From positions 3,360,001 to 3,424,000 of the forward strand of contig OY730476.1 of the NCBI GenBank assembly GCA_963422735.1: a stretch of 64,000 nt of DNA, written 5' to 3'. How positions within the stretch are numbered: position 1 is the stretch's first letter; each line of letters begins with the position of its first letter. The stretch is from Candidatus Latescibacterota bacterium. Its GTDB lineage: Bacteria; Latescibacterota; UBA2968; UBA8231. A program made the position numbers and the translations under genes. The notes under the pieces are model-generated. The model did no database searches. It was not told where the DNA came from and saw only the letters and a list, made by a program, of their open reading frames with translations. Positions 1-64,000 of this stretch are shown here, in pieces.

Positions 1-1323
1 GCGAGCATTGACAAAGGACTGAAAGGGCGTGAATACGAAACCAAAAAAGAGGAAAAACCATATAAATTGGGCAATGCCCGGCAGCAGCCAAGCGGCGATG
101 CCGATTAGGCCGGCCGTGGCCAAGGCATACAGGGCTAGCGCCAGCCAGATGGGGAAATCGCCGCGACCCTCAGGGGTGGCAAAGCTGCGCTTGGGACTGC
201 CGTCATCCTCAGTGTTGGCCCTAGCTCTGTGCACGCTCTGAAGTACCTGATAGATGCCGATGACGGCGATGGCGATAGTGGTGCCGATGCCGAAGCTCAT
301 CCAAAAATCGACGTTGTTGACGAAGAAGGTATCTATCGAGCCCATGCCTTGCCGCCACAAGTTAAGATAAGGCTCCTCTCGCCACGAAGGCGTCCAAGTA
401 TAGAGCAGTGGATTGGCAATCGAGGCGACGACCACGCCGATAAAGGTGCCGACCACGCCCCAGAATGGCACCACTAGCCCGGTAAAGATCGGGCCCAAGT
501 GCGCGGTAAACCCCAGCGGAGTCGCCGGGATGAAGTTGCCGGTGACTTGCGTGAAGTCAACAAAGGGAATGGGTATGAGTTGGATCGGCTCGGTCAGGAG
601 TGCGCCGGTAATCGCCGGCAGGGCCACGTAGATCGTGCCAAAGACCAAGCCGATCATCGCTCCCGCTGAGAATACTCGCCAGCGCCAAGTCTCAAGTCCT
701 TGAGTCGTCTCGGCCAGTGCTGTAGCACCTTGGGCGTTTACGGGCGCGAAAGGAAAGGGCAGGCGCTCGTAGTCGGAGCTGAGCCGGAAGAGCGCGTACG
801 ACATGGTAAACCAGTTGACGCGCCAGATGATCATCCCCAAGACGAGGAGTACGATCGGCATCGCCCAATCCGCGTGCAGGAAGGTCCGCTCGACGATGGC
901 TTGGGAGTCGGCCTGCGGTGCCACCCAAGTGGGGATCAGCTTGGCGATGCCAAACTGCTTGGCCGCCGGCGATTGCACCAAGTACTGGTTGTAGAGCAAG
1001 CCTTCAAAGGCACCGGTCTCAGCGGCAATCAGCGAGGCGGCCACGTAGAACAGCACATAGACTTCTTGACGCCGGAGGGAGGAAAAGGAGCGCTTGGTGA
1101 TTTCGGCGAAGAGGATGATGGTCACCCACTCGGCCGCCGCTCCCAAAGAGCCGCCGATCATCAGGCTCAAGTACATGTTGCCCGGCACCATGATAAAGGC
1201 GACGAAGAACACGCCGAGGATGGCCTTGATCGTAAAGCCGTTCTCGAAGCGGTCCGGGACCTGCATTAGATCCCGATATTCTTCGATTTCTTGGTTCGGG
1301 TTTCTATTTTTGCTTCCGAACAC
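1..1323 (-). CDS. OPT-like oligopeptide transporter / multi-pass membrane protein (3' end runs off window; absent from ORF track)
   Basis: Manual translation from GTG 1323 after GGAGG: MFGSKNRNPNQEIEEYRDLMQVPDRFENGFTIKAILGVFFVAFIMVPGNMYLSLMIGGSLGAAAEWVTIILFAEITKRS; many hydrophobic segments; co-oriented with upstream genes. Confidence 0.75.
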   Translation of the reverse strand, partial: MFGSKNRNPNQEIEEYRDLMQVPDRFENGFTIKAILGVFFVAFIMVPGNMYLSLMIGGSLGAAAEWVTIILFAEITKRSFSSLRRQEVYVLFYVAASLIAAETGAFEGLLYNQYLVQSPAAKQFGIAKLIPTWVAPQADSQAIVERTFLHADWAMPIVLLVLGMIIWRVNWFTMSYALFRLSSDYERLPFPFAPVNAQGATALAETTQGLETWRWRVFSAGAMIGLVFGTIYVALPAITGALLTEPIQLIPIPFVDFTQVTGNFIPATPLGFTAHLGPIFTGLVVPFWGVVGTFIGVVVASIANPLLYTWTPSWREEPYLNLWRQGMGSIDTFFVNNVDFWMSFGIGTTIAIAVIGIYQVLQSVHRARANTEDDGSPKRSFATPEGRGDFPIWLALALYALATAGLIGIAAWLLPGIAQFIWFFLFFGFVFTPFQSFVNAR

Positions 1324-1336
1324 TCGCTATCCTCCC

Positions 1337-4300
1337 TTACGCCGACACTTCGCTGCGCAGCCCTTGCAGAATTTCCGCGCCCTGCTGGCGGTAGCCTTCT
1401 TTGGCCTCGGCATCCACCGTGCGCCAGATGAGGAACTGTTTGCGGATGACGTTCATAAAGCGCTGGTTGACCCTCCGCCACGAGGCGTCCTCGCCGCTGA
1501 GTCGCTTAATTTGCAGGCCGACTGCGTAAATGTTGTGCTCGGCCTCTGGCATGGCCCGCACGGTGACGTGTTGGCTGACGCCCAAGTCGAAAGGAGCCAG
1601 CCAGATATTCATGTCGATGAGGTACCCTTCGCCGTTGGGCGTTTCTTCGCGGCTTAGCTGGGCGCCGTCGGTGTAGAAGGTGCCGATGGATTCCTCGCTG
1701 TAGGAGTCGAAGTAGCCGATGAGGAATACGCTTAAGCCTAAGACCTCGTGGCCGCTGACCGTAAAGGGGAACTCGAAATCCCACTGGTCGCCATCGGGCG
1801 GCGGCAGCTTCCACTTGCGGGTCACGTCCGGCACGGCCATCTGCGAAGCCTTGCGTGCCGGATAGATCGTCGAGAGCATGACCACGGCCATCACTAGCAT
1901 ACAGGAGAGCACTGCGGCTACCGAGGAGTAGTTGAGCGTAAAGCCGCCTAAAAGATCGGACTCGATGAGCACCTTGGCGATTACTTGGCCGCTGAGATAA
2001 CCGGCGACGACGCCCAGCACCGAATATACGCAACTCTCGGCGATAAACAGCCAAGAGATATGGCCGGGGGCTAGGCCCACCGAAGAGTAGATGCCGATTT
2101 CGCGGAAGCGCTCGTACACGCTGCCCATCATGGTGTTGAGCACAATAAGCGAGGCGATCAGCATGGGGATGAACAAGTTGCTCATCCCGGAAAAGGAGGT
2201 CAGCCCTAGCGATGAGTAGATCGCCACCTTGATGTATTCGTCGCCGGGCTCCTTGATCCCGGCGAACAGCGTCACCGCGAGGCGCGAGAGGAACTCCTCG
2301 ACCTCGGTGCGCACGTCGCTGCCCTCGGGGAAGCGCACGGCCACGGATTGCAGGGGGTTGCCGCTGCCGACGTTGCGCAGCGTGTGGTAGGGCGCGATTA
2401 GGATGTTGGCTGGCTCTAGATGGACAAAGGGCTTGATGACGACCTGGGCATCCTCCAAGCCCTGCTTCTCGCGCTGCTCCTCCTCGGCTATTTCCTGCAC
2501 GGCTTGGCCGCCGGTGACGGCGAAGTCGGCCGGCGTCAGGATTTCGTCGTCGAGGTCTTTGAGGTCCTTCATCCGCTTGGAGTCGAGGACGCCTACTACT
2601 GTAAACAAGTCGCCGAAGACCCTGACTTGCGTTCGGCCGACTTCGGCCAAGTCGATGTCGAGATGGGCCTCCTTGACCATGTCGATGGGCAGGATACAGA
2701 CCTTGTCCTCGCCCGGCTTAAACCACCGCCCGGCCACTAGGGCTTGATCCAGCCCAGTGACCTCGGTTTCCTCCGGGGTCAATCCGAGGACGCCGAGCGC
2801 GTTATGGGCCTTGTCGCCGTGTTTTATTTTGATGTGTGCCTTGGCCTTGTTGCTGTACCAGCTACGCGGTGCGACCGCGGTCCGATCACCGAAATTGCTG
2901 CGGGCGTATTCGAGCACGGAATCTTCCATCGGATTCCACGCCTTGCTGCGGATTAGGATGCCTTCATAGAGGCCCTCGTTGTCGCGACTGATTTGGTTGA
3001 ACCGCAGGCCCGTGCGGATGGAAGTGAAGGAGAGGACCGTAAAGGTCAGCAACAAGAGCGTGGTGAAGGTGAGGACTGTGCGCGTCTTGCGCCGCTTCAT
3101 GTTGGAAATCCCGAGATGGAAGGCCGTCAGCGAGGCCGAAGAGCGGCTGACGTCCGTGTCGTGGATCACGGCTACCTCAGTGCGCAGCTTCTTCATTTGC
3201 TCGTTGAAGCGGCCGGAAATGATCGACATCACGAGAACGGCCAGCGCGATGATGATGAAAGCAAGCAGGATGATGAAGGGATTGGATAGCTGAAAGGCCG
3301 GATGTACCATCCACAACACGATCCAGATCGCCAGGAAAACCCCGACAAAGCCGATGATCTGATTGCGGATCGTGGCGGCCGTAAAAATAAGCCGCTCGGT
3401 AAAAAAGGCGCAGGGAAGGACGAGGGCCATAAAGAAGATAATGCCCTGAACGACGTCGTTTTGGGTGGATTTGACGTCTGGATAGGCGCGCGACTCTAGC
3501 CCGAAGGCTGCGCGCGTGTGGCGCACGAAATCGCCCCAGCGCAGCTCGGTGCCAGCCACTGCGGCTTGGTCTAGCTCGGTCTCGGCCCGGTAGTGGAGGT
3601 CGTTGAGGCGCTGGTTTTCAATGGCAAAGCTCCGCAGTTCGCGCATCCGCGACTCGTCGAGATTCCACATGTCTTGGGCGGCTTGGAAGGTCGTGCGGGC
3701 AAAAGAGGTGCCGGGGCGGATCTCAAAGCCCTCGCCTTCGGCCTTGTCTTTGTCGGTGACGCTGGTGGCGTTGAGCAGCAGCGAGCGAAAGCCGAGTATG
3801 CCCGCGCCAAAACCCATTTTTATGCGCGAGCCGGGCCGTGCGAAGAGCACTCCGACCGGCTCGTTTTGGGCCGAGGGGCCTTCGCCGATGGTGTAACCGT
3901 ACTCCACGGGCGCGCTGTTCGTCTCGTCGAAGACCTGTACGTTGGACAGCTTGGTGAGATAGCGCGGATCGACGATGTCGAAGAAATTGTAGGGCACGCA
4001 GGGGAAGAGGATGACCATCCACTGCTTGTCGCGCCAGTCCATGGAGACCTTCATCGGGTAGATCTCGTCGCCTTGTACGCCGCGGTCCGGGGCGTAGGTG
4101 ATGCGGCCGGTGATCGGGTCCATGTAGTAGCCCTCGATCTGCACGTTGTTGACCCGTACCCGATTTACGTAAAAGGCCCCCTTATCATTGACGACCTCGT
4201 AGTACTCACCGCGCACGCCTTTATACGACTTTTTCTTGCCGTTGCGCACGACGGCCACTGCGTCTGCACGCGGCAGGTCGGGGATGATGCTGCGGCGCGG

Positions 4301-6163
4301 AAAGACCATGGTCCGGCCGCGAAGCGAGCGCAGATTGTCGCGCAGGCGCATCTTGAAGTCCGGGAAAAGCTCTGGGTCTTCAAAGGCCATCTCGAACATA
4401 CCGGAGAGCACCCGGATCTGTTTGGCGAGATTGGCGTGGTTGACGCGCTCGGCCCGGTCTAAGGGCGTATCGACGAGGAAGCGCGCGTCGTTGACTGTGA
4501 CAAAGGCCAACGCTGGCGTACCGGTTGCCAACACCAATTCGCTGTTGACCGATATTTCGCCCGGTACAAAGGTCTGCCAGCTCATCCCGCCTTCGGGACT
4601 GATGCCATTGACCAGCACGTCGCGCCGCTGGTAGTCTAACTCGCGGCTGATCTTGCGCGCATAAGCCATAAAGTTCTTGCCAAAGGGCGCGAAGTAGCGC
4701 TTGTAGTAAAAGCTGGTATTGCTATTCCAGACCCCAAGTTCGTCGGTCTGCGACGAAAGGTCGAGGCTAATGAAGAGATTGACTGCGAGCGAATCGACTT
4801 TGGGGTCGGCCCAGCGTTTGTAGAGCGCGAGGCGCAAGTCGTCGTCCGAGCGCAACTCATCAACAAGTTCGTGGCGATTTTTGAATCGCTTGCCGGCGAG
4901 GTGCAGTGCGCCTTCTTCTCGGCTCAGCAGCCTCTTAATGCCCTCTATTGTCTTTTTCCACAAGCCCCATGAGCTGCTGGATGTGTCTTCCTCTTGGCCC
5001 AGCAGCCCTTCAGCGAGTGCGGCGTCGGCAATGTGCGCGGCCAAGTCGGTGCGCCCTTCGGCAACGTTCCGCACGAGGGCTTCTTTGCCGGTAAACTCCT
5101 CCTCGCCGATGGCGTAGTGGATGCCGTCTTGGGCGATCATGTTCCGTGCGAGTGCGGCATCGACGACCCGCCGCACCAGCATGTGTTCGATAAAAGGATC
5201 CTCTTTACGCAAATAGCGCTGGATGAAATCATCGACCCCGCGCAAGCCCAAGTGGTGGGCCGAAGTAGCGAGGAAGACGACCGTGCGCGCCGGCGGGTTC
5301 GCACGAAAATAGCGCGCTATTTCCAACAGCGCAGTAATACTGGAGGCCTGCTCGGCCCCCGGGGCGAGGGCCGGCACGACCGACATGGCGTCGTAGTACG
5401 CCTCCAGCACGATCACGTCCTCTTTCATCAAGGGATCGTATCCAGGGATCGTGCCGAGGATATTCCAAGCGGGACGTCGCTCCCAATCCATGCGGTACTC
5501 CAAGTGGAGCGTCTGCTCACCTCCTGCGGCCAACTGGCGGCGCAAGTGCTGGCCGGCTTGGCGATTGATCCAGAACCTCGGCAGGCCGAGCGGCATGGTG
5601 AGGAACTTCTTTTCGCCCTCCAAGTACACGGTGGAGTCCGGCTCGATAAAGACGATGGCCTGGGCCCCGAGATAGGCGGCATTGAGCCAAGCGTCGCCCG
5701 AATTGAAGTCCATCAGAGCCACAGCCCCTTCGACTTGTTTGCCGTCCATGTCCGCGTACTCGCCCTTGCCGGCGTCTATCAAGCGTCCGGTCACCCCGCC
5801 TTCGGGCAGCGTCGAGGTTTTGACTAGATTGGGCCAGAGGCCGTGGATTGGCACTTGTTCGCCGCTTTGGATGACCCGCAGGAATCCGCCCTTATCGACT
5901 GGAATCGAGACATCGTATTCGTGGACAACGACGTCGTCAAGGCCGATTGCACGGAAGCGTTCCTGCACGATCTGGGCCGCTTGATCGGCACCTGGATAGC
6001 CGGCAACTCTAGACCCCAAGCCGGCAAAAATGTCCATCGTCTGCTGCACGCGCTCGACCGGGGCCGTGCGTACCAACTCGGCAAAATCGACCTCGGCCCG
6101 GGCCAGTGCCGCGCTGGCCAAAATCCAGCCGAGGGCCATCCACCTCACCGCGAACTTAGGCAT
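1337..6163 (-). CDS. Signal peptide + M28/PA-type metallopeptidase-like domain fused to FtsX/MacB-like permease domains
   Basis: 1608 aa; NILGTIPG...VLEAYYDAMS...APGAE peptidase-fold motifs; C-terminal SVYERFREIGIYSSVGL FtsX signature; several TM clusters. Confidence 0.8.
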   Translation of the reverse strand: MPKFAVRWMALGWILASAALARAEVDFAELVRTAPVERVQQTMDIFAGLGSRVAGYPGADQAAQIVQERFRAIGLDDVVVHEYDVSIPVDKGGFLRVIQSGEQVPIHGLWPNLVKTSTLPEGGVTGRLIDAGKGEYADMDGKQVEGAVALMDFNSGDAWLNAAYLGAQAIVFIEPDSTVYLEGEKKFLTMPLGLPRFWINRQAGQHLRRQLAAGGEQTLHLEYRMDWERRPAWNILGTIPGYDPLMKEDVIVLEAYYDAMSVVPALAPGAEQASSITALLEIARYFRANPPARTVVFLATSAHHLGLRGVDDFIQRYLRKEDPFIEHMLVRRVVDAALARNMIAQDGIHYAIGEEEFTGKEALVRNVAEGRTDLAAHIADAALAEGLLGQEEDTSSSSWGLWKKTIEGIKRLLSREEGALHLAGKRFKNRHELVDELRSDDDLRLALYKRWADPKVDSLAVNLFISLDLSSQTDELGVWNSNTSFYYKRYFAPFGKNFMAYARKISRELDYQRRDVLVNGISPEGGMSWQTFVPGEISVNSELVLATGTPALAFVTVNDARFLVDTPLDRAERVNHANLAKQIRVLSGMFEMAFEDPELFPDFKMRLRDNLRSLRGRTMVFPRRSIIPDLPRADAVAVVRNGKKKSYKGVRGEYYEVVNDKGAFYVNRVRVNNVQIEGYYMDPITGRITYAPDRGVQGDEIYPMKVSMDWRDKQWMVILFPCVPYNFFDIVDPRYLTKLSNVQVFDETNSAPVEYGYTIGEGPSAQNEPVGVLFARPGSRIKMGFGAGILGFRSLLLNATSVTDKDKAEGEGFEIRPGTSFARTTFQAAQDMWNLDESRMRELRSFAIENQRLNDLHYRAETELDQAAVAGTELRWGDFVRHTRAAFGLESRAYPDVKSTQNDVVQGIIFFMALVLPCAFFTERLIFTAATIRNQIIGFVGVFLAIWIVLWMVHPAFQLSNPFIILLAFIIIALAVLVMSIISGRFNEQMKKLRTEVAVIHDTDVSRSSASLTAFHLGISNMKRRKTRTVLTFTTLLLLTFTVLSFTSIRTGLRFNQISRDNEGLYEGILIRSKAWNPMEDSVLEYARSNFGDRTAVAPRSWYSNKAKAHIKIKHGDKAHNALGVLGLTPEETEVTGLDQALVAGRWFKPGEDKVCILPIDMVKEAHLDIDLAEVGRTQVRVFGDLFTVVGVLDSKRMKDLKDLDDEILTPADFAVTGGQAVQEIAEEEQREKQGLEDAQVVIKPFVHLEPANILIAPYHTLRNVGSGNPLQSVAVRFPEGSDVRTEVEEFLSRLAVTLFAGIKEPGDEYIKVAIYSSLGLTSFSGMSNLFIPMLIASLIVLNTMMGSVYERFREIGIYSSVGLAPGHISWLFIAESCVYSVLGVVAGYLSGQVIAKVLIESDLLGGFTLNYSSVAAVLSCMLVMAVVMLSTIYPARKASQMAVPDVTRKWKLPPPDGDQWDFEFPFTVSGHEVLGLSVFLIGYFDSYSEESIGTFYTDGAQLSREETPNGEGYLIDMNIWLAPFDLGVSQHVTVRAMPEAEHNIYAVGLQIKRLSGEDASWRRVNQRFMNVIRKQFLIWRTVDAEAKEGYRQQGAEILQGLRSEVSA

Positions 6164-6180
6164 AGCTATAAGTGCCTTTC

Positions 6181-8151
6181 TCAGATCCAGAAGACCACAT
6201 TGTCGGTCATGCCCGTAAAAAAGTCGATAATCAACCAGAGCCCCGCGATGAAAAACTGGCCTACGATTAGGCCTAAGAAGAAGGGACGCGCCCGGCGAAA
6301 AAGGCTAGGCCCGCCGTATTTCATCGCCACTAACTTTAAGAGCCAAGCGAGGGCAATGCTAAACCACAACTGGTCCATTAGCCATACGGCACCAATGGGG
6401 TATCCGATGGGATGCAGAGGCCACCACAAGAGCCGCTGGCGCGCCCACATAAGCAGGGCCATGATGCCCCCGCCGCCAAAAGTGTGAATCCAGCCATCGA
6501 TGTTCGGCTCGGTGGGTGCGCTTAACTTGGTGGTAATATAATCAAAAGGGGCGCGAGTTCCACCACCAAAAAACCACCCGTTGAGATTGATGCCGCCGTA
6601 TTCGTAGGCGAGGTACAAAATTGCTGCGACCGAGCCGACAATGCTGACAAAAATCGCCAGCAGCATGTACCAAAAAAGCGGACGCAGCCGCGGCCCTAAC
6701 TCCTCGCCCAATTTGAGACCGTGCGCGCAGGAAGCCATGACAAACGTGCGGATGTCCGCCGCCCACACATAGGTGTAGGCGAGGCCCACCATGCCCGCCG
6801 GGCCGATCGCCGAAGAACCTACGGCTGAGACCAAGGCCGACGAAGAAATCATCGGCCCGACCGCCGCTGCCACGCCCCCCTCTGCTACCACTCGTGTCAA
6901 GCCGACGAAGATAAGAATGGCCAGCATCAGGGTCAAAAAGGCCGCCCACAGCGGCAAACCGGACTGCCACAACCAGGTGGTCATCACCGCGACTCCGGCG
7001 AGCCAAGTTAAGACCGCCGCCCGATAGGAGAGCATCTCACCACTGTCGTCGATGCGGTTGTCACCCGTGAGGGCCTTGCGCAGCACGTCGCGCAGGTGTT
7101 CGCGGCCGACCCATAGGCCGAAGAACACTAAAACGATCATCGCCCCCTGCCCTTGGTGGGCGAGAATTGGCTCGCTAGGAGCGCCGTAAATGCCCAGCTT
7201 TTCGGTGCTGCCAACCCCTAAAACCCCCAGCCCCCCTCGGATCAGCTTGGCGATGGTGTTGAAAAACCACAGGCTGAAGGCGATGTCGAGGTTGATTAGA
7301 TAGGCGAACCCCACCATGGGAAAGCTCAGGCGGAATATCAGGCTGATGGTGTTGCGCAGAATCGGGACGGAGGAGACGAGCTGGATAGCGGGGATGAAGT
7401 TGAAGTACGCGTGTAGGGCGTTGAGGCTGCTGACGAGGGCGGGCAGGGCAAAGCCGATCCACATGATCGGGTTTTTGAAGAAAGGACCTAGAGCCTGTCC
7501 ACGGCCCCCACTCTCCACCATGGCCAAGGGAACTTGCACCAGCGGGTAAACTAGCCGCTCCCGCTCCACCCACTGGCGGCGCAGAATGACCATAGACGAG
7601 ATCATAACCAAGTACAGAGCCACGATTAGCACAGCCCAATAGCACAGCGGGCCGACCCAGACAGCCCAAGGTACCCCAGCGGTGCGCGGTGCCCCTTCGT
7701 AAAACCACTTGATCGCCTCGGGATCCTGCGGCGCGATCCAGTCGGGAAGGTGCGGCAGGATGTGCAAGGCCCACTCGTTTTCTGGGGTGGCGTAGTACTG
7801 GGCACCGGTGATGATCGTCAGCCAGTATTCGCTGAGGCCCATCGTGGGGATGGCCGAGGCCGTGAGCATCATAATGTACGCGACGATTAGCTCGCAGCGC
7901 CCGAGGGCCACAGGAACAATGAGGCGGGTCAACAAGGCGTTGAACAAGCCCGTTAGCACGAAGAAGAAGAATAGGGCACCCGCCGCGCTGAAATCAATCG
8001 ACATGTAGGAGCCGCGGATGACCATGTTGCCGTAAGGTGCTCCCACGGCGATGCACAGCGACCCTAGGGTGCCTGCCACCAGCGCTTTGGCGCTGAAGAC
8101 CGGCTCGGCTCGTATTGGGGCCTGAAGGGTAGGCTCTTTCGGGAAATCCAT
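6181..8151 (-). CDS. Multi-pass membrane protein, DUF6785/DUF6784-like
   Basis: 656 aa; ILRRQWVERERLVYPLVQVP, WWPLHPIGY and YGG..LFRRARPFFLGLIVG motifs. Confidence 0.7.
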   Translation of the reverse strand: MDFPKEPTLQAPIRAEPVFSAKALVAGTLGSLCIAVGAPYGNMVIRGSYMSIDFSAAGALFFFFVLTGLFNALLTRLIVPVALGRCELIVAYIMMLTASAIPTMGLSEYWLTIITGAQYYATPENEWALHILPHLPDWIAPQDPEAIKWFYEGAPRTAGVPWAVWVGPLCYWAVLIVALYLVMISSMVILRRQWVERERLVYPLVQVPLAMVESGGRGQALGPFFKNPIMWIGFALPALVSSLNALHAYFNFIPAIQLVSSVPILRNTISLIFRLSFPMVGFAYLINLDIAFSLWFFNTIAKLIRGGLGVLGVGSTEKLGIYGAPSEPILAHQGQGAMIVLVFFGLWVGREHLRDVLRKALTGDNRIDDSGEMLSYRAAVLTWLAGVAVMTTWLWQSGLPLWAAFLTLMLAILIFVGLTRVVAEGGVAAAVGPMISSSALVSAVGSSAIGPAGMVGLAYTYVWAADIRTFVMASCAHGLKLGEELGPRLRPLFWYMLLAIFVSIVGSVAAILYLAYEYGGINLNGWFFGGGTRAPFDYITTKLSAPTEPNIDGWIHTFGGGGIMALLMWARQRLLWWPLHPIGYPIGAVWLMDQLWFSIALAWLLKLVAMKYGGPSLFRRARPFFLGLIVGQFFIAGLWLIIDFFTGMTDNVVFWI

Positions 8152-8188
8152 TGAGGCGATCTAAAGAAAAGGTCTATACATTTATATA

Positions 8189-8710
8189 TTAATGGCCCTG
8201 GTCCAACCAGCCTATTTTCTCTAGTTGCTCCAAGGTCCACCAAGCTAATAGGCCGATCGCCCCCCCGCTCACCAAAGCGCTGAACAAGGCCAGCGGCAAA
8301 AGCGCGAACAGACCGCTGTGGCCGATATAGCCAGAGGCGAGAACGAGCTGGCTGAGTTGGTGCGCCAACGCGCCCCAGATGCTCAGGCCCACGACGCTGA
8401 AAAGCCGCGTTCCCATGCGGCGCACCGCAACCATGACCAGCCAGCTCGCCAAGCCAGCCCCGCCGCCGATGACAAAGGCCGGACCGGCAAATCCCCCGCT
8501 GAGCAAGCCACCAGCTACGATCTTGATGACACTAACGGCCAACGCCGGGCCGCCGCCAAAGCTCACCAGCGCGACCAAAACCGGCAGATTTCCGAGCCCC
8601 AACTTCATCCAGGGCAAGGGTTTGGGCACCAGCGATTCAAAGGCGAAGAGCACGATTGCTGCACTGGCCATAAGCCCCAAACGGGCCACGTCTCTAGGTC
8701 GCGCAAACAT
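8189..8710 (-). CDS. Gx transporter family (heptaprenyl diphosphate synthase component I-like) membrane protein
   Basis: FESLVPKPLPWMKLGLGN and GALAHQLSQL motifs; start overlaps stop of the NusG-II gene. Confidence 0.8.
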   Translation of the reverse strand: MFARPRDVARLGLMASAAIVLFAFESLVPKPLPWMKLGLGNLPVLVALVSFGGGPALAVSVIKIVAGGLLSGGFAGPAFVIGGGAGLASWLVMVAVRRMGTRLFSVVGLSIWGALAHQLSQLVLASGYIGHSGLFALLPLALFSALVSGGAIGLLAWWTLEQLEKIGWLDQGH

Positions 8711-9099
8711 CAGCGAACCATCGCGTCTATGGGTGTGGCACCAGCGATTCTCAGCACTAGGCCGTTGGGCACGCACGCGGTCACGTCGCCCGCTCGCCGC
8801 ATCCAGCCCTGCCGCATGCAGATATTGTGAACGCAGGGTGCAGAAGTCACACGTACGCCCTTGGGGCCGATCTCGATCTCGCTCACTCCTAGAGGTCCTG
8901 CAACCGGCAAGATCCCGTAGTTAGAAAGGGCATGTGTGGCGGGCGCGGCCCCTGCCAACTCGACGATGAGCACACCGCCGGCCTCGGCCGTATAGCGACC
9001 GTAGAGTACCAGCCCGATCGCACTCAAGCCCACGACGAGCGCGAGGATTTTATCTGCTCGCGTCAACGCCGGTGCGTTTTCGGTATTTAGCCGCCACAT
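8710..9099 (-). CDS. NusG domain II-containing protein
   Basis: N-terminal TM; VRVTSAPCVHNICMRQGW...ACVPN; usual partner of Gx transporter. Confidence 0.85.
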   Translation of the reverse strand: MWRLNTENAPALTRADKILALVVGLSAIGLVLYGRYTAEAGGVLIVELAGAAPATHALSNYGILPVAGPLGVSEIEIGPKGVRVTSAPCVHNICMRQGWMRRAGDVTACVPNGLVLRIAGATPIDAMVR

Positions 9100-9227
9100 C
9101 CTGCGTCCTTTTTTTAATTTATCTTCTACCGCGTGTGCAAAAGAGTAGGAAGCTTCTGCTTGTATGTACTTATTTTTTTTCTATATACTTGTTTATATTG
9201 ACGGGCAAATAGAGAACGAAGGATCTC

Positions 9228-11417
9228 ATGGTCAAAACCACTCCCACGCCTCTTCCAGCCCTCCCGAATACCTACCTGGACGAGCTCGTTGAGCAGGGGG
9301 GCGACGAACTGCGGCTGTCAATGCTGCTGATCGAGGTCTCCTCCTGCAACGACCAAGCCGATTTCGCGCTGATCAACCGCGCCTACCACTTTGCCAAGGA
9401 GCATCACAGGGGCCAGATCCGCAAGTCCGGCGAGCCGTTCCTAGCCCACTGCGTCGAAGTAGCCCGGCTCCTCGCCCAGTTGGGCTTGGATCACACCACG
9501 GTTGCTGCCGGGCTTTTACACGACGTCATCGAAGATACACCGGCCACGTATGCAGAGGTCGCCGAACAATTTGGCGACAAGATCGCGGAACTGATCGCCG
9601 GGGTTACCAAAATTGATCAGATAACCTACGAAAGCCGCGAGGCGCGCCAAGCCGAGACCTACCGCAAGATGCTGCTCTCCATGGTCAAGGACATCCGCGT
9701 CATGCTCATCAAGCTGGCCGACCGCCTGCACAACATGCGTACGCTGCAATACCTAAGTCCCGAATCCCGTGAGCGGACCGCGAGCGAAACGCTCGAAGTG
9801 TACGCGCCGTTGGCCCATCGCTTTGGATTGGCGCGGATCCGCTGGCAACTGGAGGACCAAAGCCTCAAGTTCCTCGAACCCGAAATGTACCAAGAGCTGC
9901 GCGAAAACGTGGCCATGACGCGCCGAGAGCGCGAAGACTATATAAAGGAATTTAAGGTCCCGATTGAAGAGAGCCTGCACACCAATGGCATTAAAGCCGA
10001 GTTTACGAGCCGCGCCAAGAACTTCTACAGCATCTACAACAAAATGAAGGCGCGGGGTAAACCCTTTGAGGAAATTTACGACCTGCTAGCTGTGCGCATC
10101 ATCACCGGCACCGTGCGCGAATGCTATCAAATTCTCGGCTGGGTCCACCACATTTACACCCCCATCCCCGGGCGCATCAAAGACTATATATCGACTCCCA
10201 AGAGCAACATGTATCAGTCGCTGCACACCTCGGTGATCGGCCCTAAAGGCCAATACGTCGAAGTGCAAATCCGTACCGCGCAGATGCACCACACGGCCGA
10301 AATCGGCATCGCCGCCCACTGGCGCTACAAATCCAATGACACGGGTCCTAGCGATTTAAACCAACACATGAGTTGGTTGCACCAGGTCATCGACTGGCAA
10401 CAAGAGGCCACCGATCCGGTCGAGTTCATGGAAAACCTGAAGACCGAGCTGGCGTCTCAGGACGAGATTTTTGCTTTCACCCCCAAAGGCGACCTACACC
10501 AGTTGCCCAAGGGAGCCACGCCGATCGACTTTGCCTTTGCCATCCACACCGACATCGGGCTGCACTGCGCGACGGCCAAAGTAAACGACCAAGTTGTGCC
10601 GCTGAGCGCGGCTTTGAGCAGCGGGGAAACCGTGGAGATCGTCACGGTGTCGCAGCAAAAGCCCAAACTCGCTTGGCTGGACCAAGTCAAGACTGCCAAG
10701 GCCCGCCAAGCCATCCGTCGCTGGCTGCGGGAGGAGCAATACGACCACAACGTGCGCCTCGGCAAGGAGGCACTCGACAGGGGGTTGAAGCCCTATCGGG
10801 CCGACGACCCACCCGATCTCGATACAGTGGCGGAGGAATTCGGGTTCAGCGACGCCGAGCACCTCTACGCGGCCCTAGGCAACGGCGACCTGTCAATCGG
10901 CAAGGTCATCGGCAAAATAGCCCCGACCGAGCCCGAGCGGTGCGCGCTCCGGCCCCAAGACCGCAGGGACATCCGCATCCAAGGCCTGCAAAACCTGATG
11001 GTCCGCTTCGGCAAGTGCTGTGGTCCCATCCCGGGCGACGAGATTGTCGGCCTAGTCACTCGAGGCCGCGGCGTCACGGTCCACCGCACCGACTGCCCCA
11101 ACATCGGCTGGATTTCCGCAGAGCCAGACCGCCTGCTCGCGGTCGAGTGGGAGCTGGAGGACGAACCGGCCTTTACCGTTCAGCTACGCACCCGCAGTTG
11201 GGACCGCACGTACTTGCTCGCGGACATCGCGCGATCGATCAGCGACGCCGGCTCCAACATCCGCGACTCCACTACCCGCACCGATGGCCACATCGCCGAA
11301 CAGGACTTCTGGATCGACGTCGCCGATAGCGAGCAACTGCGCCAGACCATAGACCAAATCGAGCATATCGAGGGCGTTTTGGAAGTGCTGCGCGTGGATG
11401 AGCCTGCAAACAGTTAA
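9228..11417 (+). CDS. relA: Bifunctional (p)ppGpp synthetase/hydrolase RelA/SpoT
   Basis: LLHDVIED HD domain, KLADRLHNMRTL, YQSLHT, TGS, ZFD and ACT domains. Confidence 0.95.
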   Translation: MVKTTPTPLPALPNTYLDELVEQGGDELRLSMLLIEVSSCNDQADFALINRAYHFAKEHHRGQIRKSGEPFLAHCVEVARLLAQLGLDHTTVAAGLLHDVIEDTPATYAEVAEQFGDKIAELIAGVTKIDQITYESREARQAETYRKMLLSMVKDIRVMLIKLADRLHNMRTLQYLSPESRERTASETLEVYAPLAHRFGLARIRWQLEDQSLKFLEPEMYQELRENVAMTRREREDYIKEFKVPIEESLHTNGIKAEFTSRAKNFYSIYNKMKARGKPFEEIYDLLAVRIITGTVRECYQILGWVHHIYTPIPGRIKDYISTPKSNMYQSLHTSVIGPKGQYVEVQIRTAQMHHTAEIGIAAHWRYKSNDTGPSDLNQHMSWLHQVIDWQQEATDPVEFMENLKTELASQDEIFAFTPKGDLHQLPKGATPIDFAFAIHTDIGLHCATAKVNDQVVPLSAALSSGETVEIVTVSQQKPKLAWLDQVKTAKARQAIRRWLREEQYDHNVRLGKEALDRGLKPYRADDPPDLDTVAEEFGFSDAEHLYAALGNGDLSIGKVIGKIAPTEPERCALRPQDRRDIRIQGLQNLMVRFGKCCGPIPGDEIVGLVTRGRGVTVHRTDCPNIGWISAEPDRLLAVEWELEDEPAFTVQLRTRSWDRTYLLADIARSISDAGSNIRDSTTRTDGHIAEQDFWIDVADSEQLRQTIDQIEHIEGVLEVLRVDEPANS

Positions 11418-11419
11418 TC

Positions 11420-12484
11420 ATGTCGGACCTGTTCCGCCCCAATATCGCCCGCCTGCGCGGGTACGTCCCCGGGGAACAGCCCCGCGAAAAGGGCTATATC
11501 AAGCTCAATACCAACGAAAACCCCTATCCGCCCTCCCCCTTAGTGCTAACGCGGCTGCGCGATGCCTGCGCGGCTGACCTGCGCCTCTATCCCGACCCGG
11601 ACGCTTGGGCCCTGCGCCGCAAGTTGGGCGAGGTATTCGCCATTGCCCCCCAACAGATTATGGCCGGCAACGGCTCGGACGAGTTGCTCAACGTCGTCAT
11701 CCGCAGCTTCGCCGGCGAGGGCGACAAGATCGCCTATCCTCATCCCACGTACGGCTACTACAAGCCGCTGATCGACATTCAGGGAGCTGAGGCAGTCCCG
11801 GTCGAGTTCGGCGAAGACTTCGCCCTGCCCGATGGTCTAGCGGTGCCCGGTGCCCGCATCACCTTTCTCGCCAATCCCAATGCTCCCTCGGGTACCCTCG
11901 TGCCCTACGACGAGATCGCCGCGCTCTGTGCGCGAGTTGACGGCGTCTTGGTCGTGGATGAAGCGTATGTCGATTTTTCTCAGGGCGGCTGCATTCAGCT
12001 CATTGAGGAACACCCCAACGCCATCGTCGTGCGCACCATGTCCAAGTCCTTTTCCCTCGCCGGCATGCGCATTGGCTTTGCCTTTGCTCCGGCCGCGCTG
12101 CTCGAGGGGATGTGGAAGGTCAAGGACCACTACAATCTCAATCGGCTGAGTTTGGTGGCCGCCGAGGCCGCTCTAGAAGATATCGACGCAATGCGCGCAA
12201 ACGCCGCCCGCGTCTGCGCGACGCGCCCGCGCCTGTGTGCTGGGCTGCGGACGTTGGGTTTTTACGTGTGGGATTCACAGGCGAATTTCGTGCTTGCCAA
12301 GCTCGGTGAACGCTGGGCCAATTGCGCCGCTGCCGAACTCTACGCACAGCTCAAGGAACGCCGGATATTGGTGCGCTATTTTGCCGCGCCGCCGCGCTTG
12401 GCCGACTGCCTGCGCATCTCGGTGGGCACGGATGCAGAGATCGCTGCGTTGCTGGCGGCCCTAAAAGAGCTATCACCCATTTAA
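11420..12484 (+). CDS. hisC: Histidinol-phosphate aminotransferase
   Basis: KLNTNENPY, GNGSDE, DEAY, RTMSKSFSLAGMRIG. Confidence 0.95.
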   Translation: MSDLFRPNIARLRGYVPGEQPREKGYIKLNTNENPYPPSPLVLTRLRDACAADLRLYPDPDAWALRRKLGEVFAIAPQQIMAGNGSDELLNVVIRSFAGEGDKIAYPHPTYGYYKPLIDIQGAEAVPVEFGEDFALPDGLAVPGARITFLANPNAPSGTLVPYDEIAALCARVDGVLVVDEAYVDFSQGGCIQLIEEHPNAIVVRTMSKSFSLAGMRIGFAFAPAALLEGMWKVKDHYNLNRLSLVAAEAALEDIDAMRANAARVCATRPRLCAGLRTLGFYVWDSQANFVLAKLGERWANCAAAELYAQLKERRILVRYFAAPPRLADCLRISVGTDAEIAALLAALKELSPI

Positions 12485-13441
12485 GCGCTCGGCAATGCGC
12501 GGGGTGCGCCCGCCGCGCTGGTGCATGCTGGCGATCATGTCTCCTAAAAAGCCGATGGAGAAGCACTGAATGCCGACGATGATCAGCAGGATGCCCAGCA
12601 TGAGCAGGGGATAGCGATTTTGAATGTTGCCGTGCTCGTAGCGCAACAAGGCCACATAGGCGCAGATGACCGATCCGCAAAGCGTGGAGCCAAGCCCCAA
12701 GCTGCCGAAGATGTGCATGGGCGTGGTCATAAAGCGCACGACAAAGGTCACGGTCAGCAGGTCTAAAAATCCGTTTAGCAACCGCTTGGCCCCGAATTTG
12801 GAATGGCCGAAGCGGCGGGGATGGTGCTGCACCGGGATCTCGCCGACTCGATAGCCCATCCAGTGGGCAACGGCGGGCAAAAACCGATACAATTCCCCGT
12901 AGAGGTAAGGCAGTGCATCTTCGGCCACCTCGCGCCGATACGCCTTGAGGCCGCAGTTGAAATCGCGCAGGCGGACCCCGGAGACCAGCGAGGTAGTCCG
13001 GTTGAACAAGCGGGAGGGAAGGGTCTTGCTCAAAGGGTCGCGGCGCTTCGCCTTCCAGCCCGAAACCAAGTCGTAATCGCGGTTTAGCTCGGCCAGCAGC
13101 CGGGGGATTTCGCAGGGGTCGTCTTGCAGGTCGGCATCCATGGTGACGATGACTTGGCCGCGCGACTGCTTGAAGCCGGCCGCGAGGGCTGCGGCCTTGC
13201 GGTAGTTGCGGCGGAAGCGCAAGGCGCACACCTGTGGATGCTGTTTAGCCAACGCTCCCAAGACTGCAAACGAGGCATCCGTGCTCCCGTCGTCCACGAA
13301 AATGGCCTCCCAAGCCCATTCAGCATCCGCGAGGGCGCTATCGATCTGGACCCACAGATGGGTCAGGCTTTCCTCTTCGTTAAAAACGGGAATGACGAGG
13401 GAGAGAAAAATCTCCCCTTCCGCTTCTTTTTCTTGGCCCAT
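12473..13441 (-). CDS. Glycosyltransferase family 2 (ArnC/DPM1-like)
   Basis: VIPVFNEE, VDDGSTD, TMDADLQDDP, two C-terminal TMs. Confidence 0.9.
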   Translation of the reverse strand: MGQEKEAEGEIFLSLVIPVFNEEESLTHLWVQIDSALADAEWAWEAIFVDDGSTDASFAVLGALAKQHPQVCALRFRRNYRKAAALAAGFKQSRGQVIVTMDADLQDDPCEIPRLLAELNRDYDLVSGWKAKRRDPLSKTLPSRLFNRTTSLVSGVRLRDFNCGLKAYRREVAEDALPYLYGELYRFLPAVAHWMGYRVGEIPVQHHPRRFGHSKFGAKRLLNGFLDLLTVTFVVRFMTTPMHIFGSLGLGSTLCGSVICAYVALLRYEHGNIQNRYPLLMLGILLIIVGIQCFSIGFLGDMIASMHQRGGRTPRIAERLNG

Positions 13442-13551
13442 TATTTCCTCTCTTGCAAGCAAGTGCCCCACAATAAAACAATCGCCGATTGTCGCGCACA
13501 AACCGGCCCGATTCCCTTGACACCTGCATCTTCCCAATGGTATATACGGAC

Positions 13552-14979
13552 ATGCAGCTTCCCTTGGGTTCCCACATTCATTTGATTGCCGCTTGCGGCA
13601 CAGCCATGGGGTCTTTGGCCGGCATGCTGCGCGAGCGGGGGTATCGCGTCACCGGGTCGGATAGCCGCGTCTATCCTCCGATGAGCACCATGCTCTCGGA
13701 TTGGGGGATCGACTTGCGGGCCGGCTTCTCGGCGGACCACCTAGTGCCGGTGCCGGATTTGGTCGTAATTGGCAACGCGGTCTCGCGTGGTAACCCAGAG
13801 GCCGAGGCCGTACTCTCGCGCCGGATTCCGTACCTGTCGCTACCGGAAGTGGTGCGCGATTTCTTTATCCGCGGCAAGTGCTCGGTGGTGGTAACCGGAA
13901 CCCACGGCAAGACCACCACTACCGCGCTCATCGCCCACCTCTTCACCGCCTGCGACCTAGACCCTTCCTTTCTAGTTGCCGGGGTGCCGCAAAACTTTGA
14001 CCGTTCCTATCGGCTCGGTCAAGGCGCGTACTTCATCGTCGAAGGCGACGAATACGACAGCGCCTTCTTTGCCAAGTGGGCGAAGTTTTTCTACTACTTG
14101 CCCGATGTACTAATCGTCAACAACATCGAATACGACCACGCCGACATTTACCAAGACCTTGCCGAAATCGTCAAAACCTTCCGCCAACTCGTCAACATGG
14201 TGCCGCAAAACGGCCTGATTCTAGCCAACGCTACCGACCCCAATATCGCCGAACTCCTTCCCGACGCGCCGGCACCGGTGGAGACCTTTGGCCTTGAAGA
14301 GGGAGCATTTTGGCGCGCCACCAACCTCCAAGCCAGTGCCGAGGGTACGCGCTTCACCTTGTGCCGGGCGGGGCGAGAAGTGGGGATTTTCGACCTGTCG
14401 CTGAGCGGCGATTACAACGTCTGCAATGCGCTCGCCAGCTTGGCCGCTGGTTTCCACGCTGGCCTGACTGCCGGCGACCTGCGCGCGGCCCTGGCCAGCT
14501 TTGCCGGCGTCAAGCGCCGGCAGGAGCAGATTGGCCTCATCGACGACATTCTCCTCATCGACGACTTCGCCCACCATCCTACTGCGGTCGCCTACACCCT
14601 AGCAGGCCTGCGTCGATCCCATCCCGGACGCAGGCTCGTCGCGGTTTTCGAGCCGGCCAGCGCGACCAACGCCCGTGCTATCTTTGAGGGCCGCTATGTC
14701 GAGGCATTCGCCTTGGCCGACGCTTTCGTTGCAACCGCGGTCCCCCGTCCCGAACGCGCCCGGGACGACAAGCCTTTCTCGCCCGAGCGCTTGGTGGAGC
14801 GTCTCCGCGCCACCGGCAAGGCGGCGCACTACCTGCCCGTCGCCGAATCTATGGCCGCTTTTCTAGCCGCGGAAGCCCGCCCGGGCGATTTGGTGGTTTT
14901 TATGAGCAATGGAGGTTTCGGCGGCCTGCAACAGAAGCTGTGCGCGACACTCGCGGGGCGTACACACTGTATCGACTAG
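13552..14979 (+). CDS. mpl: UDP-MurNAc:tripeptide ligase (murein peptide ligase)
   Basis: CGTAMGSLA, GTHGKTTT, EGDEYDSAFF, DDFAHHPTA, MSNGGFGG; start uncertain (13537 or 13552). Confidence 0.88.
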   Translation: MQLPLGSHIHLIAACGTAMGSLAGMLRERGYRVTGSDSRVYPPMSTMLSDWGIDLRAGFSADHLVPVPDLVVIGNAVSRGNPEAEAVLSRRIPYLSLPEVVRDFFIRGKCSVVVTGTHGKTTTTALIAHLFTACDLDPSFLVAGVPQNFDRSYRLGQGAYFIVEGDEYDSAFFAKWAKFFYYLPDVLIVNNIEYDHADIYQDLAEIVKTFRQLVNMVPQNGLILANATDPNIAELLPDAPAPVETFGLEEGAFWRATNLQASAEGTRFTLCRAGREVGIFDLSLSGDYNVCNALASLAAGFHAGLTAGDLRAALASFAGVKRRQEQIGLIDDILLIDDFAHHPTAVAYTLAGLRRSHPGRRLVAVFEPASATNARAIFEGRYVEAFALADAFVATAVPRPERARDDKPFSPERLVERLRATGKAAHYLPVAESMAAFLAAEARPGDLVVFMSNGGFGGLQQKLCATLAGRTHCID

Positions 14980-15083
14980 GTGTCAGAACTGTTGCCGGAC
15001 CGACGCGCTGAGCGCGGAGAAGACGCGGAGTGTGAATTATATATGTATATATTTTTTAACATGTTATAAAAAGTAAAACCCCA

Positions 15084-15099
15084 AGGTACGCATATTGCA
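15084..15099 (+). promoter_or_regulatory. Putative sigma54 (-24/-12) promoter
   Basis: AGGTACG-CATA-TTGCA preceded by an AT-rich tract, upstream of the LTD gene. Confidence 0.45.
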
Positions 15100-15144
15100 T
15101 TAAACGCATGGCAATTGCCATCTCACCCCAACCTGGAGGCTGCC

Positions 15145-15819
15145 ATGCGCCCTTTTATCGCCCTTATCTTTTTCGCTCTCGTCGCACCCCTTGCGGCCCA
15201 ACCCGGCCCGGTCGTCATCTCCGAGCTGATGTGGTCGGGCAGTACGGCATCTACGGCCGACGAGTGGATCGAACTCTACAACTCTAGCGACGCAGCGGTT
15301 GATCTAGCCGGCTGGACCCTGACCTATCGCAGCGGCAGCGAGGACAAGGCGATGTTCGTCCTCGACGCCGCTGCGATTCCCGCCGGACAGACCTTTCTCA
15401 TCGCCAACTACGCCGCCGATCACAAAAATTCCCTCCTCGCCGTCCAACCTCAGCTCGTTGACGCCGCCGTTTCGCTGCCCAACACCAAGCTGCTCTTACA
15501 GCTTTACGATGGCGACCCGCAAGCTGGGGGCCAACTCATCGACGTGGCCGACGATGGCCGCGGGGCCCCTTTCGCCGGTGATGCGGCCAACAAAAGTGCC
15601 ATGGTGCGGATTGCCTTTGACCAGCCCGGCGACCAGTCCGAAAGCTGGACGACGGCAACTGAACAAAGCGGCTGGGATGCGGGTGCCAGCGAGTTGGGCA
15701 CGCCGGGCTCCATTCCCGCGTACCTGCTCCAAGACGGAGACGAAGCACCCGACCGCGTCATGGGAACGAACATTTTACCGATGCCTTGGGCTTTAGTAAA
15801 AGAGCATCTATATCCATAG
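15145..15819 (+). CDS. Secreted lamin-tail-domain (LTD) protein
   Basis: GGAGG RBS; signal peptide; VVISELMW...DEWIELYN...VDLAGWTL...GTPG. Confidence 0.85.
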   Translation: MRPFIALIFFALVAPLAAQPGPVVISELMWSGSTASTADEWIELYNSSDAAVDLAGWTLTYRSGSEDKAMFVLDAAAIPAGQTFLIANYAADHKNSLLAVQPQLVDAAVSLPNTKLLLQLYDGDPQAGGQLIDVADDGRGAPFAGDAANKSAMVRIAFDQPGDQSESWTTATEQSGWDAGASELGTPGSIPAYLLQDGDEAPDRVMGTNILPMPWALVKEHLYP

Positions 15820-15834
15820 CGAGGATTGCAGAAC

Positions 15835-15868
15835 AAAAGGCACTTACTTGTAGGTAGGTGCCTTTTTG
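15835..15868 (+). terminator. Intrinsic terminator
   Basis: AAAAGGCACTTAC-TTGTAG-GTAGGTGCCTTTTT hairpin with T tract. Confidence 0.7.
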
Positions 15869-15925
15869 TTGTCTAAAAGAAAAAGGCCGTGGAAGCTGAG
15901 ATGCGCTTCGCACGGCCCTCGCCGA

Positions 15926-16002
15926 TGGTGGGCAATCGCAGATTTGAACTGCGGACCTCCGGTATGTGAGACCGGCGCTCTAACCAACTGAGCTAATCGC
16001 CC
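15926..16002 (-). tRNA. tRNA-Val(CAC)
   Basis: GGGCGATTAGCTCAGTTGGTTAGAGCG-CCGGT-CTCACAT-ACCGG...GTTCAAATC...CCCACCA, 77 nt cloverleaf. Confidence 0.95.
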
Positions 16003-16039
16003 AAAGCATTTTCTAAGTTAGCCTCCAACGGGTACTGAG

Positions 16040-18232
16040 TCAATGTCCGTTGTGCCCAGCGGCAAAGCGAAATTTTGGCAGGGCTACTTCAGTTGCCGAC
16101 TGGTGGCCCTCGCGCAGGCGGTACGCTCGGTCGAGCTTCAGTCCCTGCCAGCGCTGAGTCTGATGGGTTGCCGGCCAGGTGATTTCCACAAACTCCAATG
16201 CCACAGCGACCCCCAGCCCGAGTTGCGGCGCGAGTGGATTAGCCCCAAAGCTGCCGCCTGAGCCGATGAGGTGGTGGATGTCGCGGGTGCTTCCGTCCGG
16301 TCCCCGTACGCGTACGCGTACGCGGCCGCCAATAGCACCTCGATTCGACTGCAAGCCTTGGGGAAACAATCGCAGCCAGCGATTGCCGTGCCCGGGATTT
16401 TCGTAGAGTACGTTCTGGTAGAGGTCGCCTTCAAAGGCACCGCCCATGACCTCGAAGATGTCTTGGTCTCCATCGTTGTCGAGGTCGGCAAAGGACACGC
16501 CGTGTCCTTTCTGCACGTTGCCGAAGCCGCCGGCCGTGGTGACGTCCCAAAACCGCGCACCACCGTCGTTGCGCAGCATGCGGTTGGGCGTGAGCGAGCG
16601 CAGATCGGGAATCCCGGTACCTACGTAGCAGTCGGGGAACCCATCGTTGTCCAAGTCGCCGTAGTTAGCGCCCATGGCTAGGATGACTTGCCTAAAGCCC
16701 CCCAGCGATTCGGTGACTTCGGTGAAGGTGCCATCTCCGTCGTTGTGGTACACGTGTGCGTGGTCGGCGGCAAATTCTTCGCCGAGGTACGTGCGCGCCA
16801 TGTCGCCGAGGTCGTCCATGTTGTAGCCGCCGGCAAACAAATCGAGCCAGCCGTCGTTGTCGTAGTCCCAAAACCAAGTGGGAAAGCTCTCGGTCGGCCC
16901 TGGCGCGACGACTCTCGCCGCAAAGCGCCAGCCCTCTGGTGTGTCGCCGAGGTTGCGGTAGAGGACGTTTTCTCGATAGAACTGGGATACGTATAGGTCG
17001 ATCAAACCATCGTTGTCTATATCGCCCCAAGCAACCCCTTTCACAAAGCCCACGTGATCGACGCCGACTGTGGGGGCCACATCGACAAAACGGCCGTCCC
17101 CTTGGTTGCGAAACAACTGGCATGGGTGGGGCCTCCTGCCGGATTCGTTGCCGACGAACAGGTCCAACCAGCCGTCGTTGTCGTAGTCGGCAAAGGCCGC
17201 TGAGTGGGTTGGGTGCAAGGTGAACAAGCCGGCGCGTCGTGTCACGTCTGCAAATGTGCCGTCGCCGTTGTTGCGCAACAGGGAGTTGGGCATGCGGCCC
17301 TCTTCCCCCATCCAAGCACCGCGCAAAACGAGCAGATCGACATCGCCGTCGTTGTCGTAGTCGGCCTGCTCGAGGTTGATTCCCCCGATTTGCCCGGCTA
17401 GTCCGGCCGCTGTCGTGGCCTCGATAAAAGTGCCGTCGCCCTCGTTGTGAAAATAGCGCAGGGGATCGCGCAGTCCCCACGAGGAGACTGCAATATCTAG
17501 CAGACCATCGCCGTCGAAATCCTCGACCGCGCTGCCGCCCGCTAGGCCCATGGCTGCGACTCCAGCCGTCGGTGCTACGTCGTGGAAGCGTTGGATGCCG
17601 CCGTCGCCGTCGAATACGCGCGGGGGAATGCGATAGAGGTCTGGCACCCCTTCCGGGTATTCGCCCAAGGTCATGTACGCCAAGTTCAACAGCCAGCGCG
17701 TTCCCAGATCGCTTGGGCGCTTGTTCAGGTTTATGGTATAGTGCTCGATGGCGCGGCGGGAGCCTTCCTGCAAGCGGTGGATGCCGTCGCCGCGGATCGG
17801 CAGCAAGCAGGAATTCGCGGTGTGGTTGCGCAGACAATTCTCCTGCTCTCCGAGGCGCAGATAGGCGATGGCGAGCTGGTCGTGCAGCATATAGACGAAG
17901 CCCTCGGTCGCCGGTACCTGCCCCGCCTCTACGGCCGCTAGAATGCTTTGCATCTCTTCAATGCCCGTGCGCAAATCCCCGGCTCGCACCCGCTCTTGGG
18001 CAATCCGCAGGCGCATGTTCAGCCGCTTGCCCACGCTCATCGGTTGCCCTAGCAGGGAGCTAAAGCCCTCGACGCGGGCTTGGTTCAGGTAGATGTTGGC
18101 AATGGGATCGGCCCGCTGGGCGAGGCGCGCCAGCACCGTCGCCATAAAACGCGAATCCCCGCGATCGACGCTGGCGTCCACCTGCCCCAAGACGGCTGTG
18201 GCCCATAGCAGGACGGCTATAATGCTCTGCAT
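16040..18232 (-). CDS. CRTAC1-family protein (FG-GAP/VCBS repeats + ASPIC/UnbV)
   Basis: Repeated DYDNDGxxDL and NxGDGTF motifs; SNRGAIGGRV...GLG C-terminus. Confidence 0.9.
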   Translation of the reverse strand: MQSIIAVLLWATAVLGQVDASVDRGDSRFMATVLARLAQRADPIANIYLNQARVEGFSSLLGQPMSVGKRLNMRLRIAQERVRAGDLRTGIEEMQSILAAVEAGQVPATEGFVYMLHDQLAIAYLRLGEQENCLRNHTANSCLLPIRGDGIHRLQEGSRRAIEHYTINLNKRPSDLGTRWLLNLAYMTLGEYPEGVPDLYRIPPRVFDGDGGIQRFHDVAPTAGVAAMGLAGGSAVEDFDGDGLLDIAVSSWGLRDPLRYFHNEGDGTFIEATTAAGLAGQIGGINLEQADYDNDGDVDLLVLRGAWMGEEGRMPNSLLRNNGDGTFADVTRRAGLFTLHPTHSAAFADYDNDGWLDLFVGNESGRRPHPCQLFRNQGDGRFVDVAPTVGVDHVGFVKGVAWGDIDNDGLIDLYVSQFYRENVLYRNLGDTPEGWRFAARVVAPGPTESFPTWFWDYDNDGWLDLFAGGYNMDDLGDMARTYLGEEFAADHAHVYHNDGDGTFTEVTESLGGFRQVILAMGANYGDLDNDGFPDCYVGTGIPDLRSLTPNRMLRNDGGARFWDVTTAGGFGNVQKGHGVSFADLDNDGDQDIFEVMGGAFEGDLYQNVLYENPGHGNRWLRLFPQGLQSNRGAIGGRVRVRVRGPDGSTRDIHHLIGSGGSFGANPLAPQLGLGVAVALEFVEITWPATHQTQRWQGLKLDRAYRLREGHQSATEVALPKFRFAAGHNGH

Positions 18233-18300
18233 AAGTAATAAAAAACGGCTACAAAAATTGGCTGCCCCAATCCTCGTAACCGCTCATGTCGCAAAAGTAA

Positions 18301-18377
<77 letters not shown>

Positions 18378-18417
18378 ATTAAGGTTAGCTAAAAACCTAG
18401 GATTTTTCCTAAGTAGG

Positions 18418-20211
18418 TCAAGAGCTTTGTTGGGCCGCGACCGCTTGGCGCTCTTGATTGAGCGCGACGAGCTCGGTGCTAATGCGTGCAATTTCGCCGT
18501 CGTCGGATGCCGCTGCGAGGGCTTGACGTGCGTTGGCAATGCGCTTTTGCAGTGCATTTTTCTGAAAGTAAAGCAAATAGTCGCGCCATTGCCGCTCGAC
18601 TTGTTCCTCGTCGAAACCTTGGGCCGCGCATTGGGCGGCTAGGCGTGTAAGTGCGTCGTCCTCTAGCTCACTGAGGATCATTCCAAGGTCGATGGCTTTG
18701 CTGTGAGCATGGCGGTCGAAGAGCGTGCGACACAGGGCCTGAGCGCGGGCGTCGCTTAGCGAGTCGGGGACGAATTCCCGGACAGTTCCGGGTATAAACT
18801 GCGGGAATTTGATCAACAAGCCGATGAATTCGAGTTCGTGACGCGGCGGGTCGGGCACGGCCGTTGGAGACGGACCGGCACCCGCCTTGCGCGATGGGTG
18901 AGGGCGGCGCATGGATGCTTGAACGCCGTCGCGCAGGGCCTGTTCGTCAACCGCGAGGCGCTGGGCGACTTCTCTCAGCAGCAGGTCGCGGCGGACCGCA
19001 TCTTGGGGTTTGTTCAGCTTGGCTATGAGCGGTTTGAATGTTTCGACAGCGCGGTCTTTGCCCTCGACACTGGATAGATCGTGCCTCTGGGCGAGTTGTC
19101 CGAGGTAGAAATCGAGGACCGACTGGGCGTTTTCGGCCCGCTCTATCAGCGCGTCTGGGCCGTGCGCTTGGACGAAGGTATCGGGGTCGTGCTCGGAGGG
19201 CAGCGAGACGACGCGGGCGTCTAGACCAGTACCTAAGAGTACTTCGAGAGCTCGCATAGCAGCCGTGGAGCCAGCCGCGTCGCCGTCGAAAAGCAGCACG
19301 ACTTTGTGGGCATAGCGAGCCAGCATGCGGCAGTGACCTTCGGTCAGGGCCGTACCAGAGGTGGCTGCCACGTGCTGGATGCCGGCCTGCGCTAGGCTGA
19401 TGAGGTCCATGTAGCCTTCGACGATTAGTACTGCATCTTGGCGGCGAATGGCGTCGCGGGTGTTGGACAGGCCGTAGAGCACTCGACTCTTGTGATAGAT
19501 GGACGTTTCGGGCGAGTTGAGGTACTTGGGCTCTTGGTCGGGCTGGAGCGCACGCGCACCAAAGGCTATGGTCCGATTGGAGAGATTGGCAATGGGAAAG
19601 GCGATCCGGTCGCGGAAGCGGTCGTAGTGGTCGCTGCCTGTGGAGCGCGGCAGAGCCAACCCCGCCCGCTCCAATATCTGGGGATTCAAGCCTCGGCGAC
19701 CGGCTACTTTGAGCAAGGCGTCCCACTCCGGCGGCGCGTAGCCCAAGCCGAAACGCTCGATGGTTTCGCCTGTAAGGCCGCGAGTCTGTAGATACGTGCG
19801 GGCACTAGCGCCGACATCGTCGTTAAGCAGCAGATGGTGAAAGTACTTTCGTGCTAGGTCGTTAGCCCGGTAGAGCTCGTCGGCGGTCGCGTCCTCCTCG
19901 CGCGATGGCCTCGAACGTTCGGGCAGGGCGACGCCGGTGCGCTCGGCGAGGAATTTGATCGCTTCGATAAAAGTGACTCGATCGATCTCTTGGATGAACT
20001 TGAAAACATCGCCGCCGACGCCACAGCCGAAGCAATGGTAGAATTGGCGGTCGGGATCGACGCTGAAAGAGGGGGATTTTTCGTCGTGAAAAGGGCAGAG
20101 GCCGGAGTAGTTGCGGCCCTTCTTGACGATCTGGACGTGTTCGGAGACCAAGTCGACGATGTCGGTGGCGTCGCGGATACGTTGGAGGATGTCTTCGGGG
20201 ACGAGTGGCAT
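18418..20211 (-). CDS. dnaG: DNA primase
   Basis: CPFHDEKSPSF/HCFGC zinc finger, KYLNSPET, VEGYMD, FDGDAAG TOPRIM. Confidence 0.97.
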   Translation of the reverse strand: MPLVPEDILQRIRDATDIVDLVSEHVQIVKKGRNYSGLCPFHDEKSPSFSVDPDRQFYHCFGCGVGGDVFKFIQEIDRVTFIEAIKFLAERTGVALPERSRPSREEDATADELYRANDLARKYFHHLLLNDDVGASARTYLQTRGLTGETIERFGLGYAPPEWDALLKVAGRRGLNPQILERAGLALPRSTGSDHYDRFRDRIAFPIANLSNRTIAFGARALQPDQEPKYLNSPETSIYHKSRVLYGLSNTRDAIRRQDAVLIVEGYMDLISLAQAGIQHVAATSGTALTEGHCRMLARYAHKVVLLFDGDAAGSTAAMRALEVLLGTGLDARVVSLPSEHDPDTFVQAHGPDALIERAENAQSVLDFYLGQLAQRHDLSSVEGKDRAVETFKPLIAKLNKPQDAVRRDLLLREVAQRLAVDEQALRDGVQASMRRPHPSRKAGAGPSPTAVPDPPRHELEFIGLLIKFPQFIPGTVREFVPDSLSDARAQALCRTLFDRHAHSKAIDLGMILSELEDDALTRLAAQCAAQGFDEEQVERQWRDYLLYFQKNALQKRIANARQALAAASDDGEIARISTELVALNQERQAVAAQQSS

Positions 20212-20437
20212 TGCTAGCAGTGGGCTTCTTATTTATATTAATAGTGCCATTGAGCAAAATATGGCGGCCCATTAACCGGGTCAAGAAAGTCAACTAGCGG
20301 TGTTAATTATTTGCGTTAATTCCTTGAGTTTACAGCAAACTGTTGGTATTATTGATAAGTTAGACGCTTATTCATGGCCTATGCTGGGGCCAAATTCAGA
20401 ATTTGACCCATTGAGCATTAAGAGGAGGATATTAGAT

Positions 20438-21103
20438 ATGTCGAAAGGCATAAAGGGAGCTATGGCGAGTTTGGCCTTGTTGGGACTCAGCGTTTTTCTG
20501 TGCGCGAGTCCGGCTGCAGCGCAGTTGGCGGTCTCTGGAGCTGTGGTGGATACAGACGATCTTGCACCCAGCCCTGTCGGCGGAGTACAGGCTGAGTTCA
20601 ACGAAGGTGGAAGGAGCATCACCGTCTCTTGGCCCCTGTCTGGCGACGATGTCGAGCGCCAGACCCCGACGAGTAGCGACTTTACGACGGGCGGCACCTT
20701 TGCCAACGTCAACGATGTCGCTGGTTACAATATATGGCGCCGTCCCGCCGATGACCCTGAAGGCAGCTTGGCAATAGTCGGCACTGCCGGTGCCGGCGCG
20801 ACGTCTTTAGTTGATGCCTCGATCAACGTGAGCGCGGGGAGCAGGCGGTATTTCTATATGGTCTCGGTCGTCGATGCTAGCGGCAACGAGAGCGCTCCCA
20901 TCGAGTCTGCCGAAGTCAAGAACATGTTGCTCCTCGGCGATTTTGACTACGATGGTGATGTGGACCTTTTAGACTACGGAATTTTTCAAGTCAACTTTGG
21001 CCGAGCTGAATTCGATCCAGCCACAGATATCGACGGCAACGGCGAGGTCAATCTTGAGGACTTTTTCCTTTGGGCCGACAACCTCGGTGCCAATTTGTAC
21101 TAG
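20438..21103 (+). CDS. Secreted FN3-like protein with C-terminal dockerin/EF-hand-like module
   Basis: GAGGAGG RBS, signal peptide, GYNIWR/YFYMVSVVDASGNES, GDFDYDGDVDLLD and DIDGNGEVNLEDFF. Confidence 0.7.
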   Translation: MSKGIKGAMASLALLGLSVFLCASPAAAQLAVSGAVVDTDDLAPSPVGGVQAEFNEGGRSITVSWPLSGDDVERQTPTSSDFTTGGTFANVNDVAGYNIWRRPADDPEGSLAIVGTAGAGATSLVDASINVSAGSRRYFYMVSVVDASGNESAPIESAEVKNMLLLGDFDYDGDVDLLDYGIFQVNFGRAEFDPATDIDGNGEVNLEDFFLWADNLGANLY

Positions 21104-21172
21104 GTGCCGGCCCCAGTATTTTTATCTCAACCTAGCTATGGTATTCCATCTTTTCACAAGGAGTACAGTTCG

Positions 21173-21862
21173 ATGAAAGAGTACATCCGCATCATCGCGC
21201 TAGCCGCTTTTTGCGCTGCTCCCGCGGCCGCTCAGTTGACTACCGCCGGGCCCGTGGCTTCCGTCGATAATATTCCTCCTGCACCTGCGACCAACCTGCA
21301 ATCGCTCGTCCCAGCCGGCGATGATCCATCCGTGTCGCTCTCTTGGACTCTATCAACAGATGACGCTCGTTCGTTTTCGACCTTTGGTGATCAGGTGGTG
21401 CCCACGGGCGACGTACACGGCTATCGCGTGTACCGTACGGATCTCTTTCTGCCCGTGGACGATGGCGGCGAGCTAGTGCTCGGTTGGTTTACGCGCGAAG
21501 GGGACAGAGTTGACTTCGACGATTTCTTCTTTTTAGCCGATCGCTTCGGTACTTCTGACGCCGATTCGGATTTTGAGTTGTTCTTCGACATAGTGCCCAA
21601 TGGCCAAATTGATGTCGATGATTTTCTTCGTTTTGCCGATGATTTCGGCAAGGCCGTAACTCAGGAACAGGGCAGTGAAAAGTTGATCGCCACGCTGGGG
21701 CCGGGCATCTCCGAATTTGTCGACGATGACGTCGTTGGTGGGGCCTCCTATATCTATGACGTAAGAGCCTTTGACGGAGACAACGAAACTGGCGTTGTCG
21801 CACCTTTTGCTTCCAATGAAGATATAGCCCGGACGGCCATCGCCGTCGGTGTCGATCAATAA
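21173..21862 (+). CDS. Secreted FN3-like protein with internal dockerin/EF-hand-like module (paralog of upstream gene)
   Basis: AAGGAG RBS, signal peptide, GYRVYR, VDFDDFFFLADRFG, IDVDDFLRFADDFG, YIYDVRAFDG. Confidence 0.7.
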   Translation: MKEYIRIIALAAFCAAPAAAQLTTAGPVASVDNIPPAPATNLQSLVPAGDDPSVSLSWTLSTDDARSFSTFGDQVVPTGDVHGYRVYRTDLFLPVDDGGELVLGWFTREGDRVDFDDFFFLADRFGTSDADSDFELFFDIVPNGQIDVDDFLRFADDFGKAVTQEQGSEKLIATLGPGISEFVDDDVVGGASYIYDVRAFDGDNETGVVAPFASNEDIARTAIAVGVDQ

Positions 21863-21880
21863 GGGCACGAGAAGTTGCAG

Positions 21881-21922
21881 AAGATAGGACGCCCATTCGA
21901 CGAGCGAGCGTCCTATCTTTTT
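21881..21922 (+). terminator. Intrinsic terminator
   Basis: AAGATAGGACGC...GCGTCCTATCTTTTT. Confidence 0.7.
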
Positions 21923-21935
21923 GTAGTAGCACGTC

Positions 21936-22246
21936 TTGACAAACAAAGATGCTCTCTGTATTCTTTAATCTCTTTCGCCCCTTTCCTTTTCCAAGCAAAT
22001 ACCTCAGCGGTTTATTCCGCTTGAAATTCCACTCTCCCTTTAGATATTCTTCGCGATAGACCTCCTGTAGCGATTAAAGAATTTTGCCAAGGTACGGTAT
22101 ACCCTAGGTTTTAGTGTCTTAGCGGTACTACCGCTTTTAACAATCCAATCCTCGCAATAGCCCTAGGTGCTTCTAGTGCCGTATTGCACCTGAATATCCG
22201 CTTTGAGTTCCTGCACTTTAACCGCAAGAAAGGTCGCAAGGAAGAT
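21936..22246 (+). promoter_or_regulatory. sigma70 promoter and long pyrimidine-rich rho leader (possible rut-type autoregulation)
   Basis: TTGACA-17-TATTCT (21936-21964) followed by a C/T-rich, G-poor tract. Confidence 0.55.
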
Positions 22247-23521
22247 ATGCCGCCTGTCAATAGAACGCAGAAGATGAATATCGTCGAGCTCCAGCGCATG
22301 AACATCTTGGATCTCCAAGAGCTGGCCAAGAAGTTGGAAGTTGTAGATTGCACCTCTTTGCGCAAGCAGGAGCTGATCTTCTCCATCCTCAAGCACCAGA
22401 CCGAGCGCAGTGGGCTGATTTTTGCCCAAGGCACTTTGGAGGTGCTGGAAGAGGGGTTCGGCTTTCTCCGCTCGCCGAGCTATAACTACTTGCCTGGCCC
22501 CGACGACATTTACGTTTCCCACTCGCAGATTAAGCGATTTAGCTTGCGTACGGGGGACACGATCTCCGGTCAAATCCGCCCGCCGAAAAACGACGAGAAG
22601 TACTTTGCGCTGCTGCGAGTCGAGGCAATCAACTTCGACGATCCAGAAGTCACCAAGAGCAAGACAATCTTCGAGAACCTGACGGCCTTGCATCCCACGG
22701 ATCGTTTCAAGTTAGAGCACAATCCCAAGGATATGACGACGCGGATTCTTGACTTGCTCTCGCCTATCGGCAAGGGGCAGCGCGGCCTAATCGTAGCGCC
22801 GCCCTTCACTGGCAAAACCATGCTCCTGCAAAAGGTCGCCAACGCCATTACTACCAACCATCCCGAAGCGATTCTCATTGTCTTGCTCATCGACGAGCGC
22901 CCCGAGGAAGTCACTGATATGCTGCGTTCGGTCCAGGGCGAAGTCGTCAGTTCGACCTTTGACGAGTCGGCTACGCGGCACGTGCAGGTGGCGGATATGG
23001 TGATCGAGAAGGCTCGGCGTCTAGTTGAGCACAAACGAGATGTAGTCGTCTTGCTCGACAGCATCACGCGCTTGGCGCGAGCTTACAATACGGTGACGCC
23101 GCACTCGGGTCGGATCCTCTCCGGCGGCGTTGACTCGACGGCTTTGCAGTGGCCGCGCCGCTTTTTCGCCGCCGCTCGCAATCTCGAAGAGGGCGGCAGC
23201 CTGACGATTATCGCCACGGCCTTGGTCGAGACCGGGAGTCGCATGGACGAAGTGATCTTTGAAGAGTTCAAAGGCACGGGCAATATGCAGGTGCAGCTAG
23301 ACCGCCGGCTGAGCAACCGCCGCGTCTATCCGGCCGTTGACGTGACGGCGACGAGCACCCGAAAAGAAGAGCTACTACTCACGGAGTTTGAATTGAACCG
23401 CTCGTGGGTACTGCGCCGCATACTCAATCAGATGGGAGTCATTGAGGGCATGGAGTTCCTCCAAGAGCGCATGCAGGGCACGGAATCCAACGAGGAATTC
23501 CTCAAGGCCATGAACGACTAG
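22247..23521 (+). CDS. rho: Transcription termination factor Rho
   Basis: [42 protein letters not shown]. Confidence 0.97.
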
Positions 23522-23606
23522 TCGCCTTGTTTTTTGAGCTTCAAGCCTCTATTTTTATTCACTCAGTCGCCGAGTTTCACCGCCAAGAAAACAGAGGAGT
23601 GCAAAG

Positions 23607-23864
23607 GTGCAAAAAGACATGCATCCCCCTTACCAAACGGTTATCTTTCTCGACACTAGCTGTGACTATAAGGTGCTGTCGCGTTCGACGATGAAGTCCG
23701 AAGAGACGATGGAGTGGGAAGATGGGAATTCCTATCCGGTGATTCGGGTCGAAATCAGCTCAGCCTCGCATCCTTTTTACACAGGCAAGCGCCAGCAGAT
23801 CATGGATCGAGGCGGGCGCATCGATCAGTTCAATCGCCGCTACGGCACAAGCGCACAAGCCTAG
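23607..23864 (+). CDS. rpmE2: 50S ribosomal protein L31 type B (Zn-independent)
   Basis: [33 protein letters not shown]; lacks the CxC/CxxC pairs. Confidence 0.9.
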
Positions 23865-23941
23865 CGATTCACTCCGTGCGAAGAGGTGGTAGGGCGCCCT
23901 CCTGAGGGCGGTCGTATCGCCTTTTTCGTGTACGCGAATCC

Positions 23942-24889
23942 ATGGACAGAGAACAACTCACGCAAGATCTACCAGTCGGCGGCCAAGCCGTCATCGAAGG
24001 GGTGATGATGCGCGTGCCCGGCAAAATCGTCACCGCGGTGCGGGCGGCTGACCACCAGATCGTAGTGCGCGAAGAAGCGTACGATCCCCTATCGCAGCGC
24101 TATCGCCTATTGGGCCTGCCCGTATTGCGCGGTGCCCTCTCTTTCTTTGAAATGATGCTCATCGGGCTGAAGGCCCTCAATTTCTCAGCCGATGTCGCAA
24201 GGCAGGGAGAGGAGGAGATCGAGGAACGGGAGGAGAGTTGGCGGGAGCAGTTGGCCTTGTGGGCGACGATGATCTTTTCCATGGGACTGGGCGTGGGTCT
24301 ATTCTTTTTCTTGCCGCTGCTAGCTGCCCAGCTCTTCGGCTTGCAGGAGAACGCCCTCGAATTCAACCTAGTGGCCGGTGTCGTGCGGGCGACGCTTTTG
24401 CTTCTCTACCTTTGGGCGATAAGCCAGTGGCGCGAAATCCAGCGAGTTTTTCAATACCATGGTGCCGAGCACAAAAGCGTCTTCACCTTAGAGGCCGGTG
24501 CCGAGCTGACAGTGGCAACGGCGCGGGGCTTCAGCCGGCTGCACCCGCGCTGCGGAACCAGCTTCATGGTGATCGTAGTGATCTTTGCGATCCTGATCTT
24601 CGCCTACGTAGATTCGCTTTTTCCGATCGTTTTTGGGCATACGCAGAGCCTTTTTGAGCGCTTTGCCACCCATTTTGCGGTGCTGCCTTTTGTCGCGGGG
24701 ACGAGCTTTGAGTTGCTCAAGTTCTCGGGCAAGAAGCGCAATGCGCCGCTGGTCCGGCTGCTGAGTGCCCCGGGGCTGTGGTTGCAGCGCATTACGACCC
24801 GCGAGCCGGACGATGACCAGCTAGAGGTTGCCCTGTTCGCGCTGCGCCGTGCCTTAAATGAAGAAGTCGAGGCGAACCCATCGTGTTAG
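23942..24889 (+). CDS. DUF1385 family membrane protein
   Basis: [38 protein letters not shown]; rpmE-DUF1385-prfA-prmC context. Confidence 0.9.
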
Positions 24890-25950
24890 ATAAATTGAAC
24901 GAATACGAGCAGCGCTACGAGGAGCTAGGTGCGCTCATGGCCGCTCCGGCCACCAGCCAAAACCCAATCCAGTACCAGAAGCTGGCGCGGGAGATGGGTG
25001 ACTTGCAGGAAGTGGTGGATTTAGCGGGTCAGTACCGCGCCGCACTCGCACAGATCGCAGAGGCCGAGGAGATCGTCGCCGATGGCAGCGATGCAGAGCT
25101 AGTCGAATTGGCCGCAGCCGAACGCGACCAATTGCGGGAAAAAGTGGCGCAGCTAGAAGAAACACTCAAAGTGCTGCTGATTCCCAAAGACCCCAACGAC
25201 GGCCGCAATGCCATCGTCGAGATCCGCGCCGGCACCGGCGGCGACGAAGCCGGGCTTTTCGCCAGCGATCTATACCGCATGTACCACCGCTTCGCCGAGC
25301 GCAAGGGCTTGAAAACCGAGGAACTTTCCTCCAGCCAGAATCCAGCCGGCGGCTTTAAAGAGGTAGTGTTCGTGGTCTCGGGCGCGGGCGCCTTCGGTCA
25401 GCTCAAGTTCGAGAGCGGGGTACACCGCGTACAGCGGGTTCCCAAAACCGAGGCTTCGGGCCGGATTCACACATCGGCGGCTTCGGTGGCGGTCTTGCCC
25501 GAAGCCAAGGAGGTGGAGGTGGAGATCGCTCCCGAGGATTTGAAGATCGAAGTGTACCGCTCTAGCGGGCCTGGCGGCCAGAGCGTCAACACCACGGATT
25601 CGGCCGTGAAAATCACCCATATCCCAACGAGCATTATCGTCTCCTGTCAAGACGAGAAGTCGCAGTTAAAAAACAAGAACAAGGCGTTGAAGGTCCTCCG
25701 CGCCCGGCTCTACGACAAATTGCAGTCCGAACAAAAGGCCGAGCGCGACGCCGCCCGCGCTGGTCAGATCGGCTCCGGTGACCGCAGCGCGAAAATTCGC
25801 ACCTACAACTTTCCACAGAGCCGGGTCACCGATCACCGCATTGGCTTGTCCCTCTATCGCCTAGAGGAAATCCTCGACGGCGATTTTGAAAAATTCGTAG
25901 AGCAATTGGTCCTCCTATCTCAACAGGACGCGCTAGCGGCGGACCTATGA
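24883..25950 (+). CDS. prfA: Peptide chain release factor 1
   Basis: GTGGDEA, PKT motif, [18 protein letters not shown]. Confidence 0.97.
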
Positions 25951-26819
25951 GCGGGTGCTCTTGGCGGCTGCTCGACATCCTCGAAAACACGAGCCATTTC
26001 TTCGCGTCAAAGGGGTTAGAAAACGCCCGACTCCAAGCAGAACTCTTGCTCGCCGCCGTACTCGGTATCAAACGCCTCGATCTCTACCTACAATTTGAAC
26101 GTCCTTTGCACCGCAGTGAAGTGGATCGCTACCGAGAATACGTGCGTCAGCGGTTGCGGCGCGTACCGGTGCAGTACATCACGGGCGTGGCTGCCTTTCG
26201 CCATCTAGATCTGGCCGTGACGCCCGCGGTGTTGATTCCGCGCCCTGAGACCGAGATACTCGTCGATGTGGCCTTGGAGCTTTTGCCCGAAGGCGGCCGG
26301 GTTCTCGACCTGTGTTGCGGTTCAGGCGCGGTCGCCCTGTCGCTGGCCCAAGAGATGGCAGCGGCCGAGGTAGTGGCAGCCGACGTATCGCCTGCTGCTT
26401 TAGAAGTAGCGAAGGCCAACGGCCAACGCTGCGGGCTAGCAGAGCGCGTCGAGTGGCACTGCGGCGATCTTTTCGCGCCCTTTTGCGGCACCGAGCCTTT
26501 TGACCTTGTCGCGGCCAACCCGCCGTATGTGCGCCGCAGCGACTTGGCGCAACTAGCACCGGAAGTACGCGACTACGAACCTCATCTCGCGCTAGATGGG
26601 GGCGAAGACGGATTGGCATACTATCGCCGCATCGCGCAGGAGGCCGCTGACTTTATTCGCCCCGGAGGCCATCTGCTGCTAGAGGTAGGAGACGGGCAAA
26701 GCGCAGCAGTGGAGGCCCTACTTACGCGGTCTGAACGCTTGACTGAGGTTCAGATAAGACCGGACTTAAATCAAATTCCCCGAGTCGTTGTCGTGTGCGC
26801 GGCTGCTCAAGCGAGTTGA
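25947..26819 (+). CDS. prmC: Release factor glutamine methyltransferase
   Basis: [28 protein letters not shown]. Confidence 0.95.
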
Positions 26820-26822
26820 GGC

Positions 26823-28196
26823 GTGGCCAAAAAGAACCGTTCCGCTTACGTCTGTCAGTCCTGCGGCCACAGTGCCGTGCGCTGGTTTGGGCGCTGTGTG
26901 GCCTGCGGCGAGTGGAACACCTGCGTCGAAGAGCGGTCCCAAGCACCCGACAGCCGACGCGAACATCTAACGGTGTCGCCCCGTTCCCAATTGCAGCCCA
27001 TTACCCAAGTCGATGACCAAGACCACGAGCGGCTGCAAATCGGCATCTCCGAGTTCGACAGAGTCTTGGGCGGCGGCATCATGCCCGGTTCGGTCGTCTT
27101 AGTCGGCGGCGATCCCGGCATCGGCAAATCGACGCTTCTGCTGCAGATGGCCGGACAGCTAGCGGCTTCTGATTTTCGCATCGCGTACATTTCCGCCGAG
27201 GAGTCGGCCGCGCAGATCCGCCTGCGCGCCGGGCGCTTAGGGGCGTTGTGCGAAAGCCTGCACGTGATGGCCGAGACCAGCCTCACGGCCATTCTCGATC
27301 AGTTACAATCCGCCGGCCCGCTGGCCATCATCATCGACTCGATCCAGACTATTTACATGCCCGAGCTGGAAAGCGCGCCCGGCAGCGTGACCCAAGTGCG
27401 CGAATGCGCTGCGCGGCTCGTCTATTTGGCCAAAGAGAGCGGCATTCCCACGTTTTTGGTGGGGCACGTGACAAAAGAGGGCACGGTCGCCGGGCCGCGG
27501 GTACTGGAGCACCTAGTCGATACCGTGCTCTATTTAGAGGGCGAGCGGCACCACCACTTCCGCATCCTGCGCGCCGCCAAAAATCGCTTTGGTTCGACCA
27601 ATGAGATCGGAATTTTTGAGATGCGGGACCAAGGGCTAATCGAGGTCGCCAACCCCTCCAAGATTCTGCTGGCCGAGCGCGCCGAGGGCGTGTCGGGTTC
27701 GGCCATCGTCTGTAGCATAGAAGGCACTCGGCCGCTCTTGATCGAAATTCAGGCCCTCGTCTCGCGCTCTAGTTTTGGTTATCCGCAGCGGGTCGCCACC
27801 GGCATCGACGCTAAGCGGCTCTCGATTATTATCGCGGTGCTCGAAAAGCGCTGCGGCCACGACCTATCGAGCGAGGACATTTTCGTCAATGTCGTAGGGG
27901 GTATTCGCCTCGACGAGCCGGCGGTGGATATGGGGGTAGGGCTGGCGATTGTATCGAGCTTCCGCAACAAGCCTATTGACGCGCAGACCGTGGCTATTGG
28001 CGAGATTGGGCTGGGGGGGGAGATCCGGCCGGTGAACCAGATTGACCGGCGGGTAGTCGAGGCGCGGAGTTTGGGGTTTGAGCAGTGTTTGGTGGCGCGG
28101 AGCAACCTACAGGGGTGGAAGCGGCCGGAGGGGATGGAGGTGGTTGGAGTGGGAGGGATGGAGGCGGCCGAAGCTCTCGCATTTGGCCCAAGCTAG
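26823..28196 (+). CDS. radA: DNA repair protein RadA/Sms
   Basis: N-terminal zinc finger, GDPGIGKS, KNRFG, GEIGLGGEIR. Confidence 0.96.
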   Translation: MAKKNRSAYVCQSCGHSAVRWFGRCVACGEWNTCVEERSQAPDSRREHLTVSPRSQLQPITQVDDQDHERLQIGISEFDRVLGGGIMPGSVVLVGGDPGIGKSTLLLQMAGQLAASDFRIAYISAEESAAQIRLRAGRLGALCESLHVMAETSLTAILDQLQSAGPLAIIIDSIQTIYMPELESAPGSVTQVRECAARLVYLAKESGIPTFLVGHVTKEGTVAGPRVLEHLVDTVLYLEGERHHHFRILRAAKNRFGSTNEIGIFEMRDQGLIEVANPSKILLAERAEGVSGSAIVCSIEGTRPLLIEIQALVSRSSFGYPQRVATGIDAKRLSIIIAVLEKRCGHDLSSEDIFVNVVGGIRLDEPAVDMGVGLAIVSSFRNKPIDAQTVAIGEIGLGGEIRPVNQIDRRVVEARSLGFEQCLVARSNLQGWKRPEGMEVVGVGGMEAAEALAFGPS

Positions 28197-28308
28197 CTCC
28201 TTTTCTTCACAAAGTTGTTTCTCGCAGTTCCCAATTTTTGCTTTCCGCAGCATTTTTATCGTTTTATAACCTATTATTAAACAATAAATTGTGTGTATCC
28301 TTGCGGCT

Positions 28309-28409
28309 TGGCATGGCATTTGCAAATAAACGGGTGGAGCAGCTTAATGCATTTCAATTAAAAAATACTTGACACCTGAACATTGATGCACTATCTTTTT
28401 GTTCAGGTG
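28309..28409 (+). promoter_or_regulatory. recA promoter region: sigma54-like site, sigma70 promoter and 10-bp inverted repeat
   Basis: TGGCATG-GCAT-TTGCA (28309-24); TTGACA-17-TATCTT (28369-97); CACCTGAACA-N17-TGTTCAGGTG (28373-28409). Confidence 0.6.
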
Positions 28410-28457
28410 GGCGGTGTAATAAACATCTCATAGCATAGGATACGCGAGGAGGAAATC

Positions 28458-29576
<1,119 letters not shown>

Positions 29577-29680
29577 CCTCTGCGCTCTCGCGGGTCGAGG
29601 TGCCAAGGCTGCTATTGGGGCCCCCACGCCAAGGCGGCCGCAGCGCCTCGCACCCGCGCGTCCCCCAAGGAGGTAACATC

Positions 29681-29944
29681 ATGCAGACTGCCAGACTAAA
29701 CCCCTCGGCCATCCCCTTGCAAGCGCGCATTGGCCGCGCTCGCTCTTGGGCCGACTTGGAGTTGCTGTGCGAGCACATTGACGCCGCCTACCACCGCGGC
29801 GAGCTCGATCTATCCAGCGCCGACGATCTGAGTGCCTTGGTTGCGGCTGCCACCCTAAAGGTACCCGAGCAAGCCAGTATCCCCGCCGAGGTGCTCTTAA
29901 GTCGGGAACGGGAAATGCCGCACAACGCCCGTCAAGCAGCCTGA
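29681..29944 (+). CDS. Small hypothetical protein (87 aa)
   Basis: AAGGAGGT RBS then ATG; downstream of recA. Confidence 0.65.
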   Translation: MQTARLNPSAIPLQARIGRARSWADLELLCEHIDAAYHRGELDLSSADDLSALVAAATLKVPEQASIPAEVLLSREREMPHNARQAA

Positions 29945-30053
29945 TCAAGCCGCGACACAGCTCGCCTTTAGGGCGGGCCAACATGGGCACCGGAGTTTTT
30001 TGCTTCGGTGCCTTTTGTTTGCAAAAAACAGCCCATGCCGTATAATCAAAAGC

Positions 30054-30599
30054 ATGCCCCGCAGTCCGTTAGAAACCCCCGCCTTAAGAGTGCTAATCAA
30101 GCGCCAGCAAGTGGAGCAGCGCATCGGCGAGTTGGCCCAAATGATAGCCGCCGACTACGCTGGGTCAGCTCCCTTATTTATCGGCCTCCTCAACGGAGCA
30201 GTGCAGTTTATGATGGCTCTGCTGGACCACTTGCCCGAGGGGCTGTTGGCGCAGTTGGACTACGACTTCGTCGGTGTTTCGAGCTATCAGGGCACGGAGA
30301 ACACCGGGCAGGTTGAGCTGACCAAAGACCTCATCGTTGCAGTGGCCGGGCGGGACGTGCTAGTGGTCGATGGCATCGTCGATACGGGCCGATCCCTAGA
30401 GTTTGTGATGGCCATGCTAGAGTCTCGGCAACCCCTTTCGCTCAGAGCATGTACGCTGCTGGACAAAAGTCTCCGCAGGGAGTTGCCAGTGCAGATAGAT
30501 TACTGTGGTTTTGAAGTTGAAGACACGTTCGTCGTCGGCTACGGCATGGATTGCAACCAGCACTACCGCGCTCTGCGCCATATCGCCGCCATTGGATGA
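30054..30599 (+). CDS. hpt: Hypoxanthine phosphoribosyltransferase
   Basis: GLLNGAVQF, VSSYQG, VLVVDGIVDTGRSL, FVVGYGMD. Confidence 0.9.
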   Translation: MPRSPLETPALRVLIKRQQVEQRIGELAQMIAADYAGSAPLFIGLLNGAVQFMMALLDHLPEGLLAQLDYDFVGVSSYQGTENTGQVELTKDLIVAVAGRDVLVVDGIVDTGRSLEFVMAMLESRQPLSLRACTLLDKSLRRELPVQIDYCGFEVEDTFVVGYGMDCNQHYRALRHIAAIG

Positions 30600-30619
30600 G
30601 ATAGAGGAGAAGAGGAGCT

Positions 30620-31438
30620 ATGGCCCCCAAGAAAGTCTTAATTACCGGCGTTTGCGGATTGATCGCCGGGGCTGTGTATCGGCATCTGCGCACCCAACCT
30701 GACCGCTATGACCTTTATGGCCTAGCGCGGCGGTCCCAGCTTTCGGAGCGGGCACCCGAAGACGCAGGGTTGGGAATTTCCGAAGAGAAGTTCATCCTCG
30801 CAGACCTGACCGACTACAACGCGATAGCGAAGGCCGTCGAGGGCATGGACATGGTCGTGCAGCTAGCCGCCGACCCGCGGCCAGATGCTAGTTGGGAGAG
30901 CCTGCTCAGCAGCAATATCATCGGGCCGCGCAATGTGCTGGAGGCCGCGCGCCGCGCTGGCGTCAGGCGCGTGGTCTTCGCCAGCTCGATCATGGTGTCT
31001 TGGGGCTACCAACAGGAGGATCCGTACAAGGCAATCTCCGAAGGGCGCTTCGATGCGGTCGATGCTGGTCAGGTCCAGGTCGTGACCCACGAGTGGCCGC
31101 ATCGACCCACTGGTCTCTATCCGGCGACTAAAATTTGGGGCGAAGCCCTAGCGCGCTACTACGCCGACGTACACAATATGTCGGTTCCCTGTCTGCGCAT
31201 CGGCTGGGTCAATGCCGAAGACCACCCGCGCGATGAGCGGGGCGGTGCTATCTGGTGCAGTCAGCGCGACGTGGTCCAGCTCGTGCAGCGCGCCATCGAG
31301 GCTCCCGCGGACTTGCGCTTTGATATTTTTTACGGAGTGTCTAACAACCGCTGGCGCTGGGTCGATATCGACCATCCGCGCGAGGTCTTGGGCTATATCC
31401 CAGCAGACAGTGCTGAAGAGAAATTGGGGCTGGCTTGA
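30620..31438 (+). CDS. NAD(P)-dependent epimerase/dehydrogenase (extended SDR, uronate dehydrogenase-like)
   Basis: VLITGVCGLIA, VVFASS, YPATK, LRIG. Confidence 0.85.
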   Translation: MAPKKVLITGVCGLIAGAVYRHLRTQPDRYDLYGLARRSQLSERAPEDAGLGISEEKFILADLTDYNAIAKAVEGMDMVVQLAADPRPDASWESLLSSNIIGPRNVLEAARRAGVRRVVFASSIMVSWGYQQEDPYKAISEGRFDAVDAGQVQVVTHEWPHRPTGLYPATKIWGEALARYYADVHNMSVPCLRIGWVNAEDHPRDERGGAIWCSQRDVVQLVQRAIEAPADLRFDIFYGVSNNRWRWVDIDHPREVLGYIPADSAEEKLGLA

Positions 31439-31442
31439 GCTA

Positions 31443-32000
31443 ATGGGCCGTGTGCCTAAAACCAAAACGGACCTATTGTCCGTCAAGCTCTTCTTTCTCG
31501 TCCTAGGGGCGATTGTCGCCTACCATGTCGTTGATTGGATGCGCGGCGCGCCGGAATGGGAGAAGCGGAGCTATGAGCCGGGGGCCTTCGCAGTGCAGAT
31601 GGCCGGCCGGCCCAATCTGCGCAAGCTGCGCGAGCCATTGTCCTTTGGCGAGGTAGAGTTCCAATACCTGATGTTCGAGCGCACCGAGGTGCAATACGCC
31701 GTTGCCTACGGGGATGTGCCCGAGGCTGTCCAAGCCGACAGTGCGATTGCCGCGCACCGAGATGCCATATTGCGGAAGGTGAAGGGGACGATCCTGTCGG
31801 AAGCCACCGTTGAGATGGACGGGCATCCCGCTTGGCAGACGCAGATACAAGCTGCGGACCAAAGCCTCTTGCGATTGCAGAGCCTACAGGTGGGCCAGCG
31901 GCTCTACAGCTTGATGGCGGTCGGAGCACCTTACGCGTTTGACGACCCCTCGGATGTCGAGCGATTTTTTGCGTCCTTCAGGCTCGCCAAGCCCCAATGA
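31443..32000 (+). CDS. Hypothetical membrane-anchored protein
   Basis: One N-terminal TM; ends VERFFASFRL; operon spacing. Confidence 0.7.
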   Translation: MGRVPKTKTDLLSVKLFFLVLGAIVAYHVVDWMRGAPEWEKRSYEPGAFAVQMAGRPNLRKLREPLSFGEVEFQYLMFERTEVQYAVAYGDVPEAVQADSAIAAHRDAILRKVKGTILSEATVEMDGHPAWQTQIQAADQSLLRLQSLQVGQRLYSLMAVGAPYAFDDPSDVERFFASFRLAKPQ

Positions 32001-32013
32001 TAAGGAGTGCCGA

Positions 32014-33063
32014 GTGAAGCTACTCAAAGAGTTATGCGAAAGTGCGGGGGTGCCCGGCCGGGAGGATCGACTGCGCGAGATTGTGCGGCGGGAGCTGACG
32101 CCCCTGACCGATGAGATGCGAGTGGATGCCTTGGGCAACTTGATCGCCGTGAAAAAGGCGAGCAAGAGCAAAAAGGCCAAGAAGCTAATGATCGCTGCGC
32201 ACATGGACGAGATCGGTTTCGCGGTTTCGCACATCGACGAGCGGGGCCTTTTGCGGCTGGTGCCTTTAGGTGGGCACGATCCGCGCAATATGGTGGCCCA
32301 AAGGGTCGTCGTCAGCGGCAAGAAGCGCGACTTGCCGGGTCTGCTCTACCCAGGTATCAAACCGCCGCACATCCAGACGGTGGCCGACCGCGATGCCAAG
32401 CTGGCTATCAGCGACTTTATCGTCGATCTGTACCTGTCGCCGGCCAAGGTCAAGCGCGAGGTCGAGCTTGGCGCAATGGTGACGTTGCAGCGGGATTTTG
32501 CTGAAATCGGCGATGGGGTTTCTTGCAAGGCGATGGATGACCGGGTTGCGCTCTACGTGATGATCCGCGCTATGCAGCAGGCCAAGACCTTTGGCTGCGA
32601 GATCTATGCGGTGGCCACTGCACAGGAGGAGATTGGCTTGCGGGGTGCCCAGGTAAGTGCGTTTGGGATTGAGCCAGATCTAGGGGTGGCCCTAGACGTG
32701 ACGCTGGCGGCCGATATTCCGGGGATACCCGAGCACGAGCAGGTGACGCGCTTAGGGCAGGGCGCGGCGATTAAATTGCTGGACTCGTCGGCGATCTCGC
32801 ACCCGGGCTTGGTGGCCCGACTCAGAGGGCTGGCGAAGAAAAGAAAAATCAAATGCCAATTGGAAGTCCTCCCCCTCGGCGGCACGGACGCTGGGGCCAT
32901 GCAAAGGGTTCGGTCCGGTGTGCCGGTAGCGACGATTTCCGTGCCGACTCGCTACATTCACACTTCGGTCGAGCTAGTTGACAAAGGCGATTTACAAGCG
33001 GCCGTGGATTTGCTGACCGCCTTTCTCGAAGAGGGCCATCGGGCCGACTTGACGCTCGTCTGA
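32014..33063 (+). CDS. M42 family metallopeptidase
   Basis: AAHMDEIG, KAMDDR, QEEIGLRGA, GGTDA, RYIHT. Confidence 0.93.
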   Translation: MKLLKELCESAGVPGREDRLREIVRRELTPLTDEMRVDALGNLIAVKKASKSKKAKKLMIAAHMDEIGFAVSHIDERGLLRLVPLGGHDPRNMVAQRVVVSGKKRDLPGLLYPGIKPPHIQTVADRDAKLAISDFIVDLYLSPAKVKREVELGAMVTLQRDFAEIGDGVSCKAMDDRVALYVMIRAMQQAKTFGCEIYAVATAQEEIGLRGAQVSAFGIEPDLGVALDVTLAADIPGIPEHEQVTRLGQGAAIKLLDSSAISHPGLVARLRGLAKKRKIKCQLEVLPLGGTDAGAMQRVRSGVPVATISVPTRYIHTSVELVDKGDLQAAVDLLTAFLEEGHRADLTLV

Positions 33064-33155
33064 ACAACTGATGTTACGCAGTTTTCCAGACAATCCTTAA
33101 TTTCGCTCCAATATCTTGGATAACAGGCTTTGATAAACTACAAGATAGAAAACTA

Positions 33156-33344
33156 ATGCGTAACTTTAGTTATAAGAAAGGGACGAGAAAGCGATTGAAG
33201 CACGAAAGTGAGCGTTTGGGAGTACGTGAGACGAGTGAAGATGAAAAGAGCAAAGGAAAATGGGCACGGGCTATAAGATCGTCTCGTGAGAAGAGAGCAG
33301 AGTTTGAGGAGATAGAGAGGGCTGAAAATCAGAAGCGGGACTAA
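33156..33344 (+). CDS. Possible small charged protein in a low-GC patch
   Basis: 62 aa ORF, no recognised motif. Confidence 0.3.
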   Translation: MRNFSYKKGTRKRLKHESERLGVRETSEDEKSKGKWARAIRSSREKRAEFEEIERAENQKRD

Positions 33345-33388
33345 ATTTAGTCCATTGATTGAGTTATGATTTCGCAAGGAGGTCTAAG

Positions 33389-33634
33389 GTGGAGAGTACT
33401 CTGATTGCTATTGGCGGCGTGGCTATTCTGGGGTTTCTGTGGAAAATTCGCGGGGATATTCCCGCCTTGGATCGGCGGCTCATCGAGCGCATTGGGGCCG
33501 TTGATGTCTCGTTGGGTAATAGAATTTCGGTGCTCGGTAAGCGCGTGGCCCGCATTGAGGGTTTGCTGGAAGGCTTGCACCGAGACGCGCCCCGATACCC
33601 CATCTCGGCTCCCAAGGAAATCCAGCGTCCGTGA
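33389..33634 (+). CDS. Small protein with N-terminal TM and coiled coil
   Basis: AAGGAGG RBS + GTG; ...GKRVARIEGLLEGL. Confidence 0.6.
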   Translation: MESTLIAIGGVAILGFLWKIRGDIPALDRRLIERIGAVDVSLGNRISVLGKRVARIEGLLEGLHRDAPRYPISAPKEIQRP

Positions 33635-33661
33635 TTTCAAGCAAAAAAATAGGAGTCCCGA

Positions 33662-34607
33662 ATGACTTACGCGACCGAACGCGAAATCGAGGACTATCTT
33701 ACCGCCAATCCTGAAGAGATCGAGCCCGGCCTCACTCTGATCGCGCGCCAGCCTAAAGTCGGCAGCGACAAAGATGGACGTCGCGTGATCGTCGAGCTCA
33801 AAGCCGACGCCCTCGCCCGCAATGCAGTCGCTCAGCCGTCGAGTACGCTGCTTGGTTCCACAACGCGGGACTCGACGATATTGCCAATGCCATCGCCGGC
33901 AACCCGCACTTTGAGTACATTGAACCGATCACCAACCTCCCCAAGTCAAGTGGCACCGCACTCACTTCTCAGGCCGCAACGTAAACAGCATGCTTCCTCC
34001 GCGCATCGTGCTCGTCGGTGACGACCCTGACTTGACCACTCAACGCATCGTCGAATTTCTCGTCGAACACGATATTATGATCAAATTCCTGAACTTGGAC
34101 AGCCTTGCAGCTAATGCCCCTCGTGCCCTCGCTCTCGAAGTCAAGCAACCCCTCAGATGCTCCCCGAGGACGAGCGTAACAAACAAGGAACAGCTCGACC
34201 AGAACATCGATCATCATGGCGTCACTGGGTTGTTCGCAGCAGCTCGCGCCATGCTCACCGATCAGCTTCCCAACCTGACTCCAGTGGTCTATCCCGTCGG
34301 CATCTTCTACGCCATCCACTAAGACGGCCGTAAAACCAATTACATCGGGCTCGATGTCAATCGGAGCGACAAGGGTTCCATCGTCCTCATCGTTTTCAAG
34401 GACGCCTCCAGCCTGATTGGCAGCGAGGCCCTCGCCCCGCTGTGCAGTGCCCTCAATGGGCAGCCCGGCAGCGATCGTTTCTACAAGCACTTTGATACGC
34501 TCTTCAAGATCACATCTCTCGAACACTGGAGGCAACACCGCTTCGCCACCGCTGCCCTTGCCGCTAACCTGAATAGCAAGCTCCAAGCCGAACAGAATCC
34601 CCACTGA
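33662..34607 (+). pseudogene. Degraded NucS-like PD-(D/E)xK endonuclease gene
   Basis: EREIEDYL...VIVELK...AVAQ then frameshift to AVEYAAW; second break before LPPRIVLVG; internal TAA at 34320 with frame open again to 34607. Confidence 0.7.
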
Positions 34608-34648
34608 TGGACGAAACCAAGCACTCGGACGTGGGGACGAAAAGAACA

Positions 34649-34678
34649 TAAAAAAGCCCCTGATTTTTCAGGGGCTTA
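34649..34678 (-). terminator. Terminator downstream of the tRNA-Val 3' end
   Basis: AAGCCCCTGA-TTTT-TCAGGGGCTT hairpin with T tract on the minus strand. Confidence 0.7.
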
Positions 34679-34683
34679 GAAGA

Positions 34684-34734
34684 TGGTGGGCGATACTAGA
34701 CTTGAACTAGTGACCTCCTGCATGTCAAGCAGGC
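34684..34734 (-). mobile_element. Prophage att site: 3' 51 nt of tRNA-Val(GAC)
   Basis: GCCTGC-TTGACAT-GCAGG-AGGTCACTAGTTCAAGTCTAGTATCGCCCACCA; D-arm and 5' acceptor strand absent. Confidence 0.88.
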
Positions 34735-35206
34735 TATACGATATTATTTTACATATACTTATGATCCTATACACAAGAAAATCCCAAGATGCACTCATAT
34801 CGCTGGCCTATGATTAGTGGGTAAACGGGATACATCCGGCGCGGAAAACTAGGGATTCTAGGACGGATTAGAATTGGGCTTGACCCCCAATTTCTCCATC
34901 GTATATTGTCGGTACAGCACTTGGCTAAAAAGCAAAAAAACACGGATGCGTACTCATCCTGAGTACTCGTCTGTGTTTTTTTATGCCCGCCGCGGCAGGC
35001 GAGGTGGCCATCGAGTACGCGGTCGCTACGCTCGGGTGTCTGCCGTCTGGCCGCTGGCCGGGGGCCGAGGAGGTTCCCCGGCCAGCCTTTCTCCTGTCCT
35101 GTACGTCGTCAAGGGGGGGGTAAAGTAGAAAGGGGCGCTGCTGGTAAACCGTTGCGCCCTTTCTTCCGTTTTTTGTCGCGAATTTCTCGATTTTTGCTAG
35201 GTCATC

Positions 35207-35470
35207 ATGAGCAAGGTCCAAACCCTTCGCTGGTATGGCCGTCTCCGCCGTCGGCTGTTGTCAGAGGAGCCCTTGTGTCGGATCTGCCAAGGGGCGGGCT
35301 ATACGGTGGCGGCGGTCGAACTGGATCACATTGAGCCGGTATCGCGTCGGCCCGATCTGGCGGCCGAGCCGACCAACCTCCAGCCGTTGTGTCGCGCCTG
35401 TCACGAGGCAAAAACCGCCCAGGAGAACCGCCGGCGCGTGGGCGCGACGCTGGCGGGCGACCTGATATGA
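35207..35470 (+). CDS. Phage HNH endonuclease (terminase cofactor type)
   Basis: PLCRIC...LDHIEP...NLQPLCRACHEAKT. Confidence 0.9.
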   Translation: MSKVQTLRWYGRLRRRLLSEEPLCRICQGAGYTVAAVELDHIEPVSRRPDLAAEPTNLQPLCRACHEAKTAQENRRRVGATLAGDLI

Positions 35471-35907
35471 AGCGCGGCCCTAAGCCCAAGCCGCTGGCTC
35501 TCAAAGTGGTAGAGGGCAATCCGGGCAAGCGCCGCTTGCCGCCGCCCGATCCGAGCACCGCCCCGCTGGGCAAGCCGCCTTCTGAGTTGACGCAGGTCGA
35601 ACGGGCGATGTGGCGTCGGGTGGCGCGAGAATGCCCGTGGCTGAGGAAGGCGGACCGGATGCTCGTGGAAACCTACTGCCGGGCGTGGATTCAGATGGTG
35701 GTGGCCGATAGGAAGCTGGTACAGGCGGTGGTCGTGGACGCTGATCGATCTACGCTGACGCCGTTGCAACGAATGCTTGACCAAGCACGCAACGCCTGCC
35801 TGCGGATGATGGCGGAGATGGGGGCGACGGCCAGCAGCCGGGCGCGGGTGGAGGGCTTTGGGCGTACCGACCCGTCTGCTGATCCGGCGCAGCAGTATTT
35901 CGCATAA
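35467..35907 (+). CDS. Terminase small subunit (P27 family)
   Basis: RGPKPKPLALKVVEGNPGKR, EMGATASSRAR. Confidence 0.88.
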   Translation: MKRGPKPKPLALKVVEGNPGKRRLPPPDPSTAPLGKPPSELTQVERAMWRRVARECPWLRKADRMLVETYCRAWIQMVVADRKLVQAVVVDADRSTLTPLQRMLDQARNACLRMMAEMGATASSRARVEGFGRTDPSADPAQQYFA

Positions 35908-36653
35908 TGAACATCCAATACCTGGCCCCTGACGCGTTGAAGCCCTATCCTGGCAATCCGCGCCGCATCCCCCAATCGGCGATAGACGCGGTAGCCACGT
36001 CTATCGCCCAGTACGGGTTCCGTCAGCCTATCGTGATCGATGCTGATGCTGTGGTCATCGTCGGGCACACTCGTCTTGCGGCGGCGCAACAGCTTGGTCT
36101 GGCGTCTGTACCGGTTCATATGGCGAGCCTCACGCCAGACCAGGCGCGGGCGTACCGGCTGGCGGACAACCGCACTGGCGAGTGTGCCGGGTGGGATACA
36201 GACGCGTTGTCGGCCGAATTATCGGCATTGGCCACCGCGCTGAATGCCGACCTCGCGGCGCTGTCTGAGCGTAGCGCATTCGATGCAACGGAATTGGACC
36301 GCCTGCTTGGGCGGTCGTCGAGCCCGACCGATCCCGATGAGGTGCCCGAACCACTCGCTGCGCCGATCCCGAAGCGGGGTGATCTGTGGCGGCTCGGCCC
36401 CCACCGGCTGATGTGCGGCGACAGCACCCATGCCGAGGATGTAGGGCGGTTGCTCGGTGGGGCGGTACCGAACCTGATGGTGACCGACCCGCCATATGGG
36501 GTTGCCTATGAACCGGCGTGGAGAAATAGGGTTTTGAGATCGGATGGCTCGCCCACCGATGGGCGAGCCATAGGCCGACCTAAGAACGACGACCGCGTCG
36601 ACTGGTGCGCTGCGTGGGCCCTGTTTCCCGGCGCACAGGCCGAGCGGCTATGA
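35907..36653 (+). CDS. ParB-N domain fused to a truncated N4/N6 DNA methylase
   Basis: PYPGNPR, IVGHTR, YRLADNR, HRLMCGDST, TDPPYG; ends before any SAM-binding motif. Confidence 0.8.
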   Translation: MNIQYLAPDALKPYPGNPRRIPQSAIDAVATSIAQYGFRQPIVIDADAVVIVGHTRLAAAQQLGLASVPVHMASLTPDQARAYRLADNRTGECAGWDTDALSAELSALATALNADLAALSERSAFDATELDRLLGRSSSPTDPDEVPEPLAAPIPKRGDLWRLGPHRLMCGDSTHAEDVGRLLGGAVPNLMVTDPPYGVAYEPAWRNRVLRSDGSPTDGRAIGRPKNDDRVDWCAAWALFPGAQAERL

Positions 36654-38431
36654 GCGATCCTGTCACCACGTATGCCCAATCCGTCGTCGCCGGCCAGACG
36701 CTGGCCGGCCCGGCGGTGCGAGCGGCTTGTGCACGTCATGTGCGCGACTTGGAGCGGGACGATCTGCACTTTGATGCGCCGGCGGCGGTGCGGGTGCTCG
36801 GCTTCTTCGGCGACGTGCTGCGCCTTTCCGCCGGTGCGCACGAAGGCCAGCCCTTCCAACTGCTGCCCTGGCAACAGTTCATCGTCGGCTCGCTATATGG
36901 CTGGCAGCACCAGGAGGGCCGGCGGCGGTTTCGCCGGGCGTACATCGAAGTGGCCAAAGGTAGCGGCAAGAGTCCACTGGCGGCGGGCTTGGTCCTGTAC
37001 TCGATCTGCGCCGATGGCGAGCCCCGTGCTGAGGCGTATGTGCTTGCGCGCACGGCCGACCAAGCCCTGGTTACGTTCCGCGCCGCCGTCGCGATGGTCG
37101 AGCAGTCGCCCGCCTTAGCCCAGCGCTTGCGCATCAGCGGCGGCCAAAATCCCTACAACATCGCCCACCTCGACAGCATGAGCTTTGCTCGTCGGATGTC
37201 CAGCGAGCAGCACGGCAAGGGCAAGTCCGGTCCCTTACCCCACCTGATTGTCTGCGACGAGTACCACGAGCACGACACGCCGGCCATGCTGGAGTTTTTC
37301 GATGCGGGCACCAAAAGCCGCCGCCAGCCGCTGACGCTGATTATCACCAATGCTGGCTCGGGTGCCGATTCGCCCTGTGGCCAAGAGCACACCTATGCGA
37401 TGCGCGTGGCCGAAGGCACGGTCGCAGACGATGCCTATTTCTCCTACGTGTGCGCACTCGACGAGGCCGACGACCCGTTTGCTTCCGAGGCCTGCTGGCC
37501 GAAAGCCAACCCTTCATTGCCCCATATCCCAGGGTATGAGTACCTACGCAACCAGCAGGCTAAGGCGCAGGGGATGCCTTCCAAGTCCGCCCTAGTCGAG
37601 CGCCTTAACTTTTGCCGCTGGACCGATGCGGAAAGCCCGTGGCTTTCCCGCGAGAAATGGTTGGCCATCGAGGTGGACCAGCTACCGGCGGCGATTGAGA
37701 CCGCGCCTTGTTATGCAGCCATTGACTTGGCACTTAAAGCCGATCTGACCGCCGGTGCCTTAGTATGGGATGTATCGGACGGCGAGACGGCACGCTACGC
37801 GGGGCGGGTTATGGTCTGGACGCCCCAAGAGACGCTGGAGCAGCGGGCTGACCGTGATGGTGCGCCCTATGTAGCGTGGGCGCAAGCCGGCCATTTGATG
37901 GCCGTGCCCGGTGCTGTGATGCATTTCAGTCCGGTCGCGCAGTGGCTAGCGGCGGCGGCCAGCACCTATGACCTGCGGGGGGTGGCCTATGACCCGTGGA
38001 AGATAGATTTACTAGAGGGGGCCTTGGACGAGGCGGGCTTGCCCACCACGCGCGACGCGGGGCTGCCCGGCCTGTTGTTGGCCCCCCATCCGCAAGGCTT
38101 TGTCGCGGGCTCGAAGTCGGGGGCCGATGGCCGCGTCCCCCTGTGGATGCCGCGGTCCATTGATGCGCTGGAGGCCGCCGTTCTTTCGGAGACGATCCAC
38201 GTCGAGCGCAACCCGGCGCTGCGCTGGGCGGCCTTGGGCGCGGTGATCATCGCCGACGCCAGCGACAACCGCCGGCTGACCAAGCGCAAATCAACCACCC
38301 GCATCGATGCGCTGGTGGCCCTGACGATGGCTTGTGGGTTTGCCGCCGCCGGCGAGCACCAAGAGCGCAACCCCTTAGTGGACTACTACACTCAGGCCGG
38401 GACGATCCCGGCCTGGGATTGGAGGGTATGA
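36650..38431 (+). CDS. Terminase large subunit
   Basis: AKGSGKS Walker A, CDEYHE Walker B, WPKANP, AYDPW, RIDALVA. Confidence 0.93.
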   Translation: MSDPVTTYAQSVVAGQTLAGPAVRAACARHVRDLERDDLHFDAPAAVRVLGFFGDVLRLSAGAHEGQPFQLLPWQQFIVGSLYGWQHQEGRRRFRRAYIEVAKGSGKSPLAAGLVLYSICADGEPRAEAYVLARTADQALVTFRAAVAMVEQSPALAQRLRISGGQNPYNIAHLDSMSFARRMSSEQHGKGKSGPLPHLIVCDEYHEHDTPAMLEFFDAGTKSRRQPLTLIITNAGSGADSPCGQEHTYAMRVAEGTVADDAYFSYVCALDEADDPFASEACWPKANPSLPHIPGYEYLRNQQAKAQGMPSKSALVERLNFCRWTDAESPWLSREKWLAIEVDQLPAAIETAPCYAAIDLALKADLTAGALVWDVSDGETARYAGRVMVWTPQETLEQRADRDGAPYVAWAQAGHLMAVPGAVMHFSPVAQWLAAAASTYDLRGVAYDPWKIDLLEGALDEAGLPTTRDAGLPGLLLAPHPQGFVAGSKSGADGRVPLWMPRSIDALEAAVLSETIHVERNPALRWAALGAVIIADASDNRRLTKRKSTTRIDALVALTMACGFAAAGEHQERNPLVDYYTQAGTIPAWDWRV

Positions 38432-39672
38432 TGGCCTTCGAGTTCGTGCGACGCCTCTTTCAACGGCTCCCTCAACCCGACCCGGACGACCCTGGCTTCT
38501 ACCGCCACTCGGCCGCTCCAACGGCTACGGCCTTGGCGGCGATACCCGCGGCGTATGCGGCCATCGGCCTGTTGGCCTCCAGCTTGGCGCAGTTGCCGCG
38601 CACGGTGGTGCGCCAGGACGACCCGCTCGACGATTACTGGACGCCCGAGCCGACCCACCCGGTGTCCGTCTTGCTGCGCTACCCATCGCGCTTGGTAGAC
38701 CCTTGGCTGTTTTGGGAGTGGCTGTTTCGCGGTTTGTTCACCCACGGCAATGCGTACGCTTGGATTCGTCGCGACGGAGCAGGTCGGCCGCTAGAGCTGG
38801 TCCCCGCAACCTGTGTGCATAGCCAGTGGGCTACGACCCGCCGGGTGGCCTACGACTTGGAGCTATGGGGGGTAGCCGACGCGGGCGGGGCCCCGCCGGG
38901 CATCCGAGCGTGGGCAAGCGACGTGATCGCGCTACACGGGCCGGGCTTTGAGGGCCTGTCCAGTCCCAGTCCGATCCAGTATGCGGCGCGGCGCACCCTC
39001 GAGGCTATGGCGGAGGCTACTACCCACCAGCAAGCACTCTTGCAGGGGGTCAACATTCGGACGGCGATCAAGGCCGACCCCTCGTTGGTTCGGTTGAACA
39101 AGGAACAATTAGATGCCTACCGCGAGAGTCTAAAGAAAACGTATGAGGGGGCGCGTAAGGCCGGCCAAGTGCCGGTGCTGCCGCCGGGCTTCGACTTGGC
39201 CACAGCCGGAGGTCTGTCGGCGACCGACCTCCAATTGATTGAGTTGCTCAAGTGGTCGGTCGAAGACATCGCCCGGGTGTATGACGTGCCGCCGCGCCGG
39301 CTGGGACACTATCACGCGGGCGTACGCTTTTCCACGTCCATTGAGGCGGATTCGGTCGAGTTCGAGCGCCGGCTGACTTCCCACATCCGCCGCGTCGAAG
39401 CCCAGTTGAGCGCCACGCTGTTGTCGAGGGACGACGCCGAGCGCGGCTTGGTCGTGTGCATACCGTCGGACCGCATCCGTGCGGGGAGCTGGTCCGAGCG
39501 CGTGGCGGCCGTGGACCAAGCGGTGGCCAAGGCCGGGGTGATAACCATCAACGAAGGGCGCCGGCACTTGCGCCTGCCGCCGCGGCCCGACGGCGACCGG
39601 CTGCTCCAGCCCAAAGGTGCGCCCGCGCAAACGCAAGAGACGGTCGGCGCCCCAGACGATGACGCCGCCTGA
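38428..39672 (+). CDS. Portal protein (HK97 family)
   Basis: HGNAYAWI, DIARVYDVPP, TINEGR; follows terL. Confidence 0.9.
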   Translation: MMAFEFVRRLFQRLPQPDPDDPGFYRHSAAPTATALAAIPAAYAAIGLLASSLAQLPRTVVRQDDPLDDYWTPEPTHPVSVLLRYPSRLVDPWLFWEWLFRGLFTHGNAYAWIRRDGAGRPLELVPATCVHSQWATTRRVAYDLELWGVADAGGAPPGIRAWASDVIALHGPGFEGLSSPSPIQYAARRTLEAMAEATTHQQALLQGVNIRTAIKADPSLVRLNKEQLDAYRESLKKTYEGARKAGQVPVLPPGFDLATAGGLSATDLQLIELLKWSVEDIARVYDVPPRRLGHYHAGVRFSTSIEADSVEFERRLTSHIRRVEAQLSATLLSRDDAERGLVVCIPSDRIRAGSWSERVAAVDQAVAKAGVITINEGRRHLRLPPRPDGDRLLQPKGAPAQTQETVGAPDDDAA

Positions 39673-39679
39673 GTGCCCT

Positions 39680-39889
39680 ATGACGCCGGCGGAGTTTCGG
39701 GCCGCCCGCCAAGCGCTGCGGATGACCGTGATCGAGCTAGCCTATGCGCTCTCGGTGCATCCACGCACGGTACGCCGCTGGCAAAACGGGAGCACACCGG
39801 TGCCCGGAGTGGCGGCTGTGGCCCTACGGGGTTTGCTCGGAGCATTCCAAGCGCGGACAGGATGTCCGGCGGACAAAATGCCATCTTGA
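39680..39889 (+). CDS. Small XRE-type HTH protein
   Basis: MTPAEFRAARQALRMT..ELA..L.VHPRTVRRWQNG. Confidence 0.75.
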   Translation: MTPAEFRAARQALRMTVIELAYALSVHPRTVRRWQNGSTPVPGVAAVALRGLLGAFQARTGCPADKMPS

Positions 39890-39920
39890 CAGTTTTCAGA
39901 CACAAGGGAAATTCAGGGGT

Positions 39921-40670
39921 ATGAACGTTCAAACGCTGCTAACGGTTCGGGCCGCCCGCTACCGGGCGGTCCAAGACCGAGCGGGCGTCTGTTTGCGCTG
40001 CCTAGACCCGGATGCGGCCGCAGTCGACACGGCGACTACGGTCGAGACCGGCACCGACGGTGCGCTAACGGTCCGCGTACAAGGGCCCTTAGACGACTGG
40101 TGGGGCTTTGATGTGCGCAAGTTGATACGTCAGTTGGATGAGGCTGGCCCTACGTCCATCCATCTGCTGATCGAATCGCCCGGCGGCTTCCTAGCGGACG
40201 GACTGGCACTCTACACCGATCTGCGCGGCCGCGCTCGTGACGACGTTACGGTGACCGCCGAGGCGCGCGGCGTGGTAGCGTCGGCCGCGGTGTTGCCGTT
40301 TCTGGCCGCCGACGAGCGTACGATGGCGACCGGCACGATGCTGATGGTGCATGAGCCTTGGTCGTACTTGGGCCTGTTGGGTTCCGCCGACAAAATCGAA
40401 ACCGACGTAGCAAGGGCCCTCCAGGGCCTGCGCGCCAGCGAACAATCCTTGCGCGACGTACTGACCCAGCGCACGGACCAGCCGCGTCCGAAGGTCAGCG
40501 GCTGGCTCAAGTCTGAGACGTGGTTCTCGCCCGAGGAGGCTATCGCGGCCGGCTTAGCCACCGCGGCTATCGAGGAAGAAGTAGAACTAGAAAAAGACCA
40601 GCAGGCTCGCGCCCTGGCGCGTCGCGTCATGGCGTCGTTTCGCCTTCAGTTACAAACGGAGACCCTCTGA
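39921..40670 (+). CDS. ClpP-type prohead protease
   Basis: IESPGG, VASAA, LMVHEPW, ETWFSPEEAIAAGLA. Confidence 0.88.
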   Translation: MNVQTLLTVRAARYRAVQDRAGVCLRCLDPDAAAVDTATTVETGTDGALTVRVQGPLDDWWGFDVRKLIRQLDEAGPTSIHLLIESPGGFLADGLALYTDLRGRARDDVTVTAEARGVVASAAVLPFLAADERTMATGTMLMVHEPWSYLGLLGSADKIETDVARALQGLRASEQSLRDVLTQRTDQPRPKVSGWLKSETWFSPEEAIAAGLATAAIEEEVELEKDQQARALARRVMASFRLQLQTETL

Positions 40671-42049
40671 TGTCCGAGCAAAAGATCAACCCCGTCACCG
40701 CCGTCAACCCGACCGTAGTACAGGCCACCTTCGATAAATGGCGCGGCAAGCCCGCCGACGCGGTTGAGGCCCGCCGGGCGGAAGTCGAGCGCGACTTAGA
40801 AAAAGCCTTTGCACAGGCCGGCCCCAACCTCGACTTGGAGAAGATCGACAGCCTCGGCGGCGGCACGTTGCACGACAAGTGCGGCAAGCTGATTGATCTT
40901 CACTCTGAACTTTCCGGGCTGGAGGACGCGCTGAAAGAGCGCAACGAACTGGACCAAGTAGCCCGCGACATCCGCGCCAGCAACCGCGGCGGTGGCGACC
41001 CCGGGTCGCCACAAGTCCAACCCGTGCCCCTTGCACGCCCGGCGTCGCTTGCGGACTTGGTGCGTCGCGATTTCCGCGACCAAGGACTTGGGCTGGGCTC
41101 GCCCGAGTTCGCGGCCGCCGCTGACCGGCGAAGTCTGATCAATACCCTGTCGGTACACGACGACGCGATCCTGAACACGCTGTTTACCACCGACGCGGGC
41201 TGGCCGCCCGCATCGGTGCGCGATCGGGGCTATGTGCCCTCGCGCCGGCACCCCATCCAAGTGATCGACATCCTCCCGCGCAGTTCAACGACCCAAGAGC
41301 TGATCAAATACATGGAGGAGACCACCTATACCAACAGCGCCGCGGCGGTAGCGGAAGGGGCCGCCGCGCCCGAGTCGACGCTAGCACTGACCGAAAAAGA
41401 GGTCGCGGTGCGCAAGTTGGCCACCCACATCCCCGTAACGCGCGAAGAGCTCGAAGACGAGCCCCAGGTTGAGTCGTACCTCAACGAGACGGTGCCCTTC
41501 ATGGTGCGGCAAGCCGCGGACAAGATGGTGTTGGATGGCAACGGCACGGCCCCCAACGTCAAGGGCATACTGAACGTAACTGGCCTCCAGGAACAGAAAT
41601 GGACGCACAAGAGTAGCTCAAAAGTATTAGATAAGCCGCTGAACACGCTCCGCAAGGCCAAGACCAAAATTCGCGTCGGCGGGCGGGCGATGGCGACCCA
41701 TTTCATCCTCAATCCCAACCTCTGGGACGACATCGTGCTGTCGGAGTCCAGTGCGGGTGGCTACTACTACGGCTCGCCGCAGACGGATTTCGTCGAGCGG
41801 GTGTGGGGCCTGCCGGTGGTGCTGTCGGATCATCTGAGCGATGCCACCGACGAGGACAAAGTGGGCGGCCTCGTCGGCGACTTCAGCCCGATGTGGATAC
41901 AGATGAGGATGCGCCGGGAGTTGGAAACGGAGTGGGGCTACATCAACGACGATTTTGTTAAGGAAATCCGCCGTATCAAGGCCAGCATTCGCTTCGCGTT
42001 GGTGGTCAAAAGGCCCCAAGCATTTGCCAAGATCACCCGGCCGTCGTAA
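40670..42049 (+). CDS. Major capsid protein (HK97 fold)
   Basis: VAEGAAAPES, KLATHIPVTREELED, LDGNGT...GIL, WGLPVV, GDFS, RPQAF. Confidence 0.9.
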   Translation: MSEQKINPVTAVNPTVVQATFDKWRGKPADAVEARRAEVERDLEKAFAQAGPNLDLEKIDSLGGGTLHDKCGKLIDLHSELSGLEDALKERNELDQVARDIRASNRGGGDPGSPQVQPVPLARPASLADLVRRDFRDQGLGLGSPEFAAAADRRSLINTLSVHDDAILNTLFTTDAGWPPASVRDRGYVPSRRHPIQVIDILPRSSTTQELIKYMEETTYTNSAAAVAEGAAAPESTLALTEKEVAVRKLATHIPVTREELEDEPQVESYLNETVPFMVRQAADKMVLDGNGTAPNVKGILNVTGLQEQKWTHKSSSKVLDKPLNTLRKAKTKIRVGGRAMATHFILNPNLWDDIVLSESSAGGYYYGSPQTDFVERVWGLPVVLSDHLSDATDEDKVGGLVGDFSPMWIQMRMRRELETEWGYINDDFVKEIRRIKASIRFALVVKRPQAFAKITRPS

Positions 42050-42061
42050 GAGAGGAATCGC

Positions 42062-42643
42062 ATGGCGAAGATGGCCACGGACCTCGTCTCCATTGATCGG
42101 CTCAAGCAGGAGCTGCGCCTAGGCGGGGCCACTGCAGAAAGCCGGGCGGCCTTCCAAGAGCACGACGCGCTTTTAGCAGCCCAGATTGACGCGGCGGTGT
42201 CCTTTGTCGCCCGCGAGATCGACGCACCGTTGGTGGAGACGACCCAGACACTCTATGTGCAACCGGCCACCGGGCAGCACCCGCTCGTCTTCGACGTACG
42301 CGCCCTCAAGCGCGTCTCGCGTTTCCAATACTGGTCGCTATCGGGTGCGTTGCGCCAAGCCCCCGACGGCTCCATTCGAGTTCAGGACTTAGGCCGGCTG
42401 GTGTTGGCCGGGTTTCGGGGCGGCTCGCACGGGCTCTACCCGCCCGCCACCGGCTGGCCGGCCGTGCGAGCCGGCTCGCTTTTTCGCTTGGAGGTCGCAC
42501 GCGGCTTGGAGATGACCGAACAGACGATGGCCCTCCGACAGGCCATCGTCTTGTGTGTGCGGCAACTGTACGACGGCTACGGGGAGATACGCCCCACGGC
42601 GGCGTTTTACGCACTCATTCAACCCTGGCGGGTGTATGGCTAG
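42062..42643 (+). CDS. Head-tail connector protein (gp6-like)
   Basis: VSIDRLKQELRL...HDALL...LRQAIVL.V..LYD...LIQPWR; follows capsid gene. Confidence 0.7.
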   Translation: MAKMATDLVSIDRLKQELRLGGATAESRAAFQEHDALLAAQIDAAVSFVAREIDAPLVETTQTLYVQPATGQHPLVFDVRALKRVSRFQYWSLSGALRQAPDGSIRVQDLGRLVLAGFRGGSHGLYPPATGWPAVRAGSLFRLEVARGLEMTEQTMALRQAIVLCVRQLYDGYGEIRPTAAFYALIQPWRVYG

Positions 42644-42675
42644 GGGAGGGTGCTCTGCACCCTAGGAGATTTCTT

Positions 42676-43209
42676 ATGAATTTTGAGAAGGCTTTCGAGC
42701 GCACCATGCAGTTAGAGGGTGGCTATGTCCTCCACGAGGTGGCAGGCGATAGCGGCGGCCAAACGTATGCCGGCATCGCCCGCAACGCTTGGCCGGACTT
42801 GCCGCTGTGGCAGCAGACCGAGCGGTTGACGAAGGCACCCGACGAGGACATCGTCGCCTTCGTCCAGACGTTCTATCGACAGCAATTCTGGACAAAGATG
42901 CGGCTGGACGAAGTCGAGGCCGAATGCGCTTTTTGCATCTACGATTTTGGCGTCAATTCGGGCACCCGGCAGGCGATACGGACCGCCCAGCGCGTAGCCC
43001 TACCCGATCAACCCACCGAGCACGACGGGCTGGTGGGACCGAAGACGATCGCGGCGATCAATCAGATGGCTCCGGCCGCCTTTATCGCAAAATACCTATT
43101 GAGTCGTGCGCAGTTTTTTGCGGCGATCACGGTGAAGCGACCGGGGAACCTGAAATTCCTCAACGGCTGGCTCAACCGCATACAAACCTGCATGAACTAT
43201 GCGGCGTGA
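42676..43209 (+). CDS. Endolysin, glycosyl hydrolase family 108 with peptidoglycan-binding C-terminus
   Basis: EGGY...DSGGQTYAGI, YDFGVNSG, DGLVGPKT, FLNGWLNR. Confidence 0.9.
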   Translation: MNFEKAFERTMQLEGGYVLHEVAGDSGGQTYAGIARNAWPDLPLWQQTERLTKAPDEDIVAFVQTFYRQQFWTKMRLDEVEAECAFCIYDFGVNSGTRQAIRTAQRVALPDQPTEHDGLVGPKTIAAINQMAPAAFIAKYLLSRAQFFAAITVKRPGNLKFLNGWLNRIQTCMNYAA

Positions 43210-43562
43210 TGGACCAGCTCCACATTGGTATCCTCTTCGTCGCCGGCCAAGTGCTGTCGATCTTGTCGGCGACCTACTCGCAAGACGCGAAAACAGATCG
43301 GCGGATTACTCCACTGGAGGTGATGTGGTACGGCCCGGAAAAATGGCGCTTTCTGGCCACGGTGTGTTTTCTTGGGGCCATTGCCCTGTTTGCGCCCGCC
43401 GACTGGTATCAACTGTTGCTAGATGTCTCGTACCAAGGGCTGCCCGTCGGGCAGTTCGGCCTGATCGGGTTTAGCTATGTGGCCGATGACGTGTTGTTCA
43501 AGCTCGACCGCATTTGGCGGCGGCATCTCGGGCCGTGGATGAAAAATGGCGCACGCCCCTGA
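43209..43562 (+). CDS. Putative holin (small multi-TM protein)
   Basis: 117 aa with 2-3 hydrophobic segments and basic C-terminus; overlaps endolysin stop. Confidence 0.55.
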   Translation: MDQLHIGILFVAGQVLSILSATYSQDAKTDRRITPLEVMWYGPEKWRFLATVCFLGAIALFAPADWYQLLLDVSYQGLPVGQFGLIGFSYVADDVLFKLDRIWRRHLGPWMKNGARP

Positions 43563-43947
43563 GGGGACGTGCAAAAGCGGAGGACAGACCGTGGAAGGCA
43601 ATCGCCCGATCGTGCTGCGGCGACCCGTGTCGCCCGCCTATGATAAGGCGGGGCGGCTGGTGGCCCAAGCCCCAGCGGAGGCTACGGCCTACGCTCGGGT
43701 GTACGATCGCGGCGGCCACGAATTCTACCGCAACCACGCCGTCGGGGCCGAATGGGACCGTCGGTTCGTCCTACGGCGCGACGGCCTAGAGGCCCTCAGC
43801 AACGACTGGCATCTCGTGTACGAGGGGCAGGTCTATGACATTGTTTCCGTCGCGGCGATAGACCGCGATCGCCGCTGGCAGATTGATGCGGTGTATTCGA
43901 CGCTCGAGCACTCCGCCGAAGGCGGTAAAAAAACGATTGAACCGTGA
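43546..43947 (+). CDS. Head closure / head-tail adaptor
   Basis: GGHEFY...WHLVYEGQVYDIVSV...W. Confidence 0.7.
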   Translation: MAHAPEGTCKSGGQTVEGNRPIVLRRPVSPAYDKAGRLVAQAPAEATAYARVYDRGGHEFYRNHAVGAEWDRRFVLRRDGLEALSNDWHLVYEGQVYDIVSVAAIDRDRRWQIDAVYSTLEHSAEGGKKTIEP

Positions 43948-44342
43948 GTAATCGGGAGGCCATCAATGAACTACTGCGTTGTTGCGCCGAGGGGTTGGGC
44001 AACGGCAACGGATTCGATTTGGTGGTAGAGCGCGGCACGGAAACCACTTCGTTGCCGTATGGCATCTTCTGGCATGTGGCTACGTCCGAATATGAGATGT
44101 GGAGCGGGACTATTCCGCTGGAGCATACGTTTGCAGTGACAATTTACGACAAGGACCAAAAGCAGATGCGGACCAGGGACGACCTCTTGCAACAGGCGCT
44201 GGTTACAAGCCCGGCCTTTGTCCGATCGGTCTTTGTCCGCGAGGAAGTCGATGTGGACCCCGAAGGGCCCATCAAAAACGTCCATATACTGGAGCGCCAC
44301 TACGTATTCAAAGCCCGTGGGGAGGTGTGCGTTGACGCCTGA
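43944..44342 (+). CDS. Putative tail terminator / completion protein
   Basis: Size, position, LPYGIF...FAVTIYDK. Confidence 0.5.
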   Translation: MSNREAINELLRCCAEGLGNGNGFDLVVERGTETTSLPYGIFWHVATSEYEMWSGTIPLEHTFAVTIYDKDQKQMRTRDDLLQQALVTSPAFVRSVFVREEVDVDPEGPIKNVHILERHYVFKARGEVCVDA

Positions 44343-44814
44343 TATCGAGTCGTTGGGGCTCCTACAAGCCCAAGAGATCATGGAGAGCCTGCCGGCGGAC
44401 CTGGTGGAAAAGGCCTATGCGCGGCCGGCCGTAGCCGTCGAACGCGAAATCGCCAAACGGCTGCGGCGCTCTACCGCCTATCGGGATAAGTCGGGCACCT
44501 TGCGCAAAAACTGGAGGGCGCGACAGACGCCCAAGCGCTACCGGGGGGTACGGGGTGAAGCCAACCAGGTGCAGCTAGCTCAACTACAAGCGGCTCCGCA
44601 TGTCCACTTGTTGGAACGGGGCACGGCCCCGCGGCGCACAAAGCGCGGGCGGCATACAGGTCGGGTCGTCCCGCGCAGGTTTATCGAGCGGGCACTCAAG
44701 CAGATCGCCCCGCGTACGGTGCCGATCTATACGTCGTACTTAAACGGCCCGCAAGGGCTTAGCAAAGTGGTTCGTGAGGCCGCAAAACGTCGACCGCGCC
44801 GCGATCGACTATAA
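44332..44814 (+). CDS. HK97 gp10-like neck protein
   Basis: SGTLRKNW, APHVHLLERGT, RRFIERA. Confidence 0.7.
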   Translation: MTPDIESLGLLQAQEIMESLPADLVEKAYARPAVAVEREIAKRLRRSTAYRDKSGTLRKNWRARQTPKRYRGVRGEANQVQLAQLQAAPHVHLLERGTAPRRTKRGRHTGRVVPRRFIERALKQIAPRTVPIYTSYLNGPQGLSKVVREAAKRRPRRDRL

Positions 44815-44828
44815 CTAGGAGAAATGCT

Positions 44829-45500
44829 ATGGCTATTAAAAATGTCGCCGGGTTGACCTTTCGCGACGCTAGGCTGGAGATAGGTCTCAATGGGTCAAAA
44901 ACAGACTTCAAGGAGCTGGGCGGCATCAGTGGCTTCCAGTATTCAGGATCCGAGGCGGGGGTGCAAACCTTTCGTCACTGGAACGGGAAGATTGAACATT
45001 TAGACGACCCAGAGATCGGGGATGTGGTACTAACGGCTCCGTGGCTGGCGCATATGCCGATCTGGAAGGACCTGTATGCCGCACGAGCAGACCGCACACT
45101 CCGCACAGTCCAACTCACCACAAAAAAGGAGACGCTGTTTACGGCAGGGCAGAGTCTGAGTCTGAGCATTTCCTCGACGGGAGTAGTCACGTTAAAAGAT
45201 AGCGGCCCGTCCCTCGAGCAGATGCCATATGGGTCTGTCCTCAAGGTAGTCAAGGACAGCGGCTTTGAGTATTTGCCGGTTATCGGAGTTAAAGAGGCGA
45301 AGCCTGTCGTACATCTAGGTGAAGCATCGTCCGGCTCGAGGACGGTCTCTTCGGTGGAGGTGCCTGCCGTCCGAATAGGCCCCTTCGAGGCGAGGTGCCG
45401 GACGATCAGCGGCCCGACCGAAACGGATGGAATGCTGATCGCTGAAATCACGCTACGGCCCATTAAGGCACTGGGTGCCCCGACGATGGTGAGTGCTTGA
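44829..45500 (+). CDS. Putative major tail (tube) protein
   Basis: AGGAG RBS; beta-rich; lies before chaperone and tape measure genes. Confidence 0.6.
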   Translation: MAIKNVAGLTFRDARLEIGLNGSKTDFKELGGISGFQYSGSEAGVQTFRHWNGKIEHLDDPEIGDVVLTAPWLAHMPIWKDLYAARADRTLRTVQLTTKKETLFTAGQSLSLSISSTGVVTLKDSGPSLEQMPYGSVLKVVKDSGFEYLPVIGVKEAKPVVHLGEASSGSRTVSSVEVPAVRIGPFEARCRTISGPTETDGMLIAEITLRPIKALGAPTMVSA

Positions 45501-45515
45501 TAAAAGGAGGTCCGT

Positions 45516-45977
45516 ATGCCGGCCAGAGATTTATTGGGGCGTCCGGTGGCACCTTTTGTGTCGGACGACCCGCCCTGTACCATCCCGTTGCAAGTGCCCA
45601 AGTTCGGCACTATAGCCCCCACGCTGAAACGCTTGGCGAGCCATTCGCAAAAAGCCATGGTGCTCTTGCGGGGCCGCGATGTCGAGCTCGAAGAACTCGA
45701 AGATATTCACGTTGAGCTGGTCCGCTGTTGCTTGACCGAGGGGATGGATACCGACGAGACGTTTGAGATGCTCGTGGCACTGGGCGTCAACCTAAGCGAC
45801 AGTGTGCATCCGCTGCTGAAGCGATGCTACGCGCTGTGTGGCCTCAAATCGAGCGAGCTGTCCGAGGAGGAACTCCAAGAGATGGCCGCTAAAATGCAAG
45901 GCAAGCTGCTCGACCAAGAAATCACCGATCAGGCCTTCCTCGACCCTACCTCTGGGCGTGCCGCGAATACGGGGTAA
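45516..45977 (+). CDS. Tail assembly chaperone (G-like)
   Basis: AAGGAGG RBS; lies between tube and tape measure genes. Confidence 0.6.
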   Translation: MPARDLLGRPVAPFVSDDPPCTIPLQVPKFGTIAPTLKRLASHSQKAMVLLRGRDVELEELEDIHVELVRCCLTEGMDTDETFEMLVALGVNLSDSVHPLLKRCYALCGLKSSELSEEELQEMAAKMQGKLLDQEITDQAFLDPTSGRAANTG

Positions 45978-46234
45978 CGCTCTCGGCCCTGTACGAGTTG
46001 TCGGCTGTTGAGGTCGCCTGTTATGTAGAGCATCTGATATCCTATCCTCCTATGGCCAAGAAGATGCCGGAGTTGGTGGCGTTCCACGCGCTCAATTACA
46101 TACAGGCCAATTCTAAAAAAGAGGCCCGACTGCCGAGCATGAGCGATCTACTCGAATGGTATGAGGCGGAAGCGGCGGTGGAAACCGATGTGGTGATCAA
46201 CGCCCGCTTGGCGGCCATGGCCCAGGAAGGCTGA
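45944..46234 (+). CDS. Tail assembly chaperone T-like extension (-1 frame)
   Basis: Frame overlaps 3' end of the G gene (PYLWACREYGVTLSALYELSAVEV...) and ends just before the tape measure start. Confidence 0.55.
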   Translation, partial: PYLWACREYGVTLSALYELSAVEVACYVEHLISYPPMAKKMPELVAFHALNYIQANSKKEARLPSMSDLLEWYEAEAAVETDVVINARLAAMAQEG

Positions 46235-46235
46235 C

Positions 46236-49031
46236 GTGGTGGCCCGTCCGTCCATCGTAACCGATTTCAAAGCCCAAAACGCCCAGTTTCTGCAAGCAGC
46301 CCGGCAGAACACGCAAGCGTTGGAGCGGCTGCGTAAACAGATGCGCCGCACCCAACAGCAAGGGCGCACGATGGGCGAGACCCTCCAGCAAGGGCTGACG
46401 TCCTTGGTCGCCGTCACGTTCGCGGCCACCGCCGGCTTTGCCGCGTTAATCCAGAAAACGACGCAATCGGCCAACGACATACTAACGCTGTCGCGGGCCA
46501 CCTCCATGACGGTGGAGGGTATCCAAGACATGGTGGCCGCTTTCGCCACCGTGGGCATAGCGGCCGAGGATGCGCACGACTTCATTCAGACCTTCACCGA
46601 AAGCATCGGCGAGGCCCAACAAGAGCTAGACCGCAAAGGGGTCAGTACGCGCGAACAGGCCCTGTTCGACTTAGGGTTCTCCGAAGAAGACATTCGTACA
46701 TCTCAAGACAACCTCGACGCCTTTATCGACGACGCCATCCGTAGGCTCCAAGAGCTGCCGGAAACAAAGGCCCAGTTTGTCTTGGGCGAACTGGGCTTGC
46801 CCGACCAAGCGCGCCGCTCGCTCGCGCTTCAACTAGACGACGGCCAGACGGTACGAGAACGGGGCCGCAGCCTCGTAGGCGAGGATTTTTCCAAAGAAGA
46901 GCTCGCTCGCCTAGACACGCTGTTTGGCGAGTTGACCGTTTCTGCCGAGCGCTTAGATCGGGCTCTGAAACGGTTCGTCCTCAACAACGAAGACCGGATA
47001 CGGCGCATGATCTCCACCTACGAGCGCGTCGCGCCGAAGCTGATAGACGCCTTCGCTTCGTTGGCCGACGCCGCGCTGAACACCACAGAGAAGCTGTTGG
47101 ATTTTTTGAATGCGCTCGGCACGAAGAAAGATGAAAAGGGACAAAGCCAATTGACCGGCGAAGATGTCGTGGGCCTGTTGTCCCTTGCGGTAAGCGGCCG
47201 AATGGCGGGCAAGCTCGTGCGATCGGGCCGAGAGGCGGCAGGCAAGCTCGTGCGATCGGGTGCCGGTCAGCGCACAAGAGAGGCAGAAAAGAAGCTGTCT
47301 GATAGGCTCCCGAAGCATGCTCAACAGTTCTCCCGGCTAGTGCATTCCTTTTTCAGGCCGCTGGCCACGGCTGGGAAAAAGCTCTTAGGCCCTCTTTCTA
47401 GGATCGTTGCGCCTCTTCTAAGAATCGTTGCGCCTTTTACTTTGCTGACCCCGGTGATCAAAGCACTAGGAGGGGCCCTCCTTGCCTTGCTAGGAGGGCT
47501 AGTAGGGATAAAAGCGGCGATTGTCGCGGTGGGGACGATAGGTATAGCGGCGGTGGCAGATGAACTTTTCTTCGATGGTGCCGCCCGGAAGTATCTGAGG
47601 CGAAAAATCGCCGGTTTTTGGAACGACCTGTTCGGGGAGGCGGCCGAGGAAGAAAAGAAGCCAACAAAGAAGCCAACAAAGAAGAAAGAACTTCCGCCGT
47701 GGGAAGGTGCACCCGAACCGCGCGACTACACGCTCGACCCGCCGCGGAAGCGCGATCCATTCCGTCAGTTCCTCATTGACCAGCAGAGGGACCTCTACGC
47801 GGAGATCAAGCAGTTGGAGCGATTCGCCGAGGCCGCACAAAAAGCGGCTGAAGGCGACGAGCAGGCTCTCAAGTTTTTTAAGTCCCAACAAGAGCGCAGC
47901 CTAATGACCTTGCAGGCGGCGACGCGCCAAGCGAGCCGCGACATCGAATTCGAGCAATTGTCCGAAGTGGTAAAGGAGCGGAATGACCAGATCATAAAAG
48001 ACCTAGAGAAACAGATCGTCGAAGCCGATCGACTTGCCGAGTTCGCCGACGACCCGACGCTCAAGAATCTGAAAAGGCGACTCGCCTTGGCGCAAAAGCA
48101 GGCGGCAACCGATCAGGTACTACAAGAGACGGAGTACTTGCAGGACAAGTCTTTTGTCGAGGTCCTGATTAAAAACCAAAAGGCGGACCTCGCCCTACAG
48201 CTAGCAAGGCAAAAGAGACTCAGCGAGCTGCAGGACGATCCCGAATATCTGAAGTTGGTCGATCAGATAGCCCAAGCAGCGTCGGAGAGCCAGCTATCGC
48301 AACTAGAAAACCAGCTCCGGGTGTTTAACAACGCCGACTCAGTGCGCAAGCGCAGGCTGACGGCCTTGGCACAATTGGATTTGCAAATAGCCCAAGCCGA
48401 GGACGCCTTGAAGCAGTTGCCCTCCACTCGTGAGCACCGGCGCAGCCTAGAACAGATACAAGCGGCACACCAGCTCGCGCTGACGCAGGAACAGATAGCC
48501 AACTTTGCCGCTGGAGCGGAAGGGCGCCATGCACAGCGGACGGCCCAAGTCCAACTCGATTTTTTGCAGCGGGCCGAACAGGCCCAATGGCAGCTAAATC
48601 ATCTGCATCTCGATTACTTTGATATCGCACGAAGTGGCTTGTTCGATCTAGTCACGGGGGCCAAGTCGCTGAAGCAGACGGCCCTATCGTTCATCGAGCG
48701 GCTCTATCAGAAAACGACCGAACGCTTCCTCGATGCGACCCTGAACCAACTCTTTGCGGCCCGTAGTGGTTCGCCTAAGCCGAATCCATGGCTGTACCAC
48801 CAGTCTTCGTCCCCCGGGCAGCTCCGAGTAGCGGCAAAGCCGGTCGTCGAAGCCGGAGCCGAGCCGCTCGCGGTCCATATTGATGCACGCGGCGGCGATG
48901 CCGCGTCCGTCCACCGGGCGATCGACCAAGCAATTCCGGCTATCGCCGCCGCCACCGAGCAGCTCCAACTCGAACGAATGAGCACCGATCCGCAGGCGAC
49001 GCGGCGTTGGAGGCAGGGTATGCAGGGTTGA
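46236..49031 (+). CDS. Tape measure protein
   Basis: 931 aa, helical Ala/Leu/Gln-rich with central hydrophobic block; position. Confidence 0.8.
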   Translation: MVARPSIVTDFKAQNAQFLQAARQNTQALERLRKQMRRTQQQGRTMGETLQQGLTSLVAVTFAATAGFAALIQKTTQSANDILTLSRATSMTVEGIQDMVAAFATVGIAAEDAHDFIQTFTESIGEAQQELDRKGVSTREQALFDLGFSEEDIRTSQDNLDAFIDDAIRRLQELPETKAQFVLGELGLPDQARRSLALQLDDGQTVRERGRSLVGEDFSKEELARLDTLFGELTVSAERLDRALKRFVLNNEDRIRRMISTYERVAPKLIDAFASLADAALNTTEKLLDFLNALGTKKDEKGQSQLTGEDVVGLLSLAVSGRMAGKLVRSGREAAGKLVRSGAGQRTREAEKKLSDRLPKHAQQFSRLVHSFFRPLATAGKKLLGPLSRIVAPLLRIVAPFTLLTPVIKALGGALLALLGGLVGIKAAIVAVGTIGIAAVADELFFDGAARKYLRRKIAGFWNDLFGEAAEEEKKPTKKPTKKKELPPWEGAPEPRDYTLDPPRKRDPFRQFLIDQQRDLYAEIKQLERFAEAAQKAAEGDEQALKFFKSQQERSLMTLQAATRQASRDIEFEQLSEVVKERNDQIIKDLEKQIVEADRLAEFADDPTLKNLKRRLALAQKQAATDQVLQETEYLQDKSFVEVLIKNQKADLALQLARQKRLSELQDDPEYLKLVDQIAQAASESQLSQLENQLRVFNNADSVRKRRLTALAQLDLQIAQAEDALKQLPSTREHRRSLEQIQAAHQLALTQEQIANFAAGAEGRHAQRTAQVQLDFLQRAEQAQWQLNHLHLDYFDIARSGLFDLVTGAKSLKQTALSFIERLYQKTTERFLDATLNQLFAARSGSPKPNPWLYHQSSSPGQLRVAAKPVVEAGAEPLAVHIDARGGDAASVHRAIDQAIPAIAAATEQLQLERMSTDPQATRRWRQGMQG

Positions 49032-49033
49032 TC

Positions 49034-49654
49034 ATGGGCGATACCGGCATCCTCTTTCCTGAGCCGACGTACCTGCGCTCCTTTTCCCCGCCGGTGCTGG
49101 CGCCCATCGAACAGGTCGTGCATCGGTCTAAGTGGACCGGTCGCACCTTCGTGTACACGTACGCCGCGGTGTGGTCGGGCAAGGTCTGGCTGCGCCGATT
49201 TAGCGTCCAGCAAGAAGCGGCCACCGACCGCTTCAATCCGGTCTTATTCAACATGCTCGTCGGCCAACAGAATACCTTTGACCTGCAATTGCCTCTGCCG
49301 ACCCTCCCCCTGCGCAGCAGGGGCACAGCGACCTATGCGCTGGATGCCGCCAGCCAAACGCTGCGGTGGACACCCCAGAATAAGAGGGACCTAAACGGTA
49401 CGTTGGTAGGCCAATTCTGCTCCATCGGCGGACGCGTATATCAGGTGTGGAAAACACAGGAGACCGCCGCCTATCTGATACCGGACACCATCCCTCCGGC
49501 GGACGCCGTACCCCAGTCGCTGAAGCCGTCGGCGTCCGCCGAGGCACGGCTGCGGGCGCACATAACCTCGCACACGATGGGCCAAAATGACTACAACGAA
49601 CTGGAGGGGCCCTTCACCTTTACTTGGGAGGAGGTGCTCCAGCCCCCGGAGTGA
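49034..49654 (+). CDS. Putative distal tail protein
   Basis: Directly after tape measure; ends FTFTWEEVL. Confidence 0.5.
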   Translation: MGDTGILFPEPTYLRSFSPPVLAPIEQVVHRSKWTGRTFVYTYAAVWSGKVWLRRFSVQQEAATDRFNPVLFNMLVGQQNTFDLQLPLPTLPLRSRGTATYALDAASQTLRWTPQNKRDLNGTLVGQFCSIGGRVYQVWKTQETAAYLIPDTIPPADAVPQSLKPSASAEARLRAHITSHTMGQNDYNELEGPFTFTWEEVLQPPE

Positions 49655-49659
49655 TTGCT

Positions 49660-50154
49660 ATGGCCAGAGAGTATATTCTGCTGGAGATTGATGCGCCCGA
49701 CGACCCGCTGCGCTACTGGTCTGGCGACGAGGATAGCGACTTGGCCGATGGGTTGCTATCTGAGGGGGAAGGCCCCTATACGGCTGTGGAGGTGCTCAAC
49801 GTCGAGCCCCTAGCAACCACGCGAAGCAATGCGATGCCGACACTGACGGTGCACCTGTGCTTGCAACCGACGGACGCCGGCTATGAAGTGCTCCGCACCG
49901 CCGAGCAGGCCCTCGACGGCTTGGTGCGCCTGACCGACGATCGGACGCTCCAAACCGAACACTGGCGCTTCTGGGGCCGCACCCGCCGGCGGAGCCTACA
50001 GGCGGGCTTGTTTACGTTGGAGCTGGTGCATGTTGCGGCGAGGTTTCTCGAAGATGACCCGAACCCGGCCGTATGGAATGCCGAGCGCGACAAGGGGTTT
50101 GAGTTCTTGCAAGCGACCGCTGAGCGCTTAGACGCGACGACGTGGCCAGACTAA
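49660..50154 (+). CDS. Putative minor tail/hub protein
   Basis: LRYWSGD...DKGFEF...W pattern; position. Confidence 0.5.
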   Translation: MAREYILLEIDAPDDPLRYWSGDEDSDLADGLLSEGEGPYTAVEVLNVEPLATTRSNAMPTLTVHLCLQPTDAGYEVLRTAEQALDGLVRLTDDRTLQTEHWRFWGRTRRRSLQAGLFTLELVHVAARFLEDDPNPAVWNAERDKGFEFLQATAERLDATTWPD

Positions 50155-50170
50155 CGAGCGAAGGGGCGAA

Positions 50171-50959
50171 ATGACCTCACGCATCACAAGAGGCGAGCTG
50201 GCGGCGGCCGGCTTCCAAGCCGGCCAGGCATGGCTCACTAAGGCCTCCCTTTTGGGCCTTAGCACCCCGTGGACGGCCGCTGGTGTGGCCGGCATCAGCC
50301 TGCTGCATGCCTTCTTCAACAATCCCAAACCCACCGTAGCCTTAGACGATGGCCAGCAGTCGCCCGACAAGGCGCAGACCTATCCCGACGAGCCGCCCTT
50401 CGCCCAATGGGCCATCGGCCCTGCGCTGGTCGGCGGAGCCATCGTCTATGCCCACATCAACCGCTTCAAGGGGCCAAACGATAAGAAGCGGCGCAAGGTG
50501 CTGCATCTGGCTATTGCGCTGACCGAAGGCAGCCTGCCAGAGCCTGACATCCTATACGTCTGGATCAATGGACGGCGAACGGAGTATGAACGACAGGAAA
50601 CTTCGGACGGCCACCTGAATCCGGATGGGACGACCACCGACTGGTATGAGCCGGTATCGGACGATTCCGGTGCGAGAGTGTTTGTGGGATATGGGGACGA
50701 TAGTAATGGTGAGTGGAAGTTTACATCGATATGGCCCCTAAAAAATGAGTATTGGTCTCCCCGCGCCGGCGATATCCACATAAGCCCCCGAAAGTCCGTT
50801 CAAGATAAAGATAACTTCGTCCTTCGGGTCGTCAGTCGGTTCATCAAAAAAACCGATGGTGCTATGGAGTTAAAGACCATTAAAGAGGTCTACTTTAACC
50901 CCCTAGAGGTCAGTGTTATGCACTCAAGCACAACCACGGCAGCTACGCGCTCAAGATAA
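50171..50959 (+). CDS. Tail tip / host-specificity protein N-terminal part (truncated or frameshifted)
   Basis: [13 protein letters not shown]...[10 protein letters not shown]...VWING TipJ-like N-terminus; only 262 aa. Confidence 0.6.
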
Positions 50960-51582
50960 ACGCCGCTACCGACCACAACCATGCGGCCTACGCATCCAAA
51001 AGCCACAACCACAGCGGCTTCACTTCTTGGGCGACCTTTGCGGCCCATAAGCACGACGCCACCTACGCCGCCAAGAGCCACCGCCATAGCCACGCCCATA
51101 GCTCTGAGCAGTGGTTTGCTCAGCACAACCACTCGGCCTACGCGCTCAAAAGCCACAACCACAGCGGCTTCACTTCTTGGGCGACCTTTGCGGCCCATAA
51201 GCACGACGCCACCTACGCCGCCAAGAGCCACCGCCATAGCCACGCCCATAGCTCTGAGCAGTGGTTTGTTCAGCACGGCCACACCGCCTACGCACCCAAG
51301 AGCCATAGCCATCCAACCCTCAAGGGCGACAAGGGAGACAAAGGGGACAAGGGCGATCAAGGACTGCGCGGCTACCGGGGCTTCAAAGGTGACAAGGGCG
51401 ACAAGGGCGACAAGGGCGACAAGGGCGACAAGGGCGACAAAGGCGATAGGGGAGCGCCCGGCGTCCAGCATTCGCATCCGTATGCTCACTATAGCCATGG
51501 CCATGGTTCGCACGGCCATTCAGGGTTCGTTGTCATTAACGGCGTACATTACTCAGTCGCTATTAGTAGCAGTTCCGTATAG
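50899..51582 (+). CDS. His-rich (HxH) and collagen-like (GDK)n tail fibre segment, -1 frame, no obvious start
   Basis: Manual translation [17 protein letters not shown]...SHRHSHAH...(GDK)n...[17 protein letters not shown]...SSSV*; TAA at 50896 directly upstream. Confidence 0.75.
50974..51273 (+). repeat. 150-bp tandem duplication (2 copies, 50 aa)
   Basis: Sequence starting at 51001 recurs at 51151 with ~120 bp identical. Confidence 0.9.
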
Positions 51583-51621
51583 TCAACTATCTCAACGTTT
51601 ACCCCCAGAAGGGAGACGACC

Positions 51622-51918
51622 ATGTCTCAACCTATTCAGCAACGACTGCAAGGGGCACTGACTCAACAAAACGAGTTAGTCCAAACTTGGACGAACTATA
51701 TCCAAGAGAAAGAGGAGGAGGCGGACTTTTGGACTAAGGAGGCCGCCGCGGCCAAAGACACCAACCCGCAGAAAGCCGAATGTTTCACCTGCTGTGCGAA
51801 GAACGCACGGGAGGAGGTCGAGCGCGGCCAGCTCGAAAGGCAAGCCCTCCTCGATACGACCACCCCCTTGCAAACCGCGCTGGACGAACTGGCCACCGCG
51901 AAGGAGCCGGCCGAATGA
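51622..51918 (+). CDS. Phage hypothetical coiled-coil protein
   Basis: GGGAG RBS; 98 aa. Confidence 0.6.
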   Translation: MSQPIQQRLQGALTQQNELVQTWTNYIQEKEEEADFWTKEAAAAKDTNPQKAECFTCCAKNAREEVERGQLERQALLDTTTPLQTALDELATAKEPAE

Positions 51919-52118
51919 GTGGCGGAAGTTGGGAGTATCAGTATCAGGCAGTGCGCAGGCTCGGTGAACAGTTGACCGAAGAAGGCGACCCCTTGCGCCG
52001 GGCCTTGGGCGAGCACTTGTTGGTCTGTGCCGAAGCCTGTCGGCTCATTGAGTGGTCCGACTCCGGCGACAGCCCCCCGGACGGATGGCGAGAGGCCGTC
52101 GAGGAGATTGTACAATGA
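51915..52118 (+). CDS. Phage hypothetical protein
   Basis: MSGGSWEYQY...IEWSDSGD; ATGA overlaps at both ends. Confidence 0.65.
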   Translation: MSGGSWEYQYQAVRRLGEQLTEEGDPLRRALGEHLLVCAEACRLIEWSDSGDSPPDGWREAVEEIVQ

Positions 52119-52432
52119 ACCCGAATGACAAAGAGCAAATCGTCGCCGTCGCCGCAACGTTGGGCGCGGCCACAACCCCTCAAGAGGAGGCCGATGCCCT
52201 CGAAAGCCTCCAGGGCTTGCTCGGCCAGCAGGGCGACGACGACGCGCTGGATCAGCTTCACCAGCACCTGAGCGGACTCTACCACAACCTTGAGCACCAA
52301 TGCGAGGCGACGCGCAAAGAGCTCGGCCCGATTGGGCTGATTATCGGCTTGGAGCGTCTGTCGGCGCAGTGCGAGATCCTCAAGCCGATCGTAGCGCAAT
52401 TAGATACGCTGCGACCGAAACCCTCATCCTAA
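52115..52432 (+). CDS. Phage hypothetical protein
   Basis: GAGGAG RBS; ATGA overlap. Confidence 0.6.
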   Translation: MNPNDKEQIVAVAATLGAATTPQEEADALESLQGLLGQQGDDDALDQLHQHLSGLYHNLEHQCEATRKELGPIGLIIGLERLSAQCEILKPIVAQLDTLRPKPSS

Positions 52433-52444
52433 AGGAGCCGTCTC

Positions 52445-52591
52445 TTGCTGGCTCATATCGCTGCGGGCGGCCTCGTCGAGGTCGTTGACGCGCTGGTTCA
52501 CCTTGTGACGGTCTTCGGCGGCGGGCTGATGGCCGTGCTGCCCGCCGCCTTCTATGCGCTCTGGCAGCGCATCCGCAGAAAGAGAACGTAG
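52445..52591 (+). CDS. 48-aa hydrophobic protein with basic tail
   Basis: AAGGAG + TTG; MLAHIAAGGLVEVVDALVHLVTVFGGGLMAVLPAAFYALWQRIRRKRT. Confidence 0.5.
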   Translation: MLAHIAAGGLVEVVDALVHLVTVFGGGLMAVLPAAFYALWQRIRRKRT

Positions 52592-52611
52592 CGCAGCGTC
52601 CTTCCATCACT

Positions 52612-54948
52612 TTACGGACACCAAGATAGCCCTAGGTCGTTTAAGTCGTGCGACGGTATATCTTGCAACGCTTCTGGGATGCACCCCGTCAACTCGTTGC
52701 TGTTAAGGAATAGCCATTCTAGGTTTTGGAGTTGGCCTAGCTCCGCCGGGATCGAACCCGTCAACCCGTTGTAGCTAAGGTCTAGCCATTCTAGGTTTGG
52801 GAGTTGGCCTAGCTCCGCCGGGATCGAACCCGTCAACTCGTTGCCGTTAAGGAATAGCCATCCCAGGTTTGGGAGTTGGCCTAGCTCCGCCGGGATCGAA
52901 CCCGTCAACTCGTTGCTGTTAAGGAATAGCCATTCTAGGTTTTGGAGTTGGCCTAGCTCCGCCGGGATCGAACCCGTCAACCCGTTGTCTTCAAGGTCTA
53001 GCCATTCTAGGTTTGGGAGTTGGCCTAGCTCCGCCGGGATCGAACCCGTCAACCCGTTGCCGTTAAGGTCTAGCCGTTGCAGGTGTTGGAGTTGGCCTAG
53101 CTCCGCCGGGATCGAACCCGTCAACCCGTTGTCTTCAAGGTCTAGCCATTCTAGGTTTGGGAGTTGGCCTAGCTCCGCCGGGATCGAACCCGTCAACCCG
53201 TTGCCGTTAAGGTCTAGCCGTTGCAGGTGTTGGAGTTGGCCTAGCTCCGCCGGGATCGAACCCGTCAACTCGTTGCCGTTAAGGGATAGCCATCCCAGGT
53301 TTGGGAGTTGGCCTAGCTCCGCCGGGATCGAACCCGTCAACCCGTTGCCGTTAAGGTCTAGCGCTCCCAGGTTTTGGAGTTGGCCTAGCTCCGCCGGGAT
53401 CGAACCCGTCAACCCGTTGCCGTTAAGGTCTAGCGCTCCCAGGTTTTGGAGTTGGCCTAGCTCCGCCGGGATCGAACCCGTCAACTCGTTGCTGTTAAGG
53501 GATAGCCATTCTAGGTTTTGGAGTTGGCCTAGCTCCGCCGGGATCGAACCCGTCAACTCGTTGCTGTTAAGGAATAGCCATTCTAGGTTTTGGAGTTGGC
53601 CTAGCTCCGCCGGGATCGAACCCGTCAACTCGTTGCTGTTAAGGAATAGCCATTCTAGGTTTTGGAGTTGGCCTAGCTCCGCCGGGATCGAACCCGTCAA
53701 CCCGTTGACGCCAAGGGATAGCCGTTGCAGGTTTTGGAGTTGGCCTAGCTCCGCCGGGATCGAACCCGTCAACCCGTTGTCTTCAAGGTCTAGCCATTCT
53801 AGGTTTTGGAGTTGGCCTAGCTCCGCCGGGATCGAACCCGTCAACCCGTTGTCGAAGAGGGATAGGGTATCGACTCGCCCTTCGTCATCCGTAGTAACGC
53901 CATGCCATTGCTCAAGCGGTTCTGTGCTGAGCCAGTTGGTGTCGTTATTCCAGTTAGGGCCGCCGGTAGCCCAATAGAGCGCGACCAACACCGCCCGATC
54001 GGCAGCGGCAGCGGGACCTGTCAGCGGCAGCCCGATCCCCGCCGGCAGGGACGGATCGGACGGATCAACCACATAGGTGGCAATCAGATAGGCGTCGGTG
54101 AAATCAATCGCGTCATCGCCGTTCACATCGCCGAACCAGAGGTCGGGAACAGCCGCCGCCGGGTTAACGCTGTATATCGCCAGCATCAGCGCATCAACTA
54201 TATCTACCCGACCGTTGCCGTCCACATCGCCTAACAGCCCGCTGCTGAGCCGCTTTCCGCGTGGCAGCCGATCCGCCGCGTCCACGACCCACTCCACCGG
54301 AGCCATCCCCGTCCGCCACCGAAAGCTCGCGTCCACATACGGCACCAAGCCCGCACCGGCCACGGCCACGCCATACGTCCGCTCCACCGCTACCGGAGCC
54401 GGTGGCGGCGCCGCCCCCAAAGCCGCCGGAATCCCGGCCTGCCCATCGACCAGCACCATCCGCCCACTCGCGGCCAGCCCGCCGCTGCTGAGCCGATAGA
54501 GGTACACCCCGGCACCCACCGCACGACCGGCCGCATCCGTGCCGTCCCAACGTGCGGTGTGCGCTCCGGCCGGCTGGTGGGCATCCACTAACGAAGCCAC
54601 CTGTTGCCCCAGCAGGTTAAACACCTCTAGCCGTACGTAGCCCGCCGCCGGCAGTTGGTAGGGAATCCTCGTCGAAGGGTTAAATGGGTTCGGGTAATTC
54701 GGCCCCAGCACCAAGCCGTCCGGCGGCGCAGAGCCTGCGGACAAGGACGGCAACGACAGCGCGAAATGGCCGGCCTCGTCGGTGGTGGCCCCCACGGAGC
54801 GGCGCAGATCGGATAGGTCGAACAGCCGCACGTGGGCGGCCACCACCGGCTCGCCCGAAGGAAGGCGTACCCACCCTTCAACCAGCGGTTCGGCCAAGAC
54901 CCGAGCCGACAATGACAGCCCGACAAAAATGGCAAATAATACGTTCAT
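52612..54948 (-). CDS. Secreted leucine-rich repeat protein (FlgD/Ig-like + dockerin-like + LRR N-cap + 17 plant-type 24-aa LRRs)
   Basis: Signal peptide MNVLFAIFVGLSLSARVLA; PNYPNPFNPST...WDGTD...GVYLY; GDVDGNGRVDIVDA; DRAVLVALYWATGGPNW; LTGSIPAELGQL x16. Confidence 0.92.
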   Translation of the reverse strand: MNVLFAIFVGLSLSARVLAEPLVEGWVRLPSGEPVVAAHVRLFDLSDLRRSVGATTDEAGHFALSLPSLSAGSAPPDGLVLGPNYPNPFNPSTRIPYQLPAAGYVRLEVFNLLGQQVASLVDAHQPAGAHTARWDGTDAAGRAVGAGVYLYRLSSGGLAASGRMVLVDGQAGIPAALGAAPPPAPVAVERTYGVAVAGAGLVPYVDASFRWRTGMAPVEWVVDAADRLPRGKRLSSGLLGDVDGNGRVDIVDALMLAIYSVNPAAAVPDLWFGDVNGDDAIDFTDAYLIATYVVDPSDPSLPAGIGLPLTGPAAAADRAVLVALYWATGGPNWNNDTNWLSTEPLEQWHGVTTDDEGRVDTLSLFDNGLTGSIPAELGQLQNLEWLDLEDNGLTGSIPAELGQLQNLQRLSLGVNGLTGSIPAELGQLQNLEWLFLNSNELTGSIPAELGQLQNLEWLFLNSNELTGSIPAELGQLQNLEWLSLNSNELTGSIPAELGQLQNLGALDLNGNGLTGSIPAELGQLQNLGALDLNGNGLTGSIPAELGQLPNLGWLSLNGNELTGSIPAELGQLQHLQRLDLNGNGLTGSIPAELGQLPNLEWLDLEDNGLTGSIPAELGQLQHLQRLDLNGNGLTGSIPAELGQLPNLEWLDLEDNGLTGSIPAELGQLQNLEWLFLNSNELTGSIPAELGQLPNLGWLFLNGNELTGSIPAELGQLPNLEWLDLSYNGLTGSIPAELGQLQNLEWLFLNSNELTGCIPEALQDIPSHDLNDLGLSWCP
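52685..53870 (-). repeat. 72-bp coding tandem repeat array (LRR units)
   Basis: Invariant 38-mer GGAGTTGGCCTAGCTCCGCCGGGATCGAACCCGTCAAC every 72 bp from 52728 to 53808 (16 copies). Confidence 0.95.
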
Positions 54949-54949
54949 A

Positions 54950-54986
54950 GTTTCAATCCGCTCCCCTCGCCCAAGTGAGGGGAGAC
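54950..54986 (-). CRISPR. Solitary 37-nt CRISPR-repeat-like unit (no array)
   Basis: GTCTCCCCTC-ACTTGGGC-GAGGGGAG-CGGATTGAAAC: GT start, 8-bp hairpin, ATTGAAAC end. Confidence 0.75.
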
Positions 54987-55076
54987 AACACAAACGATAC
55001 AAAAAACGCCGACATGGAAACATCACTAATAGAGACATAGCTTGGCCCTTGATTATCTAATAGTTATATTTATTAC

Positions 55077-55334
55077 ATGTTCACGGTAACGGTAGCTAAG
55101 GAAGCAAGGCGGCAGCTCCGCACGATGCCAAACAACGTGGAGAGAACCATCATCAGCAAGATTGAGCAACTATCCGCCGACCCCTTCGCCGCGAACAACA
55201 ACGTCTCCGCGCTGAAGCAAGGCGCGGGATTTCGACTCCGAGTCGGCGATTGGCGGGTGCTGTATGTCCTGGATTCGGAAGCGAAAACCATTACGGTCGC
55301 CACCATTCTGCCACGTGGAGAAGCCTACCGATGA
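55077..55334 (+). CDS. RelE/ParE family toxin
   Basis: FRLRVGDWRVLY...I.PRGEAY. Confidence 0.9.
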   Translation: MFTVTVAKEARRQLRTMPNNVERTIISKIEQLSADPFAANNNVSALKQGAGFRLRVGDWRVLYVLDSEAKTITVATILPRGEAYR

Positions 55335-55699
55335 CCCGCACCCCTCAAATCATTACCTTAGCCGGTGAGGAATACGCTATTGTCCCTCGCGCCGAATACG
55401 ATGCACTATGCACTGTCGTTGACGAAGACGCTTTGGATGCCGCCATCATCCGACACATCCTCGAGGACCCCGATCAGGAACTCGTGCCCCTCTCTCTGGC
55501 CAAGCGCATGGCCGATGGGGAACATCCGGTCCGGGTATGGCGTGAGTATCGCGGCATGAAAGCCAGCCAACTAGCCACTGCCGCCCACATCGCGGCGTCT
55601 TACCTATCCGATATAGAGCACGAGAAAAAGCCCGGGTCGATCAAAGCTATGAAGCGCATCGCGGCGGCACTCAACCTCACGGTGGACGATTTGATTTAG
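55331..55699 (+). CDS. XRE-HTH antitoxin
   Basis: HPVRVWREYRGM...YLSDIE...VDDLI; overlaps toxin stop. Confidence 0.85.
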   Translation: MTRTPQIITLAGEEYAIVPRAEYDALCTVVDEDALDAAIIRHILEDPDQELVPLSLAKRMADGEHPVRVWREYRGMKASQLATAAHIAASYLSDIEHEKKPGSIKAMKRIAAALNLTVDDLI

Positions 55700-55781
55700 G
55701 TTCAAGCGGCCCCGACCACGCCACCCGGCCGACGATGCGGTCGTCACGGCTGACGGGGCGCGGCGAAACTCGTTGTCGGCG

Positions 55782-56039
55782 TTACAGCTTGATAACGGCA
55801 ATGAGGATGCTGGTAATAGCCACCAGCGTGCCTATCGTCCAGATGAAATGGGCGTCAATGCGCTTGTTCGTCTCGGCTATCTGCTGACTCAACAGGCGGC
55901 TGGTCTCGTCGATACGCCGGTTGGTCTCAATCATCTGCTGGCGCAGGTCTTGGATGTCTTCGCGCAAGTACGAGATACCCCAATGCAGCTCGTCAGCCGC
56001 CGGCGCCGGACGGGGCTGAGGGTTGTCACCTTCGCTCAT
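55782..56039 (-). CDS. Small coiled-coil protein with C-terminal TM anchor (DUF1640/Bdr-like)
   Basis: ETNRRID/ETNKRID repeats; FIWTIGTLVAITSILIAVIKL; GAGGA RBS. Confidence 0.7.
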   Translation of the reverse strand: MSEGDNPQPRPAPAADELHWGISYLREDIQDLRQQMIETNRRIDETSRLLSQQIAETNKRIDAHFIWTIGTLVAITSILIAVIKL

Positions 56040-56066
56040 GGTTCCAATCGTTTCGTTCCTCGTGGC

Positions 56067-56357
56067 CTAGCCGGGCAAGCGGGATAAAATCAGCGTACCC
56101 AGCGCGAGCAATGTTGTAAGCTGAAGGCCGATGAGCCAACGGAAGTCGCGGCGGTGGTTGCTCTCAATCGTCTCCAAGCGACGGTGGACCGCCGCCACGT
56201 CTTGCCGCATATCCTGCCGCACCTGGGCAATGCCTTGTTCAATGCGGTCTAAGTGGGCGTTGGTCTGGCGGTTTTGCTCAGTTAGCTGCTCGGCGATGCC
56301 TTCCAATCGCCCGATGCGACGGTCGTGGTCTTGGGCTTGCGTGATAGGTTCCGACAT
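56067..56357 (-). CDS. Small coiled-coil protein with C-terminal TM anchor (paralog)
   Basis: RIGRLEG...DFRWLIGLQLTTLLALGTLIL. Confidence 0.7.
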   Translation of the reverse strand: MSEPITQAQDHDRRIGRLEGIAEQLTEQNRQTNAHLDRIEQGIAQVRQDMRQDVAAVHRRLETIESNHRRDFRWLIGLQLTTLLALGTLILSRLPG

Positions 56358-56368
56358 TATCGGCTACC

Positions 56369-56683
56369 TCATACTTCCGATTCCACCGCCAGCCGTTGCC
56401 TGGTGGTCTGCTCCCGGCGAGCCTGTGCAAGATCATAGCTTGCCTGCATCCGCATCCAATGCTCGGCGGTGCCCCAGCCGATGTGCTCCAAAGCCAGCGC
56501 CAAGTCCGCAGAGAGGTTAGCCCGACCGTTGACAAGGCACGAAAGCATTTCGCGTTCACAGCTCAAGCGAACCGCCGCCTCCGTAACATTCCAGCCCACC
56601 TCTTCCATATTCTCCCGGATCAATTCGCCCAGATGCGGCGGGTTCAGCATGGGGCCTGTACGGGGGCTATCATGGTTGCTCAT
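56369..56683 (-). CDS. higA: HigA family antitoxin
   Basis: NPPHLGELIRE...AEHWMRMQASYDL. Confidence 0.9.
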   Translation of the reverse strand: MSNHDSPRTGPMLNPPHLGELIRENMEEVGWNVTEAAVRLSCEREMLSCLVNGRANLSADLALALEHIGWGTAEHWMRMQASYDLAQARREQTTRQRLAVESEV

Positions 56684-56699
56684 CCGTCTTTCTCTCCAA

Positions 56700-56972
56700 T
56701 TAGTGGTAGTCGATCAGGTCCACCTCTACCGCCTCACCATCCTCAAAGCGGAACACCACCCGCCAGTTGCCGGATACGCGTACGCTCCATTGACCCACCC
56801 TTCCCCCCTTCAAAGGATGCAGCCGGAAGCCGGGGGCGTCCGCGCTGCCGGGATGGGTTGCCTCTTGTAGCCGAAACAGAATGCGTCGGAGCCGGGACAC
56901 CAAGCCCGCCGGCAGCCGGGCCGGGTCGTCCCGCTCATGCAGGCTCCGCAGGCCTTTGTGCCTGATCTTCAC
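56700..56972 (-). CDS. higB: HigB (plasmid maintenance killer) toxin
   Basis: RHKGLR...PGFRLHPLKG...WSVRVSGNWRVVFRF...DLIDYH. Confidence 0.9.
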   Translation of the reverse strand: MKIRHKGLRSLHERDDPARLPAGLVSRLRRILFRLQEATHPGSADAPGFRLHPLKGGRVGQWSVRVSGNWRVVFRFEDGEAVEVDLIDYH

Positions 56973-57034
56973 GGATCAAATGTACTTTGTTCCAATGTTG
57001 GGTTTCAATCCGTAATCTCCTGCCTCACACTGGT

Positions 57035-57595
57035 TCATGGCTGGATTAGTTCAGCTTCAACAGGATAGACACCAGCAAGCCCACCACGCCAAATAGGATA
57101 CCGACAAGCCAGCGGAACTGACTGTCTGCACGGCGGCCTTGCTCTTGGATGGCCCGCTCGATGCCGTCTAGTCTGCGTCTGCTTTAAGTCCGCCAATACC
57201 TGCCCGGTATAGAGGCTGTAGATGCTGCCAAGCTCAGCAGCAATGCGCGGCTTAGCCGATTGCAAGAAGGGGAGAGTCGCGTCGTACGTAAAGGACACAG
57301 CGTTGGGCGCGACCCTTAGTCCGCGCCACGTTTCGACACGAGCTTGATCTTTAGCTTGAACCTTATGTTGAACAAGGAGACCAACTAGCACCAACGTGAC
57401 AGCAGCAGCCAGTAACAAGTTGCCATCGCCACCGCCACTACCACCACCGCCACCGTGGCAATGATAGGGCTTACTTCCAGCGTGGCACCCATACTTATCG
57501 GTCCCTCCACTATGTGCGTATAAAATCGTCGCCTCGGCCAACAATACCATCCCTAAAATAAATGCGATCATCCTTGTCTTACCCCTTCGTCTCAT
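57035..57595 (-). CDS. YHYH-motif exported/membrane protein, probably 3'-truncated
   Basis: Signal peptide, HSGGTDKYGCH...YHCH, TM, TWRGLRVAP...IYSLYTG; C-terminal ~45 aa look out of frame. Confidence 0.6.
   Translation of the reverse strand: MRRRGKTRMIAFILGMVLLAEATILYAHSGGTDKYGCHAGSKPYHCHGGGGGSGGGDGNLLLAAAVTLVLVGLLVQHKVQAKDQARVETWRGLRVAPNAVSFTYDATLPFLQSAKPRIAAELGSIYSLYTGQVLADLKQTQTRRHRAGHPRARPPCRQSVPLACRYPIWRGGLAGVYPVEAELIQP
57046..57171 (-). pseudogene. Remnant of a third coiled-coil/C-terminal-TM paralog
   Basis: LDGIERAIQEQGRRADSQFRWLVGILFGVVGLLVSILLKLN*; in-frame TAA at 57184-86 and no start. Confidence 0.65.
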
Positions 57596-57598
57596 GGT

Positions 57599-58087
57599 TC
57601 AGTCCTTTTCAACACGGGCCGCATCACAGCCAATGGTCGGGGTGTCCTCAGTGCTCAGGGGGTCTTCGGCCGCACCGTTAGACGAGGCCGAATCACCGCT
57701 TCTGGCTTCCAACAACTGCTGCATCATCTGCTTTAGCTCCTCAACCTCGTCCTTTTTTTTCTCCTCCTGACGCACTGAGGCGGCGTGGAATTCCTTGAAC
57801 TGCTTCAATAAGTCCATCGCCCAAGCCGGGGGTTCTTCGCTGTCACCAGCCGGTTTGGGCTCCGCTCGAATTGCTTGTTCGGTGCTGCGTTGTGGCCCGA
57901 CGTAGAATTCCAAGCCGAGAGCAGATGCGACTTCAGCGGCACGCTCTATAGACGGAATGTGCCCCTCTAAAATTCCTTGGACACTGCGAGTTGGTAGACC
58001 AGCACGGGCTGCGGCAGCCCGTGCTGAGAGATTTTCTTGGACTAGCCGATCTCGAATTGCCTTAACGAAATCATCATAGATCTCCAT
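57599..58087 (-). CDS. CI-like HTH repressor lacking a C-terminal S24 peptidase domain
   Basis: SARAAAARAGLP.RSVQGILEGHIPSIERAAEVASALGLEFYVGP; divergent from cro-like gene. Confidence 0.75.
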   Translation of the reverse strand: MEIYDDFVKAIRDRLVQENLSARAAAARAGLPTRSVQGILEGHIPSIERAAEVASALGLEFYVGPQRSTEQAIRAEPKPAGDSEEPPAWAMDLLKQFKEFHAASVRQEEKKKDEVEELKQMMQQLLEARSGDSASSNGAAEDPLSTEDTPTIGCDAARVEKD

Positions 58088-58192
58088 GGAGGCAAAATAT
58101 AGCACACATAGAAAGGCCTGTCATGTGAAAATAATCTCACAAACTACTTGATTTTGTGATTAATATAGCATAAATTAGCTATATGTCTCACG
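58088..58192. promoter_or_regulatory. Lysis/lysogeny switch: divergent promoters and four 18-bp operator-like sites
   Basis: GAGGCAAAATATAGCACA, TGTGAAAATAATCTCACA, TGTGATTAATATAGCATA, TTAGCTATATGTCTCACG; TTGATT-17-TAAATT. Confidence 0.65.
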
Positions 58193-58434
58193 AATATATC
58201 ATCAAACTACTCGAAGTCATGGCGACAGAGATGCGCCGTAGCCCACATACGATAGGGCGGCTTGCTTCGGGTAGCGGCGATTTCTATGTGAGGCTGGTAC
58301 GCGGGCACGATCTGACGATACGTCGTGCCGCACGCGTTTTCCAGTGGCTTTCCGACCACTGGCCGGACGGCCTCGACTGGCCTGAGGACATTCCTCGTCC
58401 TTTGCCGCGGCCGGAGTCGAAGAAGGAGGCGTGA
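58183..58434 (+). CDS. Cro-like protein
   Basis: TIGRLASGSGDFYVRL..G.DLT...QWLSDHWP...WPEDIPRP; divergent from cI. Confidence 0.75.
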   Translation: MSHEYIIKLLEVMATEMRRSPHTIGRLASGSGDFYVRLVRGHDLTIRRAARVFQWLSDHWPDGLDWPEDIPRPLPRPESKKEA

Positions 58435-59126
58435 TGAGCCGCCGTGCGCTCGATCTCTTCTGCGGCGGCGGTGGCGCGGCCCTCGGCCTTCTTCAGGCTG
58501 GCTTCGAGGAGGTGGTGGGCATTGACCACCATCGACGAAACGCCGCCGTCTATCCGGGCCGCTTCGTGTGTGCCGACGCGCTCGCGCCGCCCGTCTCGCT
58601 GGCCGACTTCGACTTGATTTGGGCGTCGCCGCCTTGCCAGCGGTTCAGCGCGGGTACGGTACAACGAGGCGGCCCTGCGGCGGCACGCCATCCCGATCTA
58701 ATCCCCCAGACCCGCGCCCTGTTGGCTGGCCATCCGTTCACGATCATCGAGAATGTGCCCCGTGCGCCGATTCGCGCCGACGTGGTGTTGACCGGGCCGA
58801 TGGTGGGACTGGAGCGCATCCAGCGGCAGCGGCACTTCGAGTTGTCGTTCTGGCCCGGGCTCATGCCGCCGCGCGTGAACGTCCCTCGCTGGCTGTGGCA
58901 AGCAGGCCGCGCGGTAACGGTGACGACCTCGCTGTCGGCATCGAGCCATTACTATCCGCGTCGCCGCGCTGGGCTTCCGGGTCATGTGCCTATCAAGGAG
59001 GCGCGGGCGGTGATGGGCATTACGACGCCGATGACGGCCCGGCAGGTCGGCGAGGCGGTGCCCCCGGCCTATGCCGCGCTGTTGGGTCAGCGGGCCCGGG
59101 CGGTGATGGAGGCGGAGGCCTCATGA
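58431..59126 (+). CDS. Phage DNA cytosine-5 methyltransferase
   Basis: DLFCGGGG, WASPPCQ, IENV, EAVPPAY. Confidence 0.88.
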   Translation: MMSRRALDLFCGGGGAALGLLQAGFEEVVGIDHHRRNAAVYPGRFVCADALAPPVSLADFDLIWASPPCQRFSAGTVQRGGPAAARHPDLIPQTRALLAGHPFTIIENVPRAPIRADVVLTGPMVGLERIQRQRHFELSFWPGLMPPRVNVPRWLWQAGRAVTVTTSLSASSHYYPRRRAGLPGHVPIKEARAVMGITTPMTARQVGEAVPPAYAALLGQRARAVMEAEAS

Positions 59127-59386
59127 ATGATCAGATGAACCTGTTCGGGCCTGCCGACCAACACAAACAGGTGCGGGTGGAGGTGGAGGTTAAGCCACCA
59201 CACTGGGCTATCGCCTTCCGCTCCATCGCCGGGCCTACGAATAGTCGCACCAGCATCGCAGCGATCGTGCCGACGGATTGGGCGAGATCGGATAGTATGC
59301 CCTCGCTGACGGTAGGCAACCTCGACCCCGAAGACATCGTCGCGGCCATCCGTCGCGGCGACATCCTGCTAACCTACACGGAGTAG
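59123..59386 (+). CDS. Phage hypothetical protein (87 aa)
   Basis: GGAGG RBS; ATGA overlap. Confidence 0.55.
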   Translation: MNDQMNLFGPADQHKQVRVEVEVKPPHWAIAFRSIAGPTNSRTSIAAIVPTDWARSDSMPSLTVGNLDPEDIVAAIRRGDILLTYTE

Positions 59387-59392
59387 AAGCTG

Positions 59393-59842
59393 ATGGAAGA
59401 CCTAGCTTCCCAATACGAACCCATGGCCAATAACCGCAACAAGGAACGTATCCGCTCCTTGCCGCGGTACAAGCCCTGTCTGTGGTGCAACGACTCGATG
59501 TATTTGCACCGGGATCGCTATCTGTGCCGGGATAGCATGGGTTGCGCCTACGTCGAGGTCGCGCCGGCCTACGCTCCAGCCTTGACGCTGCGGTGGGACG
59601 TCGCCTCGCGCACCGCGAGCGGGGTCTGCTACCGCGTCGAGGCCCGCCCCGCCGACGACCCCGCCGACTGGGCCTGCTCGTGCCCGGCTCGGCGGACGTG
59701 CTGGCATATCCGCTACGGCCGCGAGCTGGTCGCCTGTGGCGTACGGCCCCTGGCCGACCAGCCCCTGCGGCTGGCGGTACCCGGCTTCATTCACTGGCTG
59801 CGGGCTCGGCCCCGCGCAAAGAGCGAAGGGAGAGCCGCATGA
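59393..59842 (+). CDS. Zn-binding protein (CxxC ribbon + SWIM-like CxC...CxH)
   Basis: CLWC...C....C; WACSCP...CWHI. Confidence 0.65.
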   Translation: MEDLASQYEPMANNRNKERIRSLPRYKPCLWCNDSMYLHRDRYLCRDSMGCAYVEVAPAYAPALTLRWDVASRTASGVCYRVEARPADDPADWACSCPARRTCWHIRYGRELVACGVRPLADQPLRLAVPGFIHWLRARPRAKSEGRAA

Positions 59843-60777
59843 GCACCCCAACGAATAAACTTCAGCCGGTGTCGGCCCTTGCTCCCCTGGGGGCCGACCT
59901 TTCGCTCAAGGAGCTCGGCCAAACCTTTGCCGCGTCGGGGTTTTTTTCCGACACCCAAGGTTCCGCTCAAGCCGTCGTCAAGGTGTTGGCGGGTCAGGAG
60001 TTGGGCATCCCGCCGGTGGCGGCGATGACGGGCATCCACCTCATAGGGGGCCGTATTACCCTCGGCGCGAGCCTGATGGCCGCGCTGGTCAAACGGAGTG
60101 GCCGCTACACGTTCCGGGTGCGTACCCTGAGCGACGAGGAAGTGGCCATTGAATTTTTCACCGGCGACGAGTCGCTCGGGATAAGCCGCTTCACGCTCCG
60201 GGACGCGAAGCGGGCAGGCATGAAGAACCTCGACACGTTCCCGCGCAATATGCTGTACGCAAGGGCCATGTCGAATGGAGTCCGATGGTTCTGCCCCGAT
60301 CTATTCGGCGGCGCGGTGTACACCCCCGAGGAACTTTCCGAGGTCTCACCCCGCCCCGAGCCGGTGCCTCAGCGGCTGGAGGAGCCGGCCGAGCCGGTGG
60401 AGTCTGCCGAGCCGGTGGAGTCTGCTCCGGCGGAGAAGCCGGCCGAGCCGGTGAAGTCCGCCCCCGCGGAGAAGCCGACTCAGACCCATAGCTGGGTCAG
60501 TCCCTATGAGCGTTTTCGTAAACGTTGTTTTGAGTTGGAATGGGAGTTGAAAAAGGCGCTAGGACCAAAGGCTTATCAGAGCGTCCTCAAAGCGTTCGAC
60601 TTGGGCGACAGCTCCGAGGTCGCTCAGGATGATACCGAGACGATGTCGCGGGTCGTCCTCGCGTTGGAGGCTCGGCTGGCCGGCTCCGAGGCTACGGAGC
60701 AGGACGCATTGGCGGCCCTCCCTAGCGATGGGGGCGGCCCGTACCATGCCGTCGCGGAGGGTCTCTACTCTAGATGA
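59839..60777 (+). CDS. RecT/Red-beta-like single-strand annealing protein
   Basis: LAGQELGIPPVAAMTGIHLI, PRNMLYARA, FCPDLFGG.VYTPEEL; Pro/Glu repeat linker. Confidence 0.7.
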   Translation: MSTPTNKLQPVSALAPLGADLSLKELGQTFAASGFFSDTQGSAQAVVKVLAGQELGIPPVAAMTGIHLIGGRITLGASLMAALVKRSGRYTFRVRTLSDEEVAIEFFTGDESLGISRFTLRDAKRAGMKNLDTFPRNMLYARAMSNGVRWFCPDLFGGAVYTPEELSEVSPRPEPVPQRLEEPAEPVESAEPVESAPAEKPAEPVKSAPAEKPTQTHSWVSPYERFRKRCFELEWELKKALGPKAYQSVLKAFDLGDSSEVAQDDTETMSRVVLALEARLAGSEATEQDALAALPSDGGGPYHAVAEGLYSR

Positions 60778-60825
60778 ACGGAGCGTCGGCTCGGAGGGGG
60801 GGCTATCAGCGCGGCGGGACGGGTC

Positions 60826-60859
60826 GCCGAGCAAGCGGTACTAGTACCGCTTGCTCGGC
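60826..60859. repeat. 34-bp perfect palindrome (copy 1)
   Basis: GCCGAGCAAGCGGTACT|AGTACCGCTTGCTCGGC. Confidence 0.95.
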
Positions 60860-60919
60860 CCGTCGCGCGCTTTCGTCCGTCGTGCTCGGGTCCGACGCCC
60901 AACCCCAAGAGGATCCTCC

Positions 60920-61717
60920 ATGCTGACGCGCCATCCCCTATCCGCCCTTTGGGGCGACCTGCCCGACGACGAATTTGCCGCCCTCGTTGAGGACATCCGC
61001 CAGCGCGGCCTGATCGAGCCGATCCTGACCTATCAGGATCAAATCCTCGACGGCTGGCACCGCTACCGCGCCTGCCAAGCAGCGGGTCAGCCCCTGAGAG
61101 CCCCCATGATCCTGGAGTACAACCAAGCACGCCGGGGCGACCCGGCCAGCTATGTTATCGCCCGCAACGCCGTGCGCCGCCATCTGACCGCCTCGCAGCG
61201 AGCGGCGGCGGTCGTGGCGGCTTTTCAGTGGCAATCACACGGCGGCGATAGACGTTGCGAAGCTGGAGCAAGCGGTACTAGTACCGCTTGCTCGGCGGCC
61301 GAGCTGGCCGCTAAAGCGGGGGTGGGTGAATCCACCATCCGCCACGCCAAGACCGCCGAGCGGGCGGGGTTAGGCGACCGGGTGCGTTCCGGCGAGCTGT
61401 CGGCTAAGGCGGCGGCACAAGCCGGGGGCCGGGCGAAAAAGCCCCCGCCGCCGACGAAGGTCGAACGGCTCGAAGCGGCCTTGGGGGAAGCGCAACGGGA
61501 TGCGGCTGCTCAAGCCGAGCGCATGGAAGCGCTGGAGGAGCAACTTCAGTTCTGGGCAGACCAAGACCGCCCGCACGACGCGGCGCGGTGGGCCACGCTC
61601 AACAGCCAACGCGAGCAAATCCGCGCCCTCAAAGCGGATTGCTTCCATTGGAAAAGCTATGCGCAACGCCTACGACAGCAGCTTAAGGCGCTCGGCGCGG
61701 ATACCGATCGCGGATGA
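60920..61717 (+). CDS. ParB/Srx-like N-terminal domain protein with HTH
   Basis: LVEDIRQRGLIEPI...ILDGWHRYRAC...N..RRHLTASQRA. Confidence 0.8.
   Translation: MLTRHPLSALWGDLPDDEFAALVEDIRQRGLIEPILTYQDQILDGWHRYRACQAAGQPLRAPMILEYNQARRGDPASYVIARNAVRRHLTASQRAAAVVAAFQWQSHGGDRRCEAGASGTSTACSAAELAAKAGVGESTIRHAKTAERAGLGDRVRSGELSAKAAAQAGGRAKKPPPPTKVERLEAALGEAQRDAAAQAERMEALEEQLQFWADQDRPHDAARWATLNSQREQIRALKADCFHWKSYAQRLRQQLKALGADTDRG
61266..61293. repeat. 28-bp perfect palindrome (copy 2, inside the ParB-like gene)
   Basis: GAGCAAGCGGTACT|AGTACCGCTTGCTC. Confidence 0.95.
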
Positions 61718-63219
61718 CTCCTTTGCGTTCCTACCAAGAGGAGGCCATCGCGGCGCTGCGTGGCCTGATGCAGGCCGGCCACCGGCGCCTCATCCTTTGC
61801 TCGCCGACCGGCTCCGGCAAGACGGAGATGGCGATGTGGTTTGTCGAAGCCGCCGCCCGCCGCGGTAAGCGCGTCGCCTTCCTGTGTGATCGCCTCGCCT
61901 TAGTCTCGCAGACCGCCCAACGCTTCCGCGACAACGGCATTGAGCACGGCGTGGTGCAGGGCCACAACACCCGCTACCAGGGCCTGCCGGTGCAAGTGTG
62001 CTCGGTGCAGACGGTGGAGCGGCGCGGTTTTCCGACCGAATGGGACTTCATAGTGGTGGACGAAGCCCATACGCTTAGGCAGGCCACCCTCCAATTCCTC
62101 CGCACGTGGGGCGGCCCCACCCTCGGCCTGACGGCGACGCCTTTTGCCGAGGGACTCGCCGACACCTATTCCGGGGTGGTCAACGCCCGGACCACCGCGC
62201 AGCTTTTGGCCGACGGCTGGCTGGCCCCGCTGAAGGTCTATGTCGCGGTGCCTATTGACATGACCGGAGCCGAGACCAAGCCCGGCGGCGAGTGGCGCGA
62301 CAAGGACGTGGAAAAGCGCGGTCGAACCCTCGTGGGCGACATCGTCTCCGAGTGGCAAGACAAGACCCGAAAGCACTTCGGCGGCCCGGTCAAGACGCTG
62401 GTTTTCTCGGCCACGGTTGCTCATGGTCAACAGCTGTGCGACGCCTTCGGGCAGGCCGGCCACGATTTCCAACTCATCAGCTACCGCGACCGCGACCCGG
62501 CCGGCCGACAAGCCCGGATCGAAGCCTTTCGGCAGGGACGGATTACCGGTCTGGTCTCGTGCGAAGCGCTCGCCAAAGGGTTCGACGTGCCCGATGTGCT
62601 CTGTGGTATCTCAGCCCGCCCCTACCGCAAGTCCTTTTCGGCCCATGTCCAGCAGATGGGCCGGCTGATGCGCGCCGCGCCCGGCAAAGACTTCGGCCTG
62701 TGGCTCGACCACACGGGCAACTACCTCGGCTTCCTCAACGACATGGAGGATTTCTTCCAACACGGCGTCTGTTCGCTGAAGCAGGCCAAGCCCGACAAAG
62801 ACCGGCAACGGCAAGCCCGCACCCCTTCCTCGCCGGTCTGCCCCGCCTGTGGCTTGGTCCTGCGCGGCAAAGACGGGGTCTGCCCCGCCTGTGGAGCCGT
62901 GCGCCCGCAGCGCGGTTGTGATGTAGCGGTGGCCGCCGGCCGCATGGAATCCGTTGAGGGCGTCCAGTCCAAGGCGGCTTGGAAACAAGACCGACATTGG
63001 GTCTGGCAACAGCTGTGTCGCATCGCCACCGCTCGACGACCCGACCAACCCGAGCGCGCCCGCAAGTTCGCCCTCGCCCAGTTCCGAGCGCTGTACAACG
63101 CGTGGCCCACTACCCACTTCCACTCAGACACCCGACCCGCCGATGTCCGGGTCGAGCGCGCCGTGCGCTACCGACTGCGCAAATGGTACGATCAACAGCG
63201 GCTGCGGAGCAACGCATGA
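61714..63219 (+). CDS. SF2 DEAH helicase with C-terminal zinc finger
   Basis: PTGSGKT, DEAH, GLTATP, KGFDVP, QQMGRLMR, CPAC x2. Confidence 0.9.
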   Translation: MTPLRSYQEEAIAALRGLMQAGHRRLILCSPTGSGKTEMAMWFVEAAARRGKRVAFLCDRLALVSQTAQRFRDNGIEHGVVQGHNTRYQGLPVQVCSVQTVERRGFPTEWDFIVVDEAHTLRQATLQFLRTWGGPTLGLTATPFAEGLADTYSGVVNARTTAQLLADGWLAPLKVYVAVPIDMTGAETKPGGEWRDKDVEKRGRTLVGDIVSEWQDKTRKHFGGPVKTLVFSATVAHGQQLCDAFGQAGHDFQLISYRDRDPAGRQARIEAFRQGRITGLVSCEALAKGFDVPDVLCGISARPYRKSFSAHVQQMGRLMRAAPGKDFGLWLDHTGNYLGFLNDMEDFFQHGVCSLKQAKPDKDRQRQARTPSSPVCPACGLVLRGKDGVCPACGAVRPQRGCDVAVAAGRMESVEGVQSKAAWKQDRHWVWQQLCRIATARRPDQPERARKFALAQFRALYNAWPTTHFHSDTRPADVRVERAVRYRLRKWYDQQRLRSNA

Positions 63220-63607
63220 GGATTCTGTAGAAATCGACCCGGCCGACGGTTAATCAGGACGGTGGGGCCGGGGCGTTCGCACGACCAGAGAGCACCAGAA
63301 GCCAAGCACCGCGCAGAGACCACGTGCTCTGCGCCGATCCGTGCTTTTGGGCTCCATCAGGAGCCACCACGGGGCGCGGCATAGCTCCACCCTAGCCGAA
63401 GGCAGCAAGGGGGCCGCAGGGCCTGGTACCAAGGTCCTAAGTAGGCTGCACATCCCGTCCGGTACCTGGGCGGGTGCAACCGACCGACGAACTCATCCGA
63501 AAGGGGAGAAGGAAACGGTATCGGGCGCACGGACGACCTAGCCGCTCGCCATGAGTGGGGGCTAAGTCGCCGTGTGCCTCCCTCAGAATCTAAACCGAAG
63601 GGGAGGA

Positions 63608-63697
63608 GGGCCCTAGTAGGGGGACCCAGAGAGCCTAGGGGCAGACCCTAGGGGGCCCTAGTAATGGGACCCAGAGATCCTAAGGGCAGACCCTAGG
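63608..63697 (+). repeat. 45-bp tandem repeat x2 in non-coding DNA
   Basis: GGGCCCTAGTA..GGGACCCAGAGA.CCTA.GGGCAGACCCTAGG twice, about 4 mismatches. Confidence 0.85.
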
Positions 63698-63716
63698 ACC
63701 AGAAAGGAGACATCCA

Positions 63717-63809
63717 TTGAAAAAAATAGGGGAGATCGTGCCGATCGTGTGGCTGCTGTTCAGCCTAGTCGTTATCGCCTCTCATCTGGCGCGGTTCCTC
63801 GCCCGATGA
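63717..63809 (+). CDS. 30-aa single-TM peptide
   Basis: AGAAAGGAG + TTG; MKKIGEIVPIVWLLFSLVVIASHLARFLAR; ATGA overlap with next gene. Confidence 0.45.
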   Translation: MKKIGEIVPIVWLLFSLVVIASHLARFLAR

Positions 63810-64000
63810 AACCCATGAAAGCCTTCTCATGGTACGGTGGGAAGTTTTCTCATCTCGACGGGCTGCTACCCCGGCTACCAGCGTGTCATCATTATGGCGA
63901 GCCGTTTGCCGGCTCGGCGGCCGTACTGCTCAACCCAGACCCCGCGCCCTACGACCCGCAAGCCTATCACGATCAGCCCCAGCTTGCTTTGTCTTTAACC
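63806..64000 (+). CDS. Dam-like (D12 class) DNA adenine methylase N-terminus, partial or truncated
   Basis: FSWYGGKFSHL...YGEPFAGSAAVLLN; runs to the window end. Confidence 0.75.
   Translation, partial: MKPMKAFSWYGGKFSHLDGLLPRLPACHHYGEPFAGSAAVLLNPDPAPYDPQAYHDQPQLALSLT

Follow-up and report, generated by a model that had tools for sequence, protein, structure and literature searches.

A solitary type I-C-family CRISPR repeat one nucleotide before the start codon of a prophage LRR gene in Candidatus Latescibacterota

The window analyzed here, a stretch of 64,000 nucleotides from a Candidatus Latescibacterota genome, carries a solitary 37-nt CRISPR repeat of the type I-C family, SRU A, within a prophage and directly before a protein gene. 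On the minus strand, SRU A (GTCTCCCCTCACTTGGGCGAGGGGAGCGGATTGAAAC, read from 54986 to 54950) is followed by a single T and then by the ATG (54948-54946) of a large LRR gene, and units of the same family hold the same position at unrelated core genes of the genus. The interpretation preferred here, held tentatively and at slightly less than an even chance, is that SRU A is a repeat-derived, Cas5d-cleavable 5′ leader working in cis. The features of the locus are collected in Table 1.

Table 1. Coordinates of SRU A and associated features in the window
Feature	Position	Strand	Basis or remark
SRU A, solitary type I-C-family repeat, 37 nt	54950-54986	-	window sequence, model R1
SRU A 5′ arm, CTCCCCTC	54984-54977	-	
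SRU A loop, 8 nt	54976-54969	-	
SRU A 3′ arm, GAGGGGAG	54968-54961	-	pairs with the 5′ arm, 8 Watson-Crick pairs
SRU A tail, 11 nt, single-stranded, CGGATTGAAAC	54960-54950	-	
LRR gene, 778 aa	52612-54948	-	Pfam; start from paralogues
AT-rich divergent intergenic region, SRU A to ParE/RelE-type toxin gene	54987-55076	.	
ParE/RelE-like toxin	55077-55334	+	
HTH antitoxin	55331-55699	+	
Degenerate repeat remnant, GGCGTGGTCGGGGCCGCTTGAACC	~55699-55722	-	local alignment to the G022 unit
attL, 67-bp direct repeat	34668-34734	.	
Second same-family unit, within the recA ORF (28458-29576)	29508-29542	+	52.6 bits

The crRNA 5′ handle in type I-C systems is 11 nt long, and classic I-C repeats measure about 32 nt. 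Like the I-C repeats processed by Cas5d (Cas5c), SRU A opens with GT, continues with a G+C-rich hairpin, and closes with exactly 11 nt ending in ATTGAAAC; unlike classic I-C repeats, it is 37 nt long, solitary, and followed by a gene in the position of a spacer. The 11-nt tail is counted by hand after the 8-bp stem, whereas RNAfold leaves a tail of 10 nt by adding a G-C pair over a bulge. The hairpin has a folding energy of −16.2 kcal/mol, near that of array repeats (−17.6 to −18.8), and it is contained in the fold of a 111-nt RNA at −36.9 kcal/mol (z = −2.63 against 200 shuffles, three of which were equally good). The AUG and the 7 nt after it are predicted to pair with sequence directly 5′ of SRU A, and a cut would free this region, which lends slight weight to a leader function. 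Only CGGATTGAAACT stands between the hairpin and the ATG, and a GGAG-type Shine-Dalgarno lies within the 3′ arm. An earlier note on this DNA, made from the sequence alone, had described a 37-nt unit with an 8-bp stem ending 1 nt before the ATG and an SD-like sequence inside the stem; both descriptions are confirmed. Its range of 54946-54990 comprises SRU A together with the start codon.

A search allowing up to three mismatches finds SRU A a single time in the window, where 100 shuffles give an expectation of none, and a single time in the 4.95-Mb genome. No other repeat lies at spacer-length distance, and SRU A accordingly does not form a CRISPR array, defined as at least two repeats so spaced; it is intergenic, on a mobile element, and without a partial repeat within 100 bp, which is the placement that SRUFinder asks of a solitary unit. 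The statement that no repeat neighbors it holds for copies within three mismatches, but a second same-family unit lies in the tail of recA, and some 715 nt upstream of SRU A there is a degenerate remnant.

The LRR gene encodes a protein with a signal peptide, a CarboxypepD_reg/FlgD_Ig-like N-terminal domain, a dockerin, and many LRRs according to Pfam. Paralogues in two relatives (G009 and G013) begin at an equivalent ATG-AAC (MN...AEPL), so position 54948 is the start codon of the LRR gene, and this start together with the 1-nt spacing supports the earlier view of the unit as the gene's 5′ UTR. The paralogues themselves have ordinary upstream regions; that of G009, for instance, has AAGGAG 7 nt upstream of the ATG. 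Elsewhere, at prcB and at a gene for a SurA-like lipoprotein, homology in genomes lacking the unit resumes exactly at −1 of the ATG. Judged by these upstream regions and by this resumption of homology, SRU A is a replacement of the normal leader. The search for the same unit upstream of homologous LRR genes, which the earlier note had proposed, came back empty: many 70% N-terminal-domain paralogues exist and none aligned with the unit.

Upstream of SRU A, the 90 nt to the toxin gene have 33% G+C against 60% for the window, in agreement with the AT-rich tract described before. A scan for sigma-70-type consensus promoters and for terminators called none on the minus strand near SRU A, and no U-tract lies 3′ of it. 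Comparison of the 300-nt upstream regions of ten units, namely SRUs A, B, D, E, and F and five from G007 and G012, showed nothing in common among them or with the conserved leaders of arrays. The whole locus belongs to a prophage of about 31.2 kb integrated at tRNA-Val, with a second copy of the 67-bp att repeat at genome positions 3425806-3425872, 1.8 kb past the window end, overlapping tRNA-Val(GAC). Phage genes and this direct repeat uphold the assignment of the LRR gene and the unit to a prophage.

On sequence comparison, SRU A is a genuine type I-C CRISPR repeat, belonging to a family native to its Candidatus Latescibacterota genus. The earlier note had recognized a class 1 repeat architecture and had recommended comparison with the host's own repeats and cas subtype; the comparison placed the family in host array A2, beside a Cas5d gene, and in arrays of the genus, with the same hairpin and 11-nt tail in repeats next to I-C cas genes. 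SRU A shares 32 of 37 positions with host array A2, including the outer stem and the entire tail, and 33 of 37 with arrays of G006, G046, and G018, all differences falling at positions 10-20 in the loop and inner stem. These values (86-89%) lie below the SRUFinder threshold of at least 90% identity and coverage relative to a known repeat, but a short contig from public sequencing run X6 contains a repeat-spacer-repeat segment whose repeat is identical over all 37 nt, and one from run X7 matches without difference over 34 nt; the spacers are 36 and 34 nt long, respectively. Living arrays of the exact SRU A variant thus exist. The contigs of X7, a run presumed to be RNA, break at the repeat, and their coverage is uninformative about transcripts. 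Covariance model R1 scores SRU A at 58 bits (E = 7.5e-16), and an exact-pattern scan of metagenome and genome collections for a 24-mer specific to SRU A returned nothing. The model finds nine copies in the 4.95-Mb genome at E ≤ 8.7e-9, four of them in one array, a number far from the high-copy REP-like element that the earlier note had considered as grounds for rejection.

Arrays of the family hold 70, 41, 43, and 27 repeats at loci of G018, G046, G006, and G043. A full cas3-cas5-cas8c-cas7-cas4-cas1 row lies beside the array of G018, the one genome in which the row was read; matches to Cas5d and Cas8c are strong in G046 but no more than weak in G006 and G043. In the host (G000), the I-C locus is a stump, 245 kb from SRU A and the nearest source of cas genes, consisting of cas3, cas5d fused to the array, four repeats, and a flavoprotein gene. 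The Cas5c/Cas5d protein beside array A2 matches TIGR01876 at 116.6 bits against a cut-off of 85. The deletion that fused its gene to the array removed the last ~17 residues, so that its C-terminus is replaced, whereas the full-length Cas5d of G018 has 267 aa. Neither cas8c nor cas7 was found in the host. The observation that the window holds no cas gene stands, as none was met there and genus-wide searches for Cas5d, Cas8c, and Cas6 gave no match in it. The proposed tie of LRR gene expression to host CRISPR activity is weakened: cas3, cas5d, and four repeats are kept, but the missing cas8c and cas7 count against it.

Beyond the prophage, solitary loci of the family in the genus lie mostly upstream of gene starts and in sense orientation. 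At mpa and prcB, units sit 0-1 nt before the start codon or overlap it, and they are conserved across species. The prcB unit is 1 nt from the ATG in five of seven unit-bearing genomes, with a 9-nt tail repeat, GATGGAAAC, adding an in-frame ATG in G000 and G011, and the mpa unit is present in 11 of 16 genomes examined, with an ATG directly after it or an in-frame TTG within its tail; these counts come from related genomes with ORF starts read by eye, which bounds the sense in which the loci are independent. In G007 only, units lie 1 nt before the ATG of the SurA-like lipoprotein gene and 0 nt before an 81-aa ORF. Native arrays end in a similar way: in G018 and G006 the last repeat is 1 nt from the ATG of the core flavoprotein gene, and in G000 the distance is 10 nt. 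This precedent in two relatives strengthens the idea, raised in the earlier note, of a translational switch operated by a Cas endoribonuclease.

A hairpin with a free tail of 9-11 nt is kept in 25 of 30 units; each was folded separately, as the 5′ halves are rich in indels and were misaligned by MAFFT. Where the loop has suffered deletions, the hairpin may have been kept by palindrome slippage instead of selection, and the prcB stems of some species have decayed, G011 and G005 showing mismatches and z values near 0. The mpa and prcB units are also present in G002, G009, G011, G012, G013, G019, and G020, where searches for Cas5d and Cas6 homologues found neither. Since units persist in these genomes, expression cannot depend on cleavage, and the cell may simply tolerate the hairpin; likewise, since the placement is the same there, the architecture is neither phage-specific nor generally Cas-dependent.

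As a cis-acting leader, SRU A would be a recent, intact copy of an I-C repeat that took the place of the native leader and RBS of the prophage LRR gene, so that the repeat would now make up the whole 5′ UTR as one case of a lineage-wide arrangement of repeat, 0-1 nt, and start codon. Transcription through the unit would yield a leader RNA folding into a Cas5d-type hairpin of 8 bp, with the 11-nt tail and then the AUG on its 3′ side. Cas5d, where present, would bind this hairpin and cleave it at the 3′ base, leaving an mRNA with a 12-nt leader from CGGAUUGAAAC and removing the hairpin that sequesters GGAG, with a presumed effect on translation. Where Cas5d is absent, the hairpin leader would be translated uncut, as must be the case for mpa and prcB wherever Cas nucleases are lacking. 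A Racr-like titration of Cas5d would be a by-product, one that could be selected on a phage. That the host has retained cas3, cas5d, four repeats, and the flavoprotein gene, although neither cas8c nor cas7 was found, speaks for the leader reading. Against it stand the truncated C-terminus of the host Cas5d, the failure to call a sigma-70-type promoter on the minus strand, the decayed prcB stems, and the persistence of units in genomes where neither Cas5d nor Cas6 was found. A more far-reaching version, which we consider improbable, is that the genus has turned the I-C repeat into a domesticated, portable leader cassette, with Cas5d as an mRNA-maturation enzyme for the array-following gene, mpa, prcB, and the phage cargo gene, coupling their expression to the CRISPR status of the cell.

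The strongest competing account, unlikely but in need of serious consideration, is that SRU A is a dedicated RNA anti-CRISPR (Racr), a prophage unit mimicking the I-C repeats of its hosts whose transcript would trap Cas5d, and possibly Cas7, in dead-end complexes, its fusion to the LRR gene being incidental co-transcription as with RacrIC1 and AcrIC5. In the survey by Camara-Wilpert et al. 2023 (PMC10651486), 2,103 viral SRUs are reported, of which 83% match the subtype of the host, together with a I-C Racr that shares a transcript with AcrIC5; a figure legend there names Cas5 as the processor of crRNA in type I-C. SRU A resembles the viral SRUs and RacrIC1 of that source in being a lone prophage repeat away from cas genes, with its hairpin kept, a match to the host subtype, and possible co-transcription with a protein gene. 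Its full length, its intact stem and tail, and the living arrays with an identical repeat (X6, X7) fit a decoy, as do three of the four IMG/VR contigs with the exact 17-mer, which bear solitary hairpin units of the I-C family.

Several findings point away from a dedicated Racr. In the host, I-C interference genes were not found, so a present target for it is lacking; none of 193 spacers in six arrays (two from G000, four from relatives) matches the prophage, their matches to the G000 genome reaching at most 21 nt at E ≥ 0.001; and no known acr family was seen among neighboring ORFs in a comparison made without an Acr library. Compared with arrays in assembled genomes, SRU A is identical at 32-33 of 37 positions, which also falls under the SRUFinder 90% rule. 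Unlike Racrs and viral SRUs as presented in PMC10651486, SRU A lies 1 nt upstream of a start codon, where a large cargo gene has it as sole leader, lacks a terminator since the ORF begins 1 nt later, faces a host whose cognate system is a stump, and belongs to a family that also stands at core chromosomal genes where no Cas nuclease was found. Such units at mpa and prcB, housekeeping loci without anti-CRISPR logic, in genomes with neither Cas5d nor Cas6 found, weaken the Racr account, and, given its recurrence at core genes of the genus, the repeat-at-start-codon design is probably not only a phage anti-CRISPR trick.

Other repeat-derived regulators offer partial parallels to the leader reading. 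CreA, CreR, and crlRNA arise from degenerate mini-arrays and reportedly act in trans beside cas genes through a pseudo-spacer matching a promoter (PMC8501985, 10.1101/2023.03.10.532045, 10.1101/2024.10.29.618823). Like them, SRU A is a repeat-derived element outside normal arrays that would give Cas proteins a regulatory role; unlike them, SRU A has flanks without a second target (best match 15 nt, at chance level), lies far from the stump, and would act in cis. Among engineered systems, Csy4 is reportedly used to insulate operons. In 5′ DREDGE, a direct repeat placed in a 5′ UTR is cut by a Cas endoribonuclease to alter expression (PMC12191184). Both kinds of site are synthetic, unlike SRU A, which is natural sequence, and a limited literature search found no natural counterpart of 5′ UTR sites for Cas RNases in print. 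Solitary phage CRISPR repeats are known candidate Racrs; SRU A differs in that the repeat appears to be the entire leader of a protein gene, and further in that the design is also found at the end of native arrays and is fixed before core genes across species, in some of them with no cognate nuclease found. If the units are processed, a Cas endoribonuclease would here be acting naturally on the form of ordinary mRNAs, and a solitary repeat on a phage would not by itself denote an anti-CRISPR.

There is a small chance that SRU A is an inert scar, left by recombination of the phage or the LRR gene donor with a CRISPR array, or by the collapse of a mini-array around the toxin-antitoxin cassette of which it would be the last repeat, and kept because its GGAG and spacing still permit translation. 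The cassette is bracketed by SRU A and the degenerate remnant, which abuts the antitoxin stop in the same orientation, and in G002, G010, G012, and G022 a same-family unit likewise lies beside the antitoxin stop; judged by its flanks, one G007 site shares the left flank and the unit but has no cassette after them. Homology to the relatives' cassette ends at about 55021, short of SRU A. Upstream regions of core genes in the genus break exactly at the ATG and some chromosomal units are visibly decaying, both in favor of a scar, but SRU A has a perfect stem and is itself identical to a living array variant, and start-codon abutment in sense orientation at several unrelated loci is hard to obtain from random scars. 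Should the units be inert, an unexplained process would still put CRISPR repeats exactly at start codons, with a bearing on the movement of repeats and arrays.

Less probable still is a lone-repeat guide, in which SRU A and the first ~35 nt of the gene would act as a crRNA against alleles or phages lacking the insert, in homing or phage conflict. The SurA-like site without a unit has TTT just before the junction, but unit-free sites show no consistent PAM (GCC/CCG at prcB, CA/TG upstream of the LRR paralogues), an exact scan of genome and viral collections with the first 26 nt of the LRR gene returned no hits and so no unit-free allele, and neither flanking 36-mer finds a second genomic target beyond a chance-level match of 15 of 36. 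A chance hairpin, REP-like element, or terminator unrelated to CRISPR is scarcely credible, as the sub-threshold Rfam match that would suit it (CRISPR-DR9, RF01322, scoring 18.8 bits where the gathering threshold is 45, with E = 2.1) is contradicted by the model R1 score, the family arrays, the identity to cas-flanked repeats, the low copy number, and the missing U-tract.

The second unit of the window, in recA, occupies the 3′ coding tail beyond the RecA_C domain, where its translation reads ...CFEGERIET..., and has orthologous units in G013 and G019.

SRU A, a solitary 37-nt repeat of the type I-C CRISPR family that forms the leader of an LRR gene, folds into a hairpin whose stem (CTCCCCTC/GAGGGGAG) has 8 Watson-Crick pairs and whose loop is 8 nt long, followed by a tail of 11 nt. 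At up to three mismatches it occurs once in the window (0 expected from 100 shuffles) and once in the 4.95-Mb genome. A 111-nt RNA fold around the unit contains the hairpin (-36.9 kcal/mol, z = -2.63), the 90 nt upstream have 33% G+C compared with 60% in the window, and the Rfam match to CRISPR-DR9 is sub-threshold (18.8 bits against 45). The ORF from 54948 encodes 778 amino acids with a signal peptide, CarboxypepD_reg/FlgD_Ig-like and dockerin domains, and many LRRs. Within this gene, positions 52700-53900 of the window hold ∼16 near-identical 72-nt tandem units (LTGSIPAELGQLQNLEWL...), which a naive CRISPR finder flags. LRR paralogues in two relatives also start with ATG-AAC (MN...AEPL) and, where the earlier note had suggested looking for the same unit, they have ordinary upstream regions instead, that of relative G009 with AAGGAG 7 nt before the ATG; 54948 is therefore the start codon of the LRR gene. 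By this comparison, its native leader and RBS are replaced by SRU A. In the predicted fold, at window 54939-55000 (-), AUGAACGUAU, comprising the start codon and 7 nt, pairs with GUA-CGUUUGU directly 5′ of SRU A and so encloses the repeat hairpin, a weak hint that would suit a start codon released by cleavage.

The unit had been taken for a CRISPR repeat, and comparison with the repeats and cas subtype of the host bears this out: it belongs to the family of array A2, which lies beside Cas5d, and of its 37 positions 5 differ from the A2 repeat and 4 from the array repeats of relatives G006, G046, and G018. Mismatches are confined to the loop and the inner part of the stem; its outer part and the 11-nt tail are identical, and the innermost stem pair changes in step (T-A in A2; T-G in G006 and G046; C-G in SRU A and G018). 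R1, a covariance model of SRU A, recovers nine copies in the host genome at E <= 8.7e-9, namely the four A2 repeats and five solitary units, and has matches in 26 of 41 genomes (the host and 40 relatives). Arrays of this family at the loci examined have 70 repeats in G018, 41 in G046, 43 in G006, and 27 in G043, and the G018 array adjoins cas3-cas5-cas8c-cas7-cas4-cas1. Among the 31 genus genomes, Cas5d was detected in nine and Cas8c in eight, each count including two weak matches (G006 and G043). Contigs from two public sequencing runs, X6 and X7, consist of repeat-spacer-repeat, the spacer being 36 nt long in X6 and 34 nt in X7, and their repeats show no difference from SRU A over 37 nt (X6) and 34 nt (X7). 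Arrays of exactly the SRU A variant therefore exist; none was found in the host genome or in species-representative collections.

The host genome has two CRISPR arrays, A1 and A2. The type III-B locus around A1 encodes Cmr2/Cas10, Cmr3, Cmr4, Cmr5, a Cmr6-Cmr1 fusion, a Csm6-type HEPN protein, Cas1, Cas2, and Cas6. The Cas5c/Cas5d beside A2 matches TIGR01876 (116.6 bits, cut-off 85) and is 88% identical over residues 1-250 to the 267-residue protein of G018, and its last 12 residues are encoded by the first A2 repeat. A family search found no Cas8c in the genome, nor did a search with the Cas7 protein of G018 as query find Cas7. Because cas5 runs into the array and these two proteins were not found, the I-C locus is a stump, by its sequence the remnant of a deletion joining cas5 to the array. 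The repeat screen also returned a long tract of GGTTAGT/GGTCAGT heptamers outside the window (genome 27350-27650).

Coordinates of repeat units, arrays, and element boundaries in the host genome
Feature	Position	Strand	Description
SRU A	window 54986->54950	-	37 nt, GTCTCCCCTCACTTGGGCGAGGGGAGCGGATTGAAAC; then one T, then ATG 54948-54946
Unit B	genome 1543592-1543628 (L004 8592-8628)		between Pup/UBact-like gene and prcB; ATG overlaps unit end
Unit E	genome 1547180-1547216 (L004 12180-12216)		between lepB stop and proteasome ATPase mpa
Unit D	window 29508-29542	+	recA tail, after RecA_C domain
Unit F	genome 2813603-2813639		intergenic
Degenerate unit remnant	window ∼55699-55722	-	at antitoxin stop
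A1			14 repeats, different 37-nt repeat, likewise ending ATTGAAAC; within complete type III-B locus
A2	245 kb from SRU A		4 repeats, GTCTCCCCTTGCTTCGGTAAGGGGAGCGGATTGAAAC; directly after WYL regulator, Cas3, Cas5c/Cas5d
Type I-C stump	genome 3165112-3169447 (L002 5112-9447)		WYL-WCX regulator, Cas3, Cas5d, four repeats
67-bp direct repeat	window 34668-34734; second copy genome 3425806-3425872		second copy overlaps tRNA-Val(GAC)

Solitary units also abut genes elsewhere. The proteasome gene cluster of the host (gene names assigned by reading translations, not by family search) holds two, in the order lepB, unit, mpa ... UBact/Pup-like gene, unit, prcB. At the prcB junction, 30 loci were compared and 27 had both anchors; 20 of these lack a unit and read stop, ∼6 nt, start, while seven carry one (the host, G009, G011, G005, G041, G013, and G007). 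The unit ends in ...GGATTGAAAC-G-ATG or a close variant in G009, G005, G007, G041, and G013, and has an additional 9-nt copy of the tail in the host and G011. The mpa junction carries a unit in 11 of the 16 genomes with listed solitary units (the host, G002, G007, G009, G011, G012, G013, G019, G020, G021, and G041), with none found in G003, G005, G010, G022, and G044. The mpa start is either an ATG directly after the unit (...GAAAT, then ATG AAC CGC AGG GAA TCG) or a TTG within the tail, in frame with the same residues, so that the unit itself can provide the start codon. Unit D is translated within the RecA C-terminal tail (...CFEGERIET...) and has orthologues in G013 (three tandem GATTGAAAC copies) and G019. 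G007 alone has units upstream of a SurA/PpiC-like lipoprotein gene (1 nt from its ATG), directly in front of an 81-aa ORF (0 nt), and, at 16-17 nt, ahead of pdxS and aceE. For the lipoprotein gene, alignment begins exactly at the T before the ATG in 22 of 25 relatives, and further upstream a terminator-like hairpin and TTTT are present in the 10 relatives inspected.

Shorter classic-type I-C units (∼30 nt) are similarly placed at start codons. Two classic I-C-like 30-nt units with just 15 nt between them form a cluster, conserved in four genomes, that lies directly against the GTG start of another flavoprotein gene (VNVPNHDILIVGGGGAG) in G012, G019, G020, and G041 (loci L067, L146, L144, and L153), and a small ORF has a single shorter unit ahead of it in G003, G005, G010, G011, G012, and G022. 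All gene-associated units surveyed (prcB, mpa, recA, G007, and the shorter type) are in the sense orientation. The hairpin and a free tail of 9-11 nt are kept in 25 of 30 units, several of which lack loop and inner-stem bases with pairing intact, and decaying units are seen at prcB in G005 and mpa in G007. No target duplication pattern was established at unit sites, where only the 9-nt tandem tail copies are visible at some, and no leader homology was found at solitary units. Units at mpa and/or prcB are present in G002, G009, G011, G012, G013, G019, and G020, genomes 77-95% complete that gave no match to Cas5d with the query used or to the host Cas6 (12 of 31 genomes positive); G005, just 87% complete, likewise matched neither. 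The units therefore persist, and the downstream genes must be expressed, without these enzymes.

A native array offers a comparable arrangement. A core flavoprotein gene (MS.EHHTVIIVGGGPAG), which 29 of the 31 genus genomes carry, begins just after the large array in G018 and G006 (L170 and L172), where 1 nt separates its ATG from the final repeat; 10 nt intervene in the host (L002 9411-9460), and G043 has a bare GGATTGAAAC ahead of the ATG. Where a genome lacks the array, unrelated DNA precedes the gene, and similarity starts at the ATG. As neither a promoter nor a terminator would fit into the G018 and G006 junctions, the flavoprotein mRNA there would be at least partly a 3′ extension of the pre-crRNA, and array and gene are probably transcribed together. 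Cas5d, by cutting the terminal repeat, would create the 5′ end of this mRNA, making the junction a likely direct natural precedent for a repeat used as a leader. In a limited literature search, no account of fusions between CRISPR repeats and core-gene start codons emerged. The reading favoured for SRU A, with confidence somewhat short of even, is a repeat-derived leader acting in cis and a predicted substrate of Cas5d, which would act on the hairpin where the enzyme exists; any decoy effect on Cas5d would be a possible bonus for the phage. It is favoured because an RNA anti-CRISPR, a lone-repeat guide, and a plain scar each fit poorly somewhere.

The first of these, an RNA anti-CRISPR (Racr), draws on the prophage location of SRU A. 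PHROGs matches include small and large terminase, portal, major head protein, and tape measure at 35.4-49.0 kb and RecT and a helicase at 59.5-63.2 kb, and the LRR gene lies inside an element of ∼31.2 kb bounded by 67-bp direct repeats. Its neighbours are tail genes on one side and, on the other, a ParE/RelE-HTH pair, a HigB-like toxin with an HTH protein, and an HTH repressor-like gene. The earlier description of a prophage cargo gene is thus a fair one, given the phage genes, the bounded element, and the position between tail genes and the toxin/HTH block. The gene itself looks host-derived, because each genome in the genus has dozens of paralogues of its N-terminal domain, at ∼70% identity. 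The intact mimicry of the repeat and solitary units on three IMG/VR contigs also suit a Racr, as does published biology, including an I-C Racr that shares a transcript with a protein gene (PMC10651486). However, this explanation leaves the chromosomal units unaccounted for, the searches show no I-C interference module left in the host, and 0 of 193 spacers target the prophage, so a Racr is considered unlikely, if still a serious contender. A plain scar is less probable again, as it fits poorly with repeated sense-strand abutment of start codons at unrelated loci. A lone-repeat guide or homing function is highly improbable, with no consistent PAM at unit-less sites and no second target found.

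Alongside their proposed role as cis-acting leaders, units occur beside a toxin-antitoxin cassette. Cassettes that share 82-85% identity with the ParE/RelE-HTH pair (55077-55699) occur in other contexts in G043, G010, G021, and G002, and this homology stops at ∼55021, short of SRU A. A unit of the same family, on the opposite strand, lies right at the antitoxin stop in G002, G010, G012, and G022 (L050, L052, L075, and L149), and the degenerate remnant at this stop in the host means that the cassette is bracketed by two units. A site in G007 has the matching left flank and unit and then no cassette, from comparison of printed flanks rather than alignment. From the units at the cassette edges and this cassette-less site, repeat units are therefore read as also marking the borders of inserted DNA.
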